Shown: positions 1-64,000 of the stretch, one piece after another
Layout: each line of letters starts with the position of its first letter
Position numbering within the stretch: the stretch's first letter is position 1
DNA from: Escherichia coli
Lineage (GTDB): Bacteria; Pseudomonadota; Gammaproteobacteria; Enterobacterales; Enterobacteriaceae
Length of the DNA stretch: 64,000 nt
Strand: one strand, 5' to 3'
Assembly: GCF_030013205.1 (NCBI RefSeq)
Contig: NZ_CP122648.1
The notes under the pieces: generated by a model
Told to the model about the DNA's origin: nothing
What the model saw: only the letters and a program-made list of their open reading frames with translations
Databases searched by the model: none
Made by a program: the position numbers and the translations under genes

Positions 1-306
<306 letters not shown>

Positions 307-314
307 GAGAAAGT

Positions 315-1535
315 ATGACACCAGGCGGACAAGCTCAGATAGGTAATGTTGATCTCGTAAAACAGCTTAACAGCGCGGCGGTTTATCGCCTGATTGACCA
401 GTATGGGCCAATCTCGCGGATTCAGATTGCCGAGCAAAGCCAGCTTGCCCCCGCCAGCGTAACCAAAATTACGCGTCAGCTTATCGAACGCGGGCTGATC
501 AAAGAAGTTGATCAGCAGGCCTCCACCGGGGGCCGCCGCGCTATCTCTATCGTCACCGAAACCCGCAATTTCCACGCAATCGGTGTACGGCTTGGTCGTC
601 ACGACGCCACCATTACTCTGTTCGATCTCAGTAGCAAAGTGCTGGCAGAAGAACATTACCCGCTGCCGGAACGTACCCAGCAGACGCTGGAACATGCCCT
701 GCTGAATGCCATTGCTCAGTTTATTGATAGCTACCAGCGCAAGCTGCGCGAGCTGATTGCCATTTCCGTGATCCTGCCAGGGCTTGTTGACCCGGACAGC
801 GGCAAAATTCATTACATGCCGCATATTCAGGTAGAAAACTGGGGGCTGGTAGAAGCACTGGAAGAGCGTTTTAAAGTGACCTGTTTTGTCGGCCACGATA
901 TCCGTAGTCTGGCGCTGGCAGAGCACTACTTCGGTGCAAGTCAGGATTGCGAAGACTCCATTTTAGTGCGTGTCCATCGCGGGACCGGGGCAGGGATTAT
1001 CTCTAACGGGCGCATTTTTATTGGCCGCAACGGTAACGTCGGTGAAATTGGCCATATTCAGGTCGAACCGCTGGGTGAACGCTGCCACTGCGGCAACTTT
1101 GGCTGCCTGGAAACTATTGCTGCCAACGCTGCTATTGAACAACGGGTGTTGAATCTGTTAAAGCAGGGCTACCAGAGCCGCGTGCCGCTGGACGACTGCA
1201 CCATAAAAACTATCTGCAAAGCTGCGAACAAAGGCGATAGCCTGGCGTCGGAAGTGATTGAGTATGTGGGTCGTCATCTGGGCAAAACCATCGCCATTGC
1301 GATCAACTTATTTAATCCGCAAAAAATTGTTATTGCCGGTGAAATCACCGAAGCCGATAAAGTGCTGCTCCCTGCTATTGAAAGCTGCATTAATACCCAG
1401 GCGCTGAAGGCGTTTCGCACTAATCTTCCGGTGGTACGTTCTGAGTTGGATCACCGCTCGGCAATCGGCGCTTTTGCGCTGGTAAAACGCGCCATGCTCA
1501 ACGGTATTTTGCTCCAGCATTTGCTGGAAAATTAA
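315..1535 (+). CDS. nagC: N-acetylglucosamine repressor NagC (ROK family)
   Basis: 406-aa ORF MTPGGQAQIGNVDLVKQLNS..; ROK-type CHCGNFGCLE zinc motif; position between nagA and nagD. Confidence 0.95.
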   Translation: MTPGGQAQIGNVDLVKQLNSAAVYRLIDQYGPISRIQIAEQSQLAPASVTKITRQLIERGLIKEVDQQASTGGRRAISIVTETRNFHAIGVRLGRHDATITLFDLSSKVLAEEHYPLPERTQQTLEHALLNAIAQFIDSYQRKLRELIAISVILPGLVDPDSGKIHYMPHIQVENWGLVEALEERFKVTCFVGHDIRSLALAEHYFGASQDCEDSILVRVHRGTGAGIISNGRIFIGRNGNVGEIGHIQVEPLGERCHCGNFGCLETIAANAAIEQRVLNLLKQGYQSRVPLDDCTIKTICKAANKGDSLASEVIEYVGRHLGKTIAIAINLFNPQKIVIAGEITEADKVLLPAIESCINTQALKAFRTNLPVVRSELDHRSAIGAFALVKRAMLNGILLQHLLEN

Positions 1536-1582
1536 TGTGCTTTTATAGTGGCGCTTATTGTTGTCAATATTCTGGGTAGTCC

Positions 1583-2335
1583 ATGACCATTAAAAATGTA
1601 ATTTGCGATATCGACGGCGTGCTGATGCACGATAACGTCGCCGTACCGGGTGCAGCGGAATTTTTGCACGGGATTATGGATAAAGGCCTGCCGCTGGTGT
1701 TGCTGACCAACTATCCTTCGCAGACCGGGCAAGATCTGGCGAATCGCTTTGCCACTGCGGGTGTCGATGTGCCGGACAGCGTGTTTTATACCTCCGCGAT
1801 GGCAACCGCCGATTTCCTGCGTCGCCAGGAAGGCAAGAAAGCGTATGTGGTGGGCGAAGGCGCACTGATTCATGAACTGTACAAAGCCGGTTTCACTATT
1901 ACCGATGTGAACCCTGATTTTGTGATTGTTGGCGAAACGCGTTCCTACAACTGGGACATGATGCATAAAGCAGCCTATTTCGTCGCTAACGGTGCACGCT
2001 TTATCGCCACCAACCCGGACACCCACGGGCGCGGTTTTTATCCGGCCTGTGGCGCGCTATGCGCGGGGATCGAAAAAATCTCCGGACGTAAACCGTTCTA
2101 TGTTGGTAAGCCGAGTCCGTGGATCATCCGCGCAGCATTAAACAAAATGCAGGCGCATTCGGAAGAAACGGTGATTGTCGGCGATAACCTGCGTACCGAT
2201 ATTCTGGCGGGCTTCCAGGCCGGTCTGGAGACGATTCTGGTGCTTTCTGGTGTTTCATCGCTCGACGATATCGACAGTATGCCATTCCGCCCCAGCTGGA
2301 TTTACCCATCGGTCGCCGAAATCGACGTTATCTGA
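1583..2335 (+). CDS. nagD: UMP phosphatase NagD/UmpH (HAD superfamily)
   Basis: 250-aa ORF with HAD motif I (CDIDGVLMHD) near the N terminus; follows nagC. Confidence 0.95.
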   Translation: MTIKNVICDIDGVLMHDNVAVPGAAEFLHGIMDKGLPLVLLTNYPSQTGQDLANRFATAGVDVPDSVFYTSAMATADFLRRQEGKKAYVVGEGALIHELYKAGFTITDVNPDFVIVGETRSYNWDMMHKAAYFVANGARFIATNPDTHGRGFYPACGALCAGIEKISGRKPFYVGKPSPWIIRAALNKMQAHSEETVIVGDNLRTDILAGFQAGLETILVLSGVSSLDDIDSMPFRPSWIYPSVAEIDVI

Positions 2336-2591
2336 ATAGCAACCACGCCTCAGGGCGTGGTTTCTTATTTTTACCCATCACTAAAATTCGCCCATTCAAT
2401 AAAACCCGCCAAAAATTATCGATTCATCAATAAATACACCTCCACACCCTACCCTTTTTCATTAATCAGCAATCACCATTACGTTTTTTATTCCCCCCCT
2501 GCCAAATCGCTTGCGCACAGTGCTGCTTTGCGGCATTTTTTTAAACAAGCAAACACAACAAACAACAAATACCAGGTTAACGGAGAAGGTT

Positions 2592-4256
2592 ATGTGTTCA
2601 ATTTTTGGCGTATTCGATATCAAAACAGACGCAGTTGAGCTGCGTAAGAAAGCACTCGAACTGTCACGCCTGATGCGTCATCGTGGCCCGGACTGGTCCG
2701 GTATTTATGCCAGCGATAACGCCATTCTCGCCCACGAACGTCTGTCAATTGTTGACGTTAACGCGGGGGCGCAACCTCTCTACAACCAACAAAAAACTCA
2801 TGTGCTGGCGGTAAACGGTGAAATCTACAACCACCAGGCACTGCGCGCCGAATATGGCGATCGTTATCAGTTCCAGACCGGATCTGACTGCGAAGTGATC
2901 CTCGCGCTGTATCAGGAAAAAGGGCCGGAATTTCTCGACGACTTGCAGGGCATGTTTGCCTTTGCCCTGTACGACAGCGAAAAAGATGCATATCTGATTG
3001 GTCGCGACCATCTGGGGATCATCCCACTGTATATGGGCTATGACGAACACGGTCAGCTGTATGTGGCCTCAGAAATGAAAGCCCTGGTGCCAGTTTGCCG
3101 CACGATTAAAGAGTTCCCGGCGGGGAGCTATTTGTGGAGCCAGGACGGCGAAATCCGTTCTTATTATCACCGCGACTGGTTCGACTTTGATGCAGTGAAA
3201 GATAACGTGACCGACAAAAACGAGCTGCGTCAGGCACTGGAAGATTCCGTTAAAAGCCATCTGATGTCTGATGTGCCTTACGGTGTGCTGCTTTCTGGTG
3301 GTCTGGATTCCTCAATTATTTCCGCGATCACCAAGAAATACGCCGCCCGTCGCGTGGAAGATCAGGAACGTTCTGAAGCCTGGTGGCCGCAGTTACACTC
3401 CTTTGCTGTAGGTCTGCCGGGTTCACCGGATCTGAAAGCAGCCCAGGAAGTGGCAAACCATCTGGGCACTGTGCATCACGAAATTCACTTCACTGTACAG
3501 GAAGGTCTGGACGCCATCCGCGACGTGATTTACCACATCGAAACCTATGATGTGACCACTATTCGCGCTTCAACACCGATGTATTTAATGTCGCGTAAGA
3601 TCAAGGCGATGGGCATTAAAATGGTGCTGTCCGGTGAAGGTTCTGATGAAGTGTTTGGCGGTTATCTTTACTTCCACAAAGCACCGAATGCCAAAGAACT
3701 GCATGAAGAGACGGTGCGTAAACTGCTGGCCCTGCATATGTATGACTGCGCGCGTGCCAACAAAGCGATGTCAGCCTGGGGCGTGGAAGCACGCGTTCCG
3801 TTCCTCGACAAAAAATTCCTTGATGTGGCGATGCGTATTAACCCACAGGATAAAATGTGCGGTAACGGCAAAATGGAAAAACACATCCTGCGTGAATGTT
3901 TTGAAGCGTATCTGCCTGCAAGCGTGGCCTGGCGGCAGAAAGAGCAGTTCTCCGATGGCGTCGGTTACAGTTGGATCGATACCCTGAAAGAAGTGGCGGC
4001 GCAGCAGGTTTCTGATCAACAGCTGGAAACTGCCCACTTCCGCTTCCCGTACAACACGCCGACGTCCAAAGAAGCGTATCTGTACCGGGAGATCTTTGAA
4101 GAACTGTTCCCGCTTCCGAGCGCCGCAGAGTGCGTACCGGGCGGTCCTTCCGTCGCGTGTTCTTCCGCTAAAGCGATCGAATGGGATGAAGCGTTCAAAA
4201 AAATGGACGATCCATCTGGTCGTGCGGTTGGTGTTCACCAGTCGGCATATAAATAA
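2592..4256 (+). CDS. asnB: asparagine synthetase B (glutamine-hydrolysing)
   Basis: 554 aa beginning MCSIFGV (N-terminal Cys of class II amidotransferases), SGGLDSS PP-loop; ATG at 2592 preceded by GGAGAAGG; the longer track ORF from 2511 is an upstream extension. Confidence 0.95.
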   Translation: MCSIFGVFDIKTDAVELRKKALELSRLMRHRGPDWSGIYASDNAILAHERLSIVDVNAGAQPLYNQQKTHVLAVNGEIYNHQALRAEYGDRYQFQTGSDCEVILALYQEKGPEFLDDLQGMFAFALYDSEKDAYLIGRDHLGIIPLYMGYDEHGQLYVASEMKALVPVCRTIKEFPAGSYLWSQDGEIRSYYHRDWFDFDAVKDNVTDKNELRQALEDSVKSHLMSDVPYGVLLSGGLDSSIISAITKKYAARRVEDQERSEAWWPQLHSFAVGLPGSPDLKAAQEVANHLGTVHHEIHFTVQEGLDAIRDVIYHIETYDVTTIRASTPMYLMSRKIKAMGIKMVLSGEGSDEVFGGYLYFHKAPNAKELHEETVRKLLALHMYDCARANKAMSAWGVEARVPFLDKKFLDVAMRINPQDKMCGNGKMEKHILRECFEAYLPASVAWRQKEQFSDGVGYSWIDTLKEVAAQQVSDQQLETAHFRFPYNTPTSKEAYLYREIFEELFPLPSAAECVPGGPSVACSSAKAIEWDEAFKKMDDPSGRAVGVHQSAYK

Positions 4257-4270
4257 GACGTATAATATTG

Positions 4271-4296
4271 CCCCGGAGAAATCCGGGGCAATTTCA
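4271..4296 (+). terminator. probable asnB terminator hairpin
   Basis: CCCCGGA-GAAA-TCCGGGG stem-loop 15 bp after the asnB stop; weak U tract. Confidence 0.45.
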
Positions 4297-4567
4297 GTTA
4301 CTGGGGCGCTTGTTGATTCTGATATGCAGTAAGGAAATGTTCCGGGTTTGCCACATCGCTGTTTGACAACTCATCACTGTAGGCCAGTATTTCATAGATT
4401 AATTTCCCACCACTATTGTTGAATTCCGAATTTCATCCTGTATGACAAAAGAATGGCTGTAGGGTGGGGAAAAAACACAAAGTAAACAATAATTGACGAA
4501 TATAGCGCCATGCTGTTCGCAACCTAACCAAACAGTCACTTTCGAGCAATTTTCCTTGAAAAAGAGG

Positions 4568-4596
4568 TTGACGCTGCAAGGCTCTATACGCATAAT
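4568..4596 (+). promoter_or_regulatory. sigma70-type promoter of the tRNA operon (-35 TTGACG 4568-4573, 17-bp spacer, -10 CATAAT 4591-4596, GC-rich discriminator GCGCCCC)
   Basis: Hexamers and spacing read directly from the sequence, about 40 bp upstream of the first tRNA; GC-rich discriminator is typical of stringently controlled stable-RNA promoters. Confidence 0.5.
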
Positions 4597-4636
4597 GCGC
4601 CCCGCAACGCCGATAAGGTATCGCGAAAAAAAAGAT

Positions 4637-4713
4637 GGCTACGTAGCTCAGTTGGTTAGAGCACATCACTCATAATGATGGGGTCACAGGTTCGAATCCC
4701 GTCGTAGCCACCA
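4637..4713 (+). tRNA. metT: tRNA-Met (anticodon CAU, elongator)
   Basis: 77-nt sequence GGCTACGTAGCTCAGTTGGTTAGAGCACATCACTCATAATGATGGGGTCACAGGTTCGAATCCCGTCGTAGCCACCA with encoded CCA. Confidence 0.95.
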
Positions 4714-4721
4714 TCTTTTTT

Positions 4722-4806
4722 GCGGGAGTGGCGAAATTGGTAGACGCACCAGATTTAGGTTCTGGCGCCGCAAGGTGTGCGAGTTCAAGTCTCGCCTCCC
4801 GCACCA
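4722..4806 (+). tRNA. leuW: tRNA-Leu (anticodon UAG)
   Basis: 85-nt type II tRNA with long variable arm; anticodon loop TTTAGGT; encoded CCA. Confidence 0.95.
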
Positions 4807-4829
4807 TTCACCAGAAAGCGTTGTACGGA

Positions 4830-4904
4830 TGGGGTATCGCCAAGCGGTAAGGCACCGGTTTTTGATACCGGCATTCCCTGGTTCGAATCCAGGTACCCCA
4901 GCCA
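4830..4904 (+). tRNA. glnU: tRNA-Gln (anticodon UUG)
   Basis: 75-nt TGGGGTATCGCCAAGCGGTAAGGCACCGGTTTTTGATACCGG..CCAGCCA; anticodon TTG. Confidence 0.95.
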
Positions 4905-4938
4905 TATTCTTCGAGTAAGCGGTTCACCGCCCGGTTAT

Positions 4939-5013
4939 TGGGGTATCGCCAAGCGGTAAGGCACCGGTTTTTGATACCGGCATTCCCTGGTTCGAATCCA
5001 GGTACCCCAGCCA
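4939..5013 (+). tRNA. glnW: tRNA-Gln (anticodon UUG), identical second copy
   Basis: 75-nt sequence identical to the copy at 4830-4904. Confidence 0.95.
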
Positions 5014-5028
5014 TCGAAGAAACAATCT

Positions 5029-5105
5029 GGCTACGTAGCTCAGTTGGTTAGAGCACATCACTCATAATGATGGGGTCACAGGTTCGAATCCCGTCGTAGC
5101 CACCA
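5029..5105 (+). tRNA. metU: tRNA-Met (anticodon CAU), second copy
   Basis: 77-nt sequence identical to 4637-4713. Confidence 0.95.
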
Positions 5106-5153
5106 AATTCTGAATGTGTCGAATATGTTCGGCAAATTCAAAAACCAATTTGT

Positions 5154-5228
5154 TGGGGTATCGCCAAGCGGTAAGGCACCGGATTCTGATTCCGGCATTC
5201 CGAGGTTCGAATCCTCGTACCCCAGCCA
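5154..5228 (+). tRNA. glnV: tRNA-Gln (anticodon CUG)
   Basis: 75-nt tRNA with anticodon loop GGATTCTGATTCCGG (CTG); encoded CCA. Confidence 0.95.
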
Positions 5229-5232
5229 CATT

Positions 5233-5262
5233 AAAAAAGCTCGCTTCGGCGAGCTTTTTGCT
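5233..5262 (+). terminator. rho-independent terminator of the tRNA operon
   Basis: AAGCTCGC-TTCG-GCGAGCTT hairpin flanked by A run and followed by TTTTTG. Confidence 0.75.
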
Positions 5263-5280
5263 TTTCTGCGTTCATTCAAT

Positions 5281-5352
5281 GTCGAATGCGATGTTGACAC
5301 GTCTTATCCTTCAAAGTCGGATGCGACGCTGACGCGTCTTATCCGACCTACG
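5281..5352. repeat. two tandem REP-like palindromic units (BIME-like)
   Basis: GTCGAATGCGATGTTGACACGTCTTATCC and GTCGGATGCGACGCTGACGCGTCTTATCCGACCTACG resemble the REP consensus GCCGGATGCGGCG..CGCCTTATCCGGCCTAC. Confidence 0.5.
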
Positions 5353-5381
5353 GTTGGCATGCATCCGGCAATGTTGTAAGG

Positions 5382-6557
5382 CTACAACCCTAACGCATAT
5401 TTCAGCGCCTGACGTTTCAACACGCCAGCACGCTCCGCCGCCATCAAACCAAGATTACGCACAAAACGCAGTGGTGGCAGATTATTGCTGAATCCGGCAT
5501 AAAACAGATCCATACCGCTCTGCATAATGAAGTTATCCGCCATGCGCCGCATCTGGTAACGCTTGAGTATCGGATAACTGGCCCACGCTTCGCCATAGCT
5601 GCGAGCGTTGACCAGAACGTCAATCAGGGCATCGACATCACGATAACCAAGATTCACCCCCTGCCCCGCCAGCGGATGGATGGTGTGCGCGGCATCGCCC
5701 ACCAGCGCAAGCCCTGGCTGCACATACTGCAACGCATGGCGACGCGTCAGCGGAAACGCACCAGCGGCAAGCGGTGTCACGTAACCCAGACGCGACGGGA
5801 AATGCTTCACGATTTCCGCCTGGAGCTGTGCCATATTCATATTCTGCAACTGGCGAATGCGCGCCGGAGAGTCATACCACACCAGCGATGCCCAGTTATC
5901 AAACAACGGCAGAAACGCACGCGGTCCGTCTGGGGTAAATTGCTGCCAGGTGCTATCGCCGGGATCGTTCTCGCACTGTACGCTAATCAACATACACGAC
6001 TGCGCATACTGCCAGGCATGAACACCAATTCCCGCCATCTGCCGCACCTGCGAATTTGCGCCGTCGGCACCAATCACCAGCTTCGCGCGGATCGTTTCTC
6101 CACCCTTCAGTTCCAGTTCCTGAAGATCATCATGGCGATGCAGCGCAATCAGCGAGCCTGGCACACGTAACGTTACTTTCGGATGCGCTTCCAGCGCCTG
6201 CCACAGCGCCTGTTGCAGGACAGTGTTTTCCACCATGTAGCCAAGCAACGGTAGCTTAAGTTCAGCGGCGTCAAACACCACATGCGCCGTTTCCCACTCC
6301 CACGTTTCCAGTCTGCGGTAAGGATGGCAACGCATAGCCTGTACTGCATCCCAGACCCCTAACCCTTTAAGCAATGATACCGAAGCCGCACTAATCGCCG
6401 AGATCCGCACGTCCGGCTGGCTGTCAGCGACAAACGGTGCAGGTTGGGCATGTTCGATAACCATTACCGAAAATCCGTGCTGAGCCAGTCCCAGCGCCAG
6501 TGCGCCGCCGACCATTCCTCCGCCGACAATGGCAATTTCCGTTGGTTGATTTGTCAT
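5382..6557 (-). CDS. ubiF: 2-octaprenyl-3-methyl-6-methoxy-1,4-benzoquinol hydroxylase (FAD monooxygenase)
   Basis: 391 aa; N-terminal FAD fingerprint IVGGGMVGGALA; the track ORF is 2 codons longer (start 6563). Confidence 0.9.
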   Translation of the reverse strand: MTNQPTEIAIVGGGMVGGALALGLAQHGFSVMVIEHAQPAPFVADSQPDVRISAISAASVSLLKGLGVWDAVQAMRCHPYRRLETWEWETAHVVFDAAELKLPLLGYMVENTVLQQALWQALEAHPKVTLRVPGSLIALHRHDDLQELELKGGETIRAKLVIGADGANSQVRQMAGIGVHAWQYAQSCMLISVQCENDPGDSTWQQFTPDGPRAFLPLFDNWASLVWYDSPARIRQLQNMNMAQLQAEIVKHFPSRLGYVTPLAAGAFPLTRRHALQYVQPGLALVGDAAHTIHPLAGQGVNLGYRDVDALIDVLVNARSYGEAWASYPILKRYQMRRMADNFIMQSGMDLFYAGFSNNLPPLRFVRNLGLMAAERAGVLKRQALKYALGL

Positions 6558-6702
6558 GGTCAATCATCCTGTTAGCAATATGCTTTAAGTTTACAGGATT
6601 TTTACCCCCAAGGGCTGATAACGCTCATACTGGTCACAACGGCAGCAAAGCATTACACTATGCGCCCTGCATTCCTGGCTACTATTTCGCAAGAGCAAGT
6701 CG

Positions 6703-8127
6703 ATGACCAAAAAACTCCATATTAAAACCTGGGGCTGTCAGATGAACGAGTACGATTCATCGAAGATGGCCGATCTGCTGGATGCCACCCACGGCTATCA
6801 ACTGACCGACGTGGCGGAAGAAGCGGATGTGCTGCTGCTGAACACCTGCTCAATCCGCGAGAAGGCTCAGGAAAAAGTCTTCCATCAGTTGGGTCGCTGG
6901 AAACTGTTAAAAGAGAAGAATCCAGACCTGATTATCGGCGTCGGCGGCTGCGTGGCATCGCAAGAAGGTGAGCACATTCGCCAGCGCGCCCACTATGTCG
7001 ATATTATTTTTGGGCCGCAAACGCTGCACCGTCTGCCGGAGATGATCAACTCCGTGCGCGGCGACCGCAGCCCGGTTGTAGATATCAGCTTCCCGGAAAT
7101 CGAGAAGTTTGACCGTCTGCCGGAACCGCGCGCCGAAGGACCGACCGCGTTTGTCTCCATCATGGAAGGCTGCAATAAATATTGCACCTACTGCGTAGTG
7201 CCTTACACCCGTGGTGAAGAGGTAAGCCGTCCGTCCGACGATATTCTGTTTGAGATCGCCCAGCTTGCGGCTCAGGGCGTGCGTGAAGTTAACCTGCTCG
7301 GTCAGAACGTGAACGCCTGGCGTGGTGAAAACTACGACGGCACCACCGGATCGTTTGCCGATCTGCTGCGTCTGGTTGCTGCGATCGACGGGATCGATCG
7401 TATTCGCTTTACCACCAGCCATCCGATCGAATTCACCGACGATATCATCGAAGTGTACCGCGACACGCCGGAGCTGGTGAGCTTCCTGCATCTGCCGGTA
7501 CAGAGCGGTTCCGATCGCATTCTGAACCTGATGGGACGTACCCATACAGCGCTGGAGTACAAAGCGATCATCCGTAAACTGCGTGCGGCGCGTCCGGATA
7601 TTCAGATCAGTTCTGACTTCATCGTTGGCTTCCCTGGCGAAACCACCGAAGACTTCGAGAAAACGATGAAGCTGATTACCGACGTCAATTTCGACATGAG
7701 CTACAGCTTTATCTTCTCTGCACGTCCGGGTACGCCAGCCGCCGATATGGTTGATGATGTTCCGGAAGAAGAGAAGAAGCAGCGTCTGTATATTCTGCAA
7801 GAACGCATTAATCAGCAAGCGATGGCATGGAGCCGCCGAATGCTCGGCACCACCCAGCGTATTCTGGTAGAAGGTACATCGCGTAAGAGCATCATGGAGC
7901 TTTCCGGTCGCACTGAAAATAACCGCGTGGTTAACTTCGAAGGTACACCGGATATGATCGGTAAATTCGTCGATGTAGAAATTACCGACGTCTACCCGAA
8001 CTCTCTGCGCGGTAAAGTGGTGCGAACTGAAGATGAAATGGGTCTGCGCGTGGCAGAAACACCGGAATCGGTGATTGCCCGTACCCGCAAAGAAAACGAC
8101 CTTGGCGTGGGTTATTATCAGCCGTAA
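6703..8127 (+). CDS. miaB: tRNA-i6A37 methylthiotransferase MiaB (radical SAM)
   Basis: 474 aa; radical-SAM cysteine motif CNKYCTYC. Confidence 0.95.
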
Positions 8128-8279
8128 TTCTCAGGCCCGCCGTTCCGGTGGGCCTTGTTTTTTCTCTCTTTATCCCCATCTTTATCGCAATGCTTGCGCC
8201 TTTTTCCTGTGGCGTGAATAATTTCCTTATAGGCCGGTGAATGTTCAGCTTCCGGCGGCATACAGATAAGAGGAACGGT

Positions 8280-9320
8280 TTGAACATAGACACTCGCGAA
8301 ATCACCCTGGAGCCAGCAGACAACGCGCGTCTGTTGAGCCTGTGCGGCCCGTTTGATGACAACATCAAGCAGCTCGAACGCCGTCTCGGCATCGAGATCA
8401 ATCGCCGCGATAACCACTTTAAACTGACCGGCCGTCCGATTTGCGTCACCGCTGCGGCAGACATTCTGCGTAGCCTGTATGTCGATACTGCCCCGATGCG
8501 TGGTCAGATTCAGGATATCGAACCGGAACAGATCCACCTTGCGATTAAAGAAGCGCGGGTACTGGAGCAAAGCGCGGAGAGCGTGCCGGAGTACGGCAAA
8601 GCGGTCAATATCAAGACCAAACGCGGCGTAATTAAGCCGCGCACGCCAAACCAGGCGCAGTACATTGCCAATATTCTCGACCATGACATCACCTTCGGCG
8701 TTGGCCCGGCGGGTACGGGTAAAACCTACCTGGCAGTGGCTGCGGCAGTTGATGCCCTGGAGCGTCAGGAAATTCGCCGTATTCTCCTGACTCGTCCGGC
8801 GGTAGAAGCCGGTGAGAAACTGGGCTTCCTGCCTGGCGATTTAAGCCAGAAAGTAGATCCGTATCTGCGCCCGCTGTACGACGCGCTGTTTGAAATGCTG
8901 GGCTTTGAGAAAGTCGAGAAACTGATTGAGCGCAACGTTATTGAAGTCGCACCGCTGGCCTATATGCGTGGCCGTACGCTGAACGACGCGTTTATCATTC
9001 TCGATGAAAGCCAGAACACCACCATCGAACAGATGAAGATGTTCCTGACCCGTATCGGTTTTAACTCAAAAGCGGTTATCACCGGCGACGTCACACAGAT
9101 CGACCTGCCGCGTAATACTAAATCAGGCTTACGTCATGCCATCGAAGTGCTGGCCGATGTCGAAGAGATCAGCTTTAACTTCTTCCACAGCGAAGACGTG
9201 GTTCGTCACCCGGTGGTGGCGCGTATCGTTAACGCTTATGAAGCCTGGGAAGAAGCAGAACAAAAACGTAAAGCGGCGCTGGCAACAGAACGCAAGCGCG
9301 AAGAACAGGAACAAAAATGA
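8280..9320 (+). CDS. ybeZ: PhoH-like ATPase YbeZ
   Basis: Walker A GPAGTGKT; probable TTG start at 8280 giving 346 aa beginning (M)[11 protein letters not shown]; the track ORF begins at an upstream ATG (8241). Confidence 0.85.
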
Positions 9321-9784
9321 GTCAGGTGATCCTCGATTTACAACTGGCATGTGAAGATAATTCCGGGTTACCGGAAGAGAGCCAGTTTCAAACATGGCTG
9401 AATGCGGTGATCCCGCAGTTTCAGGAAGAGTCGGAAGTGACTATTCGCGTGGTCGATACCGCCGAAAGCCACAGTCTGAATCTGACCTATCGCGGTAAGG
9501 ATAAGCCGACCAACGTGCTCTCCTTCCCGTTTGAAGTGCCGCCTGGCATGGAAATGTCGCTACTGGGCGATCTGGTTATCTGCCGTCAGGTGGTTGAGAA
9601 GGAAGCTCAGGAGCAAGGCAAACCACTGGAGGCGCACTGGGCGCATATGGTGGTGCACGGCAGTCTGCATTTGTTAGGTTACGATCACATCGAAGATGAC
9701 GAAGCAGAAGAAATGGAAGCCCTCGAAACAGAGATTATGCTTGCTCTGGGCTATGAGGATCCGTACATTGCCGAGAAAGAATAA
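9317..9784 (+). CDS. ybeY: endoribonuclease YbeY (rRNA maturation)
   Basis: 155 aa; zinc-binding [11 protein letters not shown] motif; ATGA overlap with the ybeZ stop. Confidence 0.95.
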
Positions 9785-9873
9785 TTTGCCAGGCATTTGA
9801 CTGGCAGACGTCCCCGCCGTTGGTGATTAACGACGGCGTTTTGATTAACTAACATGAGAACCCATACGACGCC

Positions 9874-10752
9874 ATGAGCGACGACAATTCACACAGTAGT
9901 GACACGATAAGCAACAAGAAGGGATTTTTCTCCCTGTTACTCAGCCAACTTTTCCACGGTGAACCGAAAAACCGTGACGAACTGCTGGCGCTGATCCGTG
10001 ATTCCGGGCAGAACGACCTTATCGACGAAGATACGCGCGATATGCTCGAAGGGGTGATGGACATCGCAGACCAACGCGTCCGCGACATCATGATCCCCCG
10101 CTCCCAGATGATTACCCTGAAACGCAACCAGACGCTGGACGAATGCCTTGATGTCATCATCGAGTCTGCCCACTCACGTTTCCCGGTGATTAGCGAAGAC
10201 AAAGATCACATTGAAGGGATTCTGATGGCGAAAGACTTGCTGCCGTTTATGCGCAGCGATGCTGAAGCCTTCAGCATGGACAAAGTGTTACGTCAGGCAG
10301 TTGTCGTTCCTGAAAGTAAGCGCGTAGACCGGATGCTGAAAGAGTTTCGCTCTCAGCGTTACCACATGGCGATCGTCATTGACGAATTCGGTGGGGTTTC
10401 CGGTCTGGTGACCATTGAAGACATCCTGGAACTGATTGTTGGTGAGATTGAAGACGAGTATGACGAAGAAGATGATATCGACTTCCGTCAGCTGAGTCGT
10501 CATACCTGGACCGTGCGCGCACTGGCTTCCATTGAAGACTTCAACGAAGCGTTCGGCACCCACTTTAGCGATGAAGAGGTTGACACTATCGGTGGTCTGG
10601 TGATGCAGGCATTTGGGCATCTTCCGGCGCGTGGCGAAACCATCGACATCGACGGTTACCAGTTCAAAGTGGCGATGGCCGACAGTCGGCGTATCATTCA
10701 GGTTCATGTCAAAATCCCGGATGACTCACCCCAGCCGAAGCTGGATGAATAA
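9874..10752 (+). CDS. corC: CBS-domain Mg/Co efflux-associated protein CorC (YbeX)
   Basis: 292-aa ORF in the conserved miaB-ybeZ-ybeY-corC-lnt order. Confidence 0.9.
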
Positions 10753-10776
10753 AACCGAAACTGGATAGATAACTAC

Positions 10777-12315
10777 ATGGCTTTTGCCTCATTAATTGAA
10801 CGCCAGCGCATTCGCCTGCTGCTGGCGTTATTATTCGGTGCCTGCGGAACGCTGGCCTTCTCTCCTTACGACGTCTGGCCTGCGGCGATTATTTCGCTGA
10901 TGGGGCTTCAGGCGCTGACCTTTAACCGCCGTCCACTCCAGTCTGCCGCTATTGGCTTTTGCTGGGGATTTGGCCTCTTTGGCAGCGGTATTAACTGGGT
11001 CTATGTCAGCATCGCGACTTTTGGTGGAATGCCTGGCCCGGTTAACATCTTCCTGGTGGTGCTGCTGGCGGCGTATTTGTCGCTGTATACCGGACTGTTT
11101 GCTGGCGTGCTGTCGCGTCTGTGGCCGAAAACCACCTGGCTGCGCGTGGCGATTGCCGCCCCTGCTCTCTGGCAAGTGACCGAGTTTCTGCGCGGTTGGG
11201 TGCTGACCGGCTTCCCGTGGTTACAGTTCGGCTATAGCCAGATTGATGGCCCGTTAAAAGGGCTGGCACCGATAATGGGCGTGGAAGCCATTAACTTCCT
11301 GCTGATGATGGTTAGTGGCCTGCTGGCACTGGCGTTGGTCAAACGCAACTGGCGTCCGCTGGTAGTGGCCGTCGTGCTGTTTGCCCTTCCCTTCCCGCTG
11401 CGTTACATCCAGTGGTTTACCCCGCAACCGGAGAAAACCATTCAGGTTTCGATGGTTCAGGGCGATATTCCGCAATCACTGAAATGGGACGAAGGCCAGC
11501 TTCTTAATACGCTGAAGATTTACTACAACGCAACGGCACCGCTGATGGGCAAATCATCGTTGATTATCTGGCCGGAGTCGGCGATAACCGATCTGGAAAT
11601 TAATCAGCAACCGTTCCTCAAAGCACTGGACGGTGAGTTGCGCGATAAAGGGAGCTCGCTGGTAACCGGGATTGTTGACGCGCGTCTCAATAAGCAGAAC
11701 CGCTACGATACTTACAACACCATCATCACGCTGGGGAAAGGTGCGCCGTACAGCTACGAATCAGCCGATCGCTATAACAAAAACCATCTGGTGCCGTTTG
11801 GCGAGTTTGTCCCGCTGGAGTCGATTCTGCGTCCGTTAGCGCCGTTCTTTGATCTGCCGATGTCGTCGTTCAGCCGTGGGCCATATATCCAGCCACCGCT
11901 GTCGGTAAACGGTATTGAGCTTACTGCGGCTATTTGCTACGAGATCATTCTCGGCGAGCAAGTGCGTGATAACTTCCGCCCGGATACCGACTATCTGCTG
12001 ACTATCTCCAACGATGCGTGGTTTGGTAAGTCTATTGGTCCATGGCAGCACTTCCAGATGGCGCGAATGCGTGCGTTGGAGCTGGCGCGCCCATTGCTGC
12101 GTAGCACCAACAACGGTATTACGGCGGTGATTGGCCCGCAGGGTGAGATTCAGGCGATGATCCCGCAATTCACCCGCGAGGTGTTAACCACTAACGTGAC
12201 GCCGACTACCGGACTTACACCGTACGCACGTACCGGCAACTGGCCTCTGTGGGTGCTGACGGCACTGTTTGGTTTTGCTGCTGTGCTGATGAGCCTGCGT
12301 CAACGACGTAAATAA
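10777..12315 (+). CDS. lnt: apolipoprotein N-acyltransferase
   Basis: 512 aa; N-terminal polytopic membrane region followed by a C-N hydrolase domain. Confidence 0.95.
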
Positions 12316-12327
12316 TCCCTTCTTATC

Positions 12328-12390
12328 GTGCCGGAATACATCCCGTATTTCGGCACGCTCACCGGATGCGGCATCAGTGCGTTATCCGGA
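12328..12390. repeat. hairpin plus REP-like palindrome downstream of lnt
   Basis: GTGCCGGAATACATCCCGTATTTCGGCAC inverted repeat followed by ACCGGATGCGGCATCAGTGCGTTATCCGG. Confidence 0.4.
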
Positions 12391-12644
12391 TAACAAAATC
12401 CCCCTATCCAACTTTGGCACATCTATTGCTTTGTTATACAAGGCAAAGCTTGAACCAGCATCAGTACAACCCGGTTGCACCACAGCAATCCACGGGTAGC
12501 ACCAAAAGAGTGCATTTTAAGAATTTTGCTTCGGAATGGTGCGGCGCAACTCGCAAAAACAAACAATAAAACAGCAATATCTTTACATTTAGCCAAACTA
12601 AATGTTACCTAACAGGCACAACACTGCACAATAAAGTTGCAGAC

Positions 12645-12670
12645 GATAACAACACAAACACTCACAACGG
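12645..12670 (+). promoter_or_regulatory. C/A-rich element in the gltI 5' UTR, candidate GcvB sRNA target site
   Basis: GATAACAACACAAACACTCACAACGG lies about 40 nt upstream of the gltI start codon; gltI is a known GcvB target through a C/A-rich element. Confidence 0.35.
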
Positions 12671-12711
12671 GTATCCATGCGTTCTTAACGCAGAAGATAA
12701 AGGAGTTGGAT

Positions 12712-13620
12712 ATGCAATTACGTAAACCTGCCACAGCAATCCTGGCCCTGGCGCTTTCCGCAGGACTGGCACAGGCAGATGACGCCGCCCCGGCAGCAGG
12801 CAGTACGCTGGACAAAATCGCCAAAAACGGTGTGATTGTCGTCGGTCACCGTGAATCTTCAGTACCTTTCTCTTATTACGACAATCAGCAAAAAGTGGTG
12901 GGTTACTCGCAGGATTACTCCAACGCCATTGTTGAAGCAGTGAAAAAGAAACTCAACAAACCGGACTTGCAGGTGAAACTGATTCCGATCACCTCACAAA
13001 ACCGTATTCCTCTGCTGCAAAACGGCACTTTCGATTTTGAATGTGGTTCCACCACCAATAACGTCGAACGCCAGAAACAGGCGGCTTTCTCTGACACTAT
13101 TTTCGTGGTCGGCACGCGCCTGTTGACCAAAAAGGGGGGCGATATCAAAGATTTTGCCGACCTGAAAGGCAAAGCCGTAGTCGTCACTTCCGGCACTACT
13201 TCTGAAGTTTTGCTCAACAAACTGAATGAAGAGCAAAAAATGAATATGCGCATCATCAGCGCCAAAGATCACGGTGACTCTTTCCGCACCCTGGAAAGCG
13301 GTCGTGCCGTTGCCTTTATGATGGATGATGCTCTGCTGGCTGGTGAACGTGCGAAAGCGAAGAAACCAGACAACTGGGAAATCGTCGGCAAGCCGCAGTC
13401 TCAGGAAGCCTACGGTTGTATGTTGCGTAAAGACGATCCGCAGTTCAAAAAGCTGATGGATGACACCATCGCGCAGGTGCAGACCTCCGGTGAAGCGGAA
13501 AAATGGTTTGATAAATGGTTCAAAAATCCAATTCCGCCGAAAAACCTGAACATGAATTTCGAACTGTCAGACGAAATGAAAGCACTGTTCAAAGAACCGA
13601 ATGACAAGGCACTGAACTAA
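12712..13620 (+). CDS. gltI: glutamate/aspartate ABC transporter periplasmic binding protein
   Basis: 302 aa from the ATG at 12712 (RBS AAGGAG), signal peptide MQLRKPATAILALALSAGLAQA; the track ORF starts upstream at 12637. Confidence 0.95.
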   Translation: MQLRKPATAILALALSAGLAQADDAAPAAGSTLDKIAKNGVIVVGHRESSVPFSYYDNQQKVVGYSQDYSNAIVEAVKKKLNKPDLQVKLIPITSQNRIPLLQNGTFDFECGSTTNNVERQKQAAFSDTIFVVGTRLLTKKGGDIKDFADLKGKAVVVTSGTTSEVLLNKLNEEQKMNMRIISAKDHGDSFRTLESGRAVAFMMDDALLAGERAKAKKPDNWEIVGKPQSQEAYGCMLRKDDPQFKKLMDDTIAQVQTSGEAEKWFDKWFKNPIPPKNLNMNFELSDEMKALFKEPNDKALN

Positions 13621-13777
13621 TTACAAGAACCAGGGGCGGAAATTCCAGCCCTCTCGATTGTTACGTAGCACGGACAGACTATACGCCTGATGGTCGTTCC
13701 CCATCGGGCCTGAAAACCGCAATACGCTGGGTAACAATCTTCGAGGGTAGCAGTTAACGCTGCTACCCTCTTTTTTC
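13621..13777 (+). ncRNA. sroC: SroC sRNA locus (gltI 3' region / gltI-gltJ spacer)
   Basis: Intergenic stretch ending in a strong terminator (GAGGGTAGCAG-TTAAC-GCTGCTACCCTC followed by TTTTTT, 13743-13776); SroC is known to derive from this position; 5' end not determinable from sequence. Confidence 0.5.
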
Positions 13778-13789
13778 TGGAGTAGATTT

Positions 13790-14530
13790 ATGTCTATAGA
13801 CTGGAACTGGGGTATTTTTTTACAACAAGCCCCGTTCGGCAACACCACCTATCTTGGTTGGATCTGGAGTGGTTTTCAGGTGACGATCGCTTTGTCGATC
13901 TGCGCCTGGATTATCGCTTTCCTCGTCGGTTCATTTTTCGGCATTTTACGTACCGTTCCAAACCGTTTTCTCTCCGGTCTGGGTACGTTGTATGTCGAAC
14001 TGTTCCGCAACGTGCCGTTGATTGTGCAATTCTTTACCTGGTATCTGGTGATCCCGGAGCTGTTGCCGGAGAAAATCGGCATGTGGTTTAAGGCCGAGCT
14101 GGATCCCAATATTCAGTTTTTCCTTTCATCCATGCTTTGCCTGGGGCTGTTTACCGCCGCCCGTGTTTGCGAACAGGTACGCGCCGCGATTCAGTCGTTG
14201 CCGCGTGGGCAAAAGAATGCCGCGCTGGCAATGGGGCTGACGCTACCGCAGGCTTATCGCTACGTACTGCTGCCTAATGCTTATCGCGTTATCGTCCCGC
14301 CGATGACTTCCGAGATGATGAACCTGGTGAAAAACTCCGCCATCGCCTCGACTATCGGTCTGGTGGATATGGCAGCGCAGGCCGGTAAATTGCTTGATTA
14401 CTCAGCCCACGCCTGGGAGTCGTTTACCGCCATTACGCTTGCGTATGTGTTGATTAACGCTTTTATCATGCTGGTGATGACGCTGGTTGAACGTAAAGTT
14501 CGCCTGCCTGGCAACATGGGGGGCAAATAA
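13790..14530 (+). CDS. gltJ: glutamate/aspartate ABC transporter permease
   Basis: 246-aa polytopic membrane protein; operon context. Confidence 0.95.
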
Positions 14531-15204
14531 TGTACGAGTTTGACTGGAGTTCCATTGTCCCTTCCCTGCCATATCTGCTCGACGGGCTGGTGATCACGCT
14601 GAAAATCACCGTCACAGCAGTCGTGATTGGTATTTTGTGGGGCACCATGCTGGCGGTGATGCGCTTATCCAGCTTCGCGCCTGTTGCGTGGTTTGCCAAA
14701 GCCTACGTTAACGTGTTCCGCTCGATTCCTTTAGTTATGGTTTTGCTGTGGTTTTACCTGATTGTGCCGGGTTTTCTGCAAAACGTGCTGGGATTATCGC
14801 CAAAAAATGATATCCGTTTAATTTCGGCAATGGTGGCGTTTTCGATGTTTGAAGCGGCCTACTATTCAGAGATTATCCGTGCCGGTATTCAAAGTATTTC
14901 CCGTGGTCAGTCTAGCGCCGCGCTGGCGTTGGGGATGACTCACTGGCAGTCGATGAAACTGATTATTCTGCCGCAGGCTTTCCGCGCGATGGTGCCGCTG
15001 CTGCTCACTCAGGGCATCGTACTGTTCCAGGATACCTCACTGGTGTATGTGTTATCTCTGGCCGATTTCTTCCGTACCGCTTCAACCATTGGTGAGCGTG
15101 ATGGTACGCAGGTCGAGATGATCCTGTTTGCCGGATTTGTTTATTTCGTTATTAGCCTTAGCGCGTCGTTGTTGGTCAGCTACTTGAAAAGAAGGACAGC
15201 TTAA
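14530..15204 (+). CDS. gltK: glutamate/aspartate ABC transporter permease
   Basis: 224-aa membrane protein; start overlaps the gltJ stop by 1 nt. Confidence 0.95.
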
Positions 15205-15929
15205 TGATTACCCTGAAAAATGTTTCAAAATGGTATGGTCACTTTCAGGTGCTGACCGACTGCTCAACCGAAGTGAAAAAAGGCGAAGTGGTGGTGGTTT
15301 GCGGCCCGTCTGGTTCCGGCAAATCAACGCTGATTAAAACCGTCAACGGCCTCGAACCGGTGCAGCAAGGTGAAATTACCGTCGATGGCATCGTGGTTAA
15401 CGATAAGAAAACCGATCTGGCAAAGCTGCGTTCCCGCGTCGGGATGGTGTTCCAGCATTTCGAGTTGTTCCCCCATTTGTCGATTATTGAAAACCTGACC
15501 CTGGCGCAGGTGAAAGTGCTTAAACGCGATAAAGCACCCGCTCGTGAAAAAGCATTGAAATTGCTGGAGCGCGTGGGACTTTCCGCACATGCCAATAAAT
15601 TTCCGGCGCAGCTTTCCGGCGGTCAGCAACAGCGTGTGGCGATCGCTCGCGCATTGTGTATGGATCCTATTGCCATGCTGTTCGACGAACCGACATCGGC
15701 GCTGGATCCGGAGATGATCAACGAAGTGCTGGACGTAATGGTCGAACTGGCGAACGAAGGAATGACCATGATGGTGGTGACCCACGAAATGGGCTTTGCC
15801 CGTAAAGTGGCGAATCGGGTGATCTTTATGGACGAGGGTAAAATTGTCGAAGACTCGCCGAAAGACGCTTTCTTCGATGATCCGAAATCGGACCGCGCAA
15901 AAGACTTCCTCGCGAAAATCCTGCATTAA
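15204..15929 (+). CDS. gltL: glutamate/aspartate ABC transporter ATP-binding protein
   Basis: 241 aa; Walker [10 protein letters not shown] and ABC signature LSGGQQQR. Confidence 0.95.
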
Positions 15930-16046
15930 TCACTCTGGCGCGCATACCCAATTGCGCGCCATCTCACGCTTTATCGTTTCGCCCCTCGTATCTGTTACAT
16001 CCTGGCGTTACCCTTGTCGCAAAGAAGCACACAACAAGGAGCAACA

Positions 16047-16982
16047 ATGGCACTGCCAATTCTGTTAGATTGCGACCCAGGTCATGACGACGCTATCGCA
16101 ATAGTTCTCGCCCTCGCCTCACCAGAGCTTGATGTCAAAGCAATTACGTCTTCCGCCGGAAACCAGACACCAGAAAAAACCTTACGCAATGTTCTGCGTA
16201 TGCTGACCTTGCTTAATCGCACCGATATTCCGGTAGCAGGCGGCGCGGTAAAACCGTTAATGCGTGAGTTGATTATCGCGGACAATGTGCACGGCGAAAG
16301 CGGTCTCGACGGCCCGGCATTACCGGAACCGACGTTCGCACCGCAAAACTGTACGGCGGTAGAGCTGATGGCGAAAACACTACGTGAAAGTGCGGAACCT
16401 GTCACGATTGTTTCTACCGGACCGCAAACTAACGTTGCCTTGCTGCTCAATAGCCACCCGGAACTGCATAGCAAAATTGCCCGTATCGTGATTATGGGCG
16501 GTGCAATGGGGCTTGGTAACTGGACGCCTGCGGCTGAATTTAATATTTACGTTGACCCGGAAGCGGCAGAAATTGTCTTCCAGTCAGGGATCCCGGTGGT
16601 GATGGCCGGTCTGGATGTTACTCACAAAGCACAAATTCACGTTGAGGACACCGAGCGTTTCCGCGCCATTGGCAACCCTGTTTCAACCATTGTTGCCGAA
16701 CTGCTGGATTTCTTCCTCGAATATCATAAAGACGAAAAATGGGGCTTTGTCGGCGCACCGCTGCATGACCCATGCACCATCGCCTGGCTGTTAAAACCGG
16801 AGTTGTTTACCACTGTTGAGCGCTGGGTTGGCGTGGAAACACAAGGGAAATATACCCAGGGTATGACGGTTGTTGATTATTATTATCTGACCGGCAATAA
16901 ACCGAATGCTACTGTAATGGTCGATGTTGATCGTCAGGGCTTTGTTGATTTACTGGCTGATCGTCTGAAATTTTACGCTTAA
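16047..16982 (+). CDS. rihA: pyrimidine-specific ribonucleoside hydrolase RihA
   Basis: 311 aa from [18 protein letters not shown] (nucleoside hydrolase aspartate cluster); the track ORF starts 11 codons upstream. Confidence 0.9.
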
Positions 16983-16988
16983 TCACTC

Positions 16989-17013
16989 GCCGGATGACAT
17001 CACGCCATCCGGC
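16989..17013. other. palindromic hairpin at the convergent rihA/ybeL junction
   Basis: GCCGGATG-N9-CATCCGGC perfect 8-bp inverted repeat in the 44-bp spacer; no U tract. Confidence 0.4.
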
Positions 17014-17026
17014 ACCACTCATTTCA

Positions 17027-17509
17027 TTAAGGCTCGAACGGGCGTCTCTGGAACTGGTCATGACCACATTTCGGGCATAGCGTCAGCACTTCCGGTGTAT
17101 AGATCGGGAGATGGAAGTGACATTTCTCGCAGACCAGATTTCCCAGCCCTACCACTTCTCCGCTGTGATAAACCCCGTGATGATTGAGGTCCTGGAAAAC
17201 TTCGCGCCATTCAAGCTGCGTTTTATCGGTGATGTCTGCCAGCTCCTGCCACAAGCTTTCTTTAATCACCCGCATAAAGACGCTGTCAGACTCTTCTTTC
17301 AGGCTCTCTTCATAGCTCATGGCGAACTCTTCCAGGTCACGTCTGACAGCTCGCGTCAGCTCATCGACTTCGGTTCGCGTTAACTCCCCTGTTTTTATTA
17401 CGCGCTCGCGCGCCTGTTCCACCAGTGCGTCGATATCACGTTCGCCATTGCGCAGGCGTTCGCTCAGTGACGCGACCAGTTCACGGTAATATTGAGCAAC
17501 CTTGTTCAT
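17027..17509 (-). CDS. ybeL: DUF1451 zinc-ribbon protein YbeL
   Basis: 160 aa; C-terminal CEKCHF..CPKCGH zinc-ribbon motif. Confidence 0.9.
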   Translation of the reverse strand: MNKVAQYYRELVASLSERLRNGERDIDALVEQARERVIKTGELTRTEVDELTRAVRRDLEEFAMSYEESLKEESDSVFMRVIKESLWQELADITDKTQLEWREVFQDLNHHGVYHSGEVVGLGNLVCEKCHFHLPIYTPEVLTLCPKCGHDQFQRRPFEP

Positions 17510-17744
17510 CGTTTCATCTCCCGGGTCGTTAACTGACTATAATAATAGACGTTCTTTGTTCCTTGCTTTGCTAATACGCCCACAAACTCTGTAAATTAAT
17601 GTATGAATAATCCGGGCATCATTTCAACGTCGAGTGCGCGAAAGGCTGTTTTGACGCGGACGTTTGGGCTATGCTATGCGGATCTGAAAAACCACCTCAA
17701 ACGCTACTTTTGTAGCCGTAATGAAAACAGGACCACTGGCTGCC

Positions 17745-20327
17745 ATGCAAGAGCAATACCGCCCGGAAGAGATAGAATCCAAAGTACAGCTTCATTGGGA
17801 TGAGAAGCGCACATTTGAAGTAACCGAAGACGAGAGCAAAGAGAAGTATTACTGCCTGTCTATGCTTCCCTATCCTTCTGGTCGACTACACATGGGCCAC
17901 GTACGTAACTACACCATTGGTGACGTGATCGCCCGCTACCAGCGTATGCTGGGCAAAAACGTCCTGCAGCCGATCGGCTGGGACGCGTTTGGTCTGCCTG
18001 CGGAAGGCGCGGCGGTGAAAAACAACACCGCACCGGCACCGTGGACGTACGACAACATCGCGTACATGAAAAACCAGCTCAAAATGCTGGGCTTTGGTTA
18101 TGACTGGAGCCGCGAGCTGGCAACCTGTACACCGGAATACTACCGTTGGGAACAGAAATTCTTCACCGAGCTGTATAAAAAAGGCCTGGTATATAAGAAG
18201 ACTTCTGCAGTCAACTGGTGCCCGAACGACCAGACCGTACTGGCGAACGAACAAGTTATCGACGGCTGCTGCTGGCGCTGCGATACCAAAGTTGAGCGTA
18301 AAGAGATCCCGCAATGGTTTATCAAAATCACTGCTTACGCTGACGAGCTGCTCAACGATCTGGATAAACTGGATCACTGGCCAGACACCGTTAAAACAAT
18401 GCAGCGTAACTGGATCGGTCGTTCCGAAGGCGTGGAAATCACCTTCAACGTTAACGACTATGACAACACGCTGACCGTTTACACTACCCGCCCGGACACC
18501 TTTATGGGTTGTACCTACCTGGCGGTAGCGGCGGGTCATCCGCTGGCGCAGAAAGCGGCGGAAAATAATCCTGAACTGGCGGCCTTTATTGACGAATGCC
18601 GTAACACCAAAGTTGCCGAAGCTGAAATGGCAACGATGGAGAAAAAAGGCGTCGATACTGGCTTTAAAGCGGTTCACCCATTAACGGGCGAAGAAATTCC
18701 CGTTTGGGCAGCAAACTTCGTATTGATGGAGTACGGCACGGGCGCAGTTATGGCGGTTCCGGGTCACGACCAGCGCGACTACGAGTTTGCCTCTAAATAC
18801 GGCCTGAACATCAAACCGGTTATCCTGGCAGCTGACGGCTCTGAGCCAGATCTTTCTCAGCAAGCCCTGACTGAAAAAGGCGTTCTGTTCAACTCTGGCG
18901 AGTTCAACGGTCTTGACCATGAAGCGGCCTTCAACGCTATCGCCGATAAACTGACTGCGATGGGCGTTGGCGAGCGTAAAGTGAACTACCGCCTGCGCGA
19001 CTGGGGTGTTTCCCGTCAACGTTACTGGGGCGCGCCGATTCCGATGGTGACGCTGGAAGACGGTACCGTAATGCCGACCCCGGACGACCAGCTGCCGGTG
19101 ATCCTGCCGGAAGATGTGGTGATGGACGGTATTACCAGCCCGATTAAAGCAGATCCGGAGTGGGCAAAAACTACCGTTAACGGTATGCCAGCGCTGCGTG
19201 AAACCGACACTTTCGACACCTTTATGGAGTCCTCCTGGTACTATGCGCGCTACACTTGCCCGGAGTACAAAGAAGGTATGCTGGATTCCAAAGCGGCTAA
19301 CTACTGGCTGCCGGTGGATATCTACATTGGTGGTATCGAACACGCCATTATGCACCTGCTCTACTTCCGCTTCTTCCACAAACTGATGCGTGATGCAGGC
19401 ATGGTGAACTCTGACGAACCAGCGAAACAGTTACTGTGTCAGGGTATGGTGCTGGCAGATGCCTTCTACTATGTTGGCGAAAACGGCGAACGTAACTGGG
19501 TTTCCCCGGTTGATGCTATCGTTGAACGTGACGAGAAAGGCCGTATCGTGAAAGCGAAAGATGCGGCAGGCCATGAACTGGTTTATACCGGCATGAGCAA
19601 AATGTCCAAGTCGAAGAACAACGGTATCGACCCGCAGGTGATGGTTGAACGTTACGGCGCGGACACCGTTCGTCTGTTTATGATGTTTGCTTCTCCGGCT
19701 GATATGACTCTCGAATGGCAGGAATCCGGCGTGGAAGGGGCTAACCGCTTCCTGAAACGTGTCTGGAAACTGGTGTACGAGCACACAGCAAAAGGTGATG
19801 TTGCGGCACTGAACGTTGATGCACTGACTGAAGATCAGAAAGCGCTGCGTCGCGATGTGCATAAAACTATCGCTAAAGTGACCGATGATATCGGCCGTCG
19901 TCAGACCTTCAACACCGCAATTGCGGCGATTATGGAGCTGATGAACAAACTGGCGAAAGCACCGACCGATGGCGAGCAGGATCGCGCTCTGATGCAGGAA
20001 GCGCTGCTGGCCGTTGTCCGTATGCTTAACCCGTTCACCCCGCACATCTGCTTCACGCTGTGGCAGGAACTGAAAGGCGAAGGCGATATCGACAACGCAC
20101 CGTGGCCGGTTGCTGACGAAAAAGCGATGGTGGAAGACTCCACGCTGGTCGTGGTGCAGGTTAACGGTAAAGTCCGTGCAAAAATCACCGTTCCGGTGGA
20201 CGCAACGGAAGAACAGGTTCGCGAACGTGCTGGCCAGGAACATCTGGTAGCAAAATATCTTGATGGCGTTACCGTGCGTAAAGTGATTTACGTACCAGGT
20301 AAACTCCTCAATCTGGTCGTTGGCTAA
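17745..20327 (+). CDS. leuS: leucyl-tRNA synthetase
   Basis: 860 aa from MQEQYRPEE; HMGH (HIGH-type) and KMSKS class I synthetase motifs; the track ORF starts 8 codons upstream. Confidence 0.95.
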
Positions 20328-20341
20328 GCGCGGGAGGAAGC

Positions 20342-20923
20342 GTGCGATATCTGGCAACATTGTTGTTATCTCTGGCGGTGTTAATCACCGCCGGGTGTGG
20401 CTGGCATCTGCGTGATACCACGCAGGTTCCTTCCACTATGAAGGTCATGATCCTGGACTCAGGCGATCCGAACGGGCCATTAAGCCGTGCGGTGCGTAAC
20501 CAGTTACGTCTGAATGGTGTCGAGTTGCTTGATAAAGAAACCACGCGTAAGGACGTTCCATCCCTGCGTTTGGGTAAAGTGAGCATCGCGAAAGATACCG
20601 CATCGGTATTCCGTAACGGTCAAACAGCAGAGTATCAGATGATCATGACGGTCAATGCGACCGTGTTGATCCCCGGCCGTGACATCTACCCGATTAGCGC
20701 CAAAGTCTTCCGTTCGTTCTTCGATAACCCGCAAATGGCGTTAGCGAAAGATAACGAACAAGACATGATCGTAAAAGAGATGTACGACCGTGCTGCCGAA
20801 CAGCTGATTCGTAAGCTGCCAAGCATCCGTGCTGCGGATATTCGTTCCGACGAAGAACAGACGTCGACCACAACGGATACTCCGGCAACGCCTGCACGCG
20901 TCTCTACCACGCTGGGTAACTGA
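20342..20923 (+). CDS. lptE: LPS assembly lipoprotein LptE
   Basis: 193 aa with GTG start and lipobox LITAGC. Confidence 0.9.
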
Positions 20924-21954
20924 TGATTCGGTTGTACCCGGAACAACTCCGCGCGCAGCTCAATGAAGGGCTGCGCACGGCGTATCTTTTACTTGGTAAC
21001 GATCCTCTGTTATTGCAGGAAAGCCAGGACGCTATTCGTCAGGTAGCTGCGGTACAAGGATTCGAAGAACACCACACTTTTTCCATTGATCCCAACACTG
21101 ACTGGAATGCGATCTTTTCGTTATGCCAGGCCATGAGTCTGTTTGCCAGTCGACAAACGCTATTGCTGTTGTTACCAGAAAACGGACCGAATGCGGCGAT
21201 CAATGAACAACTTCTCACACTCACCGGACTTCTGCATGACGACCTGCTGTTGATCGTCCGCGGTAATAAATTAAGCAAAGCGCAAGAAAATGCCGCCTGG
21301 TTTACTGCTCTTGCGAATCGCAGCGTGCAGGTGACCTGTCAGACACCGGAGCAGGCTCAGCTTCCCCGCTGGGTTGCTGCGCGCGCAAAACAGCTCAACT
21401 TAGAACTGGATGACGCGGCGAATCAGGTGCTCTGCTACTGTTATGAAGGTAACCTGCTGGCGCTGGCTCAGGCACTGGAGCGTTTATCGCTACTCTGGCC
21501 AGACGGCAAACTGACATTACCTCGCGTTGAACAGGCGGTGAATGATGCCGCGCATTTCACCCCTTTTCATTGGGTTGATGCTTTGTTGATGGGAAAAAGT
21601 AAGCGCGCGTTGCATATTCTTCAGCAACTGCGTCTGGAAGGCAGCGAACCGGTTATTTTGTTGCGCACATTACAACGTGAACTGTTGTTACTGGTTAACC
21701 TGAAACGCCAGTCTGCCCATACGCCACTGCGTGCGTTGTTTGATAAGCATCGGGTATGGCAGAACCGCCGGGGCATGATGGGCGAGGCGTTAAATCGCTT
21801 AAGCCAGCCGCAGTTACGTCAGGCCGTGCAACTCCTGACACGAACGGAACTCACCCTCAAACAAGATTACGGTCAGTCAGTGTGGGCAGAGCTGGAAGGG
21901 TTATCTCTTCTGTTGTGCCATAAACCCCTGGCGGACGTATTTATCGACGGTTGA
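20923..21954 (+). CDS. holA: DNA polymerase III delta subunit
   Basis: 343 aa; start overlaps the lptE stop (TGATG); conserved leuS-lptE-holA-nadD order. Confidence 0.95.
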
Positions 21955-21955
21955 T

Positions 21956-22597
21956 ATGAAATCTTTACAGGCTCTGTTTGGCGGCACCTTTGATCCGGTG
22001 CACTATGGACATCTTAAACCCGTGGAAACGCTGGCGAATTTGATTGGTCTGACGCGGGTCACAATCATCCCTAATAATGTTCCTCCGCATCGTCCCCAGC
22101 CGGAAGCGAACAGCGTGCAGCGTAAACACATGCTTGAACTGGCGATTGCCGACAAGCCATTATTTACTCTTGATGAACGCGAGCTAAAGCGCAATGCCCC
22201 CTCTTACACTGCGCAAACACTGAAAGAGTGGCGGCAGGAACAAGGGCCAGACGTGCCGCTGGCGTTTATTATAGGTCAGGATTCACTGCTGACCTTTCCG
22301 ACCTGGTACGAATACGAAACGATACTCGACAATGCACATTTGATCGTCTGTCGGCGTCCAGGTTACCCACTTGAAATGGCGCAACCGCAATACCAGCAAT
22401 GGCTGGAAGATCATTTGACACATAACCCGGAAGATCTTCACCTTCAGCCTGCCGGTAAAATTTATCTGGCTGAAACGCCGTGGTTTAACATCTCGGCGAC
22501 CATCATCCGCGAACGTTTGCAAAACGGTGAATCGTGTGAGGATTTATTGCCGGAACCGGTACTGACTTACATTAACCAACAAGGCTTGTATCGCTGA
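21956..22597 (+). CDS. nadD: nicotinate-nucleotide adenylyltransferase
   Basis: 213 aa; nucleotidyltransferase motif [11 protein letters not shown]. Confidence 0.95.
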
Positions 22598-22620
22598 TAC
22601 CTGTCGTTACGGAGGGCATG

Positions 22621-23232
22621 ATGCGACTGTGGTTAATTCGTCATGGTGAAACGCAAGCGAATATCGATGGTCTGTACAGCGGTCATGCTCCCACACCCCT
22701 GACTGCGCGCGGTATTGAGCAAGCGCAAAATCTGCATACGCTGCTACATGGTGTTTCCTTTGACCTGGTTTTATGCAGTGAACTGGAACGGGCACAGCAT
22801 ACCGCGCGACGGGTTCTCAGTGATCGCCAGCTTCCCGTGCAAATCATCCCTGAACTCAACGAAATGTTTTTTGGCGACTGGGAGATGCGACATCATCGCG
22901 ACCTCATGCAAGAAGATGCCGAAAACTATAGCGCGTGGTGCAATGACTGGCAGCATGCTATCCCCACGAACGGTGAAGGATTTCAGGCATTTTCACAACG
23001 TGTGGAACGGTTTATCGCAAGGCTTAGTGAATTTCAGCACTATCAGAATATTTTAGTCGTCAGCCATCAGGGTGTACTGAGTCTGTTAATCGCCCGTTTA
23101 ATTGGTATGCCTGCCGAAGCTATGTGGCATTTTCGCGTTGACCAGGGGTGTTGGAGCGCCATTGATATCAACCAAAAATTCGCGACGCTACGCGTCCTCA
23201 ATAGCCGTGCCATCGGGGTCGAGAATGCATGA
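22621..23232 (+). CDS. cobC: histidine-phosphatase family protein CobC/PhpB (alpha-ribazole phosphatase-like)
   Basis: 203 aa; RHGETQAN catalytic motif; alternative start one codon upstream (22618). Confidence 0.9.
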   Translation: MRLWLIRHGETQANIDGLYSGHAPTPLTARGIEQAQNLHTLLHGVSFDLVLCSELERAQHTARRVLSDRQLPVQIIPELNEMFFGDWEMRHHRDLMQEDAENYSAWCNDWQHAIPTNGEGFQAFSQRVERFIARLSEFQHYQNILVVSHQGVLSLLIARLIGMPAEAMWHFRVDQGCWSAIDINQKFATLRVLNSRAIGVENA

Positions 23233-23473
23233 CTTTTCTGTTTTTTTACGGGTAAGCCGCAACGACCATTGACAGCCCCGGGCAGGCTGATATTCTCCGC
23301 AGCCAGACTTTTTTCGCCAGACACGACTTTGTAGAAATTGTTTTACAAAAATGGCGATGCAATCTGCGGCGCGGGGTGGGATGATAGCCCACTTTCGAAA
23401 GCCGATTCGGCGACAATTGTCCCGAAATCGCCTCTGGTTCAGGTATACTGACAGACCATTTTTATCTATTTGA

Positions 23474-23809
<336 letters not shown>

Positions 23810-23812
23810 TGC

Positions 23813-24280
23813 GTGAAGCTGCAACTTGTCGCCGTGGGAACGAAAATGCCGGACTGGGTACAAACCGGTTTTACCGAGTACCTGCGTCGTTTTCCGAAAG
23901 ATATGCCCTTCGAGCTGATTGAAATTCCGGCCGGAAAACGCGGCAAGAATGCGGACATCAAGCGCATACTCGACAAAGAGGGTGAGCAGATGTTGGCGGC
24001 CGCAGGCAAAAACCGCATTGTCACCCTCGATATTCCAGGCAAGCCCTGGGATACGCCGCAGTTAGCCGCTGAGCTGGAACGCTGGAAGCTGGATGGTCGC
24101 GACGTCAGTCTACTGATTGGCGGGCCTGAAGGGTTGTCGCCTGCCTGTAAAGCGGCGGCGGAGCAGAGCTGGTCGCTGTCGGCGCTTACCCTCCCCCATC
24201 CGTTGGTTCGCGTGCTGGTCGCAGAGAGTCTGTACCGGGCGTGGAGCATCACCACCAACCATCCTTATCACCGTGAGTGA
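23813..24280 (+). CDS. rlmH: 23S rRNA (pseudouridine1915-N3)-methyltransferase RlmH (YbeA)
   Basis: 155-aa SPOUT-type ORF immediately after rsfS. Confidence 0.9.
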
Positions 24281-24310
24281 TAAGGGAGCTTTGAGTAGAA
24301 AACGCAGCGG

Positions 24311-26212
24311 ATGAAACTACAGAACTCTTTTCGCGACTATACGGCAGAGTCCGCGCTGTTTGTGCGCCGGGCGCTGGTCGCCTTTTTGGGGATTTTGCTG
24401 CTGACCGGCGTGCTTATCGCCAACCTGTATAATCTGCAAATTGTTCGCTTTACCGATTACCAGACCCGCTCTAATGAAAACCGCATTAAACTGGTGCCTA
24501 TCGCGCCCAGCCGCGGCATTATCTACGACCGTAACGGTATCCCTCTGGCACTTAACCGCACTATCTACCAGATAGAGATGATGCCGGAGAAAGTCGATAA
24601 CGTGCAGCAAACGCTGGACGCTTTGCGCAGCGTGGTAGATCTGACCGATGACGATATTGCTGCATTCCGAAAAGAGCGCGCACGTTCACACCGTTTCACC
24701 TCCATTCCGGTGAAAACTAACCTGACCGAAGTACAAGTGGCGCGCTTTGCCGTCAATCAGTACCGTTTTCCGGGTGTTGAAGTTAAAGGCTATAAACGTC
24801 GTTACTATCCTTACGGTTCGGCGTTGACCCACGTCATCGGCTATGTGTCGAAAATCAACGATAAAGACGTCGAACGCCTGAATAATGACGGCAAACTGGC
24901 CAACTATGCGGCAACGCATGATATAGGTAAGCTGGGCATTGAGCGTTACTATGAAGACGTGCTGCACGGTCAGACTGGTTATGAAGAGGTTGAAGTTAAC
25001 AACCGTGGGCGTGTTATCCGCCAGTTAAAAGAAGTACCACCGCAAGCCGGACACGATATTTACCTGACGCTGGATCTCAAACTCCAGCAATATATTGAAA
25101 CGCTGCTGGCGGGTAGCCGCGCAGCTGTGGTAGTCACCGATCCGCGTACAGGTGGGGTGCTGGCGCTGGTTTCCACGCCTAGTTATGACCCAAACCTATT
25201 TGTTGACGGTATCTCCAGCAAAGATTATTCCGCCTTGCTGAACGACCCGAATACACCGCTGGTGAACCGCGCCACACAGGGGGTTTATCCTCCCGCGTCT
25301 ACAGTTAAACCCTATGTGGCGGTTTCGGCATTGAGCGCCGGAGTGATCACGCGCAATACGACGCTGTTTGACCCAGGCTGGTGGCAACTGCCAGGTTCGG
25401 AAAAACGTTATCGTGACTGGAAAAAATGGGGCCACGGGCGTCTGAATGTCACAAGATCGCTGGAAGAATCTGCGGATACCTTCTTCTATCAGGTGGCCTA
25501 CGATATGGGAATCGATCGCCTCTCCGAATGGATGGGTAAATTCGGTTATGGTCATTACACCGGTATCGACCTGGCGGAAGAACGTTCCGGCAACATGCCT
25601 ACCCGCGAATGGAAACAGAAACGCTTTAAAAAACCGTGGTATCAGGGTGACACCATTCCGGTTGGTATCGGTCAGGGTTACTGGACAGCGACCCCAATCC
25701 AGATGAGTAAGGCACTGATGATCCTGATTAATGACGGTATCGTGAAGGTTCCGCATTTGCTGATGAGCACCGCCGAAGACGGCAAACAGGTGCCATGGGT
25801 ACAACCGCATGAACCGCCCGTCGGCGATATTCATTCCGGTTACTGGGAGCTGGCAAAAGACGGTATGTACGGTGTTGCTAACCGCCCTAACGGTACGGCG
25901 CATAAATACTTTGCCAGCGCACCGTACAAAATTGCGGCGAAATCTGGTACAGCTCAGGTCTTCGGTCTGAAAGCGAACGAAACCTATAATGCGCACAAAA
26001 TTGCCGAGCGTTTACGTGACCACAAACTGATGACTGCCTTTGCGCCATACAACAATCCGCAAGTGGCTGTCGCCATGATTCTGGAGAACGGTGGCGCGGG
26101 TCCAGCGGTTGGTACGCTGATGCGCCAGATCCTCGACCACATTATGCTGGGTGATAACAACACCGATCTGCCTGCGGAAAATCCAGCGGTTGCCGCAGCG
26201 GAGGACCATTAA
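24311..26212 (+). CDS. mrdA: peptidoglycan D,D-transpeptidase PBP2
   Basis: 633 aa; N-terminal membrane anchor; SxxK active-site motif STVK. Confidence 0.95.
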
Positions 26213-26214
26213 TC

Positions 26215-27327
26215 ATGACGGATAATCCGAATAAAAAAACATTCTGGGATAAAGTCCATCTCGATCCCACAATGCTGCTGATCTTACTGGCATTGCTGGT
26301 TTACAGCGCCCTGGTTATCTGGAGCGCCAGCGGTCAGGATATTGGCATGATGGAGCGTAAAATCGGCCAAATCGCGATGGGTCTGGTCATCATGGTGGTG
26401 ATGGCGCAAATTCCTCCACGCGTTTATGAAGGCTGGGCCCCCTATCTCTATATCATCTGTATTATTTTGCTGGTGGCAGTAGATGCTTTTGGTGCCATCT
26501 CTAAAGGCGCTCAACGCTGGCTGGACCTCGGTATCGTTCGTTTTCAGCCGTCGGAAATTGCCAAAATAGCCGTACCACTGATGGTAGCGCGCTTTATCAA
26601 CCGCGACGTTTGCCCGCCATCGTTGAAGAACACTGGCATCGCGCTGGTGCTGATATTTATGCCCACGCTGCTGGTGGCTGCACAGCCTGACCTGGGAACA
26701 TCAATCCTCGTTGCGCTTTCCGGTCTGTTTGTACTGTTCCTCTCTGGCCTTAGCTGGCGTCTGATTGGCGTCGCAGTAGTGCTGGTAGCGGCGTTCATTC
26801 CGATTCTGTGGTTCTTCCTGATGCATGATTACCAGCGCCAGCGCGTAATGATGCTCCTGGACCCGGAATCAGACCCACTCGGCGCGGGCTATCACATTAT
26901 TCAGTCTAAAATTGCTATTGGCTCCGGCGGATTACGCGGCAAAGGCTGGCTGCACGGCACTCAGTCACAACTTGAATTTCTCCCCGAACGCCATACCGAC
27001 TTTATCTTCGCGGTACTGGCGGAAGAGCTGGGATTAGTGGGCATTTTGATTCTGCTCGCTCTCTACATTCTGCTGATCATGCGCGGGCTGTGGATAGCCG
27101 CCAGAGCGCAAACCACCTTTGGTCGCGTCATGGCTGGCGGCTTAATGCTGATATTATTCGTTTATGTCTTCGTAAATATTGGTATGGTAAGCGGTATTCT
27201 GCCGGTTGTAGGGGTTCCGCTCCCACTGGTCAGTTATGGAGGATCGGCGCTAATTGTGCTGATGGCTGGGTTCGGGATTGTAATGTCAATCCACACCCAC
27301 AGGAAAATGTTGTCGAAAAGCGTGTAA
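26215..27327 (+). CDS. mrdB: peptidoglycan glycosyltransferase RodA (SEDS family)
   Basis: 370-aa polytopic membrane protein directly after mrdA. Confidence 0.95.
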
Positions 27328-27337
27328 GAGGTGCGCA

Positions 27338-28426
27338 ATGCGTAAGCAGTGGCTCGGGATCTGCATCGCGGCAGGAATGCTCGCGGCATGTACAAGCGAT
27401 GATGGTCAGCAACAGACGGTAAGTGTACCGCAGCCTGCGGTATGTAACGGCCCCATAGTTGAAATTAGCGGGGCGGACCCGCGTTTCGAACCACTGAACG
27501 CGACGGCAAATCAGGATTACCAGCGCGACGGTAAAAGCTACAAAATCGTGCAGGATCCGTCTCGATTTAGCCAGGCGGGACTGGCGGCAATCTATGATGC
27601 CGAACCCGGCAGTAACCTGACGGCCTCTGGCGAAGCATTCGATCCGACACAGTTGACGGCGGCCCATCCAACGCTTCCGATCCCCAGCTACGCCAGAATC
27701 ACTAACCTGGCTAACGGGCGAATGATCGTGGTGCGCATTAATGATCGCGGTCCTTACGGCAACGACCGCGTTATTTCGCTTTCTCGCGCGGCAGCTGACC
27801 GTCTTAACACGTCAAACAACACCAAAGTTCGTATCGATCCGATTATTGTCGCCCAGGATGGTTCGCTTTCTGGTCCTGGTATGGCTTGTACCACAGTTGC
27901 CAAACAGACTTACGCCCTGCCTGCACCTCCCGATTTAAGCGGTGGCGCGGGAACAAGTTCAGTGTCTGGCCCGCAGGGTGACATTCTTCCGGTCAGTAAT
28001 TCGACGCTAAAAAGCGAAGATCCGACCGGCGCGCCGGTAACCAGCAGCGGTTTCCTCGGTGCACCAACGACGTTAGCGCCTGGTGTGCTGGAAGGCAGCG
28101 AACCAACACCTGCGCCACAGCCCGTTGTTACAGCCCCCTCGACAACGCCTGCAACCTCGCCTGCAATGGTGACACCGCAAGCCGCCTCACAAAGCGCCAG
28201 CGGCAACTTTATGGTGCAAGTCGGGGCCGTTAGCGATCAGGCTCGTGCGCAACAGTACCAACAGCAACTGGGACAGAAGTTCGGCGTCCCCGGTCGCGTA
28301 ACTCAAAATGGCGCGGTCTGGCGGATCCAGCTTGGCCCATTCGCCAGCAAAGCCGAAGCCAGTACCTTGCAGCAACGTTTGCAAACCGAAGCCCAATTAC
28401 AGTCATTTATTACCACCGCGCAGTAG
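27338..28426 (+). CDS. rlpA: septal-ring lytic transglycosylase RlpA (lipoprotein)
   Basis: 362 aa; lipobox MLAAC; Pro/Thr/Ala-rich linker; C-terminal SPOR-type region. Confidence 0.9.
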   Translation: MRKQWLGICIAAGMLAACTSDDGQQQTVSVPQPAVCNGPIVEISGADPRFEPLNATANQDYQRDGKSYKIVQDPSRFSQAGLAAIYDAEPGSNLTASGEAFDPTQLTAAHPTLPIPSYARITNLANGRMIVVRINDRGPYGNDRVISLSRAAADRLNTSNNTKVRIDPIIVAQDGSLSGPGMACTTVAKQTYALPAPPDLSGGAGTSSVSGPQGDILPVSNSTLKSEDPTGAPVTSSGFLGAPTTLAPGVLEGSEPTPAPQPVVTAPSTTPATSPAMVTPQAASQSASGNFMVQVGAVSDQARAQQYQQQLGQKFGVPGRVTQNGAVWRIQLGPFASKAEASTLQQRLQTEAQLQSFITTAQ

Positions 28427-28565
28427 CGTAAAGCAGGCATCTGATGTGTCAATTTCTGTAAATGACGTTAACAAAGTCACGCGGAAAGTCAGATGCCTGC
28501 CGGTAGTGCATTTGCTATAGTAGGGCACTTTTTTTAATTCCATCACGGATGTCGTAGTTCAGACC

Positions 28566-29777
28566 ATGAATACCATTTTTTCCGCTCGTATCATGAAGCG
28601 CCTAGCGCTCACCACGGCTCTTTGCACAGCCTTTATCTCTGCTGCACATGCCGATGACCTGAATATCAAAACTATGATCCCGGGTGTACCGCAGATCGAT
28701 GCGGAGTCCTACATCCTGATTGACTATAACTCCGGCAAAGTGCTCGCCGAACAGAACGCAGATGTCCGCCGCGATCCTGCCAGCCTGACCAAAATGATGA
28801 CCAGTTACGTTATCGGCCAGGCAATGAAAGCCGGTAAATTTAAAGAAACTGATTTAGTCACTATCGGCAACGACGCATGGGCCACCGGTAACCCGGTGTT
28901 TAAAGGTTCTTCACTGATGTTCCTCAAACCGGGCATGCAGGTTCCGGTTTCTCAGCTGATCCGCGGTATTAACCTGCAATCGGGTAACGATGCTTGTGTC
29001 GCCATGGCCGATTTTGCCGCTGGTAGCCAGGACGCTTTTGTTGGCTTGATGAACAGCTACGTTAACGCCCTGGGCCTGAAAAATACCCACTTCCAGACGG
29101 TACATGGTCTGGATGCTGATGGTCAGTACAGCTCCGCGCGAGATATGGCGCTGATCGGCCAGGCGTTGATCCGTGACGTACCGAATGAATACTCGATCTA
29201 TAAAGAAAAAGAATTTACGTTTAACGGTATTCGCCAGCTGAACCGTAACGGTCTGTTATGGGATAACAGCCTGAATGTCGACGGCATCAAAACCGGACAC
29301 ACTGACAAAGCAGGTTACAACCTTGTTGCTTCTGCGACTGAAGGCCAGATGCGCTTGATCTCTGCGGTGATGGGCGGACGTACTTTTAAAGGCCGTGAAG
29401 CCGAAAGTAAAAAACTGCTGACCTGGGGCTTCCGTTTCTTCGAAACCGTTAACCCACTGAAAGTAGGTAAAGAGTTCGCCTCTGAACCGGTTTGGTTTGG
29501 TGATTCTGATCGCGCTTCGTTAGGTGTTGATAAAGACGTGTATCTGACCATTCCGCGTGGCCGCATGAAAGATCTGAAAGCCAGCTATGTGCTGAACAGC
29601 AGTGAATTGCATGCGCCGCTGCAAAAGAATCAGGTCGTCGGTACTATCAACTTCCAGCTTGATGGCAAAACGATCGAACAACGCCCGCTGGTTGTGCTGC
29701 AAGAAATCCCGGAAGGCAACTTCTTCGGCAAAATCATTGATTACATTAAATTAATGTTCCATCACTGGTTTGGTTAA
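28566..29777 (+). CDS. dacA: D-alanyl-D-alanine carboxypeptidase PBP5
   Basis: 403 aa; signal peptide; SxxK motif SLTK. Confidence 0.95.
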
Positions 29778-29886
29778 AAATCGAACACTTGAAAGTGTAA
29801 TTTCCGTCCCCATATACTAAGCATCAGTAAAAAACTCCCGCCTTCTGGCGGGAGTTGCTATTTAATTACGTTACGCCGGAGCTGAC

Positions 29887-30150
29887 ATGAAAACCAAACT
29901 TAACGAACTGCTTGAATTCCCTACTCCTTTTACTTACAAAGTTATGGGGCAGGCGTTACCTGAGCTGGTTGATCAGGTGGTTGAAGTGGTACAGCGCCAT
30001 GCGCCAGGTGACTACACCCCAACGGTAAAACCAAGCAGCAAAGGCAACTACCACTCGGTATCTATCACTATCAACGCTACTCATATCGAGCAGGTTGAAA
30101 CACTGTATGAAGAACTGGGCAAAATCGATATTGTCCGCATGGTTCTGTAA
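29887..30150 (+). CDS. ybeD: UPF0250 protein YbeD
   Basis: 87-aa ORF between dacA and lipB, conserved order. Confidence 0.9.
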
Positions 30151-30250
30151 CTCGCTTCTCCGTTACCCGGCTCCTGGTCGGGTAACTCCCCTCTCCTCGC
30201 TGTGATATACTTTTCCCCCACTTTTACTCATTCTCCACGGAGATGCCGTT

Positions 30251-30892
30251 TTGTATCAGGATAAAATTCTTGTCCGCCAGCTCGGTCTTCAGCCTTACGA
30301 GCCAATTTCCCAGGCTATGCATGAATTCACCGATACCCGCGATGATAGTACCCTTGATGAAATCTGGCTGGTCGAGCACTATCCGGTATTCACCCAAGGG
30401 CAGGCAGGAAAAGCGGAGCACATTTTAATGCCGGGTGATATTCCGGTGATTCAGAGCGATCGCGGTGGGCAGGTGACTTATCACGGGCCGGGGCAACAGG
30501 TGATGTATGTGTTGCTTAACCTGAAACGCCGTAAACTCGGTGTGCGTGAACTGGTGACCTTGCTTGAGCAAACAGTGGTGAATACCCTGGCTGAACTGGG
30601 TATAGAAGCGCATCCTCGGGCTGACGCGCCTGGTGTCTATGTCGGGGAAAAGAAAATTTGCTCACTGGGTTTACGTATTCGACGCGGTTGTTCATTCCAC
30701 GGTCTGGCATTAAACGTCAATATGGATCTTTCACCATTTTTACGTATTAATCCTTGTGGGTATGCCGGAATGGAAATGGCTAAAATATCACAATGGAAAC
30801 CCGAAGCGACGACTAATAATATTGCACCGCGTTTACTGGAAAATATTTTAGCGCTACTAAACAATCCTGACTTCGAATATATTACCGCTTAA
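30251..30892 (+). CDS. lipB: octanoyltransferase LipB
   Basis: 213-aa ORF with TTG start. Confidence 0.9.
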
Positions 30893-31151
30893 TTGCATAC
30901 CTCAATGGCCCAATTTACACTGGGTCATTACTCATAATACCTGCTAATGCTTTACATCTCCTTCGCGTTTGTATATTTTCTTTATCACTTGCAGAAATGC
31001 GATGCTACGCCTTGCTCCGTAACTCACCCCATTGATTAACTTATTGAAATAGTTGATTATGGTGAGCAAAAGCGTTCCGTTCCAATTAGACATAAGATTA
31101 TTGTAATTTTTTTAAATATTATTTTTCCATGAATAAAATTGGAGTAAGTGC

Positions 31152-32105
31152 GTGGATAGTAATAATCAAATTGAAACCTGTTTAAGCAGAAAGTCGTCAG
31201 AAGGTAAACCACAAATATTTACAACCTTACGAAATATTGATCTTAACCTTCTGACTATTTTTGAAGCTGTATATGTACATAAAGGGATCGTTAATGCAGC
31301 GAAAGTGCTTAATCTGACACCCTCGGCAATCAGTCAGTCTATTCAGAAACTGCGCGTTATATTCCCTGACCCATTGTTTATTCGCAAAGGCCAGGGTGTC
31401 ACTCCTACCGCATTTGCGATGCATCTACATGAGTATATCAGTCAGGGCCTTGAGTCCATTCTTGGCGCGCTGGATATCGAAGGAAGCTATGATAAGCAAC
31501 GAACGATAACTATTGCGACCACCCCCTCGGTCGGAGCCCTGGTCCTTCCTGTCATCTATCGGGCGATTAAATCTCACTATCCGCAGCTTTTACTGCGCAA
31601 CCCCCCCATCAGCGACGCGGAAAACCAACTCAGTCAGTTTCAAACCGATCTCATCATCGATAACATGTTTTGCACCAATCGTACGGTGCAACATCATGTT
31701 CTGTTCACCGACAATATGGTGTTAATTTGCCGCGAGGGAAATCCACTACTCTCTTTAGAAGATGACAGGGAGACTATCGACAACGCTGCGCATATACTCC
31801 TGTTACCGGAAGGGCAAAATTTCAGCGGTCTGCGGCAGAGAGTTCAAGAGATGTTTCCGGACCGGCAAATCAGTTTCACCAGCTACAACATTTTGACAAT
31901 CGCTGCACTGGTTGCCAACAGTGACATGTTAGCGATTATTCCCAGCCGTTTTTATAACCTGTTTAGCCGTTGCTGGCCGCTGGAAAAACTGCCTTTTCCG
32001 TCCTTAAATGATGAGCAAATAGATTTCTCTATCCACTACAACAAATTCAGCCTGCGTGATCCCATCCTGCACGGGGTAATAGATGTTATCCGTAATGCAT
32101 TTTGA
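31152..32105 (+). CDS. ybeF: LysR-family transcriptional regulator YbeF
   Basis: 317 aa, GTG start; N-terminal HTH LNLLTIFEAVYVHKGIVNAAKVLNLTPSAISQSIQKLR; AT-rich. Confidence 0.85.
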   Translation: MDSNNQIETCLSRKSSEGKPQIFTTLRNIDLNLLTIFEAVYVHKGIVNAAKVLNLTPSAISQSIQKLRVIFPDPLFIRKGQGVTPTAFAMHLHEYISQGLESILGALDIEGSYDKQRTITIATTPSVGALVLPVIYRAIKSHYPQLLLRNPPISDAENQLSQFQTDLIIDNMFCTNRTVQHHVLFTDNMVLICREGNPLLSLEDDRETIDNAAHILLLPEGQNFSGLRQRVQEMFPDRQISFTSYNILTIAALVANSDMLAIIPSRFYNLFSRCWPLEKLPFPSLNDEQIDFSIHYNKFSLRDPILHGVIDVIRNAF

Positions 32106-32313
32106 AAAAGTATTGTTACAGCCAGATCACAGCGAAGAACGAAAAAATGGCACAATCCAACAACAATTTTACATTTTCGCGACCGCTTTGGCTGCTTTCA
32201 GGTCCGTTTCAATGATATACTGCCAGTCGTTAATTCAAAAATAGTTGATAATTACAACAATCTATTGAATTGAAACGCTTTCCTTCGTAATTCGCAACTG
32301 GAACACGCACGCT

Positions 32314-33279
32314 ATGAGTAAACCCATTGTGATGGAACGCGGTGTTAAATACCGCGATGCCGATAAGATGGCCCTTATCCCGGTTAAAAACGTGGCAACA
32401 GAGCGCGAAGCCCTGCTGCGCAAGCCGGAATGGATGAAAATCAAGCTTCCAGCGGACTCTACACGTATCCAGGGCATCAAAGCGGCAATGCGCAAAAATG
32501 GCCTGCATTCTGTCTGCGAGGAAGCCTCCTGCCCTAACCTGGCGGAATGCTTCAACCACGGCACAGCAACGTTTATGATCCTCGGCGCTATTTGTACCCG
32601 CCGTTGTCCGTTCTGTGACGTTGCCCACGGTCGCCCGGTAGCTCCGGATGCCAATGAACCAGTGAAACTGGCGCAGACCATTGCCGATATGGCGCTGCGT
32701 TATGTGGTTATCACCTCCGTTGACCGTGATGACCTGCGCGATGGCGGTGCCCAGCACTTTGCGGATTGCATTACTGCCATTCGGGAAAAAAGCCCGCAAA
32801 TCAAAATTGAAACTCTGGTGCCGGATTTCCGCGGTCGTATGGATCGTGCTCTGGATATTCTAACCGCCACACCACCAGATGTGTTCAACCATAACCTGGA
32901 AAACGTACCGCGTATTTACCGTCAGGTACGGCCTGGTGCAGATTACAACTGGTCGCTGAAGCTGCTGGAACGCTTTAAAGAAGCGCATCCGGAAATCCCG
33001 ACCAAGTCTGGTCTGATGGTGGGTCTGGGTGAAACCAATGAAGAAATTATTGAGGTAATGCGCGACCTGCGCCGTCATGGTGTGACGATGTTAACGCTGG
33101 GGCAATATTTGCAGCCAAGCCGCCATCACCTGCCGGTTCAACGTTACGTTAGCCCGGATGAGTTCGACGAAATGAAAGCCGAAGCGCTGGCGATGGGCTT
33201 TACCCATGCTGCATGCGGTCCGTTTGTCCGCTCGTCTTACCACGCCGATTTGCAGGCGAAAGGGATGGAAGTTAAGTAA
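32314..33279 (+). CDS. lipA: lipoyl synthase (radical SAM)
   Basis: 321 aa; cysteine motifs CPNLAEC and CTRRCPFC. Confidence 0.95.
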
Positions 33280-33310
33280 TCCTGTAATAATTACTTACAT
33301 CTGTCTGATA

Positions 33311-33340
33311 AAAAACCCGCTTTTTGAAGCGGTTTTTTTT
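33311..33340. terminator. bidirectional terminator between lipA and tatE
   Basis: A run, CCGCTT-TTTG-AAGCGG stem-loop, then T run. Confidence 0.65.
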
Positions 33341-33380
33341 GTATCGAACAAGATATTGAGGGAGCGTCCTGCTCGCCACG

Positions 33381-33584
33381 TCACTCTTTATGAGAGAGCT
33401 TTTCAGCCTGAAGATCAACGTCTGCGCCTTTTTTCGCCGCAGCATCGTCATCATTCATCGCCTTCTTGAACCCTTTAATGGCCGCTCCAAGGTCTCCGCC
33501 CAGCGTACGTAACTTCTTAGTCCCAAACAGCAGAACGACCAGCGCCGCAACTACCAGCAGTTTGGTAATACTAATCTCACCCAT
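33381..33584 (-). CDS. tatE: twin-arginine translocase subunit TatE
   Basis: 67 aa [26 protein letters not shown].. (TatA/E family). Confidence 0.9.
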
Positions 33585-33712
33585 AGATACCTTCTTGACA
33601 TATAACCGGCAACAGAACGCGCCTTAAAAACCAGAGAATATTAACGGTCATTCGACGCGCGCACACAATAGCAATCTGTAACAAGGTGAATCAAGCGCCG
33701 AGTAAAAAAACA

Positions 33713-34507
33713 TCATAATAATTGCGGCGGCGCAAAGCGACGGTTGTTTAAGACGGGCAGTTGCGCGCGCACCTGACGCACACGTTCGGGCGTCACTTCC
33801 GCCATAATGAGTGCAGGCATTTCTGACGCTGCCGCAATGGTGACGCCAAAGGGATCTATAATCCGGCTTTGCCCGATATTTTTGTTCCCGCACTCCCCCG
33901 CCGCCACCATATAACAGGTGGTATCCAGCGCACGAGCGGCAAGCAACGTTGACCAGTGATGCTCTTTGAGCGGCCCACGAACCCAGGCGGCAGGAAGTAC
34001 CAGGATTTCAGCTCCCTGTAATGCCTGTGCCAGCGCCAGCTCTGGAAAGCGTAAGTCATAACAGGTCATCAGACCGACCTTCATCCCTTCCACCTCCAGT
34101 AACGGAGCTATTTCATTACCAGCATCAACATGGCGTGATTCCTGAATGGCAAATGCATCATAGAGATGCAGTTTGGCATAACGGGCGACGATGTTTCCTG
34201 CCTGTAGCGCCACCAGCATATTCCATGCGCGCCCCGGCGTTGAAGGAACATGAATCGTCAGAATTGTCGTCATCATGTTACGTTTACTTTCTCGCCGTAA
34301 ACGTCCGAGGAATTCGCCTTCCAGCAGCTGTGCTGATTTAACCGATAGATCTGCATCATGATCATCACGCGCCAACAATGCTTCCGGCAGGACAAACAGC
34401 GAAACGTCGTTTTCCGCCGCCTGCGCCATCAACGAGGCACAAATCTCAGCGTTCTTTTCCCACACAGATGTAACAGCAAACTGTCCTGCAGCAACCAGCA
34501 TTGCCAC
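33713..34507 (-). CDS. ybeM: C-N hydrolase (nitrilase superfamily) YbeM, apparently intact
   Basis: 264-aa uninterrupted ORF with catalytic-cysteine context [12 protein letters not shown]; the true start may be the second Met (34501). Confidence 0.8.
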
Positions 34508-34593
34508 CTCCTGTCAGAGTCGTAAAATTCGCCAACGACGATTATTCGGCGTTACACTTATCACTCATACAAATCAAATAGCAGGATTTTGCA

Positions 34594-34977
34594 GTGTTAC
34601 AACTTCTTTTAGCAGTTTTTATTGGCGGTGGTACGGGAAGCGTGGCGAGATGGCTGTTAAGTATGCGATTTAACCCGCTGCATCAGGCGATTCCGTTGGG
34701 GACGCTGGCTGCAAACCTGATTGGGGCATTCATCATAGGAATGGGATTCGCCTGGTTTAGCAGGATGACGAACATTGATCCAGTGTGGAAAGTATTAATC
34801 ACCACCGGATTTTGTGGCGGTCTAACAACCTTCTCAACATTTTCGGCAGAAGTGGTGTTTTTGTTACAAGAGGGCCGCTTAGGCTGGGCGTTACTGAACG
34901 TTTTCGTCAACCTTTTGGGGTCTTTTGCCATGACCGCACTGGCTTTCTGGCTGTTTTCCGCCTCAACCGCACACTAA
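34594..34977 (+). CDS. crcB: fluoride channel CrcB/FluC
   Basis: 127-aa small four-helix membrane protein. Confidence 0.9.
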
Positions 34978-34982
34978 AGACC

Positions 34983-35011
34983 AAAAAAAACCCGCTGATT
35001 AAGCGGGTTTT
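34983..35011. terminator. bidirectional terminator between crcB and cspE
   Basis: A8 run, CCCGCT-GATTA-AGCGGG hairpin, then TTTTG. Confidence 0.7.
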
Positions 35012-35030
35012 GAATTCTTGCTGACGTATC

Positions 35031-35240
35031 TTACAGAGCGATTACGTTTGCAGCAGAAGGGCCTTTGGCACCGTTAGTGATTTCGAACTCTACGCGCTGA
35101 CCTTCAGCAAGAGTTTTAAAACCATTAGTCTGGATTGCAGAGAAGTGTACAAACACGTCTTTGCTGCCGTCTTCCGGAGTAATGAAACCGAATCCTTTGG
35201 ACTCATTAAACCACTTAACGTTACCTTTAATCTTAGACAT
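35031..35240 (-). CDS. cspE: cold-shock-domain protein CspE
   Basis: 69 aa [20 protein letters not shown]..; the track ORF extends 28 codons upstream. Confidence 0.95.
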
Positions 35241-35414
35241 CAAAATTACCTTTACATGAAAAATAGACACAAATGCTGTGTCGGTTACCAGTACACCAAT
35301 TGTGGTACGCTTTGTCCAGTGCAACTTTACTAAAAAGTGATAAAAGTCGCGTTATTTTTGATGTTAATTATTTTACCCATTGATTTTAAAGAGTTTACTA
35401 AAATTTCATTTGTC

Positions 35415-35975
35415 TCAAAACTGAAAGCGCATCCAGGCAAAGTACACATTGCCATTGTTATAGGTACCCGGAATGTAGGTCATCTGAAAAGTCACTGGAC
35501 CATAACCCACAGAGGCCAATGGCAGTAGAACCGGGAGAGGGATGTAATTCCAGTTATCGCGTGCCGTTACGCCAGCGGTGAATCCCAGTCCTAAATGAAA
35601 ATTTTCATCCGCCAGCGGTCGCCAGGTACTTTCCCATCCGTATCCGGCAATCGGTTCCCATTTGTTCCACGAGTCCTTAAATGCCATGGCATACAGGCCA
35701 TGCCAGTTTCCTTTTTCATCCCAACGCGACTGACCAAAACCGCCACCCCACGGTCGCTCGTTATAGCGATCGGTTTTTTCTTTGTCGTAAGCGAAACGAG
35801 CATGCCAGGTGATGGCAGGAATATATAAATCATAATGTTCAGGCTGTTGCCAGGTTTGTGTAATATTTTCTCCAAACGTTGTCATCCACTCATCTGCGTT
35901 AGCAAAAACTTTACCAACGCTGATTAACTGAATAAAAACAAAGGAAAAGATAGCGACATATTTACTCACGTTCAT
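35415..35975 (-). CDS. pagP: lipid A palmitoyltransferase PagP (outer membrane)
   Basis: 186 aa from [14 protein letters not shown]..; the track ORF is 8 codons longer. Confidence 0.9.
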
Positions 35976-36460
35976 TTGTGACCATAAAACATTTATCAAA
36001 AATCTACTACTAGCATAGCAAAGCTACAATTAACATAACCTTAATAGCCCCAACATAAAGAACAATCTGAATAGCTGCTCTATTTATTTCCGCTTGTTTA
36101 AGTTAAATATTTCCGCGCATCGATTAAAGATGATGTATCGTTTTCTGCGATGGGAATAGTCAAAAAAGAAAAACCAAGTATTTTTTGATGACAAAATGCA
36201 ACCAAGGAAAAATTTCTTTATTTTTTAATTGGATACAAAAATCACCTTAACGAAGAATATAATATATATCGTCAACCCATGCTCATGGCAGATTATTTTC
36301 TGAGCACGCAACCGCAGCTAACACCATTGCTATTAACAAATTTGCATCAATCCGCCATCAATTTACACACATTATTATGTGGTAATTGCCAAACGCTAAA
36401 TATGCGTTTTGTTATCTATGTATAAAAACAGCAACTTCAATGTCTTAATGGCAGTTTTTC

Positions 36461-36474
36461 TTGATTTTAATCAG
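36461..36474. promoter_or_regulatory. FNR-like site TTGAT-TTTA-ATCAG upstream of dcuC
   Basis: 9/10 match to TTGAT-N4-ATCAA, centred about 96 bp upstream of the dcuC ATG; dcuC is known to be anaerobically induced. Confidence 0.4.
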
Positions 36475-36563
36475 CATTCATCGCCAATTTATTGGGCATA
36501 TTTTTTCCTTAAGTTTTAGGAATTTTTTATTATTTACTTTGGGGCCTGGAGACAGGAAAAATT

Positions 36564-37949
36564 ATGCTGACATTCATTGAACTCCTTATTGGGGTTGTGG
36601 TTATTGTGGGTGTAGCTCGCTACATCATTAAAGGGTATTCCGCCACTGGCGTGTTATTTGTCGGTGGCCTGTTATTGCTGATTATCAGTGCCATTATGGG
36701 GCACAAAGTGTTACCGTCCAGCCAGGCTTCAACAGGCTACAGCGCCACGGATATCGTTGAATACGTTAAAATATTGCTAATGAGCCGCGGCGGCGACCTC
36801 GGCATGATGATTATGATGCTGTGTGGCTTTGCCGCTTACATGACCCATATCGGCGCGAATGATATGGTGGTCAAGCTGGCGTCAAAACCATTGCAGTATA
36901 TTAACTCCCCTTACCTGCTGATGATTGCCGCCTATTTTGTCGCCTGTCTGATGTCTCTGGCCGTCTCTTCCGCGACCGGTCTGGGTGTTTTGCTGATGGC
37001 AACCCTGTTTCCGGTGATGGTAAACGTTGGTATCAGCCGTGGTGCAGCTGCTGCTATTTGTGCCTCCCCGGCGGCGATTATTCTCGCACCGACTTCAGGG
37101 GATGTGGTGCTGGCGGCGCAGGCTTCCGAAATGTCGCTGATTGACTTCGCCTTCAAAACGACGCTGCCTATCTCAATTGCTGCAATTATCGGCATGGCGA
37201 TCGCCCACTTCTTCTGGCAACGTTATCTGGATAAAAAAGAGCACATCTCTCATGAAATGTTAGATGTCAGTGAAATCACCACCACTGCTCCTGCGTTTTA
37301 TGCCATTTTGCCGTTCACGCCGATCATCGGAGTGCTGATTTTTGACGGCAAATGGGGTCCGCAATTACACATCATCACTATTCTGGTGATTTGTATGCTG
37401 ATTGCCTCCATTCTGGAGTTCATCCGCAGCTTTAATACCCAGAAAGTTTTCTCTGGTCTGGAAGTGGCTTATCGCGGGATGGCAGATGCGTTTGCTAACG
37501 TGGTGATGCTGCTGGTTGCCGCTGGGGTATTCGCTCAGGGGCTTAGCACCATCGGCTTTATTCAAAGTCTGATTTCTATCGCCACCTCGTTTGGTTCGGC
37601 GAGTATCATCCTGATGCTGGTATTAGTGATCCTGACAATGCTGGCGGCAGTCACGACCGGTTCAGGCAATGCGCCGTTTTATGCGTTTGTTGAGATGATC
37701 CCGAAACTGGCGCACTCTTCCGGCATTAACCCGGCGTATTTGACTATCCCAATGCTGCAGGCGTCAAACCTCGGTCGTACCCTGTCACCCGTTTCTGGCG
37801 TAGTCGTTGCGGTTGCCGGGATGGCGAAAATCTCACCATTTGAAGTCGTAAAACGCACCTCGGTGCCGGTGCTTGTTGGTTTGGTGATTGTTATCGTTGC
37901 TACAGAGCTGATGGTGCCAGGAACGGCAGCCGCGGTCACAGGCAAGTAA
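36564..37949 (+). CDS. dcuC: anaerobic C4-dicarboxylate transporter DcuC
   Basis: 461-aa polytopic membrane protein. Confidence 0.9.
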   Translation: MLTFIELLIGVVVIVGVARYIIKGYSATGVLFVGGLLLLIISAIMGHKVLPSSQASTGYSATDIVEYVKILLMSRGGDLGMMIMMLCGFAAYMTHIGANDMVVKLASKPLQYINSPYLLMIAAYFVACLMSLAVSSATGLGVLLMATLFPVMVNVGISRGAAAAICASPAAIILAPTSGDVVLAAQASEMSLIDFAFKTTLPISIAAIIGMAIAHFFWQRYLDKKEHISHEMLDVSEITTTAPAFYAILPFTPIIGVLIFDGKWGPQLHIITILVICMLIASILEFIRSFNTQKVFSGLEVAYRGMADAFANVVMLLVAAGVFAQGLSTIGFIQSLISIATSFGSASIILMLVLVILTMLAAVTTGSGNAPFYAFVEMIPKLAHSSGINPAYLTIPMLQASNLGRTLSPVSGVVVAVAGMAKISPFEVVKRTSVPVLVGLVIVIVATELMVPGTAAAVTGK

Positions 37950-37957
37950 ATAGTCAT

Positions 37958-37984
37958 GCCGGAGGCAAGTTTCCTCCGGCTTTA
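37958..37984. terminator. hairpin between convergent dcuC and dpiA
   Basis: GCCGGAGG-CAAGTTT-CCTCCGGC perfect 8-bp stem. Confidence 0.5.
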
Positions 37985-37989
37985 TCATG

Positions 37990-38670
37990 TCACCCACTGT
38001 GGTATATGCGTTGCGGTCTGCCAACTTTGCCGTGAACAATTTCAGCAATAATCAGATGGCGGCTGGCGCAATATTCAAGATAACGTCTGGCAGTGGTGCG
38101 GCTGATAGTCAGTGCCTGCGCCACCGTTTCTGCCGTATGTTGCACACCAGGCTCTTTAAACAGTTTTCGCACTGCGTTTAGCGTCAAGGGGTCAATGCCG
38201 GTCGGCAGTTCGTCTTTGGGTTCACCGCGAGCATAGGCATTAAACATCTCATCAATTTGCTTCTGGCTGGCGCTATCAATACTTTCCAGCATATGTTTAC
38301 GCTGGCGGAAACGGGTTAGCGTTTGCCCCAGACGTTCATAGGCAATTGGCTTAATGAGATAATCAAATACACCACAACGTACGGCTTCAGACACCGTTTC
38401 CATATCACTGGCTGCAGTGGTAAACACCACGTCGCCGGGATAATGCGCCTGCACCAGTTCATGCAGTAAATTAATCCCTCTACCGTCAGGAAGATAGTTA
38501 TCGAGCAAGATTAGCCCCGGCTTAAAACGCTCGATCATCATTCGGGCCTGCGCCAGGTTTCCCGCCAGTAATATCTGACTGAATCCGGGAATGTGACGAA
38601 TATATTCCGCATGCATCTCTGCCAGCGGCGTTTCGTCCTCAACGATCAATAGGGTTAATGGAGCTGTCAT
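37990..38670 (-). CDS. dpiA: two-component response regulator DpiA (CitB)
   Basis: 226 aa; receiver domain (LLDNYLPDG) plus C-terminal HTH. Confidence 0.9.
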   Translation of the reverse strand: MTAPLTLLIVEDETPLAEMHAEYIRHIPGFSQILLAGNLAQARMMIERFKPGLILLDNYLPDGRGINLLHELVQAHYPGDVVFTTAASDMETVSEAVRCGVFDYLIKPIAYERLGQTLTRFRQRKHMLESIDSASQKQIDEMFNAYARGEPKDELPTGIDPLTLNAVRKLFKEPGVQHTAETVAQALTISRTTARRYLEYCASRHLIIAEIVHGKVGRPQRIYHSG

Positions 38671-40297
38671 TAGGTTTCACTTTCGGAATATAGATTGAAA
38701 ATAAGGTACCGCAGGGATCATTATCTTCGAGAGTGATAACACCACCGCAGCGCGTTACGTAGCTGGCAATCAAGTACAACCCAATGCCATGTTCACCGGG
38801 CTCGTCAGCACGCGTACTGACACCCTGCTCAAATATTTTGTCTCGTAGAGACTCTGGAACGCCGCAGCCCTGATCGGCGACTTCAATCACCACATCATCG
38901 CCTTCATCGCTGAGGAATAATTCAACGATCTTGTTTCCTTCATCGCTACGTAGGCTGGCTTCGAAGGCGTTATCAAGTAAATTGCCAACAATGGCTGCAA
39001 ACTCGGTGCTGTCCAGTCCTGGCGGCAGTTGCGAAAGCTGACTTCCGGGGACGATGACCATTTTTAGCCCCAGTTCGCGGGCGCGCTGCACTTTACCAAA
39101 AAGCAGCCCCGCCACCTGGCGATCGGCAAACGCCTCGCGCAGGCTATCAATAAGCTGTTGCTGGGCCTGAGACTCCCCCTGCACCATCGCCAACACGCGA
39201 TCATACTCTTTCATCTGCAACAGACCATTGAGCGTCGACATCCAATTGAGATGCTCGTGTCGCAATGTGCGCAGGCTCTCGACGTATTGTTTAATTTGCG
39301 TCAGTTGCGCATTGAGGGTGGATATTTCGTCTTTACTACGAAAGCTGATAATGGCCCCCAGCAAATCATCACCAGAACGAATAGCTTCCCGGTTGGCAAT
39401 AACGCTCAGACCGTTAAAGTTCGCCACCACATCCTGTCGTTTTTCATCAATCTGTTCGGTAAAGAAATCGGCGGGCCTGACCACTTCAGCAATGGGTTTA
39501 CCCAACCATTGCCGTCCGGGGGAGCTCAGCCCCAGCATCTTTCTTGCGTTACGATTGATGGCGGTAATGTAACCGTGCGGATCCACCGCAATGAGCCCTT
39601 CATAAACCGAACTAAACAGCGCCTCTTGCTGACGGACCACGCGTGCGATTTGCTTTGGCTCCATGCCCATCATCTGCCGACGGATATGCGCGGCCAGGAA
39701 CCACGACAGCAACATCAGAATCCCTAACAGCACGACAAACACGCCAGCCATCGGTAATAAAAACTCAGCCCGCCAGCTATCGATTTTACTCACCAGGTAG
39801 CCAATCGACACCACGCCGATGACTTTTCCATCGTCATCAAAGATTGGCGTTTTGGCACGCATCGCCATGCCAATTGACCCTTTCCCGGTGATGAAGTAGC
39901 TCTCCCCTTTCTCCAGCGCGCCCGGTTTGGTGAACTGCATAGGATAACCAATTTTCTCCGGATTAGGATGGTAAAGACGAATCGAGTGCCGATCGCCAAT
40001 CACCACATAATCGAAATCAGTATCTCTTTGTAATTTATCAGCGATGGTCGCCAGCCTCTTGTAGTCACGCGTTTTCACTGCGCTGATGATACTGTCATTA
40101 GAAGCAATAATTTTTGCCTGATTCATTGCCATATCGCGCACATGAAGCGTTAAATAGTCCTCAAAACTGGCCGTAAAATATTGCGCCAGGGCTGCAATGA
40201 CAAATATTGAGAACACCAGAATCAGCAAAAAGATACGCAGCGGAAATGCCAGTCTTTGGAAAAATGCAAACTGTTTATTCTCGTTAAGCTGCAACAT
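38639..40297 (-). CDS. dpiB: sensor histidine kinase DpiB (CitA), citrate-sensing
   Basis: 552 aa from MLQLNENKQ; two TM segments flanking a periplasmic domain; H-box LRHEHLNWMSTL; overlaps dpiA by 32 nt. Confidence 0.9.
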   Translation of the reverse strand: MLQLNENKQFAFFQRLAFPLRIFLLILVFSIFVIAALAQYFTASFEDYLTLHVRDMAMNQAKIIASNDSIISAVKTRDYKRLATIADKLQRDTDFDYVVIGDRHSIRLYHPNPEKIGYPMQFTKPGALEKGESYFITGKGSIGMAMRAKTPIFDDDGKVIGVVSIGYLVSKIDSWRAEFLLPMAGVFVVLLGILMLLSWFLAAHIRRQMMGMEPKQIARVVRQQEALFSSVYEGLIAVDPHGYITAINRNARKMLGLSSPGRQWLGKPIAEVVRPADFFTEQIDEKRQDVVANFNGLSVIANREAIRSGDDLLGAIISFRSKDEISTLNAQLTQIKQYVESLRTLRHEHLNWMSTLNGLLQMKEYDRVLAMVQGESQAQQQLIDSLREAFADRQVAGLLFGKVQRARELGLKMVIVPGSQLSQLPPGLDSTEFAAIVGNLLDNAFEASLRSDEGNKIVELFLSDEGDDVVIEVADQGCGVPESLRDKIFEQGVSTRADEPGEHGIGLYLIASYVTRCGGVITLEDNDPCGTLFSIYIPKVKPNDSSINPIDR

Positions 40298-40676
40298 TGT
40301 TTTCCTTGCGGGTTGTCCCGAGCCTCTTTGACGAATGTAATTAAAATGTTGAATCAAAATACATAGATATTAAATATAATCGTGGCAAATTTTATTCATT
40401 AAATCAATTAAATCACTTAAACCTGCGGGTCATTTCGTAATTACATTAATTAAAAAACTTAAAACCATTAAATAAATAAAAAACCACTAACTCTATGTGA
40501 AATAAATCAAAATTTCACGCTGCAATACTCCTTAGGATGTATAGCGAAAGGAGAAAAAGATATACCTCGATCGCCCCCCTTTCTCCCAAGTGAAAATAAA
40601 AGGTTATCAGTTTGCAACATCGAACAACATTTGTTGCAAATCGATAACAACATGCACCTTCAGGATACTATTTATT

Positions 40677-41735
40677 ATGTTCGGCAATGATATTTTCACC
40701 CGTGTAAAACGTTCAGAAAATAAAAAAATGGCGGAAATCGCCCAATTCCTGCATGAAAATGATTTGAGCGTTGACACCACAGTCGAAGTATTTATTACCG
40801 TAACCCGCGATGAAAAGCTTATCGCGTGCGGTGGAATTGCCGGAAATATTATTAAATGCGTTGCTATCAGTGAATCCGTTCGCGGTGAAGGACTGGCGCT
40901 GACATTAGCCACCGAGCTAATTAACCTCGCCTATGAGCGGCACAGCACGCATCTGTTTATTTATACCAAAACCGAATACGAGGCGCTGTTCCGCCAGTGC
41001 GGTTTTTCCACGCTGACCAGTGTACCCGGCGTGATGGTGCTGATGGAAAACAGCGCCACGCGACTGAAACGCTATGCCGAATCGCTGAAAAAATTTCGTC
41101 ATCCAGGGAACAAGATTGGCTGCATTGTGATGAACGCCAATCCCTTTACGAATGGTCACCGTTATCTGATTCAACAGGCTGCAGCACAGTGCGACTGGTT
41201 GCATCTGTTTTTAGTTAAAGAAGATTCTTCACGCTTTCCCTATGAAGACCGGCTGGATCTGGTGTTAAAAGGCACCGCCGATATTCCACGCCTGACTGTG
41301 CATCGCGGCTCCGAATACATCATCTCCCGCGCTACGTTCCCTTGCTACTTCATTAAAGAACAGAGCGTCATTAACCATTGTTACACCGAAATTGATCTGA
41401 AGATTTTCCGTCAGTACCTCGCTCCCGCGCTGGGTGTAACTCACCGCTTTGTCGGTACTGAACCCTTTTGTCGCGTTACCGCCCAGTACAACCAGGATAT
41501 GCGCTACTGGCTGGAAACGCCGACTATCTCCGCACCGCCCATCGAACTGGTTGAAATTGAGCGGCTGCGTTACCAGGAGATGCCGATATCCGCTTCCCGG
41601 GTACGTCAACTGCTGGCGAAAAACGATCTCACGGCTATCGCGCCGCTGGTCCCTGCAGTCACGCTGCATTATTTGCAGAACCTGCTTGAGCACTCCCGCC
41701 AGGACGCGGCAGCTCGTCAAAAGACCCCCGCATGA
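40677..41735 (+). CDS. citC: [citrate (pro-3S)-lyase] ligase
   Basis: 352 aa from MFGNDIFTRV; the track ORF starts 29 codons upstream. Confidence 0.9.
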   Translation: MFGNDIFTRVKRSENKKMAEIAQFLHENDLSVDTTVEVFITVTRDEKLIACGGIAGNIIKCVAISESVRGEGLALTLATELINLAYERHSTHLFIYTKTEYEALFRQCGFSTLTSVPGVMVLMENSATRLKRYAESLKKFRHPGNKIGCIVMNANPFTNGHRYLIQQAAAQCDWLHLFLVKEDSSRFPYEDRLDLVLKGTADIPRLTVHRGSEYIISRATFPCYFIKEQSVINHCYTEIDLKIFRQYLAPALGVTHRFVGTEPFCRVTAQYNQDMRYWLETPTISAPPIELVEIERLRYQEMPISASRVRQLLAKNDLTAIAPLVPAVTLHYLQNLLEHSRQDAAARQKTPA

Positions 41736-41749
41736 GAAACAGGTGAAAA

Positions 41750-42046
41750 ATGAAAATAAACCAGCCCGCCGTTGCAGGCACCCTTGAGTCTGGGGATGTG
41801 ATGATACGCATCGCCCCACTCGATACGCAGGATATCGACCTGCAAATCAACAGCAGCGTTGAGAAACAGTTTGGCGATGCAATTCGCACCACCATTCTGG
41901 ACGTTCTCGCCCGCTACAACGTGCGCGGCGTACAGCTGAATGTCGATGATAAAGGCGCACTGGACTGCATTTTACGTGCACGACTGGAAGCCCTGCTGGC
42001 ACGCGCCAGCGGTATCCCGGCTCTGCCATGGGAGGATTGCCAATGA
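41750..42046 (+). CDS. citD: citrate lyase acyl carrier protein (gamma subunit)
   Basis: 98-aa ORF, operon position. Confidence 0.9.
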
Positions 42047-42951
42047 TTTCCGCTTCGCTGCAACAACGTAAAACTCGCACCCGCCGCAGCATGTTGTTTG
42101 TGCCTGGTGCCAATGCCGCGATGGTCAGCAACTCCTTCATCTACCCGGCTGATGCCCTGATGTTTGACCTCGAAGACTCCGTGGCATTGCGTGAAAAAGA
42201 TACCGCCCGCCGCATGGTTTACCACGCGCTGCAACATCCGCTGTATCGCGATATTGAAACCATTGTGCGTGTAAACGCGCTGGATTCCGAATGGGGTGTT
42301 AACGACCTGGAAGCCGTCGTTCGCGGTGGTGCGGACGTTGTGCGTCTGCCGAAAACCGATACCGCTCAGGATGTTCTGGATATCGAAAAAGAGATCCTGC
42401 GTATCGAAAAAGCCTGTGGTCGTGAACCCGGCAGTACCGGCTTGCTGGCGGCGATTGAATCTCCGCTGGGCATTACCCGCGCAGTGGAAATCGCTCACGC
42501 TTCCGAGCGTTTGATCGGTATCGCCCTCGGTGCAGAAGACTATGTGCGCAACCTGCGTACAGAACGCTCCCCGGAAGGAACTGAACTGCTGTTCGCTCGC
42601 TGCTCCATTTTGCAGGCCGCGCGCTCTGCGGGTATTCAGGCGTTCGATACCGTCTATTCCGACGCTAACAACGAAGCCGGATTCCTGCAAGAAGCCGCCC
42701 ACATCAAACAGCTGGGCTTTGACGGCAAATCGCTGATCAACCCGCGTCAGATTGATCTGCTGCACAACCTCTACGCACCGACCCAGAAAGAAGTGGATCA
42801 CGCCCGCCGCGTCGTAGAAGCCGCTGAAGCCGCCGCTCGCGAAGGCCTCGGCGTAGTTTCCCTGAACGGCAAGATGGTGGACGGTCCGGTTATCGATCGC
42901 GCCCGTCTGGTGCTCTCCCGCGCAGAACTTTCCGGCATCGGCGAAGAATAA
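42043..42951 (+). CDS. citE: citrate lyase beta subunit (citryl-CoA lyase)
   Basis: 302 aa from [10 protein letters not shown]; ATGA overlap with citD. Confidence 0.9.
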
Positions 42952-42961
42952 GGCAATCAAA

Positions 42962-44494
42962 ATGACGCAGAAAATTGAACAATCTCAACGACAAGAACGG
43001 GTAGCGGCCTGGAATCGTCGCGCTGAATGCGATCTTGCCACTTTCCAAAACTCACCAAAGCAAACCTACCAGGCTGAAAAAGCGCGCGATCGCAAACTGT
43101 GCGCCAACCTGGAAGAAGCGATTCGTCGCTCGGGTTTACAGGACGGCATGACGGTTTCCTTCCATCACGCTTTCCGTGGCGGTGACCTGACCGTCAATAT
43201 GGTGATGGACGTCATCGCGAAGATGGGCTTTAAAAACCTGACCCTGGCCTCCAGCTCCCTGAGTGATTGCCATGCGCCGCTGGTAGAACACATTCGCCAG
43301 GGCGTGGTTACCCGCATTTATACCTCTGGCCTGCGCGGTCCACTGGCGGAAGAAATCTCCCGTGGTCTGCTGGCGGAACCGGTGCAAATCCACTCTCACG
43401 GCGGACGTGTGCATCTGGTACAGAGCGGCGAACTGAATATAGACGTGGCTTTCCTCGGCGTCCCGTCCTGTGATGAATTCGGTAATGCCAACGGCTACAC
43501 CGGTAAAGCCTGCTGCGGCTCCCTCGGCTATGCAATGGTTGATGCCGACAACGCGAAACAGGTTGTGATGCTCACTGAAGAACTGCTGCCTTATCCTCAT
43601 AATCCGGCAAGCATTGAGCAAGATCAGGTTGATCTGATCGTCAAAGTTGATCGCGTTGGCGATGCCGCGAAAATCGGCGCTGGCGCGACCCGTATGACCA
43701 CTAACCCGCGCGAACTGCTTATTGCCCGTAGCGCTGCGGATGTGATTGTCAACTCAGGCTACTTTAAAGAAGGTTTCTCCATGCAGACCGGCACCGGCGG
43801 CGCATCGCTGGCGGTAACCCGTTTCCTGGAAGACAAAATGCGTAGCCGCGATATTCGCGCCGACTTCGCCCTTGGCGGTATTACTGCAACGATGGTTGAT
43901 CTGCACGAAAAAGGTCTGATCCGCAAACTGCTGGATGTACAGAGCTTTGACAGCCACGCTGCACAATCGCTGGCCCGTAACCCCAATCACATCGAAATCA
44001 GCGCCAACCAGTACGCTAACTGGGGTTCAAAAGGCGCATCGGTTGATCGTCTCGACGTGGTGGTACTGAGCGCGCTGGAAATTGACACCCAGTTCAACGT
44101 TAACGTGCTGACCGGCTCTGACGGCGTACTGCGTGGTGCTTCCGGTGGTCACTGCGATACCGCGATTGCCTCTGCGCTTTCCATCATCGTCGCGCCGCTG
44201 GTACGCGGCCGTATTCCGACTCTGGTGGATAACGTGCTGACCTGCATCACCCCGGGCTCCAGTGTCGATATTCTGGTCACAGACCACGGTATCGCAGTTA
44301 ACCCGGCACGTCCGGAACTGGCAGAACGTCTGCAGGAAGCGGGGATCAAAGTGGTTTCTATTGAGTGGCTGCGTGAACGTGCGCGTCTGCTGACCGGTGA
44401 ACCACAGCCGATTGAATTCACCGACCGCGTCGTTGCTGTTGTGCGTTACCGCGATGGCTCGGTGATCGATGTTGTGCATCAGGTGAAGGAATAA
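42962..44494 (+). CDS. citF: citrate lyase alpha subunit
   Basis: 510-aa ORF. Confidence 0.95.
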   Translation: MTQKIEQSQRQERVAAWNRRAECDLATFQNSPKQTYQAEKARDRKLCANLEEAIRRSGLQDGMTVSFHHAFRGGDLTVNMVMDVIAKMGFKNLTLASSSLSDCHAPLVEHIRQGVVTRIYTSGLRGPLAEEISRGLLAEPVQIHSHGGRVHLVQSGELNIDVAFLGVPSCDEFGNANGYTGKACCGSLGYAMVDADNAKQVVMLTEELLPYPHNPASIEQDQVDLIVKVDRVGDAAKIGAGATRMTTNPRELLIARSAADVIVNSGYFKEGFSMQTGTGGASLAVTRFLEDKMRSRDIRADFALGGITATMVDLHEKGLIRKLLDVQSFDSHAAQSLARNPNHIEISANQYANWGSKGASVDRLDVVVLSALEIDTQFNVNVLTGSDGVLRGASGGHCDTAIASALSIIVAPLVRGRIPTLVDNVLTCITPGSSVDILVTDHGIAVNPARPELAERLQEAGIKVVSIEWLRERARLLTGEPQPIEFTDRVVAVVRYRDGSVIDVVHQVKE

Positions 44495-44497
44495 GCC

Positions 44498-45902
<1,405 letters not shown>

Positions 45903-45951
45903 TAATTTAAGCACTTGATAAAATTGGAATATTAATTGTCGGAGAACCCGT

Positions 45952-47415
45952 ATGTCTTTAGCAAAAGATAATATATGGAAATTATTGGCGCCCTTGGTGG
46001 TGATGGGTGTCATGTTTCTTATCCCTGTACCTGACGGTATGCCGCCGCAGGCGTGGCATTACTTTGCAGTGTTTGTGGCAATGATTGTCGGCATGATCCT
46101 CGAGCCAATTCCGGCAACAGCGATCAGTTTTATTGCGGTTACTATTTGCGTTATTGGCAGTAATTACCTGCTCTTTGATGCCAAAGAATTAGCTGACCCA
46201 GCGTTTAATGCGCAAAAACAGGCGCTGAAATGGGGTCTGGCTGGTTTTTCCAGCACCACGGTATGGCTGGTATTTGGCGCATTTATTTTTGCATTAGGGT
46301 ATGAAGTTTCCGGGTTAGGCCGTCGTATTGCCCTTTTCCTGGTGAAATTCATGGGCAAACGCACGCTGACGTTGGGTTATGCGATTGTCATTATCGACAT
46401 TCTGCTGGCACCGTTTACACCGTCCAACACCGCGCGTACCGGGGGTACGGTTTTTCCGGTCATTAAAAACCTGCCGCCGCTGTTTAAATCATTCCCGAAC
46501 GATCCGTCCGCGCGTCGTATTGGCGGCTATTTGATGTGGATGATGGTCATTAGTACCAGTCTGAGTTCGTCCATGTTTGTCACCGGTGCGGCACCAAACG
46601 TGCTGGGTCTGGAGTTCGTCAGCAAAATTGCCGGTATCCAGATTAGCTGGTTGCAGTGGTTCCTCTGCTTCCTGCCGGTTGGGGTTATCTTGCTTATCAT
46701 TGCGCCGTGGCTTTCCTACGTGCTGTACAAACCGGAAATCACACACAGTGAAGAAGTGGCAACCTGGGCGGGTGATGAACTAAAAACCATGGGTGCGCTG
46801 ACACGCAGAGAGTGGACGCTGATTGGTCTTGTATTGCTCAGCTTAGGTTTGTGGGTATTTGGCAGTGAAGTCATTAATGCTACTGCGGTAGGTCTGCTGG
46901 CAGTTTCGCTAATGCTGGCCCTGCACGTTGTGCCGTGGAAAGACATTACCCGCTATAACAGCGCATGGAACACACTGGTCAACCTGGCAACTCTGGTTGT
47001 GATGGCTAATGGCCTGACTCGTTCTGGTTTTATTGACTGGTTCGCCGGTACCATGAGTACGCACCTGGAAGGATTCTCACCAAACGCAACGGTGATTGTA
47101 CTGGTTCTGGTGTTCTACTTTGCACACTACCTGTTTGCTAGCCTGTCTGCGCACACCGCAACCATGCTGCCGGTTATTCTGGCCGTCGGTAAAGGTATTC
47201 CGGGCGTACCAATGGAACAACTGTGTATTCTGCTGGTGCTGTCTATCGGTATCATGGGCTGTCTGACGCCGTATGCAACCGGTCCTGGGGTGATTATTTA
47301 CGGCTGTGGCTATGTGAAATCAAAAGATTACTGGCGACTTGGTGCAATCTTCGGGGTGATTTACATCTCTATGCTGCTGTTGGTTGGCTGGCCGATTCTC
47401 GCCATGTGGAACTAA
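45952..47415 (+). CDS. citT: citrate:succinate antiporter
   Basis: 487-aa polytopic membrane transporter. Confidence 0.95.
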   Translation: MSLAKDNIWKLLAPLVVMGVMFLIPVPDGMPPQAWHYFAVFVAMIVGMILEPIPATAISFIAVTICVIGSNYLLFDAKELADPAFNAQKQALKWGLAGFSSTTVWLVFGAFIFALGYEVSGLGRRIALFLVKFMGKRTLTLGYAIVIIDILLAPFTPSNTARTGGTVFPVIKNLPPLFKSFPNDPSARRIGGYLMWMMVISTSLSSSMFVTGAAPNVLGLEFVSKIAGIQISWLQWFLCFLPVGVILLIIAPWLSYVLYKPEITHSEEVATWAGDELKTMGALTRREWTLIGLVLLSLGLWVFGSEVINATAVGLLAVSLMLALHVVPWKDITRYNSAWNTLVNLATLVVMANGLTRSGFIDWFAGTMSTHLEGFSPNATVIVLVLVFYFAHYLFASLSAHTATMLPVILAVGKGIPGVPMEQLCILLVLSIGIMGCLTPYATGPGVIIYGCGYVKSKDYWRLGAIFGVIYISMLLLVGWPILAMWN

Positions 47416-47446
47416 TACGTTCGCCAAACGCTGAATAAATCATCAC

Positions 47447-47480
47447 GCCCGCCAGGTAAGCCCACCTGGCGGGCTTTTTT
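47447..47480 (+). terminator. rho-independent terminator of citT
   Basis: GCCCGCCAGGT-AAGCCC-ACCTGGCGGGC followed by TTTTTT. Confidence 0.8.
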
Positions 47481-47528
47481 ATGATTTAATAGATAGTATT
47501 CAGTGTATGTATGAGTTCCACACCCATT

Positions 47529-48335
47529 ATGAAAGCATTCTGGCGTAACGCCGCGTTGCTCGCGGTTTCTCTGCTTCCCTTCTCTTCTGCCAACGCCGTA
47601 GCGTTGCAGGCAAAACAGTATGGCGATTTTGATCGCTATGTCCTGGCCCTCTCATGGCAAACCGGATTTTGCCAGAGTCAACACGATCGAAATCGTAACG
47701 AACGAGATGAATGTCGCCTGCAAACCGAAACGACCAACAAAGCTGATTTTCTGACCGTACATGGTCTGTGGCCAGGATTGCCTAAATCGGTTGCTGCCCG
47801 TGGTGTTGATGAACGCCGCTGGATGCGCTTCGGTTGCGCTACTCGCCCAATCCCGAATCTACCAGAAGCGCGCGCCAGCCGAATGTGTTCATCGCCGGAA
47901 ACCGGGTTATCGCTGGAAACGGCAGCTAAACTAAGTGAAGTCATGCCAGGAGCTGGCGGACGTTCCTGCCTGGAACGCTACGAATATGCCAAACACGGTG
48001 CCTGCTTTGGTTTTGATCCAGACGCATACTTCGGCACGATGGTACGCCTGAATCAAGAAATTAAAGAGAGCGAAGCCGGAAAATTCCTTGCGGATAACTA
48101 CGGTAACACAGTGAGCCGCCGTGACTTTGATGCCGCCTTTGCCAAAAGCTGGGGAAAAGAGAACGTGAAAGCAGTTAAGCTAACGTGCCAGGGTAACCCT
48201 GCGTATTTGACTGAAATTCAGATCTCGATCAAAGCTGACGCCATCAACGCTCCGCTTTCTGCCAACTCATTCTTGCCACAACCACACCCAGGCAACTGTG
48301 GCAAAACCTTTGTGATTGATAAAGCAGGTTATTAA
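47529..48335 (+). CDS. rna: periplasmic ribonuclease I (RNase T2 family)
   Basis: 268 aa from MKAFWRNAALLAVSLLPFSSANA (signal peptide); HGLWP active-site motif. Confidence 0.95.
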   Translation: MKAFWRNAALLAVSLLPFSSANAVALQAKQYGDFDRYVLALSWQTGFCQSQHDRNRNERDECRLQTETTNKADFLTVHGLWPGLPKSVAARGVDERRWMRFGCATRPIPNLPEARASRMCSSPETGLSLETAAKLSEVMPGAGGRSCLERYEYAKHGACFGFDPDAYFGTMVRLNQEIKESEAGKFLADNYGNTVSRRDFDAAFAKSWGKENVKAVKLTCQGNPAYLTEIQISIKADAINAPLSANSFLPQPHPGNCGKTFVIDKAGY

Positions 48336-48481
48336 TCCTCTGATTTACAAAACACGCTAATTCGTCTTCCATAAACCATGACGATTAAGATTTATACATA
48401 ATGCGCTACATTGAGGAATTCCCTGAATGTGACGCAAATCACTTCAAAGAGTGAGCAACAGTCAGTATCATCATGTGAGTT

Positions 48482-48517
48482 AAACCCTCGCCGCCTGACG
48501 GTGAGGGTTTTCTTTTG
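48482..48517 (+). terminator. rho-independent terminator of rna
   Basis: AACCCTCGCCG-CCTGA-CGGTGAGGGTT followed by TTCTTTTG. Confidence 0.7.
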
Positions 48518-48564
48518 GGTATGTTTATCTGCGACACTCGCAGTACCGACGACATGGAGTAAAA

Positions 48565-48975
48565 ATGTCCAGACCAACTATCATCATTAACGACCTGGAT
48601 GCCGAACGCATCGATATTCTGCTGGAGCAACCCGCCTATGCTGGTTTGCCAATCGCCGACGCGTTAAACGCAGAGTTGGATCGCGCCCAAATGTGTTCGC
48701 CAGAAGAGATGCCACACGACGTGGTGACAATGAACAGCCGGGTTAAATTCCGCAATCTTAGCGATGGCGAAGTGCGTGTGCGCACGCTGGTGTATCCGGC
48801 AAAAATGACCGACAGCAATACTCAGCTTTCCGTTATGGCTCCGGTAGGTGCTGCACTGCTGGGGCTGCGCGTTGGCGATTCCATTCACTGGGAACTTCCG
48901 GGCGGCGTTGCAACCCACCTTGAAGTGCTGGAACTCGAATACCAGCCAGAAGCTGCTGGCGACTACCTGCTTTAA
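48565..48975 (+). CDS. rnk: regulator of nucleoside diphosphate kinase Rnk (GreA/B-like)
   Basis: 136-aa [32 protein letters not shown].. Confidence 0.9.
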
Positions 48976-49009
48976 TCCCATCTGCACAAGCGATAACTCG
49001 CTTTGCCCA

Positions 49010-49033
49010 GAGGATGCACTCGCATCCTCTTTT
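49010..49033 (+). terminator. rho-independent terminator of rnk
   Basis: GAGGATGC-ACTC-GCATCCTC followed by TTTT. Confidence 0.7.
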
Positions 49034-49117
49034 CGCTCAAATATCAACCAGATTTATCATTTTGCTCTTAAGCGCAGCATTCTAATCTGAACTGGTTATT
49101 CATCTGCGGAACCTCAT

Positions 49118-49207
49118 ATGAGCGAAGCTCTCGGTATCACTGCATTTTATATATTCATAGCCGCGATTATTGTTGCTGCAGTGCTATACCTTGAACAACG
49201 CTGGTAG
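49118..49207 (+). CDS. candidate 29-aa single-pass membrane peptide (MSEALGITAFYIFIAAIIVAAVLYLEQRW)
   Basis: Short ORF below the track cutoff, translated by hand; one hydrophobic helix; weak RBS; no homology evidence. Confidence 0.2.
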   Translation: MSEALGITAFYIFIAAIIVAAVLYLEQRW

Positions 49208-49330
49208 CGCCTGGTTTTATTTATTTTCCAGCTCAATAGCAAATTCAGATCAAATCAGCCTCGCAAATCATAGATTCATAACCAATAATGTGCTGTTATG
49301 TATACATGCAAAAACAAGGAGAGAATGCTT

Positions 49331-49759
49331 ATGTACAAGACAATCATCATGCCAGTGGATGTTTTCGAAATGGAATTGAGCGACAAAGCTGTTCGCCACG
49401 CTGAATTCCTCGCCCAGGATGACGGAGTTATTCATCTACTTCACGTACTACCCGGGTCAGCCAGCCTGAGCCTGCACCGTTTTGCCGCTGATGTGCGTCG
49501 TTTTGAAGAGCATCTGCAACATGAAGCAGAAGAACGTCTGCAAACGATGGTCAGCCACTTCACCATCGATCCTTCCCGCATTAAGCAACATGTCCGTTTT
49601 GGTAGCGTGCGGGATGAAGTCAATGAGTTGGCAGAAGAACTGGGGGCTGATGTTGTAGTTATCGGTTCGCGCAACCCTTCGATTTCGACCCATCTGTTAG
49701 GTTCTAACGCCTCGAGCGTGATCCGCCACGCCAATCTGCCGGTGCTGGTTGTGCGTTAA
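49331..49759 (+). CDS. uspG: universal stress protein UspG (YbdQ)
   Basis: 142 aa from [19 protein letters not shown].. with RBS AAGGAGAG; the track ORF starts 11 codons upstream. Confidence 0.9.
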
Positions 49760-49829
49760 TTGCCAGAATAAATATCCCGCCCTGCCCGGAGCCATCCCGG
49801 CGGGGCTTTTTATTGCCATAATAAATATC

Positions 49830-50535
49830 CTCCGGCATAGCCGGAGGTTTTTCAAATGCGCCTATAAGGCTCTCTTACCAGCCGCGCCCTAACAGGCGCA
49901 CACGATCTGACATTTGCATCCAACTTCGTTACTTACGGCCCGTAAACGGGCTGCCCGGATAGGGAATCGATAACTGCTCTCCCATTTTATCCTCTTCAAG
50001 CTGGTGCTTTATGTAATCCTGTATCTTCGCCGTGTTCTTACCCACTGTATCGACGTAGTACCCTCTGCACCAGAACTCCCTGTTCCTGTATTTGAATTTC
50101 AAATCACCAAACTGCTCGTAAAGCATCAGACTGCTTTTCCCTTTCAGATATCCCATAAACCCGGATACGCTCATTTTGGGCGGGATCTCCACAAGCATAT
50201 GGATATGATCTGCACAGCATTCAGCTTCCAGAATCCGTACGCTTTTCCACTCACACAGCTTTCTCAAAATACTGCCTATTGCTCTACGCTTCTCTCTGTA
50301 GAACACCTGTCTTCGGTATTTTGGCGCAAAAACTATGTGATATTTACAGTTCCATCGGGTGTGCGCTAAGCTCTTTTCGTTCCCCATTGGGACCCCCTTT
50401 TGATTTCTTGTTTGACACTTGCAGTTGCCAGACCGCAAGGTGTTTTAACAAATCAAAAGGGGTTTTAATAACTGGCTCAAAGCTGAAAGCTTTCCGGAAC
50501 CCCCAGCCTAGCTGGGGGTTTTCTGTGCACAAAAA
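49830..50535 (-). mobile_element. IS200-family insertion sequence (boundaries approximate, +/- about 30 bp)
   Basis: Contains a 152-aa Y1 (HUH) transposase gene; upstream of it the characteristic perfect hairpin CCCCCAGC-CTA-GCTGGGGG (50500-50518) and a second stem-loop (CCCCTTTTGATTTG..CAAATCAAAAGGGG) occluding the RBS; size about 0.7 kb as expected for IS200. Confidence 0.8.
49929..50387 (-). CDS. tnpA: IS200 transposase TnpA (Y1/HUH)
   Basis: MGNEKSLAHTRWNCKYHIVFAPKYRR..ADHIHMLVEIPPK.. with HUH motif HIH; near-identical to the IS200 TnpA I recall from Salmonella; the track ORF starts 17 codons upstream. Confidence 0.9.
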   Translation of the reverse strand: MGNEKSLAHTRWNCKYHIVFAPKYRRQVFYREKRRAIGSILRKLCEWKSVRILEAECCADHIHMLVEIPPKMSVSGFMGYLKGKSSLMLYEQFGDLKFKYRNREFWCRGYYVDTVGKNTAKIQDYIKHQLEEDKMGEQLSIPYPGSPFTGRK

Positions 50536-50560
50536 AGCCGCCAGGTTTGACCCCGGCGGC
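50531..50560 (-). terminator. rho-independent terminator of ahpF
   Basis: On the minus strand GCCGCCGGGG-TCAAA-CCTGGCGGC followed by TTTTTT, 30 bp after the ahpF stop. Confidence 0.7.
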
Positions 50561-50590
50561 TAAGCAATTGCAGGTGAATCTTACTTCTTC

Positions 50591-52156
50591 TTATGCTGTT
50601 TTGGTGCGAATCAGGTAGTCAAAAGCACTCAGAGAGGCTTTGGCACCTTCGCCAGTGGCGATGATGATCTGCTTGTACGGAACCGTTGTACAGTCACCCG
50701 CTGCGAACACGCCTTTCACGTTGGTTTCGCATTTCGCATCAATGATAATCTCGCCCATGCGGTTACGTTCGACTGCGCCTTCGAGCCAGTTGGTGTTCGG
50801 CAGCAGACCAATCTGCACGAAAATACCGGCCAGTTCGATGTTGTGAATATCGCCGCTGACACGATCGCGATATTCCAGACCTACGACTTTGCTACCGTCG
50901 CCTTTCACTTCCGTGGTTTGCGCATTCAGAATAATGTCGACGTTTTTCAGGCTGCGCAGTTTGTCCTGCAGAACCTGGTCGGCTTTCATTTCTGGCGCAA
51001 ATTCCAGCAGCGTTACGTGCTCAACGATACCCGCCAGGTCAATTGCCGCTTCCACGCCGGAGTTACCGCCGCCGATAACCGCTACGCGTTTACCTTTAAA
51101 CAGCGGGCCGTCGCAGTGCGGGCAGTAGGTCACGCCTTTGGTGCGATACTGATCTTCGCCCGGAACGTTCATGTTGCGCCATTTTGCACCGGTCGCCACG
51201 ATAATGCTGCGTGCTTTCAGTACCGCGCCAGAAGCTGTTTCAATCTGATGCAGGCCACCTTCAACCGCTGCCGGGATCAGTTTGCTGGCGCTCTGGCTGT
51301 CGATCACATCAACGTCGTATTCATCAACGTGAACTTTCAGCGCACCTGCCAGTTTCTGGCCTTCGGTCTTCGGTACAGAAATGTAGTTTTCGATATCAAC
51401 GGTATCGAGGATCTGACCACCAAAACGTTCGCCCATCAAACCAGTACGGATACCTTTACGTGCGGAGTAAATTGCTGCCGCTGCACCCGCCGGGCCGGAA
51501 CCGACGATTAATACGTCATAAGCATCACGCTTGTTCAGCTCTTCTGCCGCACGTTTTTCCGCGCCAGTATCAATTTTGGCGACGATTTCAGTCAACGTCA
51601 TGCGACCCTGACCAAACTCTTTCCCGTTTACGAACACTGCCGGAACGCCCATCACGTTGCGATCGGTGATTTCGTTCTGGAAGGTGCCGCCGTCAATTGC
51701 AGTGTGCTTGATGCGCGGGTTCAGTACGCTCATCAGGTTCAGCGCCTGCACCACATCCGGGCAGTTGTGGCAAGAGAGCGAGTAATAGGTTTCGAATTCA
51801 AAATCACCGTCAATATGGCGAATCTGCTCCAGCAGAGACTGCGCTTCTTTCGACGGATGACCACCTGTCCACAGCAACGCCAGTACCAGCGAGGTAAACT
51901 CGTGGCCCAGCGGGGAGCCTGCAAAACGTGGCCCCTGGTTGGAACCTGGCTTGGTGATCAGGAAAGACGGCTTACGCACTGGCAAGCTGTTATCTTCTTT
52001 AAAGGTGACTTTGTCTGACAGTTCTGCGATTTCAGCCAACAGTTCCTTGATTTCTGCCGATTTAGCGCTGTCATCCAGCGTGGCAATTAACTCAACAGGC
52101 TTGGTCAATTTCTCAAGGTAAGCCTTGAGTTGAGTTTTCATATTTGTGTCGAGCAT
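50591..52156 (-). CDS. ahpF: alkyl hydroperoxide reductase subunit F
   Basis: 521 aa from [16 protein letters not shown]; redox CxxC pairs CHNCPDV and CPHCDG; FAD/NAD Rossmann motifs. Confidence 0.95.
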
Positions 52157-52326
52157 GTTTATCTCCTGGGCTTTAAACATCATCATGCAAGCGGCCTCTG
52201 CGGCTACCTGGATGCAGCTTGCATCATGGTGCGGGGAAGAAAATCGGGTGCCGCAGCACCCGAAGAATTAGGTGAATTTCCGAAGTATTTCGCGCCGGAG
52301 TTGGTAGCGCGAAAGACGAAGGAAAT

Positions 52327-52890
52327 TTAGATTTTACCAACCAGGTCCAGAGACGGAGCCAGAGTTGCTTCACCTTCTTTCCATTTAGCCGGGCAAACTT
52401 CACCTGGGTGAGAAGCTACGTACTGTGCTGCTTTGATTTTACGCAGCAGGTCAGACGCGTCACGGCCAATGCCTTCAGCGGTAACTTCGATTGCCTGGAT
52501 GATACCCTGCGGGTCAACAACGAAGGTCGCACGGTCAGCCAGACCTTCATCTTCACGCATGTTGTCGAAGTTACGGGTCAGGGCGCCAGTCGGGTCGCCG
52601 ATCATCGCATATTTGATTTTAGCGATGGTTTCAGAGCTGCTGTGCCATGCTTTGTGGGTGAAGTGAGTATCGGTAGATACTGCGTATACGTCTACGCCCA
52701 GTTTCTGCAGTTCTTCGTAGTGGTCAGCAACGTCACCCAGTTCGGTCGGGCATACGAAAGTAAAGTCAGCCGGGTAGAAGAAGAAGACGCTCCAGCGGCC
52801 TTCGGTATCTTTTTCGGTGATTTCGATGAATTCGCCGTTTTTGAATGCCTGGTTTTTAAAAGGTTTAATTTTGGTGTTAATCAAGGACAT
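52327..52890 (-). CDS. ahpC: alkyl hydroperoxide reductase subunit C (peroxiredoxin)
   Basis: 187 aa; peroxidatic Cys motif FTFVCPTE. Confidence 0.95.
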
Positions 52891-53261
52891 CTATACTTCC
52901 TCCGTGTTTTCGATGAGATGTAAGGTAACCAATTTTTGCCGATTCGGCTAATGCGTTTCCATTATCAAATCGATAAGTTTTACCTTACAACCTTCGTAAG
53001 ACAACTTTGTGAACTTTGCACCGCCAGCGGCGATAAAAAGTAAAATGGCCCCCTTTCCAGGTGACCGTGTAATCTGAACTACCCTTTGGTATCTTCAGCG
53101 CCTGCCTGCAGGCTGAGGTGTTGCCCTTACAAATGCAACAACGACATGGATTACAACACCCTCATAAACAAAGGGCAATCACCTGATCTAAGCTCTTACC
53201 TATGGCAGTGATAGGTTATGCCTTTTACCCGACTTTTGCACTGACTGAAAAGGACAAATTA

Positions 53262-54008
53262 ATGTTAAAAAAGATACTTTTACTGGCTCTGCTTCCTGCA
53301 ATCGCCTTCGCAGAGGAACTTCCTGCCCCAGTAAAAGCGATTGAAAAACAGGGCATTACAATCATCAAAACGTTCGATGCTCCCGGAGGAATGAAAGGTT
53401 ATCTCGGAAAGTATCAGGATATGGGCGTCACCATCTACCTGACTCCAGATGGTAAGCACGCTATCTCCGGTTACATGTACAACGAGAAAGGTGAAAACCT
53501 GAGTAACACACTTATCGAAAAAGAAATTTACGCACCAGCCGGACGCGAAATGTGGCAACGGATGGAACAATCCCACTGGCTCCTCGACGGTAAAAAAGAC
53601 GCGCCGGTCATTGTTTACGTCTTCGCCGATCCGTTCTGCCCATATTGTAAACAGTTCTGGCAGCAGGCGCGCCCGTGGGTAGATTCTGGCAAAGTGCAAT
53701 TAAGAACATTGTTGGTTGGGGTTATCAAGCCAGAAAGCCCGGCGACAGCAGCGGCAATTCTTGCCGCCAAAGATCCCGCAAAAACCTGGCAAGAATATGA
53801 AGCCTCTGGTGGCAAGCTTAAGCTAAACGTGCCTGCAAACGTAAGTACAGAGCAAATGAAAGTGTTAAGCGACAACGAGAAACTCATGGACGATCTGGGG
53901 GCAAATGTCACACCAGCTATCTACTACATGAGTAAGGAAAATACACTGCAACAGGCCGTGGGGTTGCCCGATCAGAAAACGCTTAATATCATTATGGGGA
54001 ATAAATAA
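53262..54008 (+). CDS. dsbG: periplasmic thiol:disulfide isomerase DsbG
   Basis: 248 aa from [17 protein letters not shown] (signal peptide); CPYC active site; the track ORF starts 20 codons upstream. Confidence 0.9.
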
Positions 54009-54215
54009 AAGATAATTCATGGATGGTTGAAATATATCCCTGTTTTTCAACCATCCTAAAAAAGCATGAATTGCTCGCTCTGCCCTAAGTGGCTGTGCTA
54101 TTTTAGAAAAACTTAATTCTGAGTTAAGCAAAAAAACATAATACAAATAAATACAACAGCAACATTATTGAACAAATGAATGATTTATAGAAGAGATAAT
54201 ATAACGGAGTATGTT

Positions 54216-55118
54216 ATGGCGAATCTTTATGACCTAAAAAAATTTGATCTGAATTTACTGGTCATATTTGAGTGCATTTATCAACACCTCAGCATTAGCA
54301 AAGCAGCAGAATCATTATATATAACGCCCTCTGCTGTTAGTCAGTCGTTACAACGTTTACGTGCGCAATTTAATGACCCGTTATTCATTCGCTCAGGGAA
54401 AGGTATCGCGCCGACTACGACAGGGTTAAATCTGCATCATCATCTTGAGAAAAATCTCAGAGGCCTTGAACAAACGATCAATATTGTTAATAAGTCTGAG
54501 CTAAAGAAAAATTTTATTATCTACGGTCCTCAGCTTATTTCTTGTACTAATAACAACATGCTAATCCGCTGTCTTAGACAAGATACTTCAATCGATATAG
54601 AATGCCATGACATACTGCTTTCAGCTGAAAATGCCGAAGAACTGTTGGTTCAACGCAAAACTGACCTGGCAATTACACTACAACCAGTAATTAGCCGCTC
54701 TGTCATCTGCATGCCGTTACATACTATTCGCAATTCTCTTATATGTAGCAACAAACATCCTCGTATTACCGATACCAGTAACTATGAACAAATTATCGCC
54801 GAAGAATTCACCTTGTTGATATCTAAATCAGCAGGGATTGACGAAATTCAAATGGACATAGATGAACGTTTTATGAACCGTAAAGTTTCATTTCGCAGTT
54901 CTTCTTTGTTGACGATAATTAATAGTATTTCTGTTACTGACTTATTGGGCATTGTGCCCACCGAACTGTACGATTTACATCGTGATTTTTTGAAGTTACA
55001 AGAGATAAAACTGGAACAACCACTTCCTGCGGTTAAACTTTATATTTCCTATAACAAGGCTTCGTTGAACAACCTTGTCTTCTCACGATTCATAGATCGT
55101 TTAAATGATAGCTTCTGA
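54216..55118 (+). CDS. ybdO: LysR-family transcriptional regulator YbdO
   Basis: 300 aa from MANLYDLKKFDLNLLVIFECIY.. (HTH ..ITPSAVSQSLQRLR..); strongly AT-rich; the track ORF starts 12 codons upstream. Confidence 0.85.
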   Translation: MANLYDLKKFDLNLLVIFECIYQHLSISKAAESLYITPSAVSQSLQRLRAQFNDPLFIRSGKGIAPTTTGLNLHHHLEKNLRGLEQTINIVNKSELKKNFIIYGPQLISCTNNNMLIRCLRQDTSIDIECHDILLSAENAEELLVQRKTDLAITLQPVISRSVICMPLHTIRNSLICSNKHPRITDTSNYEQIIAEEFTLLISKSAGIDEIQMDIDERFMNRKVSFRSSSLLTIINSISVTDLLGIVPTELYDLHRDFLKLQEIKLEQPLPAVKLYISYNKASLNNLVFSRFIDRLNDSF

Positions 55119-55264
55119 TTTAATACCACTGATAAATGTTATATTACGCATCAATTGATTCATTGTGTGAATATAAAATAATGTGCTCTATCTTGCTTCG
55201 TTTACCCTATAATTAGCGGATTCATCTCACGAGTCACCCCGTAACGTTCAGAGAGCGTTTTCAG

Positions 55265-56485
55265 ATGTCTATTTATAAAATCCCGCTTCCACTGAATATT
55301 CTGGAAGCTGCAAAAGAACGTATTACCTGGACACTTAACACCCTACCCCGCGTCTGCGTTTCTTTTTCGGGTGGTAAAGATTCCGGATTAATGCTGCATC
55401 TGACCGCCGAACTTGCCCGACAAATGGGCAAAAAAATTTGTGTTTTATTTATCGACTGGGAAGCTCAGTTCTCTTGCACCATTAACTATGTTCAGTCCCT
55501 GCGCGAGTTGTACACCGATGTCATCGAAGAGTTTTACTGGGTTGCACTCCCGCTTACAACGCAAAATTCCCTATCACAATACCAACCCGAATGGCAGTGC
55601 TGGGAACCTGATGTCGAATGGGTACGTCAGCCTCCGCAAGATGCGATAACCGATCCTGACTTTTTCTCCTTTTACCAGCCAGGCATGACCTTCGAACAAT
55701 TTGTGCGTGAGTTTGCCGAATGGTTTTCACAAAAACGTCCGGCGGCGATGATGATCGGCATCCGTGCGGATGAGTCCTACAACCGTTTTGTCGCCATCGC
55801 CAGTTTAAATAAACAACGTTTTGCCGATGATAAGCCCTGGACCACTGCCGCACCAGGCGGTCATAGCTGGTACATTTACCCCATCTACGACTGGAAAGTC
55901 GCTGATATCTGGACCTGGTATGCAAATCATCAAAGTCTCTGCAACCCACTGTATAACCTAATGTATCAGGCAGGCGTTCCTCTGCGTCATATGCGAATTT
56001 GCGAACCTTTTGGCCCGGAGCAACGACAAGGATTATGGCTCTATCACGTTATCGAACCGGATCGCTGGGCTGCTATGTGCGCACGAGTCAGCGGGGTAAA
56101 AAGTGGCGGCATTTACGCCGGACATGACAACCATTTTTATGGTCATCGGAAAATCCTCAAGCCCGAACATTTAGACTGGCAGGAGTATGCATTATTGCTA
56201 CTCAACAGCATGCCGGAGAAAACAGCTGAGCATTATCGCAATAAAATCGCCATTTATTTGCACTGGTATCAGAAAAAAGGCATCGAGGTTCCACAAACCC
56301 AGCAAGGGGACATTGGCGCGAAAGATATCCCCTCCTGGCGGCGAATATGCAAAGTTTTACTCAATAACGATTACTGGTGTCGGGCATTATCATTTAGCCC
56401 GACCAAAGCGAAGAACTATCAGCGTTATAACGAACGAATAAAAGGAAAACGTCAGGAATGGGGGATACTATGCAACAACGATTAA
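55265..56485 (+). CDS. ybdN: PAPS-reductase-like PP-loop ATP-pyrophosphatase family protein YbdN (IbrA homologue)
   Basis: 406 aa; PP-loop motif VSFSGGKDSGLM near the N terminus. Confidence 0.85.
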   Translation: MSIYKIPLPLNILEAAKERITWTLNTLPRVCVSFSGGKDSGLMLHLTAELARQMGKKICVLFIDWEAQFSCTINYVQSLRELYTDVIEEFYWVALPLTTQNSLSQYQPEWQCWEPDVEWVRQPPQDAITDPDFFSFYQPGMTFEQFVREFAEWFSQKRPAAMMIGIRADESYNRFVAIASLNKQRFADDKPWTTAAPGGHSWYIYPIYDWKVADIWTWYANHQSLCNPLYNLMYQAGVPLRHMRICEPFGPEQRQGLWLYHVIEPDRWAAMCARVSGVKSGGIYAGHDNHFYGHRKILKPEHLDWQEYALLLLNSMPEKTAEHYRNKIAIYLHWYQKKGIEVPQTQQGDIGAKDIPSWRRICKVLLNNDYWCRALSFSPTKAKNYQRYNERIKGKRQEWGILCNND

Positions 56486-57087
56486 CGCAGGATTTAACCC
56501 AATTTCTCGCCAGCTTGCCGGAAGACGATCGCATCAAAGCGATTAATGAAATCCGCATGGCGATCCATAAGGTCAGTCCTTTTCGTGAAGAGCCGGTGCA
56601 TTGTGTTTTGTGGGTGAAAAATAGCCAGCTCGTGCCGAATGATTACAATCCCAATAATGTGGCACCACCAGAGAAGAAACTGCTGCAAAAATCCATTGAA
56701 ATAGATGGCTTTACGCAACCCATTGTGGTCACGCATACAGATAAAAATGCTCTGGAAATTGTTGATGGTTTTCACCGCCATGAAATAGGTAAAGGCTTAT
56801 CATCGTTAAAATTACGCTTAAAAGGTTATTTGCCAGTAACCTGTCTGGAAGGTACACGTAATCAACGCATCGCCGCGACTATTCGTCATAACCGCGCCCG
56901 TGGTCGCCATCAAATCACTGCCATGTCCGAAATTGTTCGTGAACTCAGCCAGTTGGGATGGGACGATCATAAAATCGGCAAAGAGCTGGGAATGGACAGC
57001 GACGAGGTGCTGCGCCTGAAACAAATTAACGGCCTGCAAGAACTGTTTGCCGACCGTCAATTTTCCCGCGCATGGACGGTTAAATAA
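56458..57087 (+). CDS. ybdM: ParB/sulfiredoxin-like domain protein YbdM (IbrB homologue)
   Basis: 209 aa; DGFHRHE motif of the ParB/Srx (DGQHR-like) fold; overlaps ybdN by 28 nt. Confidence 0.8.
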   Translation: MGDTMQQRLTQDLTQFLASLPEDDRIKAINEIRMAIHKVSPFREEPVHCVLWVKNSQLVPNDYNPNNVAPPEKKLLQKSIEIDGFTQPIVVTHTDKNALEIVDGFHRHEIGKGLSSLKLRLKGYLPVTCLEGTRNQRIAATIRHNRARGRHQITAMSEIVRELSQLGWDDHKIGKELGMDSDEVLRLKQINGLQELFADRQFSRAWTVK

Positions 57088-58248
57088 CTACAGCTGGCGC
57101 AGGCGTTCAGCGGCTGCCAGCAACGTCGATTCCTTCTTGGCAAAACAGAGACGAATCAGTTTATGGGGGAAGGGATCGGCGCAAAACACCGACAGCGGAA
57201 TCGCCGCTACACCGTGCTCCCGCGTCAGCCACTGGCAAAACTCAACATCATCCAGCGTAGACACGGCGCTGTAATTCACCAGCAAAAAGTATGTACCTTC
57301 GCACGGTAAAATCTCCAGCCGGCTTTCACTTAAGGCATTCACCAGAATATCGCGTTTTTGGCGATAAAAGTCCGGTAACGCAAGATAATGCTCAGGTTCT
57401 GCACGTAGCATATCCGCAAGTGCCAGCTGTGCCGGGGTATTCACCGAAAAGGTCAGATACTGGTGTACCTTGCGAATTTCAGCGCTGATGGGCGCTGGCG
57501 CAACGCAATAACCCACTTTCCAGCCGGTCATATGATAGGTCTTGCCAAATGAAGAAACTGCCACCGCCCGCTCACGCAGCTGCGGATGCGCCAGCACGCT
57601 GGCATGGCCCTGTTGTGAAAAGTTGATGTGCTCGTAAACTTCATCGCTAATGACAAAAATCTCGTGCCCGGCAATTGCCTGCCACAAAGCGGCGAAATCA
57701 GCCTGCTGCCAGACAGTTGCACTGGGGTTATGCGGGGTGTTGAGGATCACCTGTCGGGTGCGCTCGCTTAACAATGCGGCAAATTCCTGCCAGTCCACGC
57801 GAAAATGCGGTGGTTGCAGTGCAATACGTTTCACTATTCCCCCCGAAAGCGCGATGGCGGGCGCGTAACTGTCATAGCTGGGATCAAAGCAGATCACTTC
57901 ATCACCATTGCGCACCAATGCGGTAATCGCTGCATATAACGCTTCCGTCGCCCCTGCCGTTACGGTGATATCACTATCGGCATCCGGTTGATAGCCATAC
58001 AGACGTTCCGTTTTCTGAGCAATCGCCTCGCGCAAGGCCTGCACGCCAGTCATAGGCGCGTATTGGTTTGCCCCCTGGTCAACATGGTACGCCAGCCGCT
58101 CCTGCAAATAGCGCGGACCATCAAAATCAGGAAAGCCTTGCGACAGGTTAATCGCCTGGTGTTGCTGCGCCAACGCGCTCATCTGGGTGAAAATAGTGGT
58201 GCCAAGTTGTGGAAGTTTGCTTTGTGGAATCAGAGGGTTATTTGTCAT
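57088..58248 (-). CDS. ybdL: methionine aminotransferase YbdL (PLP-dependent)
   Basis: 386 aa; PLP-lysine context SSFGKTYHMTGWKVGY; its stop codon abuts the ybdM stop. Confidence 0.9.
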   Translation of the reverse strand: MTNNPLIPQSKLPQLGTTIFTQMSALAQQHQAINLSQGFPDFDGPRYLQERLAYHVDQGANQYAPMTGVQALREAIAQKTERLYGYQPDADSDITVTAGATEALYAAITALVRNGDEVICFDPSYDSYAPAIALSGGIVKRIALQPPHFRVDWQEFAALLSERTRQVILNTPHNPSATVWQQADFAALWQAIAGHEIFVISDEVYEHINFSQQGHASVLAHPQLRERAVAVSSFGKTYHMTGWKVGYCVAPAPISAEIRKVHQYLTFSVNTPAQLALADMLRAEPEHYLALPDFYRQKRDILVNALSESRLEILPCEGTYFLLVNYSAVSTLDDVEFCQWLTREHGVAAIPLSVFCADPFPHKLIRLCFAKKESTLLAAAERLRQL

Positions 58249-58355
58249 TTTTTATTGTGCCTGACGAAGTTGTGTTGAAGGCACTATAACACGATGCTAG
58301 TATTTGGCAATCAAGACGTTTAGATGTCTAAATAAAACAATAAGGACAACACAAC

Positions 58356-59444
58356 ATGCCTCACAATCCTATCCGCGTGGTCGTAGGCCCGGCTAACTAC
58401 TTTTCACATCCAGGAAGTTTCAATCACCTGCACGATTTTTTCACTGATGAACAACTTTCTCGCGCGGTGTGGATCTACGGCGAACGCGCCATTGCTGCGG
58501 CGCAAACAAAACTTCCGCCAGCGTTTGAACTGCCAGGGGCAAAGCATTTTTTGTTTCGCGGTCATTGCAGCGAAAGCGGTGTACAACAACTGGCGGCTGA
58601 CTCCGGTGACGATCGCAGCGTGGTGATTGGCGTCGGCGGCGGCGCACTGCTCGACACCGCAAAAGCCCTCGCCCGCCGTCTCGGTCTGCCGTTTGTTGCC
58701 GTTCCGACGATAGCCGCTACCTGCGCCGCCTGGACACCGCTCTCCGTCTGGTATAACGATGCCGGACAGGCGCTGCATTTTGAGATTTTCGACGACGCCA
58801 ATTTTATGGTGCTGGTGGAACCAGAGATTATCCTCAATGCGCCGCAACAATATCTGCTGGCGGGGATCGGTGACACGCTGGCGAAATGGTATGAAGCGGT
58901 GGTGCTGGCTCCGCAACCAGAAACGTTGCCGCTAACCGTGCGGCTGGGGATCAATAATGCGCAGGCCATTCGCGACGTCTTGTTAAACAGTAGCGAACAG
59001 GCGCTTGCCGATCAGCAAAATCACCAGTTAACGCAATCATTTTGCGATGTGGTGGATGCCATTATTGCTGGTGGTGGGATGGTCGGTGGTCTGGGCGATC
59101 GTTTTACGCGTGTGGCGGCGGCCCATGCCGTGCATAACGGTCTGACCGTTTTGCCGCAAACCGAGAAGTTTCTCCACGGCACCAAAGTCGCCTACGGAAT
59201 TCTGGTGCAAAGCGCCTTGCTGGGTCAGGATGATGTGCTGGCGCAATTAACTGGAGCGTATCAGCGTTTTCATCTGCCGACTACGCTGGCGGAGCTGGAA
59301 GTGGATATCAATAATCAGGCGGAGATCGACAAAGTGATTGCCCACACCTTGCGTCCGGTGGAATCCATTCATTACCTGCCAGTCACGCTGACACCAGATA
59401 CGTTGCGTGCAGCGTTCGAAAAAGTGGAATCGTTTAAAGCCTGA
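58356..59444 (+). CDS. ybdH: glycerol-dehydrogenase-like (iron-ADH family) oxidoreductase YbdH
   Basis: 362 aa; GVGGGALLDTAK nucleotide-binding motif. Confidence 0.9.
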   Translation: MPHNPIRVVVGPANYFSHPGSFNHLHDFFTDEQLSRAVWIYGERAIAAAQTKLPPAFELPGAKHFLFRGHCSESGVQQLAADSGDDRSVVIGVGGGALLDTAKALARRLGLPFVAVPTIAATCAAWTPLSVWYNDAGQALHFEIFDDANFMVLVEPEIILNAPQQYLLAGIGDTLAKWYEAVVLAPQPETLPLTVRLGINNAQAIRDVLLNSSEQALADQQNHQLTQSFCDVVDAIIAGGGMVGGLGDRFTRVAAAHAVHNGLTVLPQTEKFLHGTKVAYGILVQSALLGQDDVLAQLTGAYQRFHLPTTLAELEVDINNQAEIDKVIAHTLRPVESIHYLPVTLTPDTLRAAFEKVESFKA

Positions 59445-59453
59445 CGTACATAT

Positions 59454-59651
59454 TTAGCAGCAGCGCGCGCCGCCTTTTCCACCGTAGCGCGCGTCCTGCC
59501 GCTCACGGAAAAACTCCTCGTAGGTCATCGGCGTTTGATCGGGATGGTTAACCCGCATATGTTCGACATAGTTGTCGTAATCAGGCATACCAATCATCAG
59601 TTTCGCCGCCTGACCTAAATATTTTCCGGCTTTTGCCAGTGAATCAAACAT
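59454..59651 (-). CDS. ybdD: small DUF466 protein YbdD (co-transcribed with cstA)
   Basis: 65 aa [65 protein letters not shown]; the track ORF is 1 codon longer. Confidence 0.85.
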
Positions 59652-59716
59652 CAATACCTCCGGTAAACAGGTTGCTGAGAGAGTGCATTAATAGCTATCA
59701 ACGCACTTGGTCAGTC

Positions 59717-59786
59717 CCCTCGCCCCATCGGGGAGAGGGTTAGGGTGAGGGGGAACTCTCGGAGCCATGCCAACATTCCCCCTCAC
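59717..59786. repeat. compound palindromic element in the cstA-ybdD spacer
   Basis: Two adjacent inverted repeats: CCCCTCGCCCC-ATC-GGGGAGAGGG (59717-59739) and GTGAGGGGGAA-N20-TTCCCCCTCAC (59745-59786). Confidence 0.5.
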
Positions 59787-59793
59787 TCTGACT

Positions 59794-61899
59794 TTAGTGC
59801 GCGCCTTTCGCCTGCGCCACGATCTCCTCGACATTTTCCGGCATCGGCTCATATGGCGTTTCTTTCGCCGTTGGCTTCGGCTCTTTCAATGCCGCAAGTG
59901 CCGTCTTAATCGAGAACAGTGCCAGAACCACCACGACCACCATAAAGAAGATGGTTAACCCGGCATCCAGACGGTTGTTGAACACCAGTTGCGCCAGCTG
60001 TGACTCAGTATACTGCGATGGAATATTGCCGCTGTCGATCATTGCCTGGAACTTGTTAGCAATCGCCAGGAAGCCGACTTTCGCATCCGGGCTAAACGCT
60101 TTCTGCCAGCCTGCGGTCAGGGTACAAATCAGCAGCCAGGCCGTTGGTACCAGCGCCACCCAGGCGTAACGTTGACGTTTCATTTTGAACAACACTACGG
60201 CACAGAGCATCAGCGCCATCCCTGCCAGCATCTGGTTGGCAATACCAAACAGCGGCCACAGAGTGTTAATACCGCCCAGCGGATCGACCACTCCCTGATG
60301 GAGGAAGTAGCCCCACGCCAGTACGCACAGCGCCGTTGCCAGCAGGTTAGCAGGCAGTGAATCGGTCCGTTTCAGGCCCGGAGACACCACGCCCAGCAGA
60401 TCCTGCAACATAAAGCGCGCAGCACGCGTACCTGCATCCACCGCCGTCAGAATAAACAGTGCTTCAAACAAAATGGCGAAGTGATACCAGAACGCCACAT
60501 CCATCATGCCGCCCAGCGCGCCGTGCAGAATGTAGGCCATCCCCACCGCCAGCGTCGGCGCACCGCCCGCACGGGAAATGATCGACTGTTCACCCACTTC
60601 GCTGGCAATCTGGTTGAGCGTATCTGGTGTAATGCTAAATCCCCAGCTACTCACCACTTGCGCTGCAGAAGCGACCACATCCGCCGTACCTGCCGGAGCC
60701 AGCACCGCCATCGGGCTGTTCATAGCGAAGTACACACCCGGATCGATGATACAGGCGGAAACCAGCGCCATAATCGCTACGAAGGATTCCATTAACATCC
60801 CGCCGTAGCCGATAAAACACGCCTGCCCTTCGTTCGCCAGCATCTTCGGCGTGGTACCGGAAGAGATCAGCGCATGGAAGCCAGACACCGCGCCACAAGC
60901 GATGGTGATAAACAGGAACGGGAACAGGTTACCGGTCCATACCGGGCCAGTGCCATCGACAAATTTAGTTAGCGCAGGCATGGTCAGCGTCGGGCGCATA
61001 ATCAAAATGCCTACCGCCAGACCGACGATGGTCCCGATTTTCAGGAAGGTTGAGAGGTAGTCGCGCGGGGCCAGCAACAGCCACACCGGCAGCACCGCCG
61101 CCACAAAACCGTAACCCACCAGCATCCAGGTCAGCTGCACGCCGGTAAAGTCAAAGTACGGTGCCCAGGTCGGACTTTCTGCCACCCAGCCGCCAGAGAT
61201 AATGGCGAAAATCAGGAACACCAGGCCGATGACCGACACTTCGCCAATACGCCCCGGACGCAGATAGCGCAGGTAGATCCCCATAAACAGCGCCAGCGGA
61301 ATAGTGAACGCAACGGTATACGTTCCCCACGGGCTATGAGTCAGGGCTTTCACCACGATCATCGCCAGCACGGCAAGGATAATGACCATGATCATAAAGC
61401 AGGCCACCAGCGCTATCACCCCGGCGGTTGGCCCCATCTCTTCTTTGACCAGCTCACCCAGCGAGCGACCATCGCGGCGCGTAGAAACAAACAGCACCAT
61501 GAAATCCTGCACCGCACCGGCGAGAACCACCCCGGCGAGCAGCCAGATCATCCCCGGCAGGTAGCCCATTTGCGCTGCCAGCACCGGCCCAACCAGCGGA
61601 CCTGCTCCGGCAATGGCCGCAAAATGGTGACCGAACAGCACTTTCTTGTCCGTCGGCACATAGTCCAGCCCGTCGTTATGGCGCACCGCTGGCGTCATAC
61701 GCGTCGGGTCAACCGCCAGCACATTTTTGGCGATATACAGACCATAAAAACGGTAAGCGATCAGATAGATACAGACCGACGCCACCACAATCCACAGCGC
61801 GTTGATCTGTTCCCCACGATTTAAAGCAATATATCCCAGAGCAAATGCTCCCATTACAGAGAGCACTGTCCAGACGAGGTATTTCCCTGATTTGTTCAT
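59794..61899 (-). CDS. cstA: carbon starvation protein A (peptide/pyruvate transporter)
   Basis: 701-aa polytopic membrane protein. Confidence 0.95.
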   Translation of the reverse strand: MNKSGKYLVWTVLSVMGAFALGYIALNRGEQINALWIVVASVCIYLIAYRFYGLYIAKNVLAVDPTRMTPAVRHNDGLDYVPTDKKVLFGHHFAAIAGAGPLVGPVLAAQMGYLPGMIWLLAGVVLAGAVQDFMVLFVSTRRDGRSLGELVKEEMGPTAGVIALVACFMIMVIILAVLAMIVVKALTHSPWGTYTVAFTIPLALFMGIYLRYLRPGRIGEVSVIGLVFLIFAIISGGWVAESPTWAPYFDFTGVQLTWMLVGYGFVAAVLPVWLLLAPRDYLSTFLKIGTIVGLAVGILIMRPTLTMPALTKFVDGTGPVWTGNLFPFLFITIACGAVSGFHALISSGTTPKMLANEGQACFIGYGGMLMESFVAIMALVSACIIDPGVYFAMNSPMAVLAPAGTADVVASAAQVVSSWGFSITPDTLNQIASEVGEQSIISRAGGAPTLAVGMAYILHGALGGMMDVAFWYHFAILFEALFILTAVDAGTRAARFMLQDLLGVVSPGLKRTDSLPANLLATALCVLAWGYFLHQGVVDPLGGINTLWPLFGIANQMLAGMALMLCAVVLFKMKRQRYAWVALVPTAWLLICTLTAGWQKAFSPDAKVGFLAIANKFQAMIDSGNIPSQYTESQLAQLVFNNRLDAGLTIFFMVVVVVLALFSIKTALAALKEPKPTAKETPYEPMPENVEEIVAQAKGAH

Positions 61900-62079
61900 A
61901 GTTGTTATCCGTGTGCGTGTCCATAGAGATGTTACATTTTGTTTCTATAACATCTTTGTGCAATTTAACAACACAGCAACTATGTAAATCCGAGTTGAAA
62001 CCAATATTTAACTTAACAATGTTAACTCGATCACTCCGTTAACCGAGTTTTCCTGCAATCTCATATAATTCTGTCGGGT

Positions 62080-62493
62080 TCATCCCAAAACTGCCGTACC
62101 CAGCCGACAAGTGCAGCAACGCCGCCCCTGTTCATCGAAAACGACGATTTCCCAGCTCTGATTTTGCCGCCCAAGATGCAACGGCTGGCAGACGCCGCGT
62201 ACCTTGCCTTCAGACACCGGGCGATGATGGGTGGCGTTAAGTTCCGTGCCCACCACACACTGTCCGTCGCAGGTCATCATAAATCCGGCCATCGATCCCA
62301 GCGTTTCCGCCAGCGCCGCCGACGCGCCGCCATGCAGCAGGCCAAACGGCTGATGAGTACGGGTATCAACCGGCATTTCGGCTTCCAGCACATCATCGTC
62401 CAGACGGGTGTAAACGATTCCCAGATGCGCCACCATTGTGTTATCGCTGGTGGCGTTCAGCTCGTCGAGCGTTAAATGGCGTTTCCAGATCAT
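62080..62493 (-). CDS. entH: proofreading hotdog-fold thioesterase EntH (YbdB)
   Basis: 137-aa ORF directly downstream of entA. Confidence 0.9.
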
Positions 62494-62495
62494 GC

Positions 62496-63242
62496 TTATG
62501 CCCCCAGCGTTGAGCCGCCATCGACCACAATATCCTGTAGGGTGATATGGCTGGCGAGATCAGAGGCGAGGAACAAAATCGTATTGGCGATCTCCTGTGG
62601 ACGGGCGATTTTCCCCAGCGGAATGCCGAGTTTAAACTGCTCGCCAAAGCCGCGAATACGCTGCTCTTCGGCGTCATCGCTCACCCACAGCGTGCGTTGC
62701 ATATCGGTGTCGGTGGAACCCGGCGAAACCACATTACAGCGCACGCCGCTACCCGCCAGTTCCAGCCCAACGCTCAACGCCAGGCTTTTCAGCGCCGCTT
62801 TCGACGCGCCATAAGCACTCATACCAATGCGCGGCGTGTGTGCGGCGTCGGACGCAACAGTAACAATCGCCCCGCCCCGCTGACGGCGAAACTGGTTCAT
62901 GGTCTGCTGGAACAGGTTAAACGCACCACCGACATTGACCGCAAAAGTCTGCTGCCAGTCCTCCTTACTGAGCTGATCGGTCGCGCCCATGCGCAAAATT
63001 CCCGCCGCATTGACCAGCACGTCCAGTCGCTCCGTTTCAGCTAACAGTCGCTGACATACCTGCGCCACCTGCGCAGCATCGGCAACATCCATCACTTCGG
63101 TCGCAAAGGGATATTGCTCCTGAGCGAACGCTTGATCAAAACCAGTGACTTTCGCTCCCGCCTCAACAAACGCCAGCGCCGTGGCGTAGCCGATACCTTT
63201 CCCTGCGCCAGTTACCCAGACATTTTTACCGCTGAAATCCAT
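62496..63242 (-). CDS. entA: 2,3-dihydro-2,3-dihydroxybenzoate dehydrogenase
   Basis: 248 aa from [20 protein letters not shown] (SDR Rossmann motif); the track ORF is 10 codons longer. Confidence 0.95.
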
Positions 63243-64000
63243 TATTTCACCTCGCGGGAAAGTAGCTTCCACCAGGCGTCGATGGTCGGGTTTTTCGCCA
63301 GCATGACAAAGTCGATATCGCCATGCACTTTGCGCCAGCGCGCCGCCAGCGCCATCATGCGCACCGAATCCAGACCGTAGTCGATCAGGTTGTCGTCATC
63401 GAACGGTTCATCGGACTCGTCCAGCAACGGCAGGATCACCTCACGCAGCGCCGCTTTGCTGGCGGGGATAGGTGCTGGCAGTAATTCTTCGGTCATCACC
63501 ACCCGGCCAGAACGTCCGGCCACATATTTCAGCGACATCAAATGCTCGTCACGGCTGAAATCGGCCAGCGCATCTGCCACCATAAACGGTTTAATATCGC
63601 GCATAAATGCGTCGGTTGCGGTGGTCATACAGCCAATGTGGGCATATACCCCGGTAATAATCAGCTGGTTACGTCCACTCTCTTTCAGCATTTGCTCCAG
63701 CGGGGAACGATGAAACGCGCTGTAGCGCCACTTCACCAGCACCGTGTCGTCGGCATCTGGCGTCAGGCTATCCACCACCTTTTGCTGTTCCGGCGAACGG
63801 GTCAGGCCAGGCCCCCACATATCATTCAACAGCGCCCGATCTTCATCGCTCTGCTCTTTCGGCTGGGCGGTGTAATAAACCGGGATATTGTGCTGTTTGC
63901 AGTAGTCGCGTAGTGCCGCAATATTCGCGATCACCTGCTCCATCATCGGGCAGTTCTCGCCCCAGAAGCTGACAAAATAGTCCTGCATATCATGGATTAA
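63242..64000 (-). CDS. entB: isochorismatase / aryl carrier protein EntB, C-terminal part (5' end beyond window)
   Basis: Open to the window edge; ..MQDYFVSFWGENCPMMEQVIANIAALRDY.. and C-terminal ArCP (..DYGLDSVRMMALAARWRK..); stop overlaps the entA start by 1 nt. Confidence 0.9.
   Translation of the reverse strand, partial: LIHDMQDYFVSFWGENCPMMEQVIANIAALRDYCKQHNIPVYYTAQPKEQSDEDRALLNDMWGPGLTRSPEQQKVVDSLTPDADDTVLVKWRYSAFHRSPLEQMLKESGRNQLIITGVYAHIGCMTTATDAFMRDIKPFMVADALADFSRDEHLMSLKYVAGRSGRVVMTEELLPAPIPASKAALREVILPLLDESDEPFDDDNLIDYGLDSVRMMALAARWRKVHGDIDFVMLAKNPTIDAWWKLLSREVK

Follow-up and report, generated by a model that had tools for sequence, protein, structure and literature searches.

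Nearly spacer-less convergent junctions at ybdM/ybdL and hcxA/ybdD in Escherichia coli, with read-through probably ended inside the opposing genes

The convergent gene pairs ybdM/ybdL and hcxA/ybdD of Escherichia coli meet with spacers of 0 and 9 bp, and the best explanation, to which we give a probability of about 0.8, is that these are two ordinary tail-to-tail junctions without an intergenic terminator, at which read-through is ended mainly by Rho inside the opposing genes. Under this reading ybdL and hcxA would diverge from one short promoter region bearing a MetJ box, ybdL running head-on into the ybdNM unit and hcxA into cstA-ybdD. Because the stops lie only 0 and 9 bp apart, polymerase from either side would continue into the opposing gene, and the RNA past the stop would be untranslated; a few hundred nucleotides further on it would be terminated, for the most part by Rho at C-rich, G-poor antisense sequence. 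As a result the transcripts would constitutively overlap, antisense to each other, in their 3' parts over roughly 0.4 kb each way, an arrangement of the class called "convergent excludon". A weak hairpin with a U-rich tract, at +26 to +74 relative to the ybdL stop, may contribute to termination. The overlap is probably a tolerated by-product and not a selected regulator.

The analysis covered a 64-kb stretch of E. coli DNA (the window), whose relevant features are collected in table 1. The initial annotation had given 0 bp for ybdM/ybdL and 9 bp for hcxA (there under its former name, ybdH) and ybdD, and both values are borne out by the sequence, the list of open reading frames (ORFs) and the RefSeq annotation of K-12. 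At the first junction the ybdM TAA (57085-57087, plus strand) abuts the TAG of ybdL on the minus strand (57088-57090), and despite the 0-bp spacer the two coding sequences share no nucleotide. Identical spacers are found in the RefSeq annotation of K_EC180, which has the same sequence over the locus, and of a K-12 derivative; the locus is present in 5413 of 5426 complete E. coli genomes. The ybdNM unit transcribes toward the first junction, with ybdN as its first gene and the ybdN 3' end overlapping the ybdM start by 28 nt (56458-56485), and ybdD is the last gene of the cstA-ybdD unit. A practical consequence of this layout is that knock-outs or insertions at either junction also disturb the 3' end of the neighbor.

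Table 1.— Features of the two junctions and their surroundings (positions in the window)
Feature	Positions	Strand	Description and basis
ybdN	55265..56485	+	PAPS-reductase-like; ORF list, RefSeq, Pfam PAPS_reduct + DUF3440
ybdM	56458..57087	+	IbrB-like/ParB_N-like, 209 aa; stop TAA 57085-57087; ORF list, RefSeq
ybdL-side hairpin	57024..57062	-	In ybdL 3' extension, within ybdM codons; core 57028-57058 GACGGUCGGCAAACAGUUCUUGCAGGCCGUU; dG -13 to -17 kcal/mol
Junction 1	57085..57090		ybdM TAA, then CTA (complement of ybdL TAG); spacer 0 bp
ybdL	57088..58248	-	Methionine-oxo-acid transaminase, 386 aa; Pfam Aminotran_1_2 E = 2e-57; ORF list, RefSeq
ybdM-side hairpin	57093..57121	+	In ybdM 3' extension, within last ybdL codons; no directly following U-tract, hence not terminator-like
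C-rich, G-poor stretch	57188..57337	+	C/G 1.6-1.7; 100-250 nt past ybdM stop, untranslated antisense-ybdL RNA
ybdL sigma-70-like promoter	58283..58310	-	TTGCCA, 16-nt spacer, TG-extended TATAGT; 10/12 matches; putative, by consensus match only
Tandem MetJ met box	58314..58329	+	AGACGTTTAGATGTCT; in 107-bp ybdL/hcxA divergent promoter region; predicted by match
hcxA (formerly ybdH)	58356..59444	+	Hydroxycarboxylate dehydrogenase; TGA 59442-59444; Pfam Fe-ADH, ORF list, RefSeq
C-rich, G-poor stretch	59004..59153	-	C/G 1.7-1.9; 300-450 nt past ybdD stop, antisense to hcxA; computed composition
Junction 2	59445..59453		9-bp spacer CGTACATAT between hcxA and ybdD stops; sequence
ybdD	59454..59651	-	YbdD/YjiX family, 65 aa; TAA 59454-59456; Pfam PF04328 E = 1.6e-30
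hcxA read-through Rho position	59794..59804	+	MG1655 631994 (-) = window ~59799 (+); just inside cstA 3' end, beyond all ybdD antisense
cstA	59794..61899	-	Pyruvate/proton symporter, upstream gene of cstA-ybdD unit; ORF list, RefSeq

The eight convergent junctions of the window have spacers of 153, 44, 101, 53, 40, 169, 0, and 9 bp, the last two being ybdM/ybdL and hcxA/ybdD, the local extremes. Spacers of 9 bp or less are nevertheless a regular minority class in E. coli and no anomaly: the genome holds 75 convergent pairs whose coding sequences truly overlap (Huvet and Stumpf 2014, PMC4161906), short spacers are hardly beyond chance expectation, and with at least 75 pairs overlapping outright a spacer-less layout must be regarded as common and tolerated. 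The missing spacer at convergent genes is thus a common and previously published feature of the E. coli genome and not a new one. Our pairs resemble the convergent overlapping genes, which typically arise through movement of a stop codon (PMC4161906), in that the space between the 3' ends is eliminated; they differ in that such genes have at least one nucleotide common to both coding sequences, whereas at 0 and 9 bp neither junction has any. The two junctions carry little weight beyond bookkeeping, and illustrate the catalogued rule that there is no terminator between the members of many E. coli convergent pairs, whose transcripts end inside the neighbor, often via Rho.

No mRNA is complete unless it extends to its stop codon, and with the stops 0 or 9 bp apart the two transcription units at each junction must share template. 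A terminating ribosome, as known from ribosome footprints, also needs roughly 12-15 nt of mRNA past the stop. The expectation of the initial annotation that the convergent transcripts overlap in their 3' regions is supported by this geometry, by excludome RNA-seq (PMC12288877) and by Rho mapping at hcxA/ybdD (PMC7815308), all experimental data being from K-12, which is ~95% identical to the window across the locus. In MG1655, ExcludonFinder lists 165 convergent excludons, ybdL-ybdM and ybdD-hcxA included (Sanmartin et al., NAR 2025, PMC12288877); a pair is called where no fewer than 50% of the 58 strand-specific data sets show overlap, a criterion that is almost automatic with a 0-9 bp spacer when both genes are expressed and that adds little beyond geometry. 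Both pairs have the orientation of that class, being adjacent, on opposite strands and tail-to-tail with 3'-overlapping transcription units, and lie at its extreme short end, the intergenic regions of excludon pairs being short with a mean of 95 nt (PMC12288877). A functional excludon is defined by mutually exclusive expression and RNase III processing, whereas our two pairs are known by geometry and overlap; transcriptional interference or antisense regulation at either is a possible consequence. The mscL-arfA genes (PMC10070815) likewise meet tail-to-tail in E. coli, one transcript having a 3' region antisense to the neighboring gene; an antisense regulatory effect is reported there, whereas ybdL/ybdM and hcxA/ybdD are likened to it by layout.

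How these transcripts end is best documented at hcxA/ybdD, where the literature shows Rho-sensitive termination in both directions in K-12. Two Rho regions, each placed only to within a few hundred nucleotides (800-nt comparison windows), are reported (Adams et al. 2021, PMC7815308, Supplementary file 2): one ~457 nt beyond the ybdD stop, inside hcxA and antisense to it (listed as antisense to ybdH; MG1655 632836, plus strand; Rho score 8.36, p = 1.3e-17), at which the upstream/downstream reads change from 121/18 in untreated cells to 115/143 with bicyclomycin, and one ~395 nt beyond the hcxA stop, past the whole of ybdD and within the end of cstA, to which it is antisense (MG1655 631994, minus strand; score 4.49, p = 7.9e-6; 78/10 untreated, 120/69 with bicyclomycin). 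The first of these maps to ~58997 on the minus strand of the window, where the C-rich, G-poor stretch past ybdD ends. The initial annotation had named termination inside the coding regions, with no overlap, as the outcome that would speak against it; the published termination regions at hcxA/ybdD do lie inside the opposing genes, but the overlap is present.

In all four 3' extensions the RNA is antisense to the opposing ORF and hence untranslated from the first base past the stop, and each has at least ~50-80 nt of untranslated RNA ahead of its termination zone. Their composition is rut-like, that is C-rich and G-poor, with C/G of 1.6-1.9 at +150 to +450 past the ybdD stop and 1.57 at +300 to +400 past the hcxA stop; the ybdL side is the weakest, with 1.45 at +50 to +150. 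In the C-rich stretch past the ybdM stop Rho may load onto ybdNM transcripts, and from composition Rho dependence is likely at ybdL/ybdM too. Peters and colleagues reportedly described, in 2012, Rho-dependent termination of antisense or untranslated 3' read-through. Known Rho-terminated read-through (PMC7815308) lies several hundred nucleotides past the stop in C-rich, G-poor RNA antisense to the neighbor, a pattern matched by measured regions in both directions at hcxA/ybdD and by composition only at ybdL/ybdM. Among the entries listed in the supplements of PMC7815308 there is no bicyclomycin-sensitive region for ybdL/ybdM; ybdNM is probably poorly expressed.

A consensus scan over 54000-62500 detected no canonical terminator at either junction, with sites no more numerous than in shuffled sequence, and no Rfam family matched the same interval at E <= 1. 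The remark in the initial annotation that there is no room for intrinsic terminators holds for the spacers but not for the region, as terminators can sit inside the opposing coding sequence. When ybdL has another convergent neighbor, a spacer of ~30 bp with a shared GC hairpin is found instead, and by this comparison the spacer-less layout is without the usual device. The alternative that ranks next is an embedded bidirectional terminator or RNA polymerase collision, in which hairpins within the last codons of the opposing genes pause both polymerases and end the transcripts near the junction. We consider it unlikely; it predicts a short (tens of nucleotides), Rho-independent overlap, with the ybdL end maybe a weak intrinsic terminator. 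Overlapping bidirectional terminators and head-on polymerase collision at convergent genes were reportedly seen with SEnd-seq by Ju and colleagues in 2019.

The ybdL-side hairpin speaks for this alternative: with the stability listed in table 1, it sits 26-64 nt past the ybdL stop (26-74 nt with the U-rich tract), between an A-rich run on its upstream side and the U-rich run AAUUUGUUUC (57027-57018) on its downstream side, is more stable in ybdL-sense RNA, two of its G-U pairs being A-C mismatches on the other strand, and has a 7-bp core that pairs in 37-46 of 46 species; a second hairpin follows just past the ybdM stop. It is, however, bulged, and although it was the sole candidate in a separate hairpin-plus-U scan it was not flagged by the consensus scan; it is a marginal candidate for an intrinsic terminator. 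RNAalifold lends it no support over the 46 species, with a consensus fold of -2.26 kcal/mol and a covariation term of -0.27. Paired cells make up 73%, against 71.5% in shuffles; a single pair switches between U-A and C-G, and most genera have a broken inner stem. Its pairing is largely explained by conserved YbdM residues (INGL...ADR), and a terminator structure kept by compensatory change is not what we find. On the ybdM side there is no terminator-like hairpin-plus-U within 370 nt past the stop, and at hcxA/ybdD neither direction has one ahead of the hairpin between cstA and ybdD.

Published transcript ends and related systems were also weighed. Term-seq under three conditions assigns no 3' end to ybdL, ybdM or ybdH and no primary end to ybdD among the supplement entries listed (PMC7815308), which for ybdL/ybdM argues against sharp ends near the junction; neither the SMRT-Cappable-seq nor the TERMITe supplements list any 3' end for these genes, and Hwang et al. 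2018, on CstA/YbdD, states nothing on transcript ends. TransTermHP "overlapping terminators" are reported in 146 of the 165 convergent excludons, a figure not split by pair (PMC12288877), and the collision model is about convergent pairs whose termination sites overlap and belong neither to the canonical intrinsic nor to the Rho-dependent kind (Wang et al., bioRxiv 10.1101/2022.10.23.513370). Like the model pair ynaJ-uspE, ybdL/ybdM has hairpin-forming sequence in the doubly transcribed region and no canonical intrinsic terminator. Collision sites of the ynaJ-uspE type, in contrast, lie between genes and have sharp, Rho-independent 3' ends, whereas the ybdL/ybdM hairpins are coding, without convincing covariation and without mapped sharp ends, and at the better-studied hcxA/ybdD junction reading extends ~400 nt both ways and is bicyclomycin-sensitive.

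Our own conservation analysis extends the geometry beyond E. coli. In 46 of the 48 enterobacterial species-level genomes in which ybdM lies beside ybdL the two stops abut at 0 bp, and they do so while YbdM drops to ~60% identity, synonymous sites have been scrambled and one stop codon has replaced another, with one 13-bp insertion at the junction sample-wide; the YbdL stop position is the same in nearly all 34 species without ybdM. This deep conservation makes the junction an example of a zero-length spacer that becomes evolutionarily "frozen". In a single E. coli genome, that of the laboratory-derived strain H15, the match breaks ~30 bp past the junction through an IS1-associated deletion, which is uninformative. 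Between hcxA and ybdD the six Escherichia loci all have 8-9 bp, and the other genera have 11 to 191 bp, or 859 bp. A loss of a terminator from this spacer in Escherichia was considered and rejected, as the Citrobacter spacers were lengthened by REP/BIME insertions to 98-191 bp and one Citrobacter keeps 11 bp; the short spacer looks ancestral. The conserved 0-bp abutment and the history of the hcxA/ybdD spacer, together with the conservation of the MetJ box, are what is new in this analysis.

The met box between ybdL and hcxA is the sole match in the window, where 0.09 would be expected by chance, and 80 of 82 loci have it at 66-87 nt upstream of ybdL; a conserved MetJ box is accordingly predicted to drive the central ybdL/hcxA pair. 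In Salmonella the signals of ybdL, ybdH, ybdD and ybdM follow the met regulon, in RNA-seq whose strandedness is not stated (PMC11481890). Expression readings of ybdM, of ybdD and of the cstA 3' end can carry read-through from MetJ-controlled ybdL/hcxA, especially in unstranded RNA-seq. Genomic SELEX places a flagellar-sigma peak at 633930 within ybdL, away from the junction.

The 0-bp conservation could point to selection that our preferred reading does not require, namely that spacers are kept absent so that MetJ de-repression of ybdL/hcxA sends antisense transcription into ybdM and across ybdD into cstA; colliding polymerases or cleavage of the duplex by RNase III would then lower ybdNM and CstA-YbdD pyruvate uptake, or the effect would run the other way. 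We hold this regulatory role to be improbable, and equally doubt that selection holds the stop-to-stop abutment as a hard-wired antisense link through saturated synonymous change and stop-codon turnover, although that persistence, the met box upstream of ybdL and the excludon status of both pairs would fit, as would the shared met-regulon response in Salmonella, expected if ybdL/hcxA transcripts cover their neighbors. If true, methionine scarcity would, through MetJ-controlled ybdL and hcxA transcription, silence the ParB-like/PAPS-reductase-like ybdNM and the CstA-YbdD pyruvate importer. Selection is not needed to keep a spacer at zero length, however: mutation has just one phosphodiester bond to hit, the C-terminus of each protein is constrained on its own account, the YbdL stop being unmoved in nearly all ybdM-less species, and one 13-bp insertion sample-wide appears close to a neutral expectation, by inference and not by calculation. 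REP elements freely invade the hcxA/ybdD spacer, so tightness is not maintained there, and the Salmonella signals co-vary, where anti-correlation is expected of an excludon. We found no pair-specific dsRNA or reciprocal-expression evidence, and p19 validation of dsRNA is reported as not feasible for convergent excludons (PMC12288877).

That one gene of each pair was mis-called, leaving no true spacer-less junction, has practically no chance of being correct and is effectively refuted by the conservation analysis as the source of both junctions: ybdM and ybdD are small or poorly characterised and YbdM scores 24.5 bits against Pfam ParB_N, just under the gathering cut-off of 26.3, but stop codons, unlike start codons, are unambiguous, all four ORFs are full-length with the same C-termini across genera and coding-type synonymous-site variation, the family matches of YbdD and YbdL are strong (table 1), and RefSeq is consistent for all four. 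The ybdM reading frame is free of frameshifts in 48 species.

The stop codons of ybdM and ybdL directly abut, and those of hcxA (the current name of ybdH, the label still used in cited papers) and ybdD lie 9 bp apart; both distances and their coordinates, as proposed in the initial annotation, are exact according to the sequence and its open reading frames. We put at roughly 80% the probability that both are spacer-less convergent junctions lacking an intergenic terminator, with mainly Rho-ended antisense read-through. Polymerases arriving from each side would pass into the opposing gene, where their transcripts, antisense and untranslated, would mainly be terminated by Rho after a few hundred nucleotides, leaving a constitutive 3' overlap of the convergent transcripts. 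This Rho-ended overlap is the best supported reading: it was demonstrated in K-12 for hcxA–ybdD, and we infer it for ybdL–ybdM.

Features at and around the two convergent junctions (window positions)
Feature	Position	Strand	Details
ybdM	56458..57087	+	stop TAA 57085-57087
ybdL	57088..58248	-	stop TAG; complement CTA directly after ybdM TAA
hcxA	58356..59444	+	stop TGA 59442-59444
ybdD	59454..59651	-	stop TAA 59454-59456
hcxA–ybdD spacer			9 bp, CGTACATAT, between the two stops
ybdN/ybdM overlap	56458-56485		28 nt; ybdM start within ybdN 3' end
ybdL-side bulged hairpin	core 57028-57058	-	dG -13 to -17 kcal/mol; 26-64 nt beyond ybdL stop, then AAUUUGUUUC
Tandem met box	58314-58329		AGACGTTTAGATGTCT; within the 107-bp ybdL/hcxA divergent region
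Rho region, MG1655 632836 (+)	~58997	-	'antisense ybdH'
Rho region, MG1655 631994 (-)	~59799	+	'antisense cstA'
Hairpin in last ybdD codons	59457-59500	-	strong, GC-rich, GCAGGACGCGCGC...GCGCGCGCUGCUGC; no U-tract after
cstA–ybdD intergenic	59655-59793		142 bp, vs 182 bp in K-12
K-12 Term-seq 3' end, 632098 (+)	about 59706	-	in the cstA–ybdD intergenic region

The overlap of the 3' ends, initially deduced from geometry, is supported and in fact already known from the literature for both pairs; the interference also suggested in the initial annotation would be a possible consequence. ybdL–ybdM and ybdD–hcxA are named in the MG1655 'excludome' (Table 1 of ExcludonFinder, PMC12288877), which includes pairs whose transcript boundaries overlap in at least 50% of 58 strand-specific RNA-seq samples; because a spacer of 0–9 bp meets this almost automatically once both genes are expressed, the listing mainly indicates that both are transcribed. 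More is told by the Rho termination regions of Adams et al. 2021 (PMC7815308, Supplementary file 2), derived from DirectRNA-seq with and without bicyclomycin. In the region antisense to ybdH, upstream/downstream reads were 121/18 untreated and 115/143 with bicyclomycin (Rho score 8.36, p = 1.3e-17), and in that antisense to cstA 78/10 and 120/69 (Rho score 4.49); we recalculated both scores by hand from the published counts and checked the coordinate transfer from MG1655 with a 61-mer around 632098 taken from that paper. In K-12, transcription from cstA–ybdD thus runs ~457 nt into hcxA antisense, and that from hcxA traverses the whole of ybdD and the cstA–ybdD intergenic region (~395 nt), both being stopped by Rho; the 800-nt windows behind the scores make these positions coarse. 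The examined supplementary files of PMC7815308 list no Term-seq 3' end or Rho region for ybdL or ybdM, and the SMRT-Cappable-seq and TERMITe supplements hold no entries for the genes of either junction. This work adds modestly to that: a 0-bp junction that is deeply conserved, a second junction whose length varies through REP elements, and a conserved predicted met box for the central divergent pair ybdL/hcxA.

Among the eight convergent junctions annotated in the window (spacers of 153, 44, 101, 53, 40, 169, 0 and 9 bp) these two are the local extremes, yet they are only mildly unusual: with 75 convergent E. coli pairs having truly overlapping coding sequences (Huvet & Stumpf, PMC4161906) and 165 having overlapping transcripts (PMC12288877), they belong to a well-catalogued class. 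That terminators would not fit, as stated earlier, holds for the spacers themselves but does not apply beyond them. Scans found no canonical intrinsic terminator and no Rfam element at either junction. By composition, all four 3' extensions contain C-rich, G-poor stretches, with C/G of 1.6–1.7 at +100 to +250 for ybdM, 1.6–1.9 at +150 to +450 for ybdD, matching the mapped Rho region, and 1.57 at +300 to +400 for hcxA.

The sole terminator-like feature is the ybdL-side hairpin, made wholly of the last ~20 ybdM codons, and termination near ybdL–ybdM by such an embedded hairpin or by RNA polymerase collision (bioRxiv 10.1101/2022.10.23.513370) is an unlikely though not negligible alternative. We took 80 YbdL-centred loci (L003–L082; each species represented by a single genome, the range running from Escherichia to Pantoea and Mixta) and determined stop-to-stop distances by tblastn followed by in-frame extension to the stop. 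ybdM–ybdN converges on ybdL in 48 loci, including two of E. coli; 46 of these have a spacer of exactly 0 bp (position ~7159-7164 in each), covering Escherichia, Citrobacter, Salmonella, Enterobacter, Klebsiella, Raoultella, Kluyvera, Lelliottia, Pseudocitrobacter, Superficieibacter and Huaxiibacter. Across these 46 sequences the 7-bp core of the hairpin pairs in 37–46, most genera have a broken inner stem, the region scores -2.26 kcal/mol in RNAalifold (covariation term -0.27), and overall pairing (73%) barely exceeds that of column shuffles (71.5%). The hairpin is therefore better seen as a free by-product of the conserved INGL…ADR codons. Beside other neighbours, ybdL shares a GC hairpin with the convergent gene in a spacer of ~30 bp (Kosakonia and Cedecea) or has a textbook terminator (Mangrovibacter); in Pantoea and Mixta the neighbour is co-directional.

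The two exceptions, the related Citrobacter sp. Cu233 (L016) and C. youngae CCUG 30791 (L046), have 13 bp between the stops (TGACGTGATTTCG and TGACGCGATTTCG), which we read as one insertion because the inserts are near-identical. Elsewhere the abutment is kept while YbdM drops to ~60% identity, all four bases occur at the adjacent third-codon positions, and the stops turn over (TAG, TAA or TGA for ybdL; TAA or TAG for ybdM). We read this conservation as inertia and not selection, by argument rather than a fitted model, because the YbdL stop lies at an unchanged position in nearly all of the 34 species without ybdM, the amino acids of the YbdM C-terminus (…AWTVK) are conserved, and a spacer of zero length can change neutrally only through an insertion at a single specific bond. 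A selected antisense switch driven by MetJ appears improbable, more so than termination at the hairpin.

Transcription from the centre into the two junctions would be driven by the ybdL/hcxA divergent region, whose met box is the only match in the window (0.09 expected by chance) and lies directly upstream of the -35 in a good promoter-like site for ybdL. In 80 of 82 enterobacterial loci such a box, with at most three mismatches, recurs 66–87 nt upstream of ybdL, a score that only ~2% of random 200-mers attain. This predicted site would place ybdL, and probably hcxA, in the MetJ regulon across the order. ybdL, ybdH, ybdD and ybdM all follow the met regulon in Salmonella, as would be expected from ybdL and hcxA read-through over their neighbours, a hypothetical reading because the strandedness of the RNA-seq is not stated (PMC11481890). 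Genomic SELEX placed a flagellar-sigma (RpoF) holoenzyme peak inside ybdL (MG1655 633930, about window 57900; PMC5493296), which, if an internal promoter, could add transcription toward one junction.

Every one of the six Escherichia loci has hcxA and ybdD 8–9 bp apart. Among Citrobacter, one locus has 11 bp, another falls with Salmonella diarizonae at 35–45 bp, and others reach 98–191 bp. REP/BIME-type palindromes (GCCGGATG...CTTATCCGGCCTAC) make up the long spacers, and these lengths and contents suggest that the short spacer is probably ancestral and was occasionally invaded by REPs. REP/BIME-like expansions were seen in L016, L019, L021, L023, L032, L038, L039 and L046 (spacer ~4590-4780), and Pseudocitrobacter has 859 bp between the genes. 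In Kluyvera (L024, L057, L059, L062, L067, L070) hcxA is absent and ybdD, with cstA upstream, lies on the strand of ybdL and stops about 90–95 bp short of the ybdL start, so that cstA–ybdD read-through would enter ybdL in the sense direction. The cstA–ybdD intergenic region carries two GC-rich palindromes, GTGAGGGGGAA...TTCCCCCTCAC (about -20 kcal/mol) and CCCTCTCCCCGATGGGGCGAGGGG; the K-12 3' end there (PMC7815308) suggests partial termination or processing between the two genes.

The 0- and 9-bp spacers stand likewise in the RefSeq annotation of strain K_EC180 (100% identity over the locus) and of one K-12 derivative, and the chance that they are an annotation artefact is negligible. Pfam identifies an aminotransferase, an Fe-ADH, YbdD (PF04328, 'Selenoprotein, putative') and a PAPS-reductase-like protein, with a ParB_N match of YbdM slightly under threshold. 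The locus is present in 5413 of 5426 complete E. coli genomes, mostly at ~95% identity. For 56400-59700, only 18 of 5420 E. coli records reach at least 99% identity, most, K-12 included, being at ~95%; the window's lineage therefore has a divergent allele of the ybdN–ybdD region. The ybdN/ybdM overlap is consistent with a translationally coupled ybdNM operon. The laboratory-derived E. coli EC0880B_R4 (L084, locus 4215-4968) has an IS1 ~85 bp beyond the ybdM stop and unrelated sequence (vgrG) in place of ybdL, hcxA, ybdD and cstA, an IS1-associated deletion or rearrangement beginning ~30 bp past the junction. One mismatch and one indel separate the first 50 kb of the window from K_EC180; the annotation of that strain has cobC as a frameshifted pseudogene (~22622-23232) and an IS200C-family tnpA (~49929-50387) downstream of uspG, convergent with it at 169 bp.

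Follow-up and report, generated by a model that had tools for sequence, protein, structure and literature searches.

A truncated BoxC repeat in the cstA-ybdD spacer of Escherichia coli and its possible part in forming the cstA mRNA 3' end

The window analysed here is a stretch of 64,000 nucleotides of Escherichia coli DNA in which two minus-strand genes, cstA (59794-61899, stop codon 59794-59796) and ybdD (59454-59651, counted from the ATG at 59649-59651 that RefSeq annotates as its start), are separated by a spacer of 142 nt (59652-59793). A program-made list of open reading frames makes ybdD one codon longer, starting from a TTG at 59654, which gives a spacer of 139 nt instead of 142. CstA and YbdD are both required for pyruvate uptake. 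The two genes are entered as separate 1/1 units in Table 1 of Kaplan 2016, which cites RegulonDB (PMC5100583); Hwang 2018 gives no evidence for cstA-ybdD co-transcription, the TERMITe tables list neither gene, and the microproteome paper that names them deals solely with the CstA-YbdD complex. By blastn, the spacer of the window is 100% identical to that of several swine ETEC chromosomes. Read on the plus strand, it runs GCACTTGGTCAGT-CCCCTCGCCCC-ATC-GGGGAGAGGG-TTA-GGGTGAGGGGGAA-(20 nt)-TTCCCCCTCAC-TCTGAC, and a single further base separates this from the complement of the cstA stop codon.

The two inverted repeats that the initial annotation described in the 142-nt gap are both present. Inverted repeat 1 is formed by CCCCTCGCCCC and GGGGAGAGGG around the loop ATC (59727-59729) and pairs at 9 of 10 positions, with a single internal mismatch. 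Inverted repeat 2 is formed on the plus strand by GTGAGGGGGAA (59745-59755) and TTCCCCCTCAC (59776-59786), which lie 20 nt apart; a repeat search extends it to 17-nt arms (59739-59755 and 59776-59792) that are 88% complementary. The chance expectation of the 22-mer GGGAGAGGGTTAGGGTGAGGGG in the window is zero. A reading of the region as small open reading frames crossing the element (36 aa on the plus strand, 54 aa on the minus strand) was rejected, as this is repeat DNA and is missing in many strains.

Sequence comparison shows the element to be one copy of a known enterobacterial dispersed repeat that appears under the names BoxC, PIT, TMECO (here type 'A mm') and HPG1. The link to the family was made through a literature match to the 21-mer GGGAGAGGGTTAGGGTGAGGG. 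Holder 2015 equates TMECO with BoxC and PIT and reports 23 TMECO sites in K-12, the commonest form being type 'A mm', CCCTCGCCCC-loop-GGGGAGAGGGTTAGGGTGAGGGG (PMC4666352). A BoxC unit is defined by a pyrimidine tract (Y), a loop of 3-5 nt, a complementary purine tract (R), a 3-nt loop and a second G-rich tract, the third or reverse-Hoogsteen (RH) domain; the loop TTA marks type A. The window element has this three-domain structure: at 59716-59753 (+) it reads CCCCTCGCCCC-ATC-GGGGAGAGGG-TTA-GGGTGAGGGGG, and all three domains are identical to 'A mm' in Table 1 of Holder. The HPG1 motif is defined by at least four tracts of three or more G with loops of 1-7 nt, the sequence GGGAGAGGGTTAGGGTGAGGG and a C-rich tract about 3 nt upstream, and the R and RH domains of the window contain the exact 21-mer within the sole canonical G-quadruplex (G4) motif of the 64 kb.

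The repeat is multi-copy and intergenic. A blastn search with the 139-nt spacer returned 69,390 places in 5,388 of the 5,426 complete E. coli genomes, with a median of 15 per genome; the window itself holds a single copy, between two coding sequences. Across 15 K-12 loci and the window the core is bordered by the same flanks, which read GYGC..(N)..GGTC beyond the Y domain and AAC..GCAC beyond the RH domain. The suggestion of a dispersed intergenic repeat is thereby borne out, and the search for further genomic copies found them, with the three domains and the flanks in common; the family itself, BoxC, had gone unrecognised in the initial annotation. Identity with REP/BIME was considered and rejected, as the consensus palindrome (GCCGGATG/AAGGCG...CGCATCCGGC) is not found in the window spacer. 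The element and its copy at this locus are already known: the family dates from the 1990s and was re-described in 2000, 2015 and 2016, and Table 1 of Kaplan 2016 gives the K-12 copy in cstA>>>ybdD as HPGQ no. 19, with its midpoint at 632058 (PMC5100583). The K-12 spacer carries the same element and, in addition, a 29-nt insertion that contains a REP, as well as an 11-nt duplication. The third domain of the K-12 copy reads GGGTGAGAGGG, which explains why this copy is missing from the 23 sites of Holder; the window copy is canonical.

The relation of the two palindromes to each other becomes apparent from the wider family. BoxC homology runs past the 36-nt core into a conserved flank on each side, as seen when 15 K-12 loci are placed in register. 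At 5 K-12 loci a type-A unit stands opposite an inverted type-B unit with a spacer of about 27 nt between them, and because the A unit faces the inverted B unit, the third domains (GGGTGAGGG / CCCTCACCC) make an extra inverted repeat. We aligned the window with the K-12 composites at ygfF-gcvP, alx-sstT, fepB-entC and hrpB-mrcB. The homology starts just past the cstA stop codon and covers the loop of hairpin 1 as well as the entire type-A unit, while the partner unit is without its outer two domains (Y and R) and only its RH arm is homologous to the composites. Since the Y and R domains of the partner are missing, the pair appears to have been truncated at the cstA stop codon. Judged by this alignment, the first palindrome is the Y/R stem of BoxC and the second is its RH domain paired with the RH remnant of the partner; what had been taken for two separate modules is instead one truncated composite unit (Table 1). 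Holder 2015 describes a decay of palindromic pairs to stem-loops, the "palindromic effect" (PMC4666352). The 11-nt unit ATGTTGGCGAA, or a near variant of it, varies in tandem copy number from 0 to 3 in the loop of hairpin 1, with 0 copies in the window, 1 in K-12 and in three further sequences (L099, L101, L102), and 2-3 in another (L103).

Table 1. Features of the element in the cstA-ybdD spacer, and K-12 RNA 3' ends next to other BoxC or BoxC-like structures (window coordinates unless marked K-12)
Feature	Position	Strand	Basis or remark
Truncated composite BoxC, whole element: type-A unit with conserved flank, inter-unit spacer and inverted-partner remnant	59703-59792		in-register listing of 15 K-12 loci; alignment with K-12 composites
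BoxC pyrimidine (Y) domain CCCCTCGCCCC	59716-59726	+	TMECO 'A mm' match; 5' arm of inverted repeat 1
BoxC purine (R) domain GGGGAGAGGG, pairing with Y	59730-59739	+	sequence and fold of the sense RNA
BoxC third (RH) domain GGGTGAGGGGG	59743-59753	+	follows loop TTA (59740-59742); doubles as one arm of inverted repeat 2
HPG1 four-G-tract G-quadruplex motif (R and RH domains)	59730-59753	+	regular expression and exact 21-mer
Inter-unit spacer of the composite, loop of hairpin 1	59756-59775		alignment with composites and of alleles; homologous to the ~27-nt spacer that separates A and B units where these are paired elsewhere
Inverted-partner BoxC remnant, only the RH-domain complement TTCCCCCTCAC and TCTGAC	59776-59792	+	other arm of inverted repeat 2; ends 1 nt short of the cstA stop codon
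Hairpin 1 of the cstA-sense RNA	59739-59792	-	begins 2 nt past the cstA stop codon
CUGAC, partner of GUCAG (59788-59792) in the closing helix	59710-59714	-	folds of window and K-12 RNAs
Site equivalent to the K-12 Term-seq 3' end, presumed to be used in the window strain	59706	-	coordinate mapping
Third palindrome GUGCGUUGAUAGCUAUUAAUGCAC	59683-59706	-	at the REP site of the K-12-type allele
ybdD Shine-Dalgarno GGAGG	59657-59661	-	outside the repeat; conserved across alleles
3' end after lldD	K-12 3781065
3' end after yjbD	K-12 4231270
3' end in the glnH-glnP spacer	K-12 847200	-	30,332 and 130,459 reads on two sheets

The expectation of stable stem-loops in the RNA holds well. The 148-nt cstA-sense RNA folds with -63 kcal/mol against -46.1 +/- 4.2 kcal/mol for dinucleotide shuffles (z = -4.0, none of 200 shuffles as good). 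Taken alone, hairpin 1 reaches -26.7 kcal/mol (z = -4.05), the short GC hairpin of the Y and R domains -17.2 kcal/mol (z = -4.0), and the 45-nt stretch 59672-59716, which comprises the third palindrome and flanking CUGA/UCAG pairs, -16.1 kcal/mol (z = -3.75). In folds of both the window and the K-12 RNA the first two hairpins are joined by the 5-bp helix GUCAG/CUGAC in one Y-shaped structure; this closing helix and the third palindrome are additions to the initial annotation. RNA of the plus strand folds with -45 kcal/mol (z = -4.6). An AT-rich palindrome, GTGCATTAATAGCTATCAACGCAC, occupies in the window the place where K-12-type alleles have the REP in its 29-nt insertion, and the presence or absence of the REP is a second, independent polymorphism of the spacer.

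Signals of a more conventional kind were not found. A scan of 59300-60300 on both strands for intrinsic terminators, defined as a GC-rich stem-loop with a U-rich tract within 0-2 nt, gave 0 sites, and a sigma-70 promoter scan of the same interval gave none. No U-tract follows either hairpin, the sequences after the stems being CCUAAC and GACUGACCAAG. With the consensus scans negative, there is no support for a canonical terminator, nor for a simple internal promoter of ybdD. A scan of 59000-60500 against Rfam 15 (E up to 10) returned best E values of at least 0.57, far under the gathering scores. The pairings show no covariation: in hairpin 1 as in the Y/R stem, allele differences affect one side of a pair and leave G-U pairs or mismatches, and compensatory changes are absent from copies that are too recent for such a test.

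The spacer is highly variable within E. coli. It occurs in many length alleles, and allele alignment distinguishes at least 8 structural alleles, four of them common among the 5,426 complete genomes. The K-12 type (about 3,699 genomes) has hairpin 1, BoxC and a REP; the window type (about 401) has hairpin 1 and BoxC and is REP-less; the ATCC 11775 / MS8324 type (1,189) has lost the BoxC core, keeps the flank in part and forms a different hairpin; and the ST38 type (134-236) has hairpin 1 and a REP, like the sister species. Minor variants include a 6-nt deletion within the unit and the 0-3 copies of the 11-nt repeat. Hairpin 1 is found in every Escherichia allele examined. The BoxC core is missing at cstA-ybdD in about 25% of the genomes (about 1,189 plus 134-236), a circumstance that the initial annotation overlooked, and also in four sister Escherichia species, which indicates that the element is no regulator specific to this locus. 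Strains can do without the BoxC core, which is unstable here; what stays constant is a stable hairpin directly after cstA.

A similar picture is seen in other species. A scan for YbdD with one genome per species gave 80 loci, with the CstA C-terminus upstream in 77; 76 spacers were folded, and the orthologs from outside E. coli number 74. Two of the YbdD hits probably represent contamination or mis-binning of public assemblies: a 465-bp contig labelled Streptomyces sp. DH24 (L023) and a 'Bacillota bacterium' MAG contig (L049) encode enterobacterial YbdD, with 98% and 89% identity, respectively. E. albertii, E. whittamii and two other Escherichia species have hairpin 1 and a REP and no BoxC core. 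In Citrobacter, Kosakonia, Atlantibacter, Buttiauxella and Klebsiella the spacer forms a plain GC hairpin, in many cases accompanied by a T-run, and many Enterobacter and Lelliottia carry a REP in the spacer. All in all, 71 of the 74 non-E. coli orthologous spacers have a fold of -18.6 kcal/mol or better, be it from plain hairpins, REPs or BoxC units. The three-domain BoxC units of 13 species are differently arranged and therefore point to independent events. Species of Enterobacter, Lelliottia, Leclercia, Phytobacter and Pluralibacter (L029, L032, L075, L078, L079, L085) carry BoxC pairs in the opposite arrangement, with the Y/R hairpins inward and the third domains outward; this opposite arrangement indicates independent acquisition at the cstA-ybdD spacer in those genera. 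As a strong hairpin is found in nearly every enterobacterial spacer, it seems that some structure is kept at this site.

Published 3' end mapping bears on what the structure might do. The Term-seq data of Adams 2021 (supplementary file 1) place a dominant 3' end at K-12 632098 (+), in the cstA-ybdD spacer, with about 1,700 reads, a weak signal listed for a single growth condition, which judging by where the sheet stands in the file is LB OD600 2.0 (PMC7815308). This end lies 10 nt beyond the BoxC stem and 4 nt beyond the GUCAG/CUGAC helix, and by mapping corresponds to 59706 (-) in the window; it was measured on the K-12 allele, where a REP follows shortly downstream. The same table gives 3' ends 2-4 nt past BoxC or BoxC-like structures at three further K-12 loci (Table 1). 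One of these, in the glnH-glnP spacer (K-12 847120-847257, L107), follows a BoxC-like unit, TTCCCTCTCCCC-TAT-GGGGAGAGGA-TTA-GGGTGAGGGG, 4 nt after its Y/R hairpin, and the unit looks like a REP-style differential-stability element of an ABC-transporter operon. The glnH-glnP unit is in the G-rich orientation, and a restriction of the 3' ends to C-rich-strand RNA was rejected on that account. At fepB-entC (L007) a Term-seq 3' end with 103,563 reads (K-12 624680 (-), LB 0.4) lies directly 5' of the BoxC pair that the fepB leader contains, and precedes the structure instead of following it.

Stable stem-loops without a U-tract are reported by Dar & Sorek 2018 to define the exonuclease-trimmed 3' ends of Rho-terminated mRNAs, REPs being one source of such structures (PMC6061677). 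A 3' end just past the fold, together with the missing U-tract, makes a REP-like barrier to 3' exonucleases the most likely effect of the element, and we consider it rather probable that this truncated composite BoxC copy acts in such a manner and caps the cstA mRNA. Transcription of cstA would run on through the element; the RNA would fold into two GC-rich hairpins closed by GUCAG/CUGAC and devoid of a U-tract; and transcripts that end or are cut farther downstream would be trimmed by 3'-to-5' exonucleases to a few nucleotides past the structure. The outcome would be a stable cstA mRNA end, by analogy with REP elements and with Rho-terminated transcripts whose hairpins lack a U-tract, and the abundances of the cstA and ybdD messages could then differ. 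We infer causality, the dependence on exonucleases, an effect on the cstA:ybdD ratio and the validity of this scheme in the window strain. The element itself would be a replaceable selfish or neutral repeat that supplies a generic hairpin function, and not a dedicated regulator. According to Holder 2015, work of the Maher laboratory found that PIT elements act neither as promoters nor as terminators and leave RNA polymerase unaffected (PMC4666352); as far as that account goes, the inactivity in reporters fits a trimming barrier and disfavours a strong effect on transcription. Against the barrier stands the small number of such 3' ends, at just 4 of the ~25 BoxC-like loci in K-12. Of the effects proposed by the initial annotation, an influence on mRNA stability is plausible, with the published K-12 3' end just past the element as circumstantial evidence in its favour, while nothing supports an effect on ybdD translation.

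Other readings share much of this evidence. It is conceivable, if somewhat doubtful, that the element is no more than a neutral selfish relic tolerated in intergenic DNA, the RNA 3' end being incidental and fitness and the expression of cstA and ybdD unaffected. The presence/absence and length polymorphism in E. coli and the absence from sister species fit such a relic, neither Holder nor Maher found a regulatory role for BoxC/PIT, and the mismatch of the Y/R stem is conserved across copies and left unrepaired, which favours recent spread over selection for perfect pairing. Hairpin 1, present in every allele, may suffice alone, in which case the BoxC core may be functionally neutral. Against a purely neutral repeat stand the strong hairpin kept in nearly every enterobacterial cstA-ybdD spacer and the RNA 3' ends at several BoxC loci. 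The latter ends, 2-4 nt past the hairpins, are also left unexplained if the element works at the level of DNA, its G-rich strand (plus in the window, the template of cstA) adopting a triplex or G-quadruplex that stalls polymerases or promotes recombination. We regard such a non-B structure as improbable, and give as small a chance to its corollary that the element mainly drives local genome instability or serves as a structural switch. Triplex formation in vitro by the consensus sequence (CD/NMR) and raised rearrangement rates at TMECO loci argue for it, but DMS footprinting in the same study was not supportive in vivo (Holder 2015, PMC4666352). CD data on G4 and hairpin formation (Kaplan 2016, PMC5100583) are also in its favour, as are the structural alleles at cstA-ybdD, at least 8 in number and including partial unit deletions and the variable 11-nt tandem repeat, though such hypervariability is equally expected from repeat-mediated slippage or recombination.

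Two further explanations give the element a role in transcript formation. The position between the functionally linked cstA and ybdD, the 3' end within the spacer and the T-run that follows the hairpin in several other genera could suggest a dedicated intercistronic attenuator or terminator that stops some RNA polymerases, or a control of ybdD translation. We find this very unlikely: the element lacks a U-tract and terminator consensus and is a multi-copy repeat that about 25% of strains do without, PIT elements did not act as terminators in the reporters summarised by Holder, and the Shine-Dalgarno sequence and ATG of ybdD lie at least 45 nt downstream, unpaired with the element in the minimum free energy fold. 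A role on both strands, in which the element would also cap the transcript of the convergent gene hcxA (58356-59444, plus strand), is unlikely as well, if less so. Only 9 nt separate the stop codons of hcxA and ybdD, and with no terminator consensus in this convergent gap, hcxA transcription must enter ybdD in antisense. The plus-strand RNA folds equally well, and a Rho-termination region that Adams 2021 give for K-12 631994 (-) maps to about 59799 (+) in the window, a few nucleotides past the element, with a Rho score of 4.49 (p = 7.9e-6); that score comes, however, from 800-nt windows, which make the coordinate low in resolution, the read counts fall from 78 to 10, and the tables list no Term-seq 3' end for that strand (PMC7815308). 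The exonuclease barrier remains our preferred reading.

The element invites comparison with several known systems. With BoxC/PIT/TMECO (Hoyne and Maher 2000; Holder 2015, PMC4666352) it shares the succession of domains CCCTCGCCCC, loop, GGGGAGAGGG, TTA and GGGTGAGGGG, as well as the intergenic location, multiple copies, conserved flanks, inverted A/B pairs and the decay to simple stem-loops. It differs in that the partner unit of the window is cut down to its inner arm. With the HPG1 'switch' motif it has in common the exact 21-mer and the upstream C-rich tract; Kaplan 2016 did not connect HPG1 to BoxC and proposed a switch or terminator role from bioinformatics and CD only (PMC5100583). As the G-rich strand is the template strand here, the cstA RNA has the C-rich complement and cannot form a G4. 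An intrinsic terminator likewise has a GC-rich stem-loop right after a stop codon; unlike it, the element is without a U-tract and negative in the consensus scan, and PIT elements were inactive in the earlier tests as related by Holder.

The closest parallel is with the REP/BIME elements that stabilise mRNA 3' ends, which are also dispersed intergenic palindromes, often intercistronic, forming U-less hairpins with RNA 3' ends just downstream, and which in other alleles and species stand at this very site, replacing BoxC or beside it. The sequences of REP and BoxC are nevertheless unrelated. REPs have a cognate RAYT transposase and interact with IHF, gyrase and Pol I; we know of no such transposase or protein interactions for BoxC, nor, to our knowledge, does the BoxC family have an established function. 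The stabilising role of REPs was reportedly demonstrated by experiment, by Newbury and colleagues in 1987, and the same role for BoxC is one that we infer.

Much of what is described here is ordinary. Only two points are mildly new: published RNA 3' ends coincide with BoxC hairpins, and at cstA-ybdD hairpin, REP and BoxC replace one another as modules. As a tentative generalisation, which we hold to be possible but not especially likely, the BoxC units of Enterobacteriaceae might be stabilisers of mRNA 3' ends, a second class beside the REPs: the Y/R hairpin, in either orientation, would halt 3' exonucleases 2-4 nt downstream and set the relative abundance of neighbouring cistrons, with cstA-ybdD selected only for 'some stable hairpin'. 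If this were true, the sites affected would include glnH-glnP, cstA-ybdD, pstA-pstB and yihS-yihR, plain hairpins, REPs or BoxC would have come to occupy the cstA-ybdD spacer many times over, independently in different lineages, and a repeat family that has been without an assigned function for 30 years would acquire one. The 3' ends right after BoxC hairpins at several loci suggest a testable REP-like role. The cstA-ybdD spacer is a clear case from nature in which hairpin modules (plain stem-loop, REP or BoxC) can stand in for one another, and its four common alleles in E. coli are a potential natural experiment on CstA:YbdD stoichiometry.
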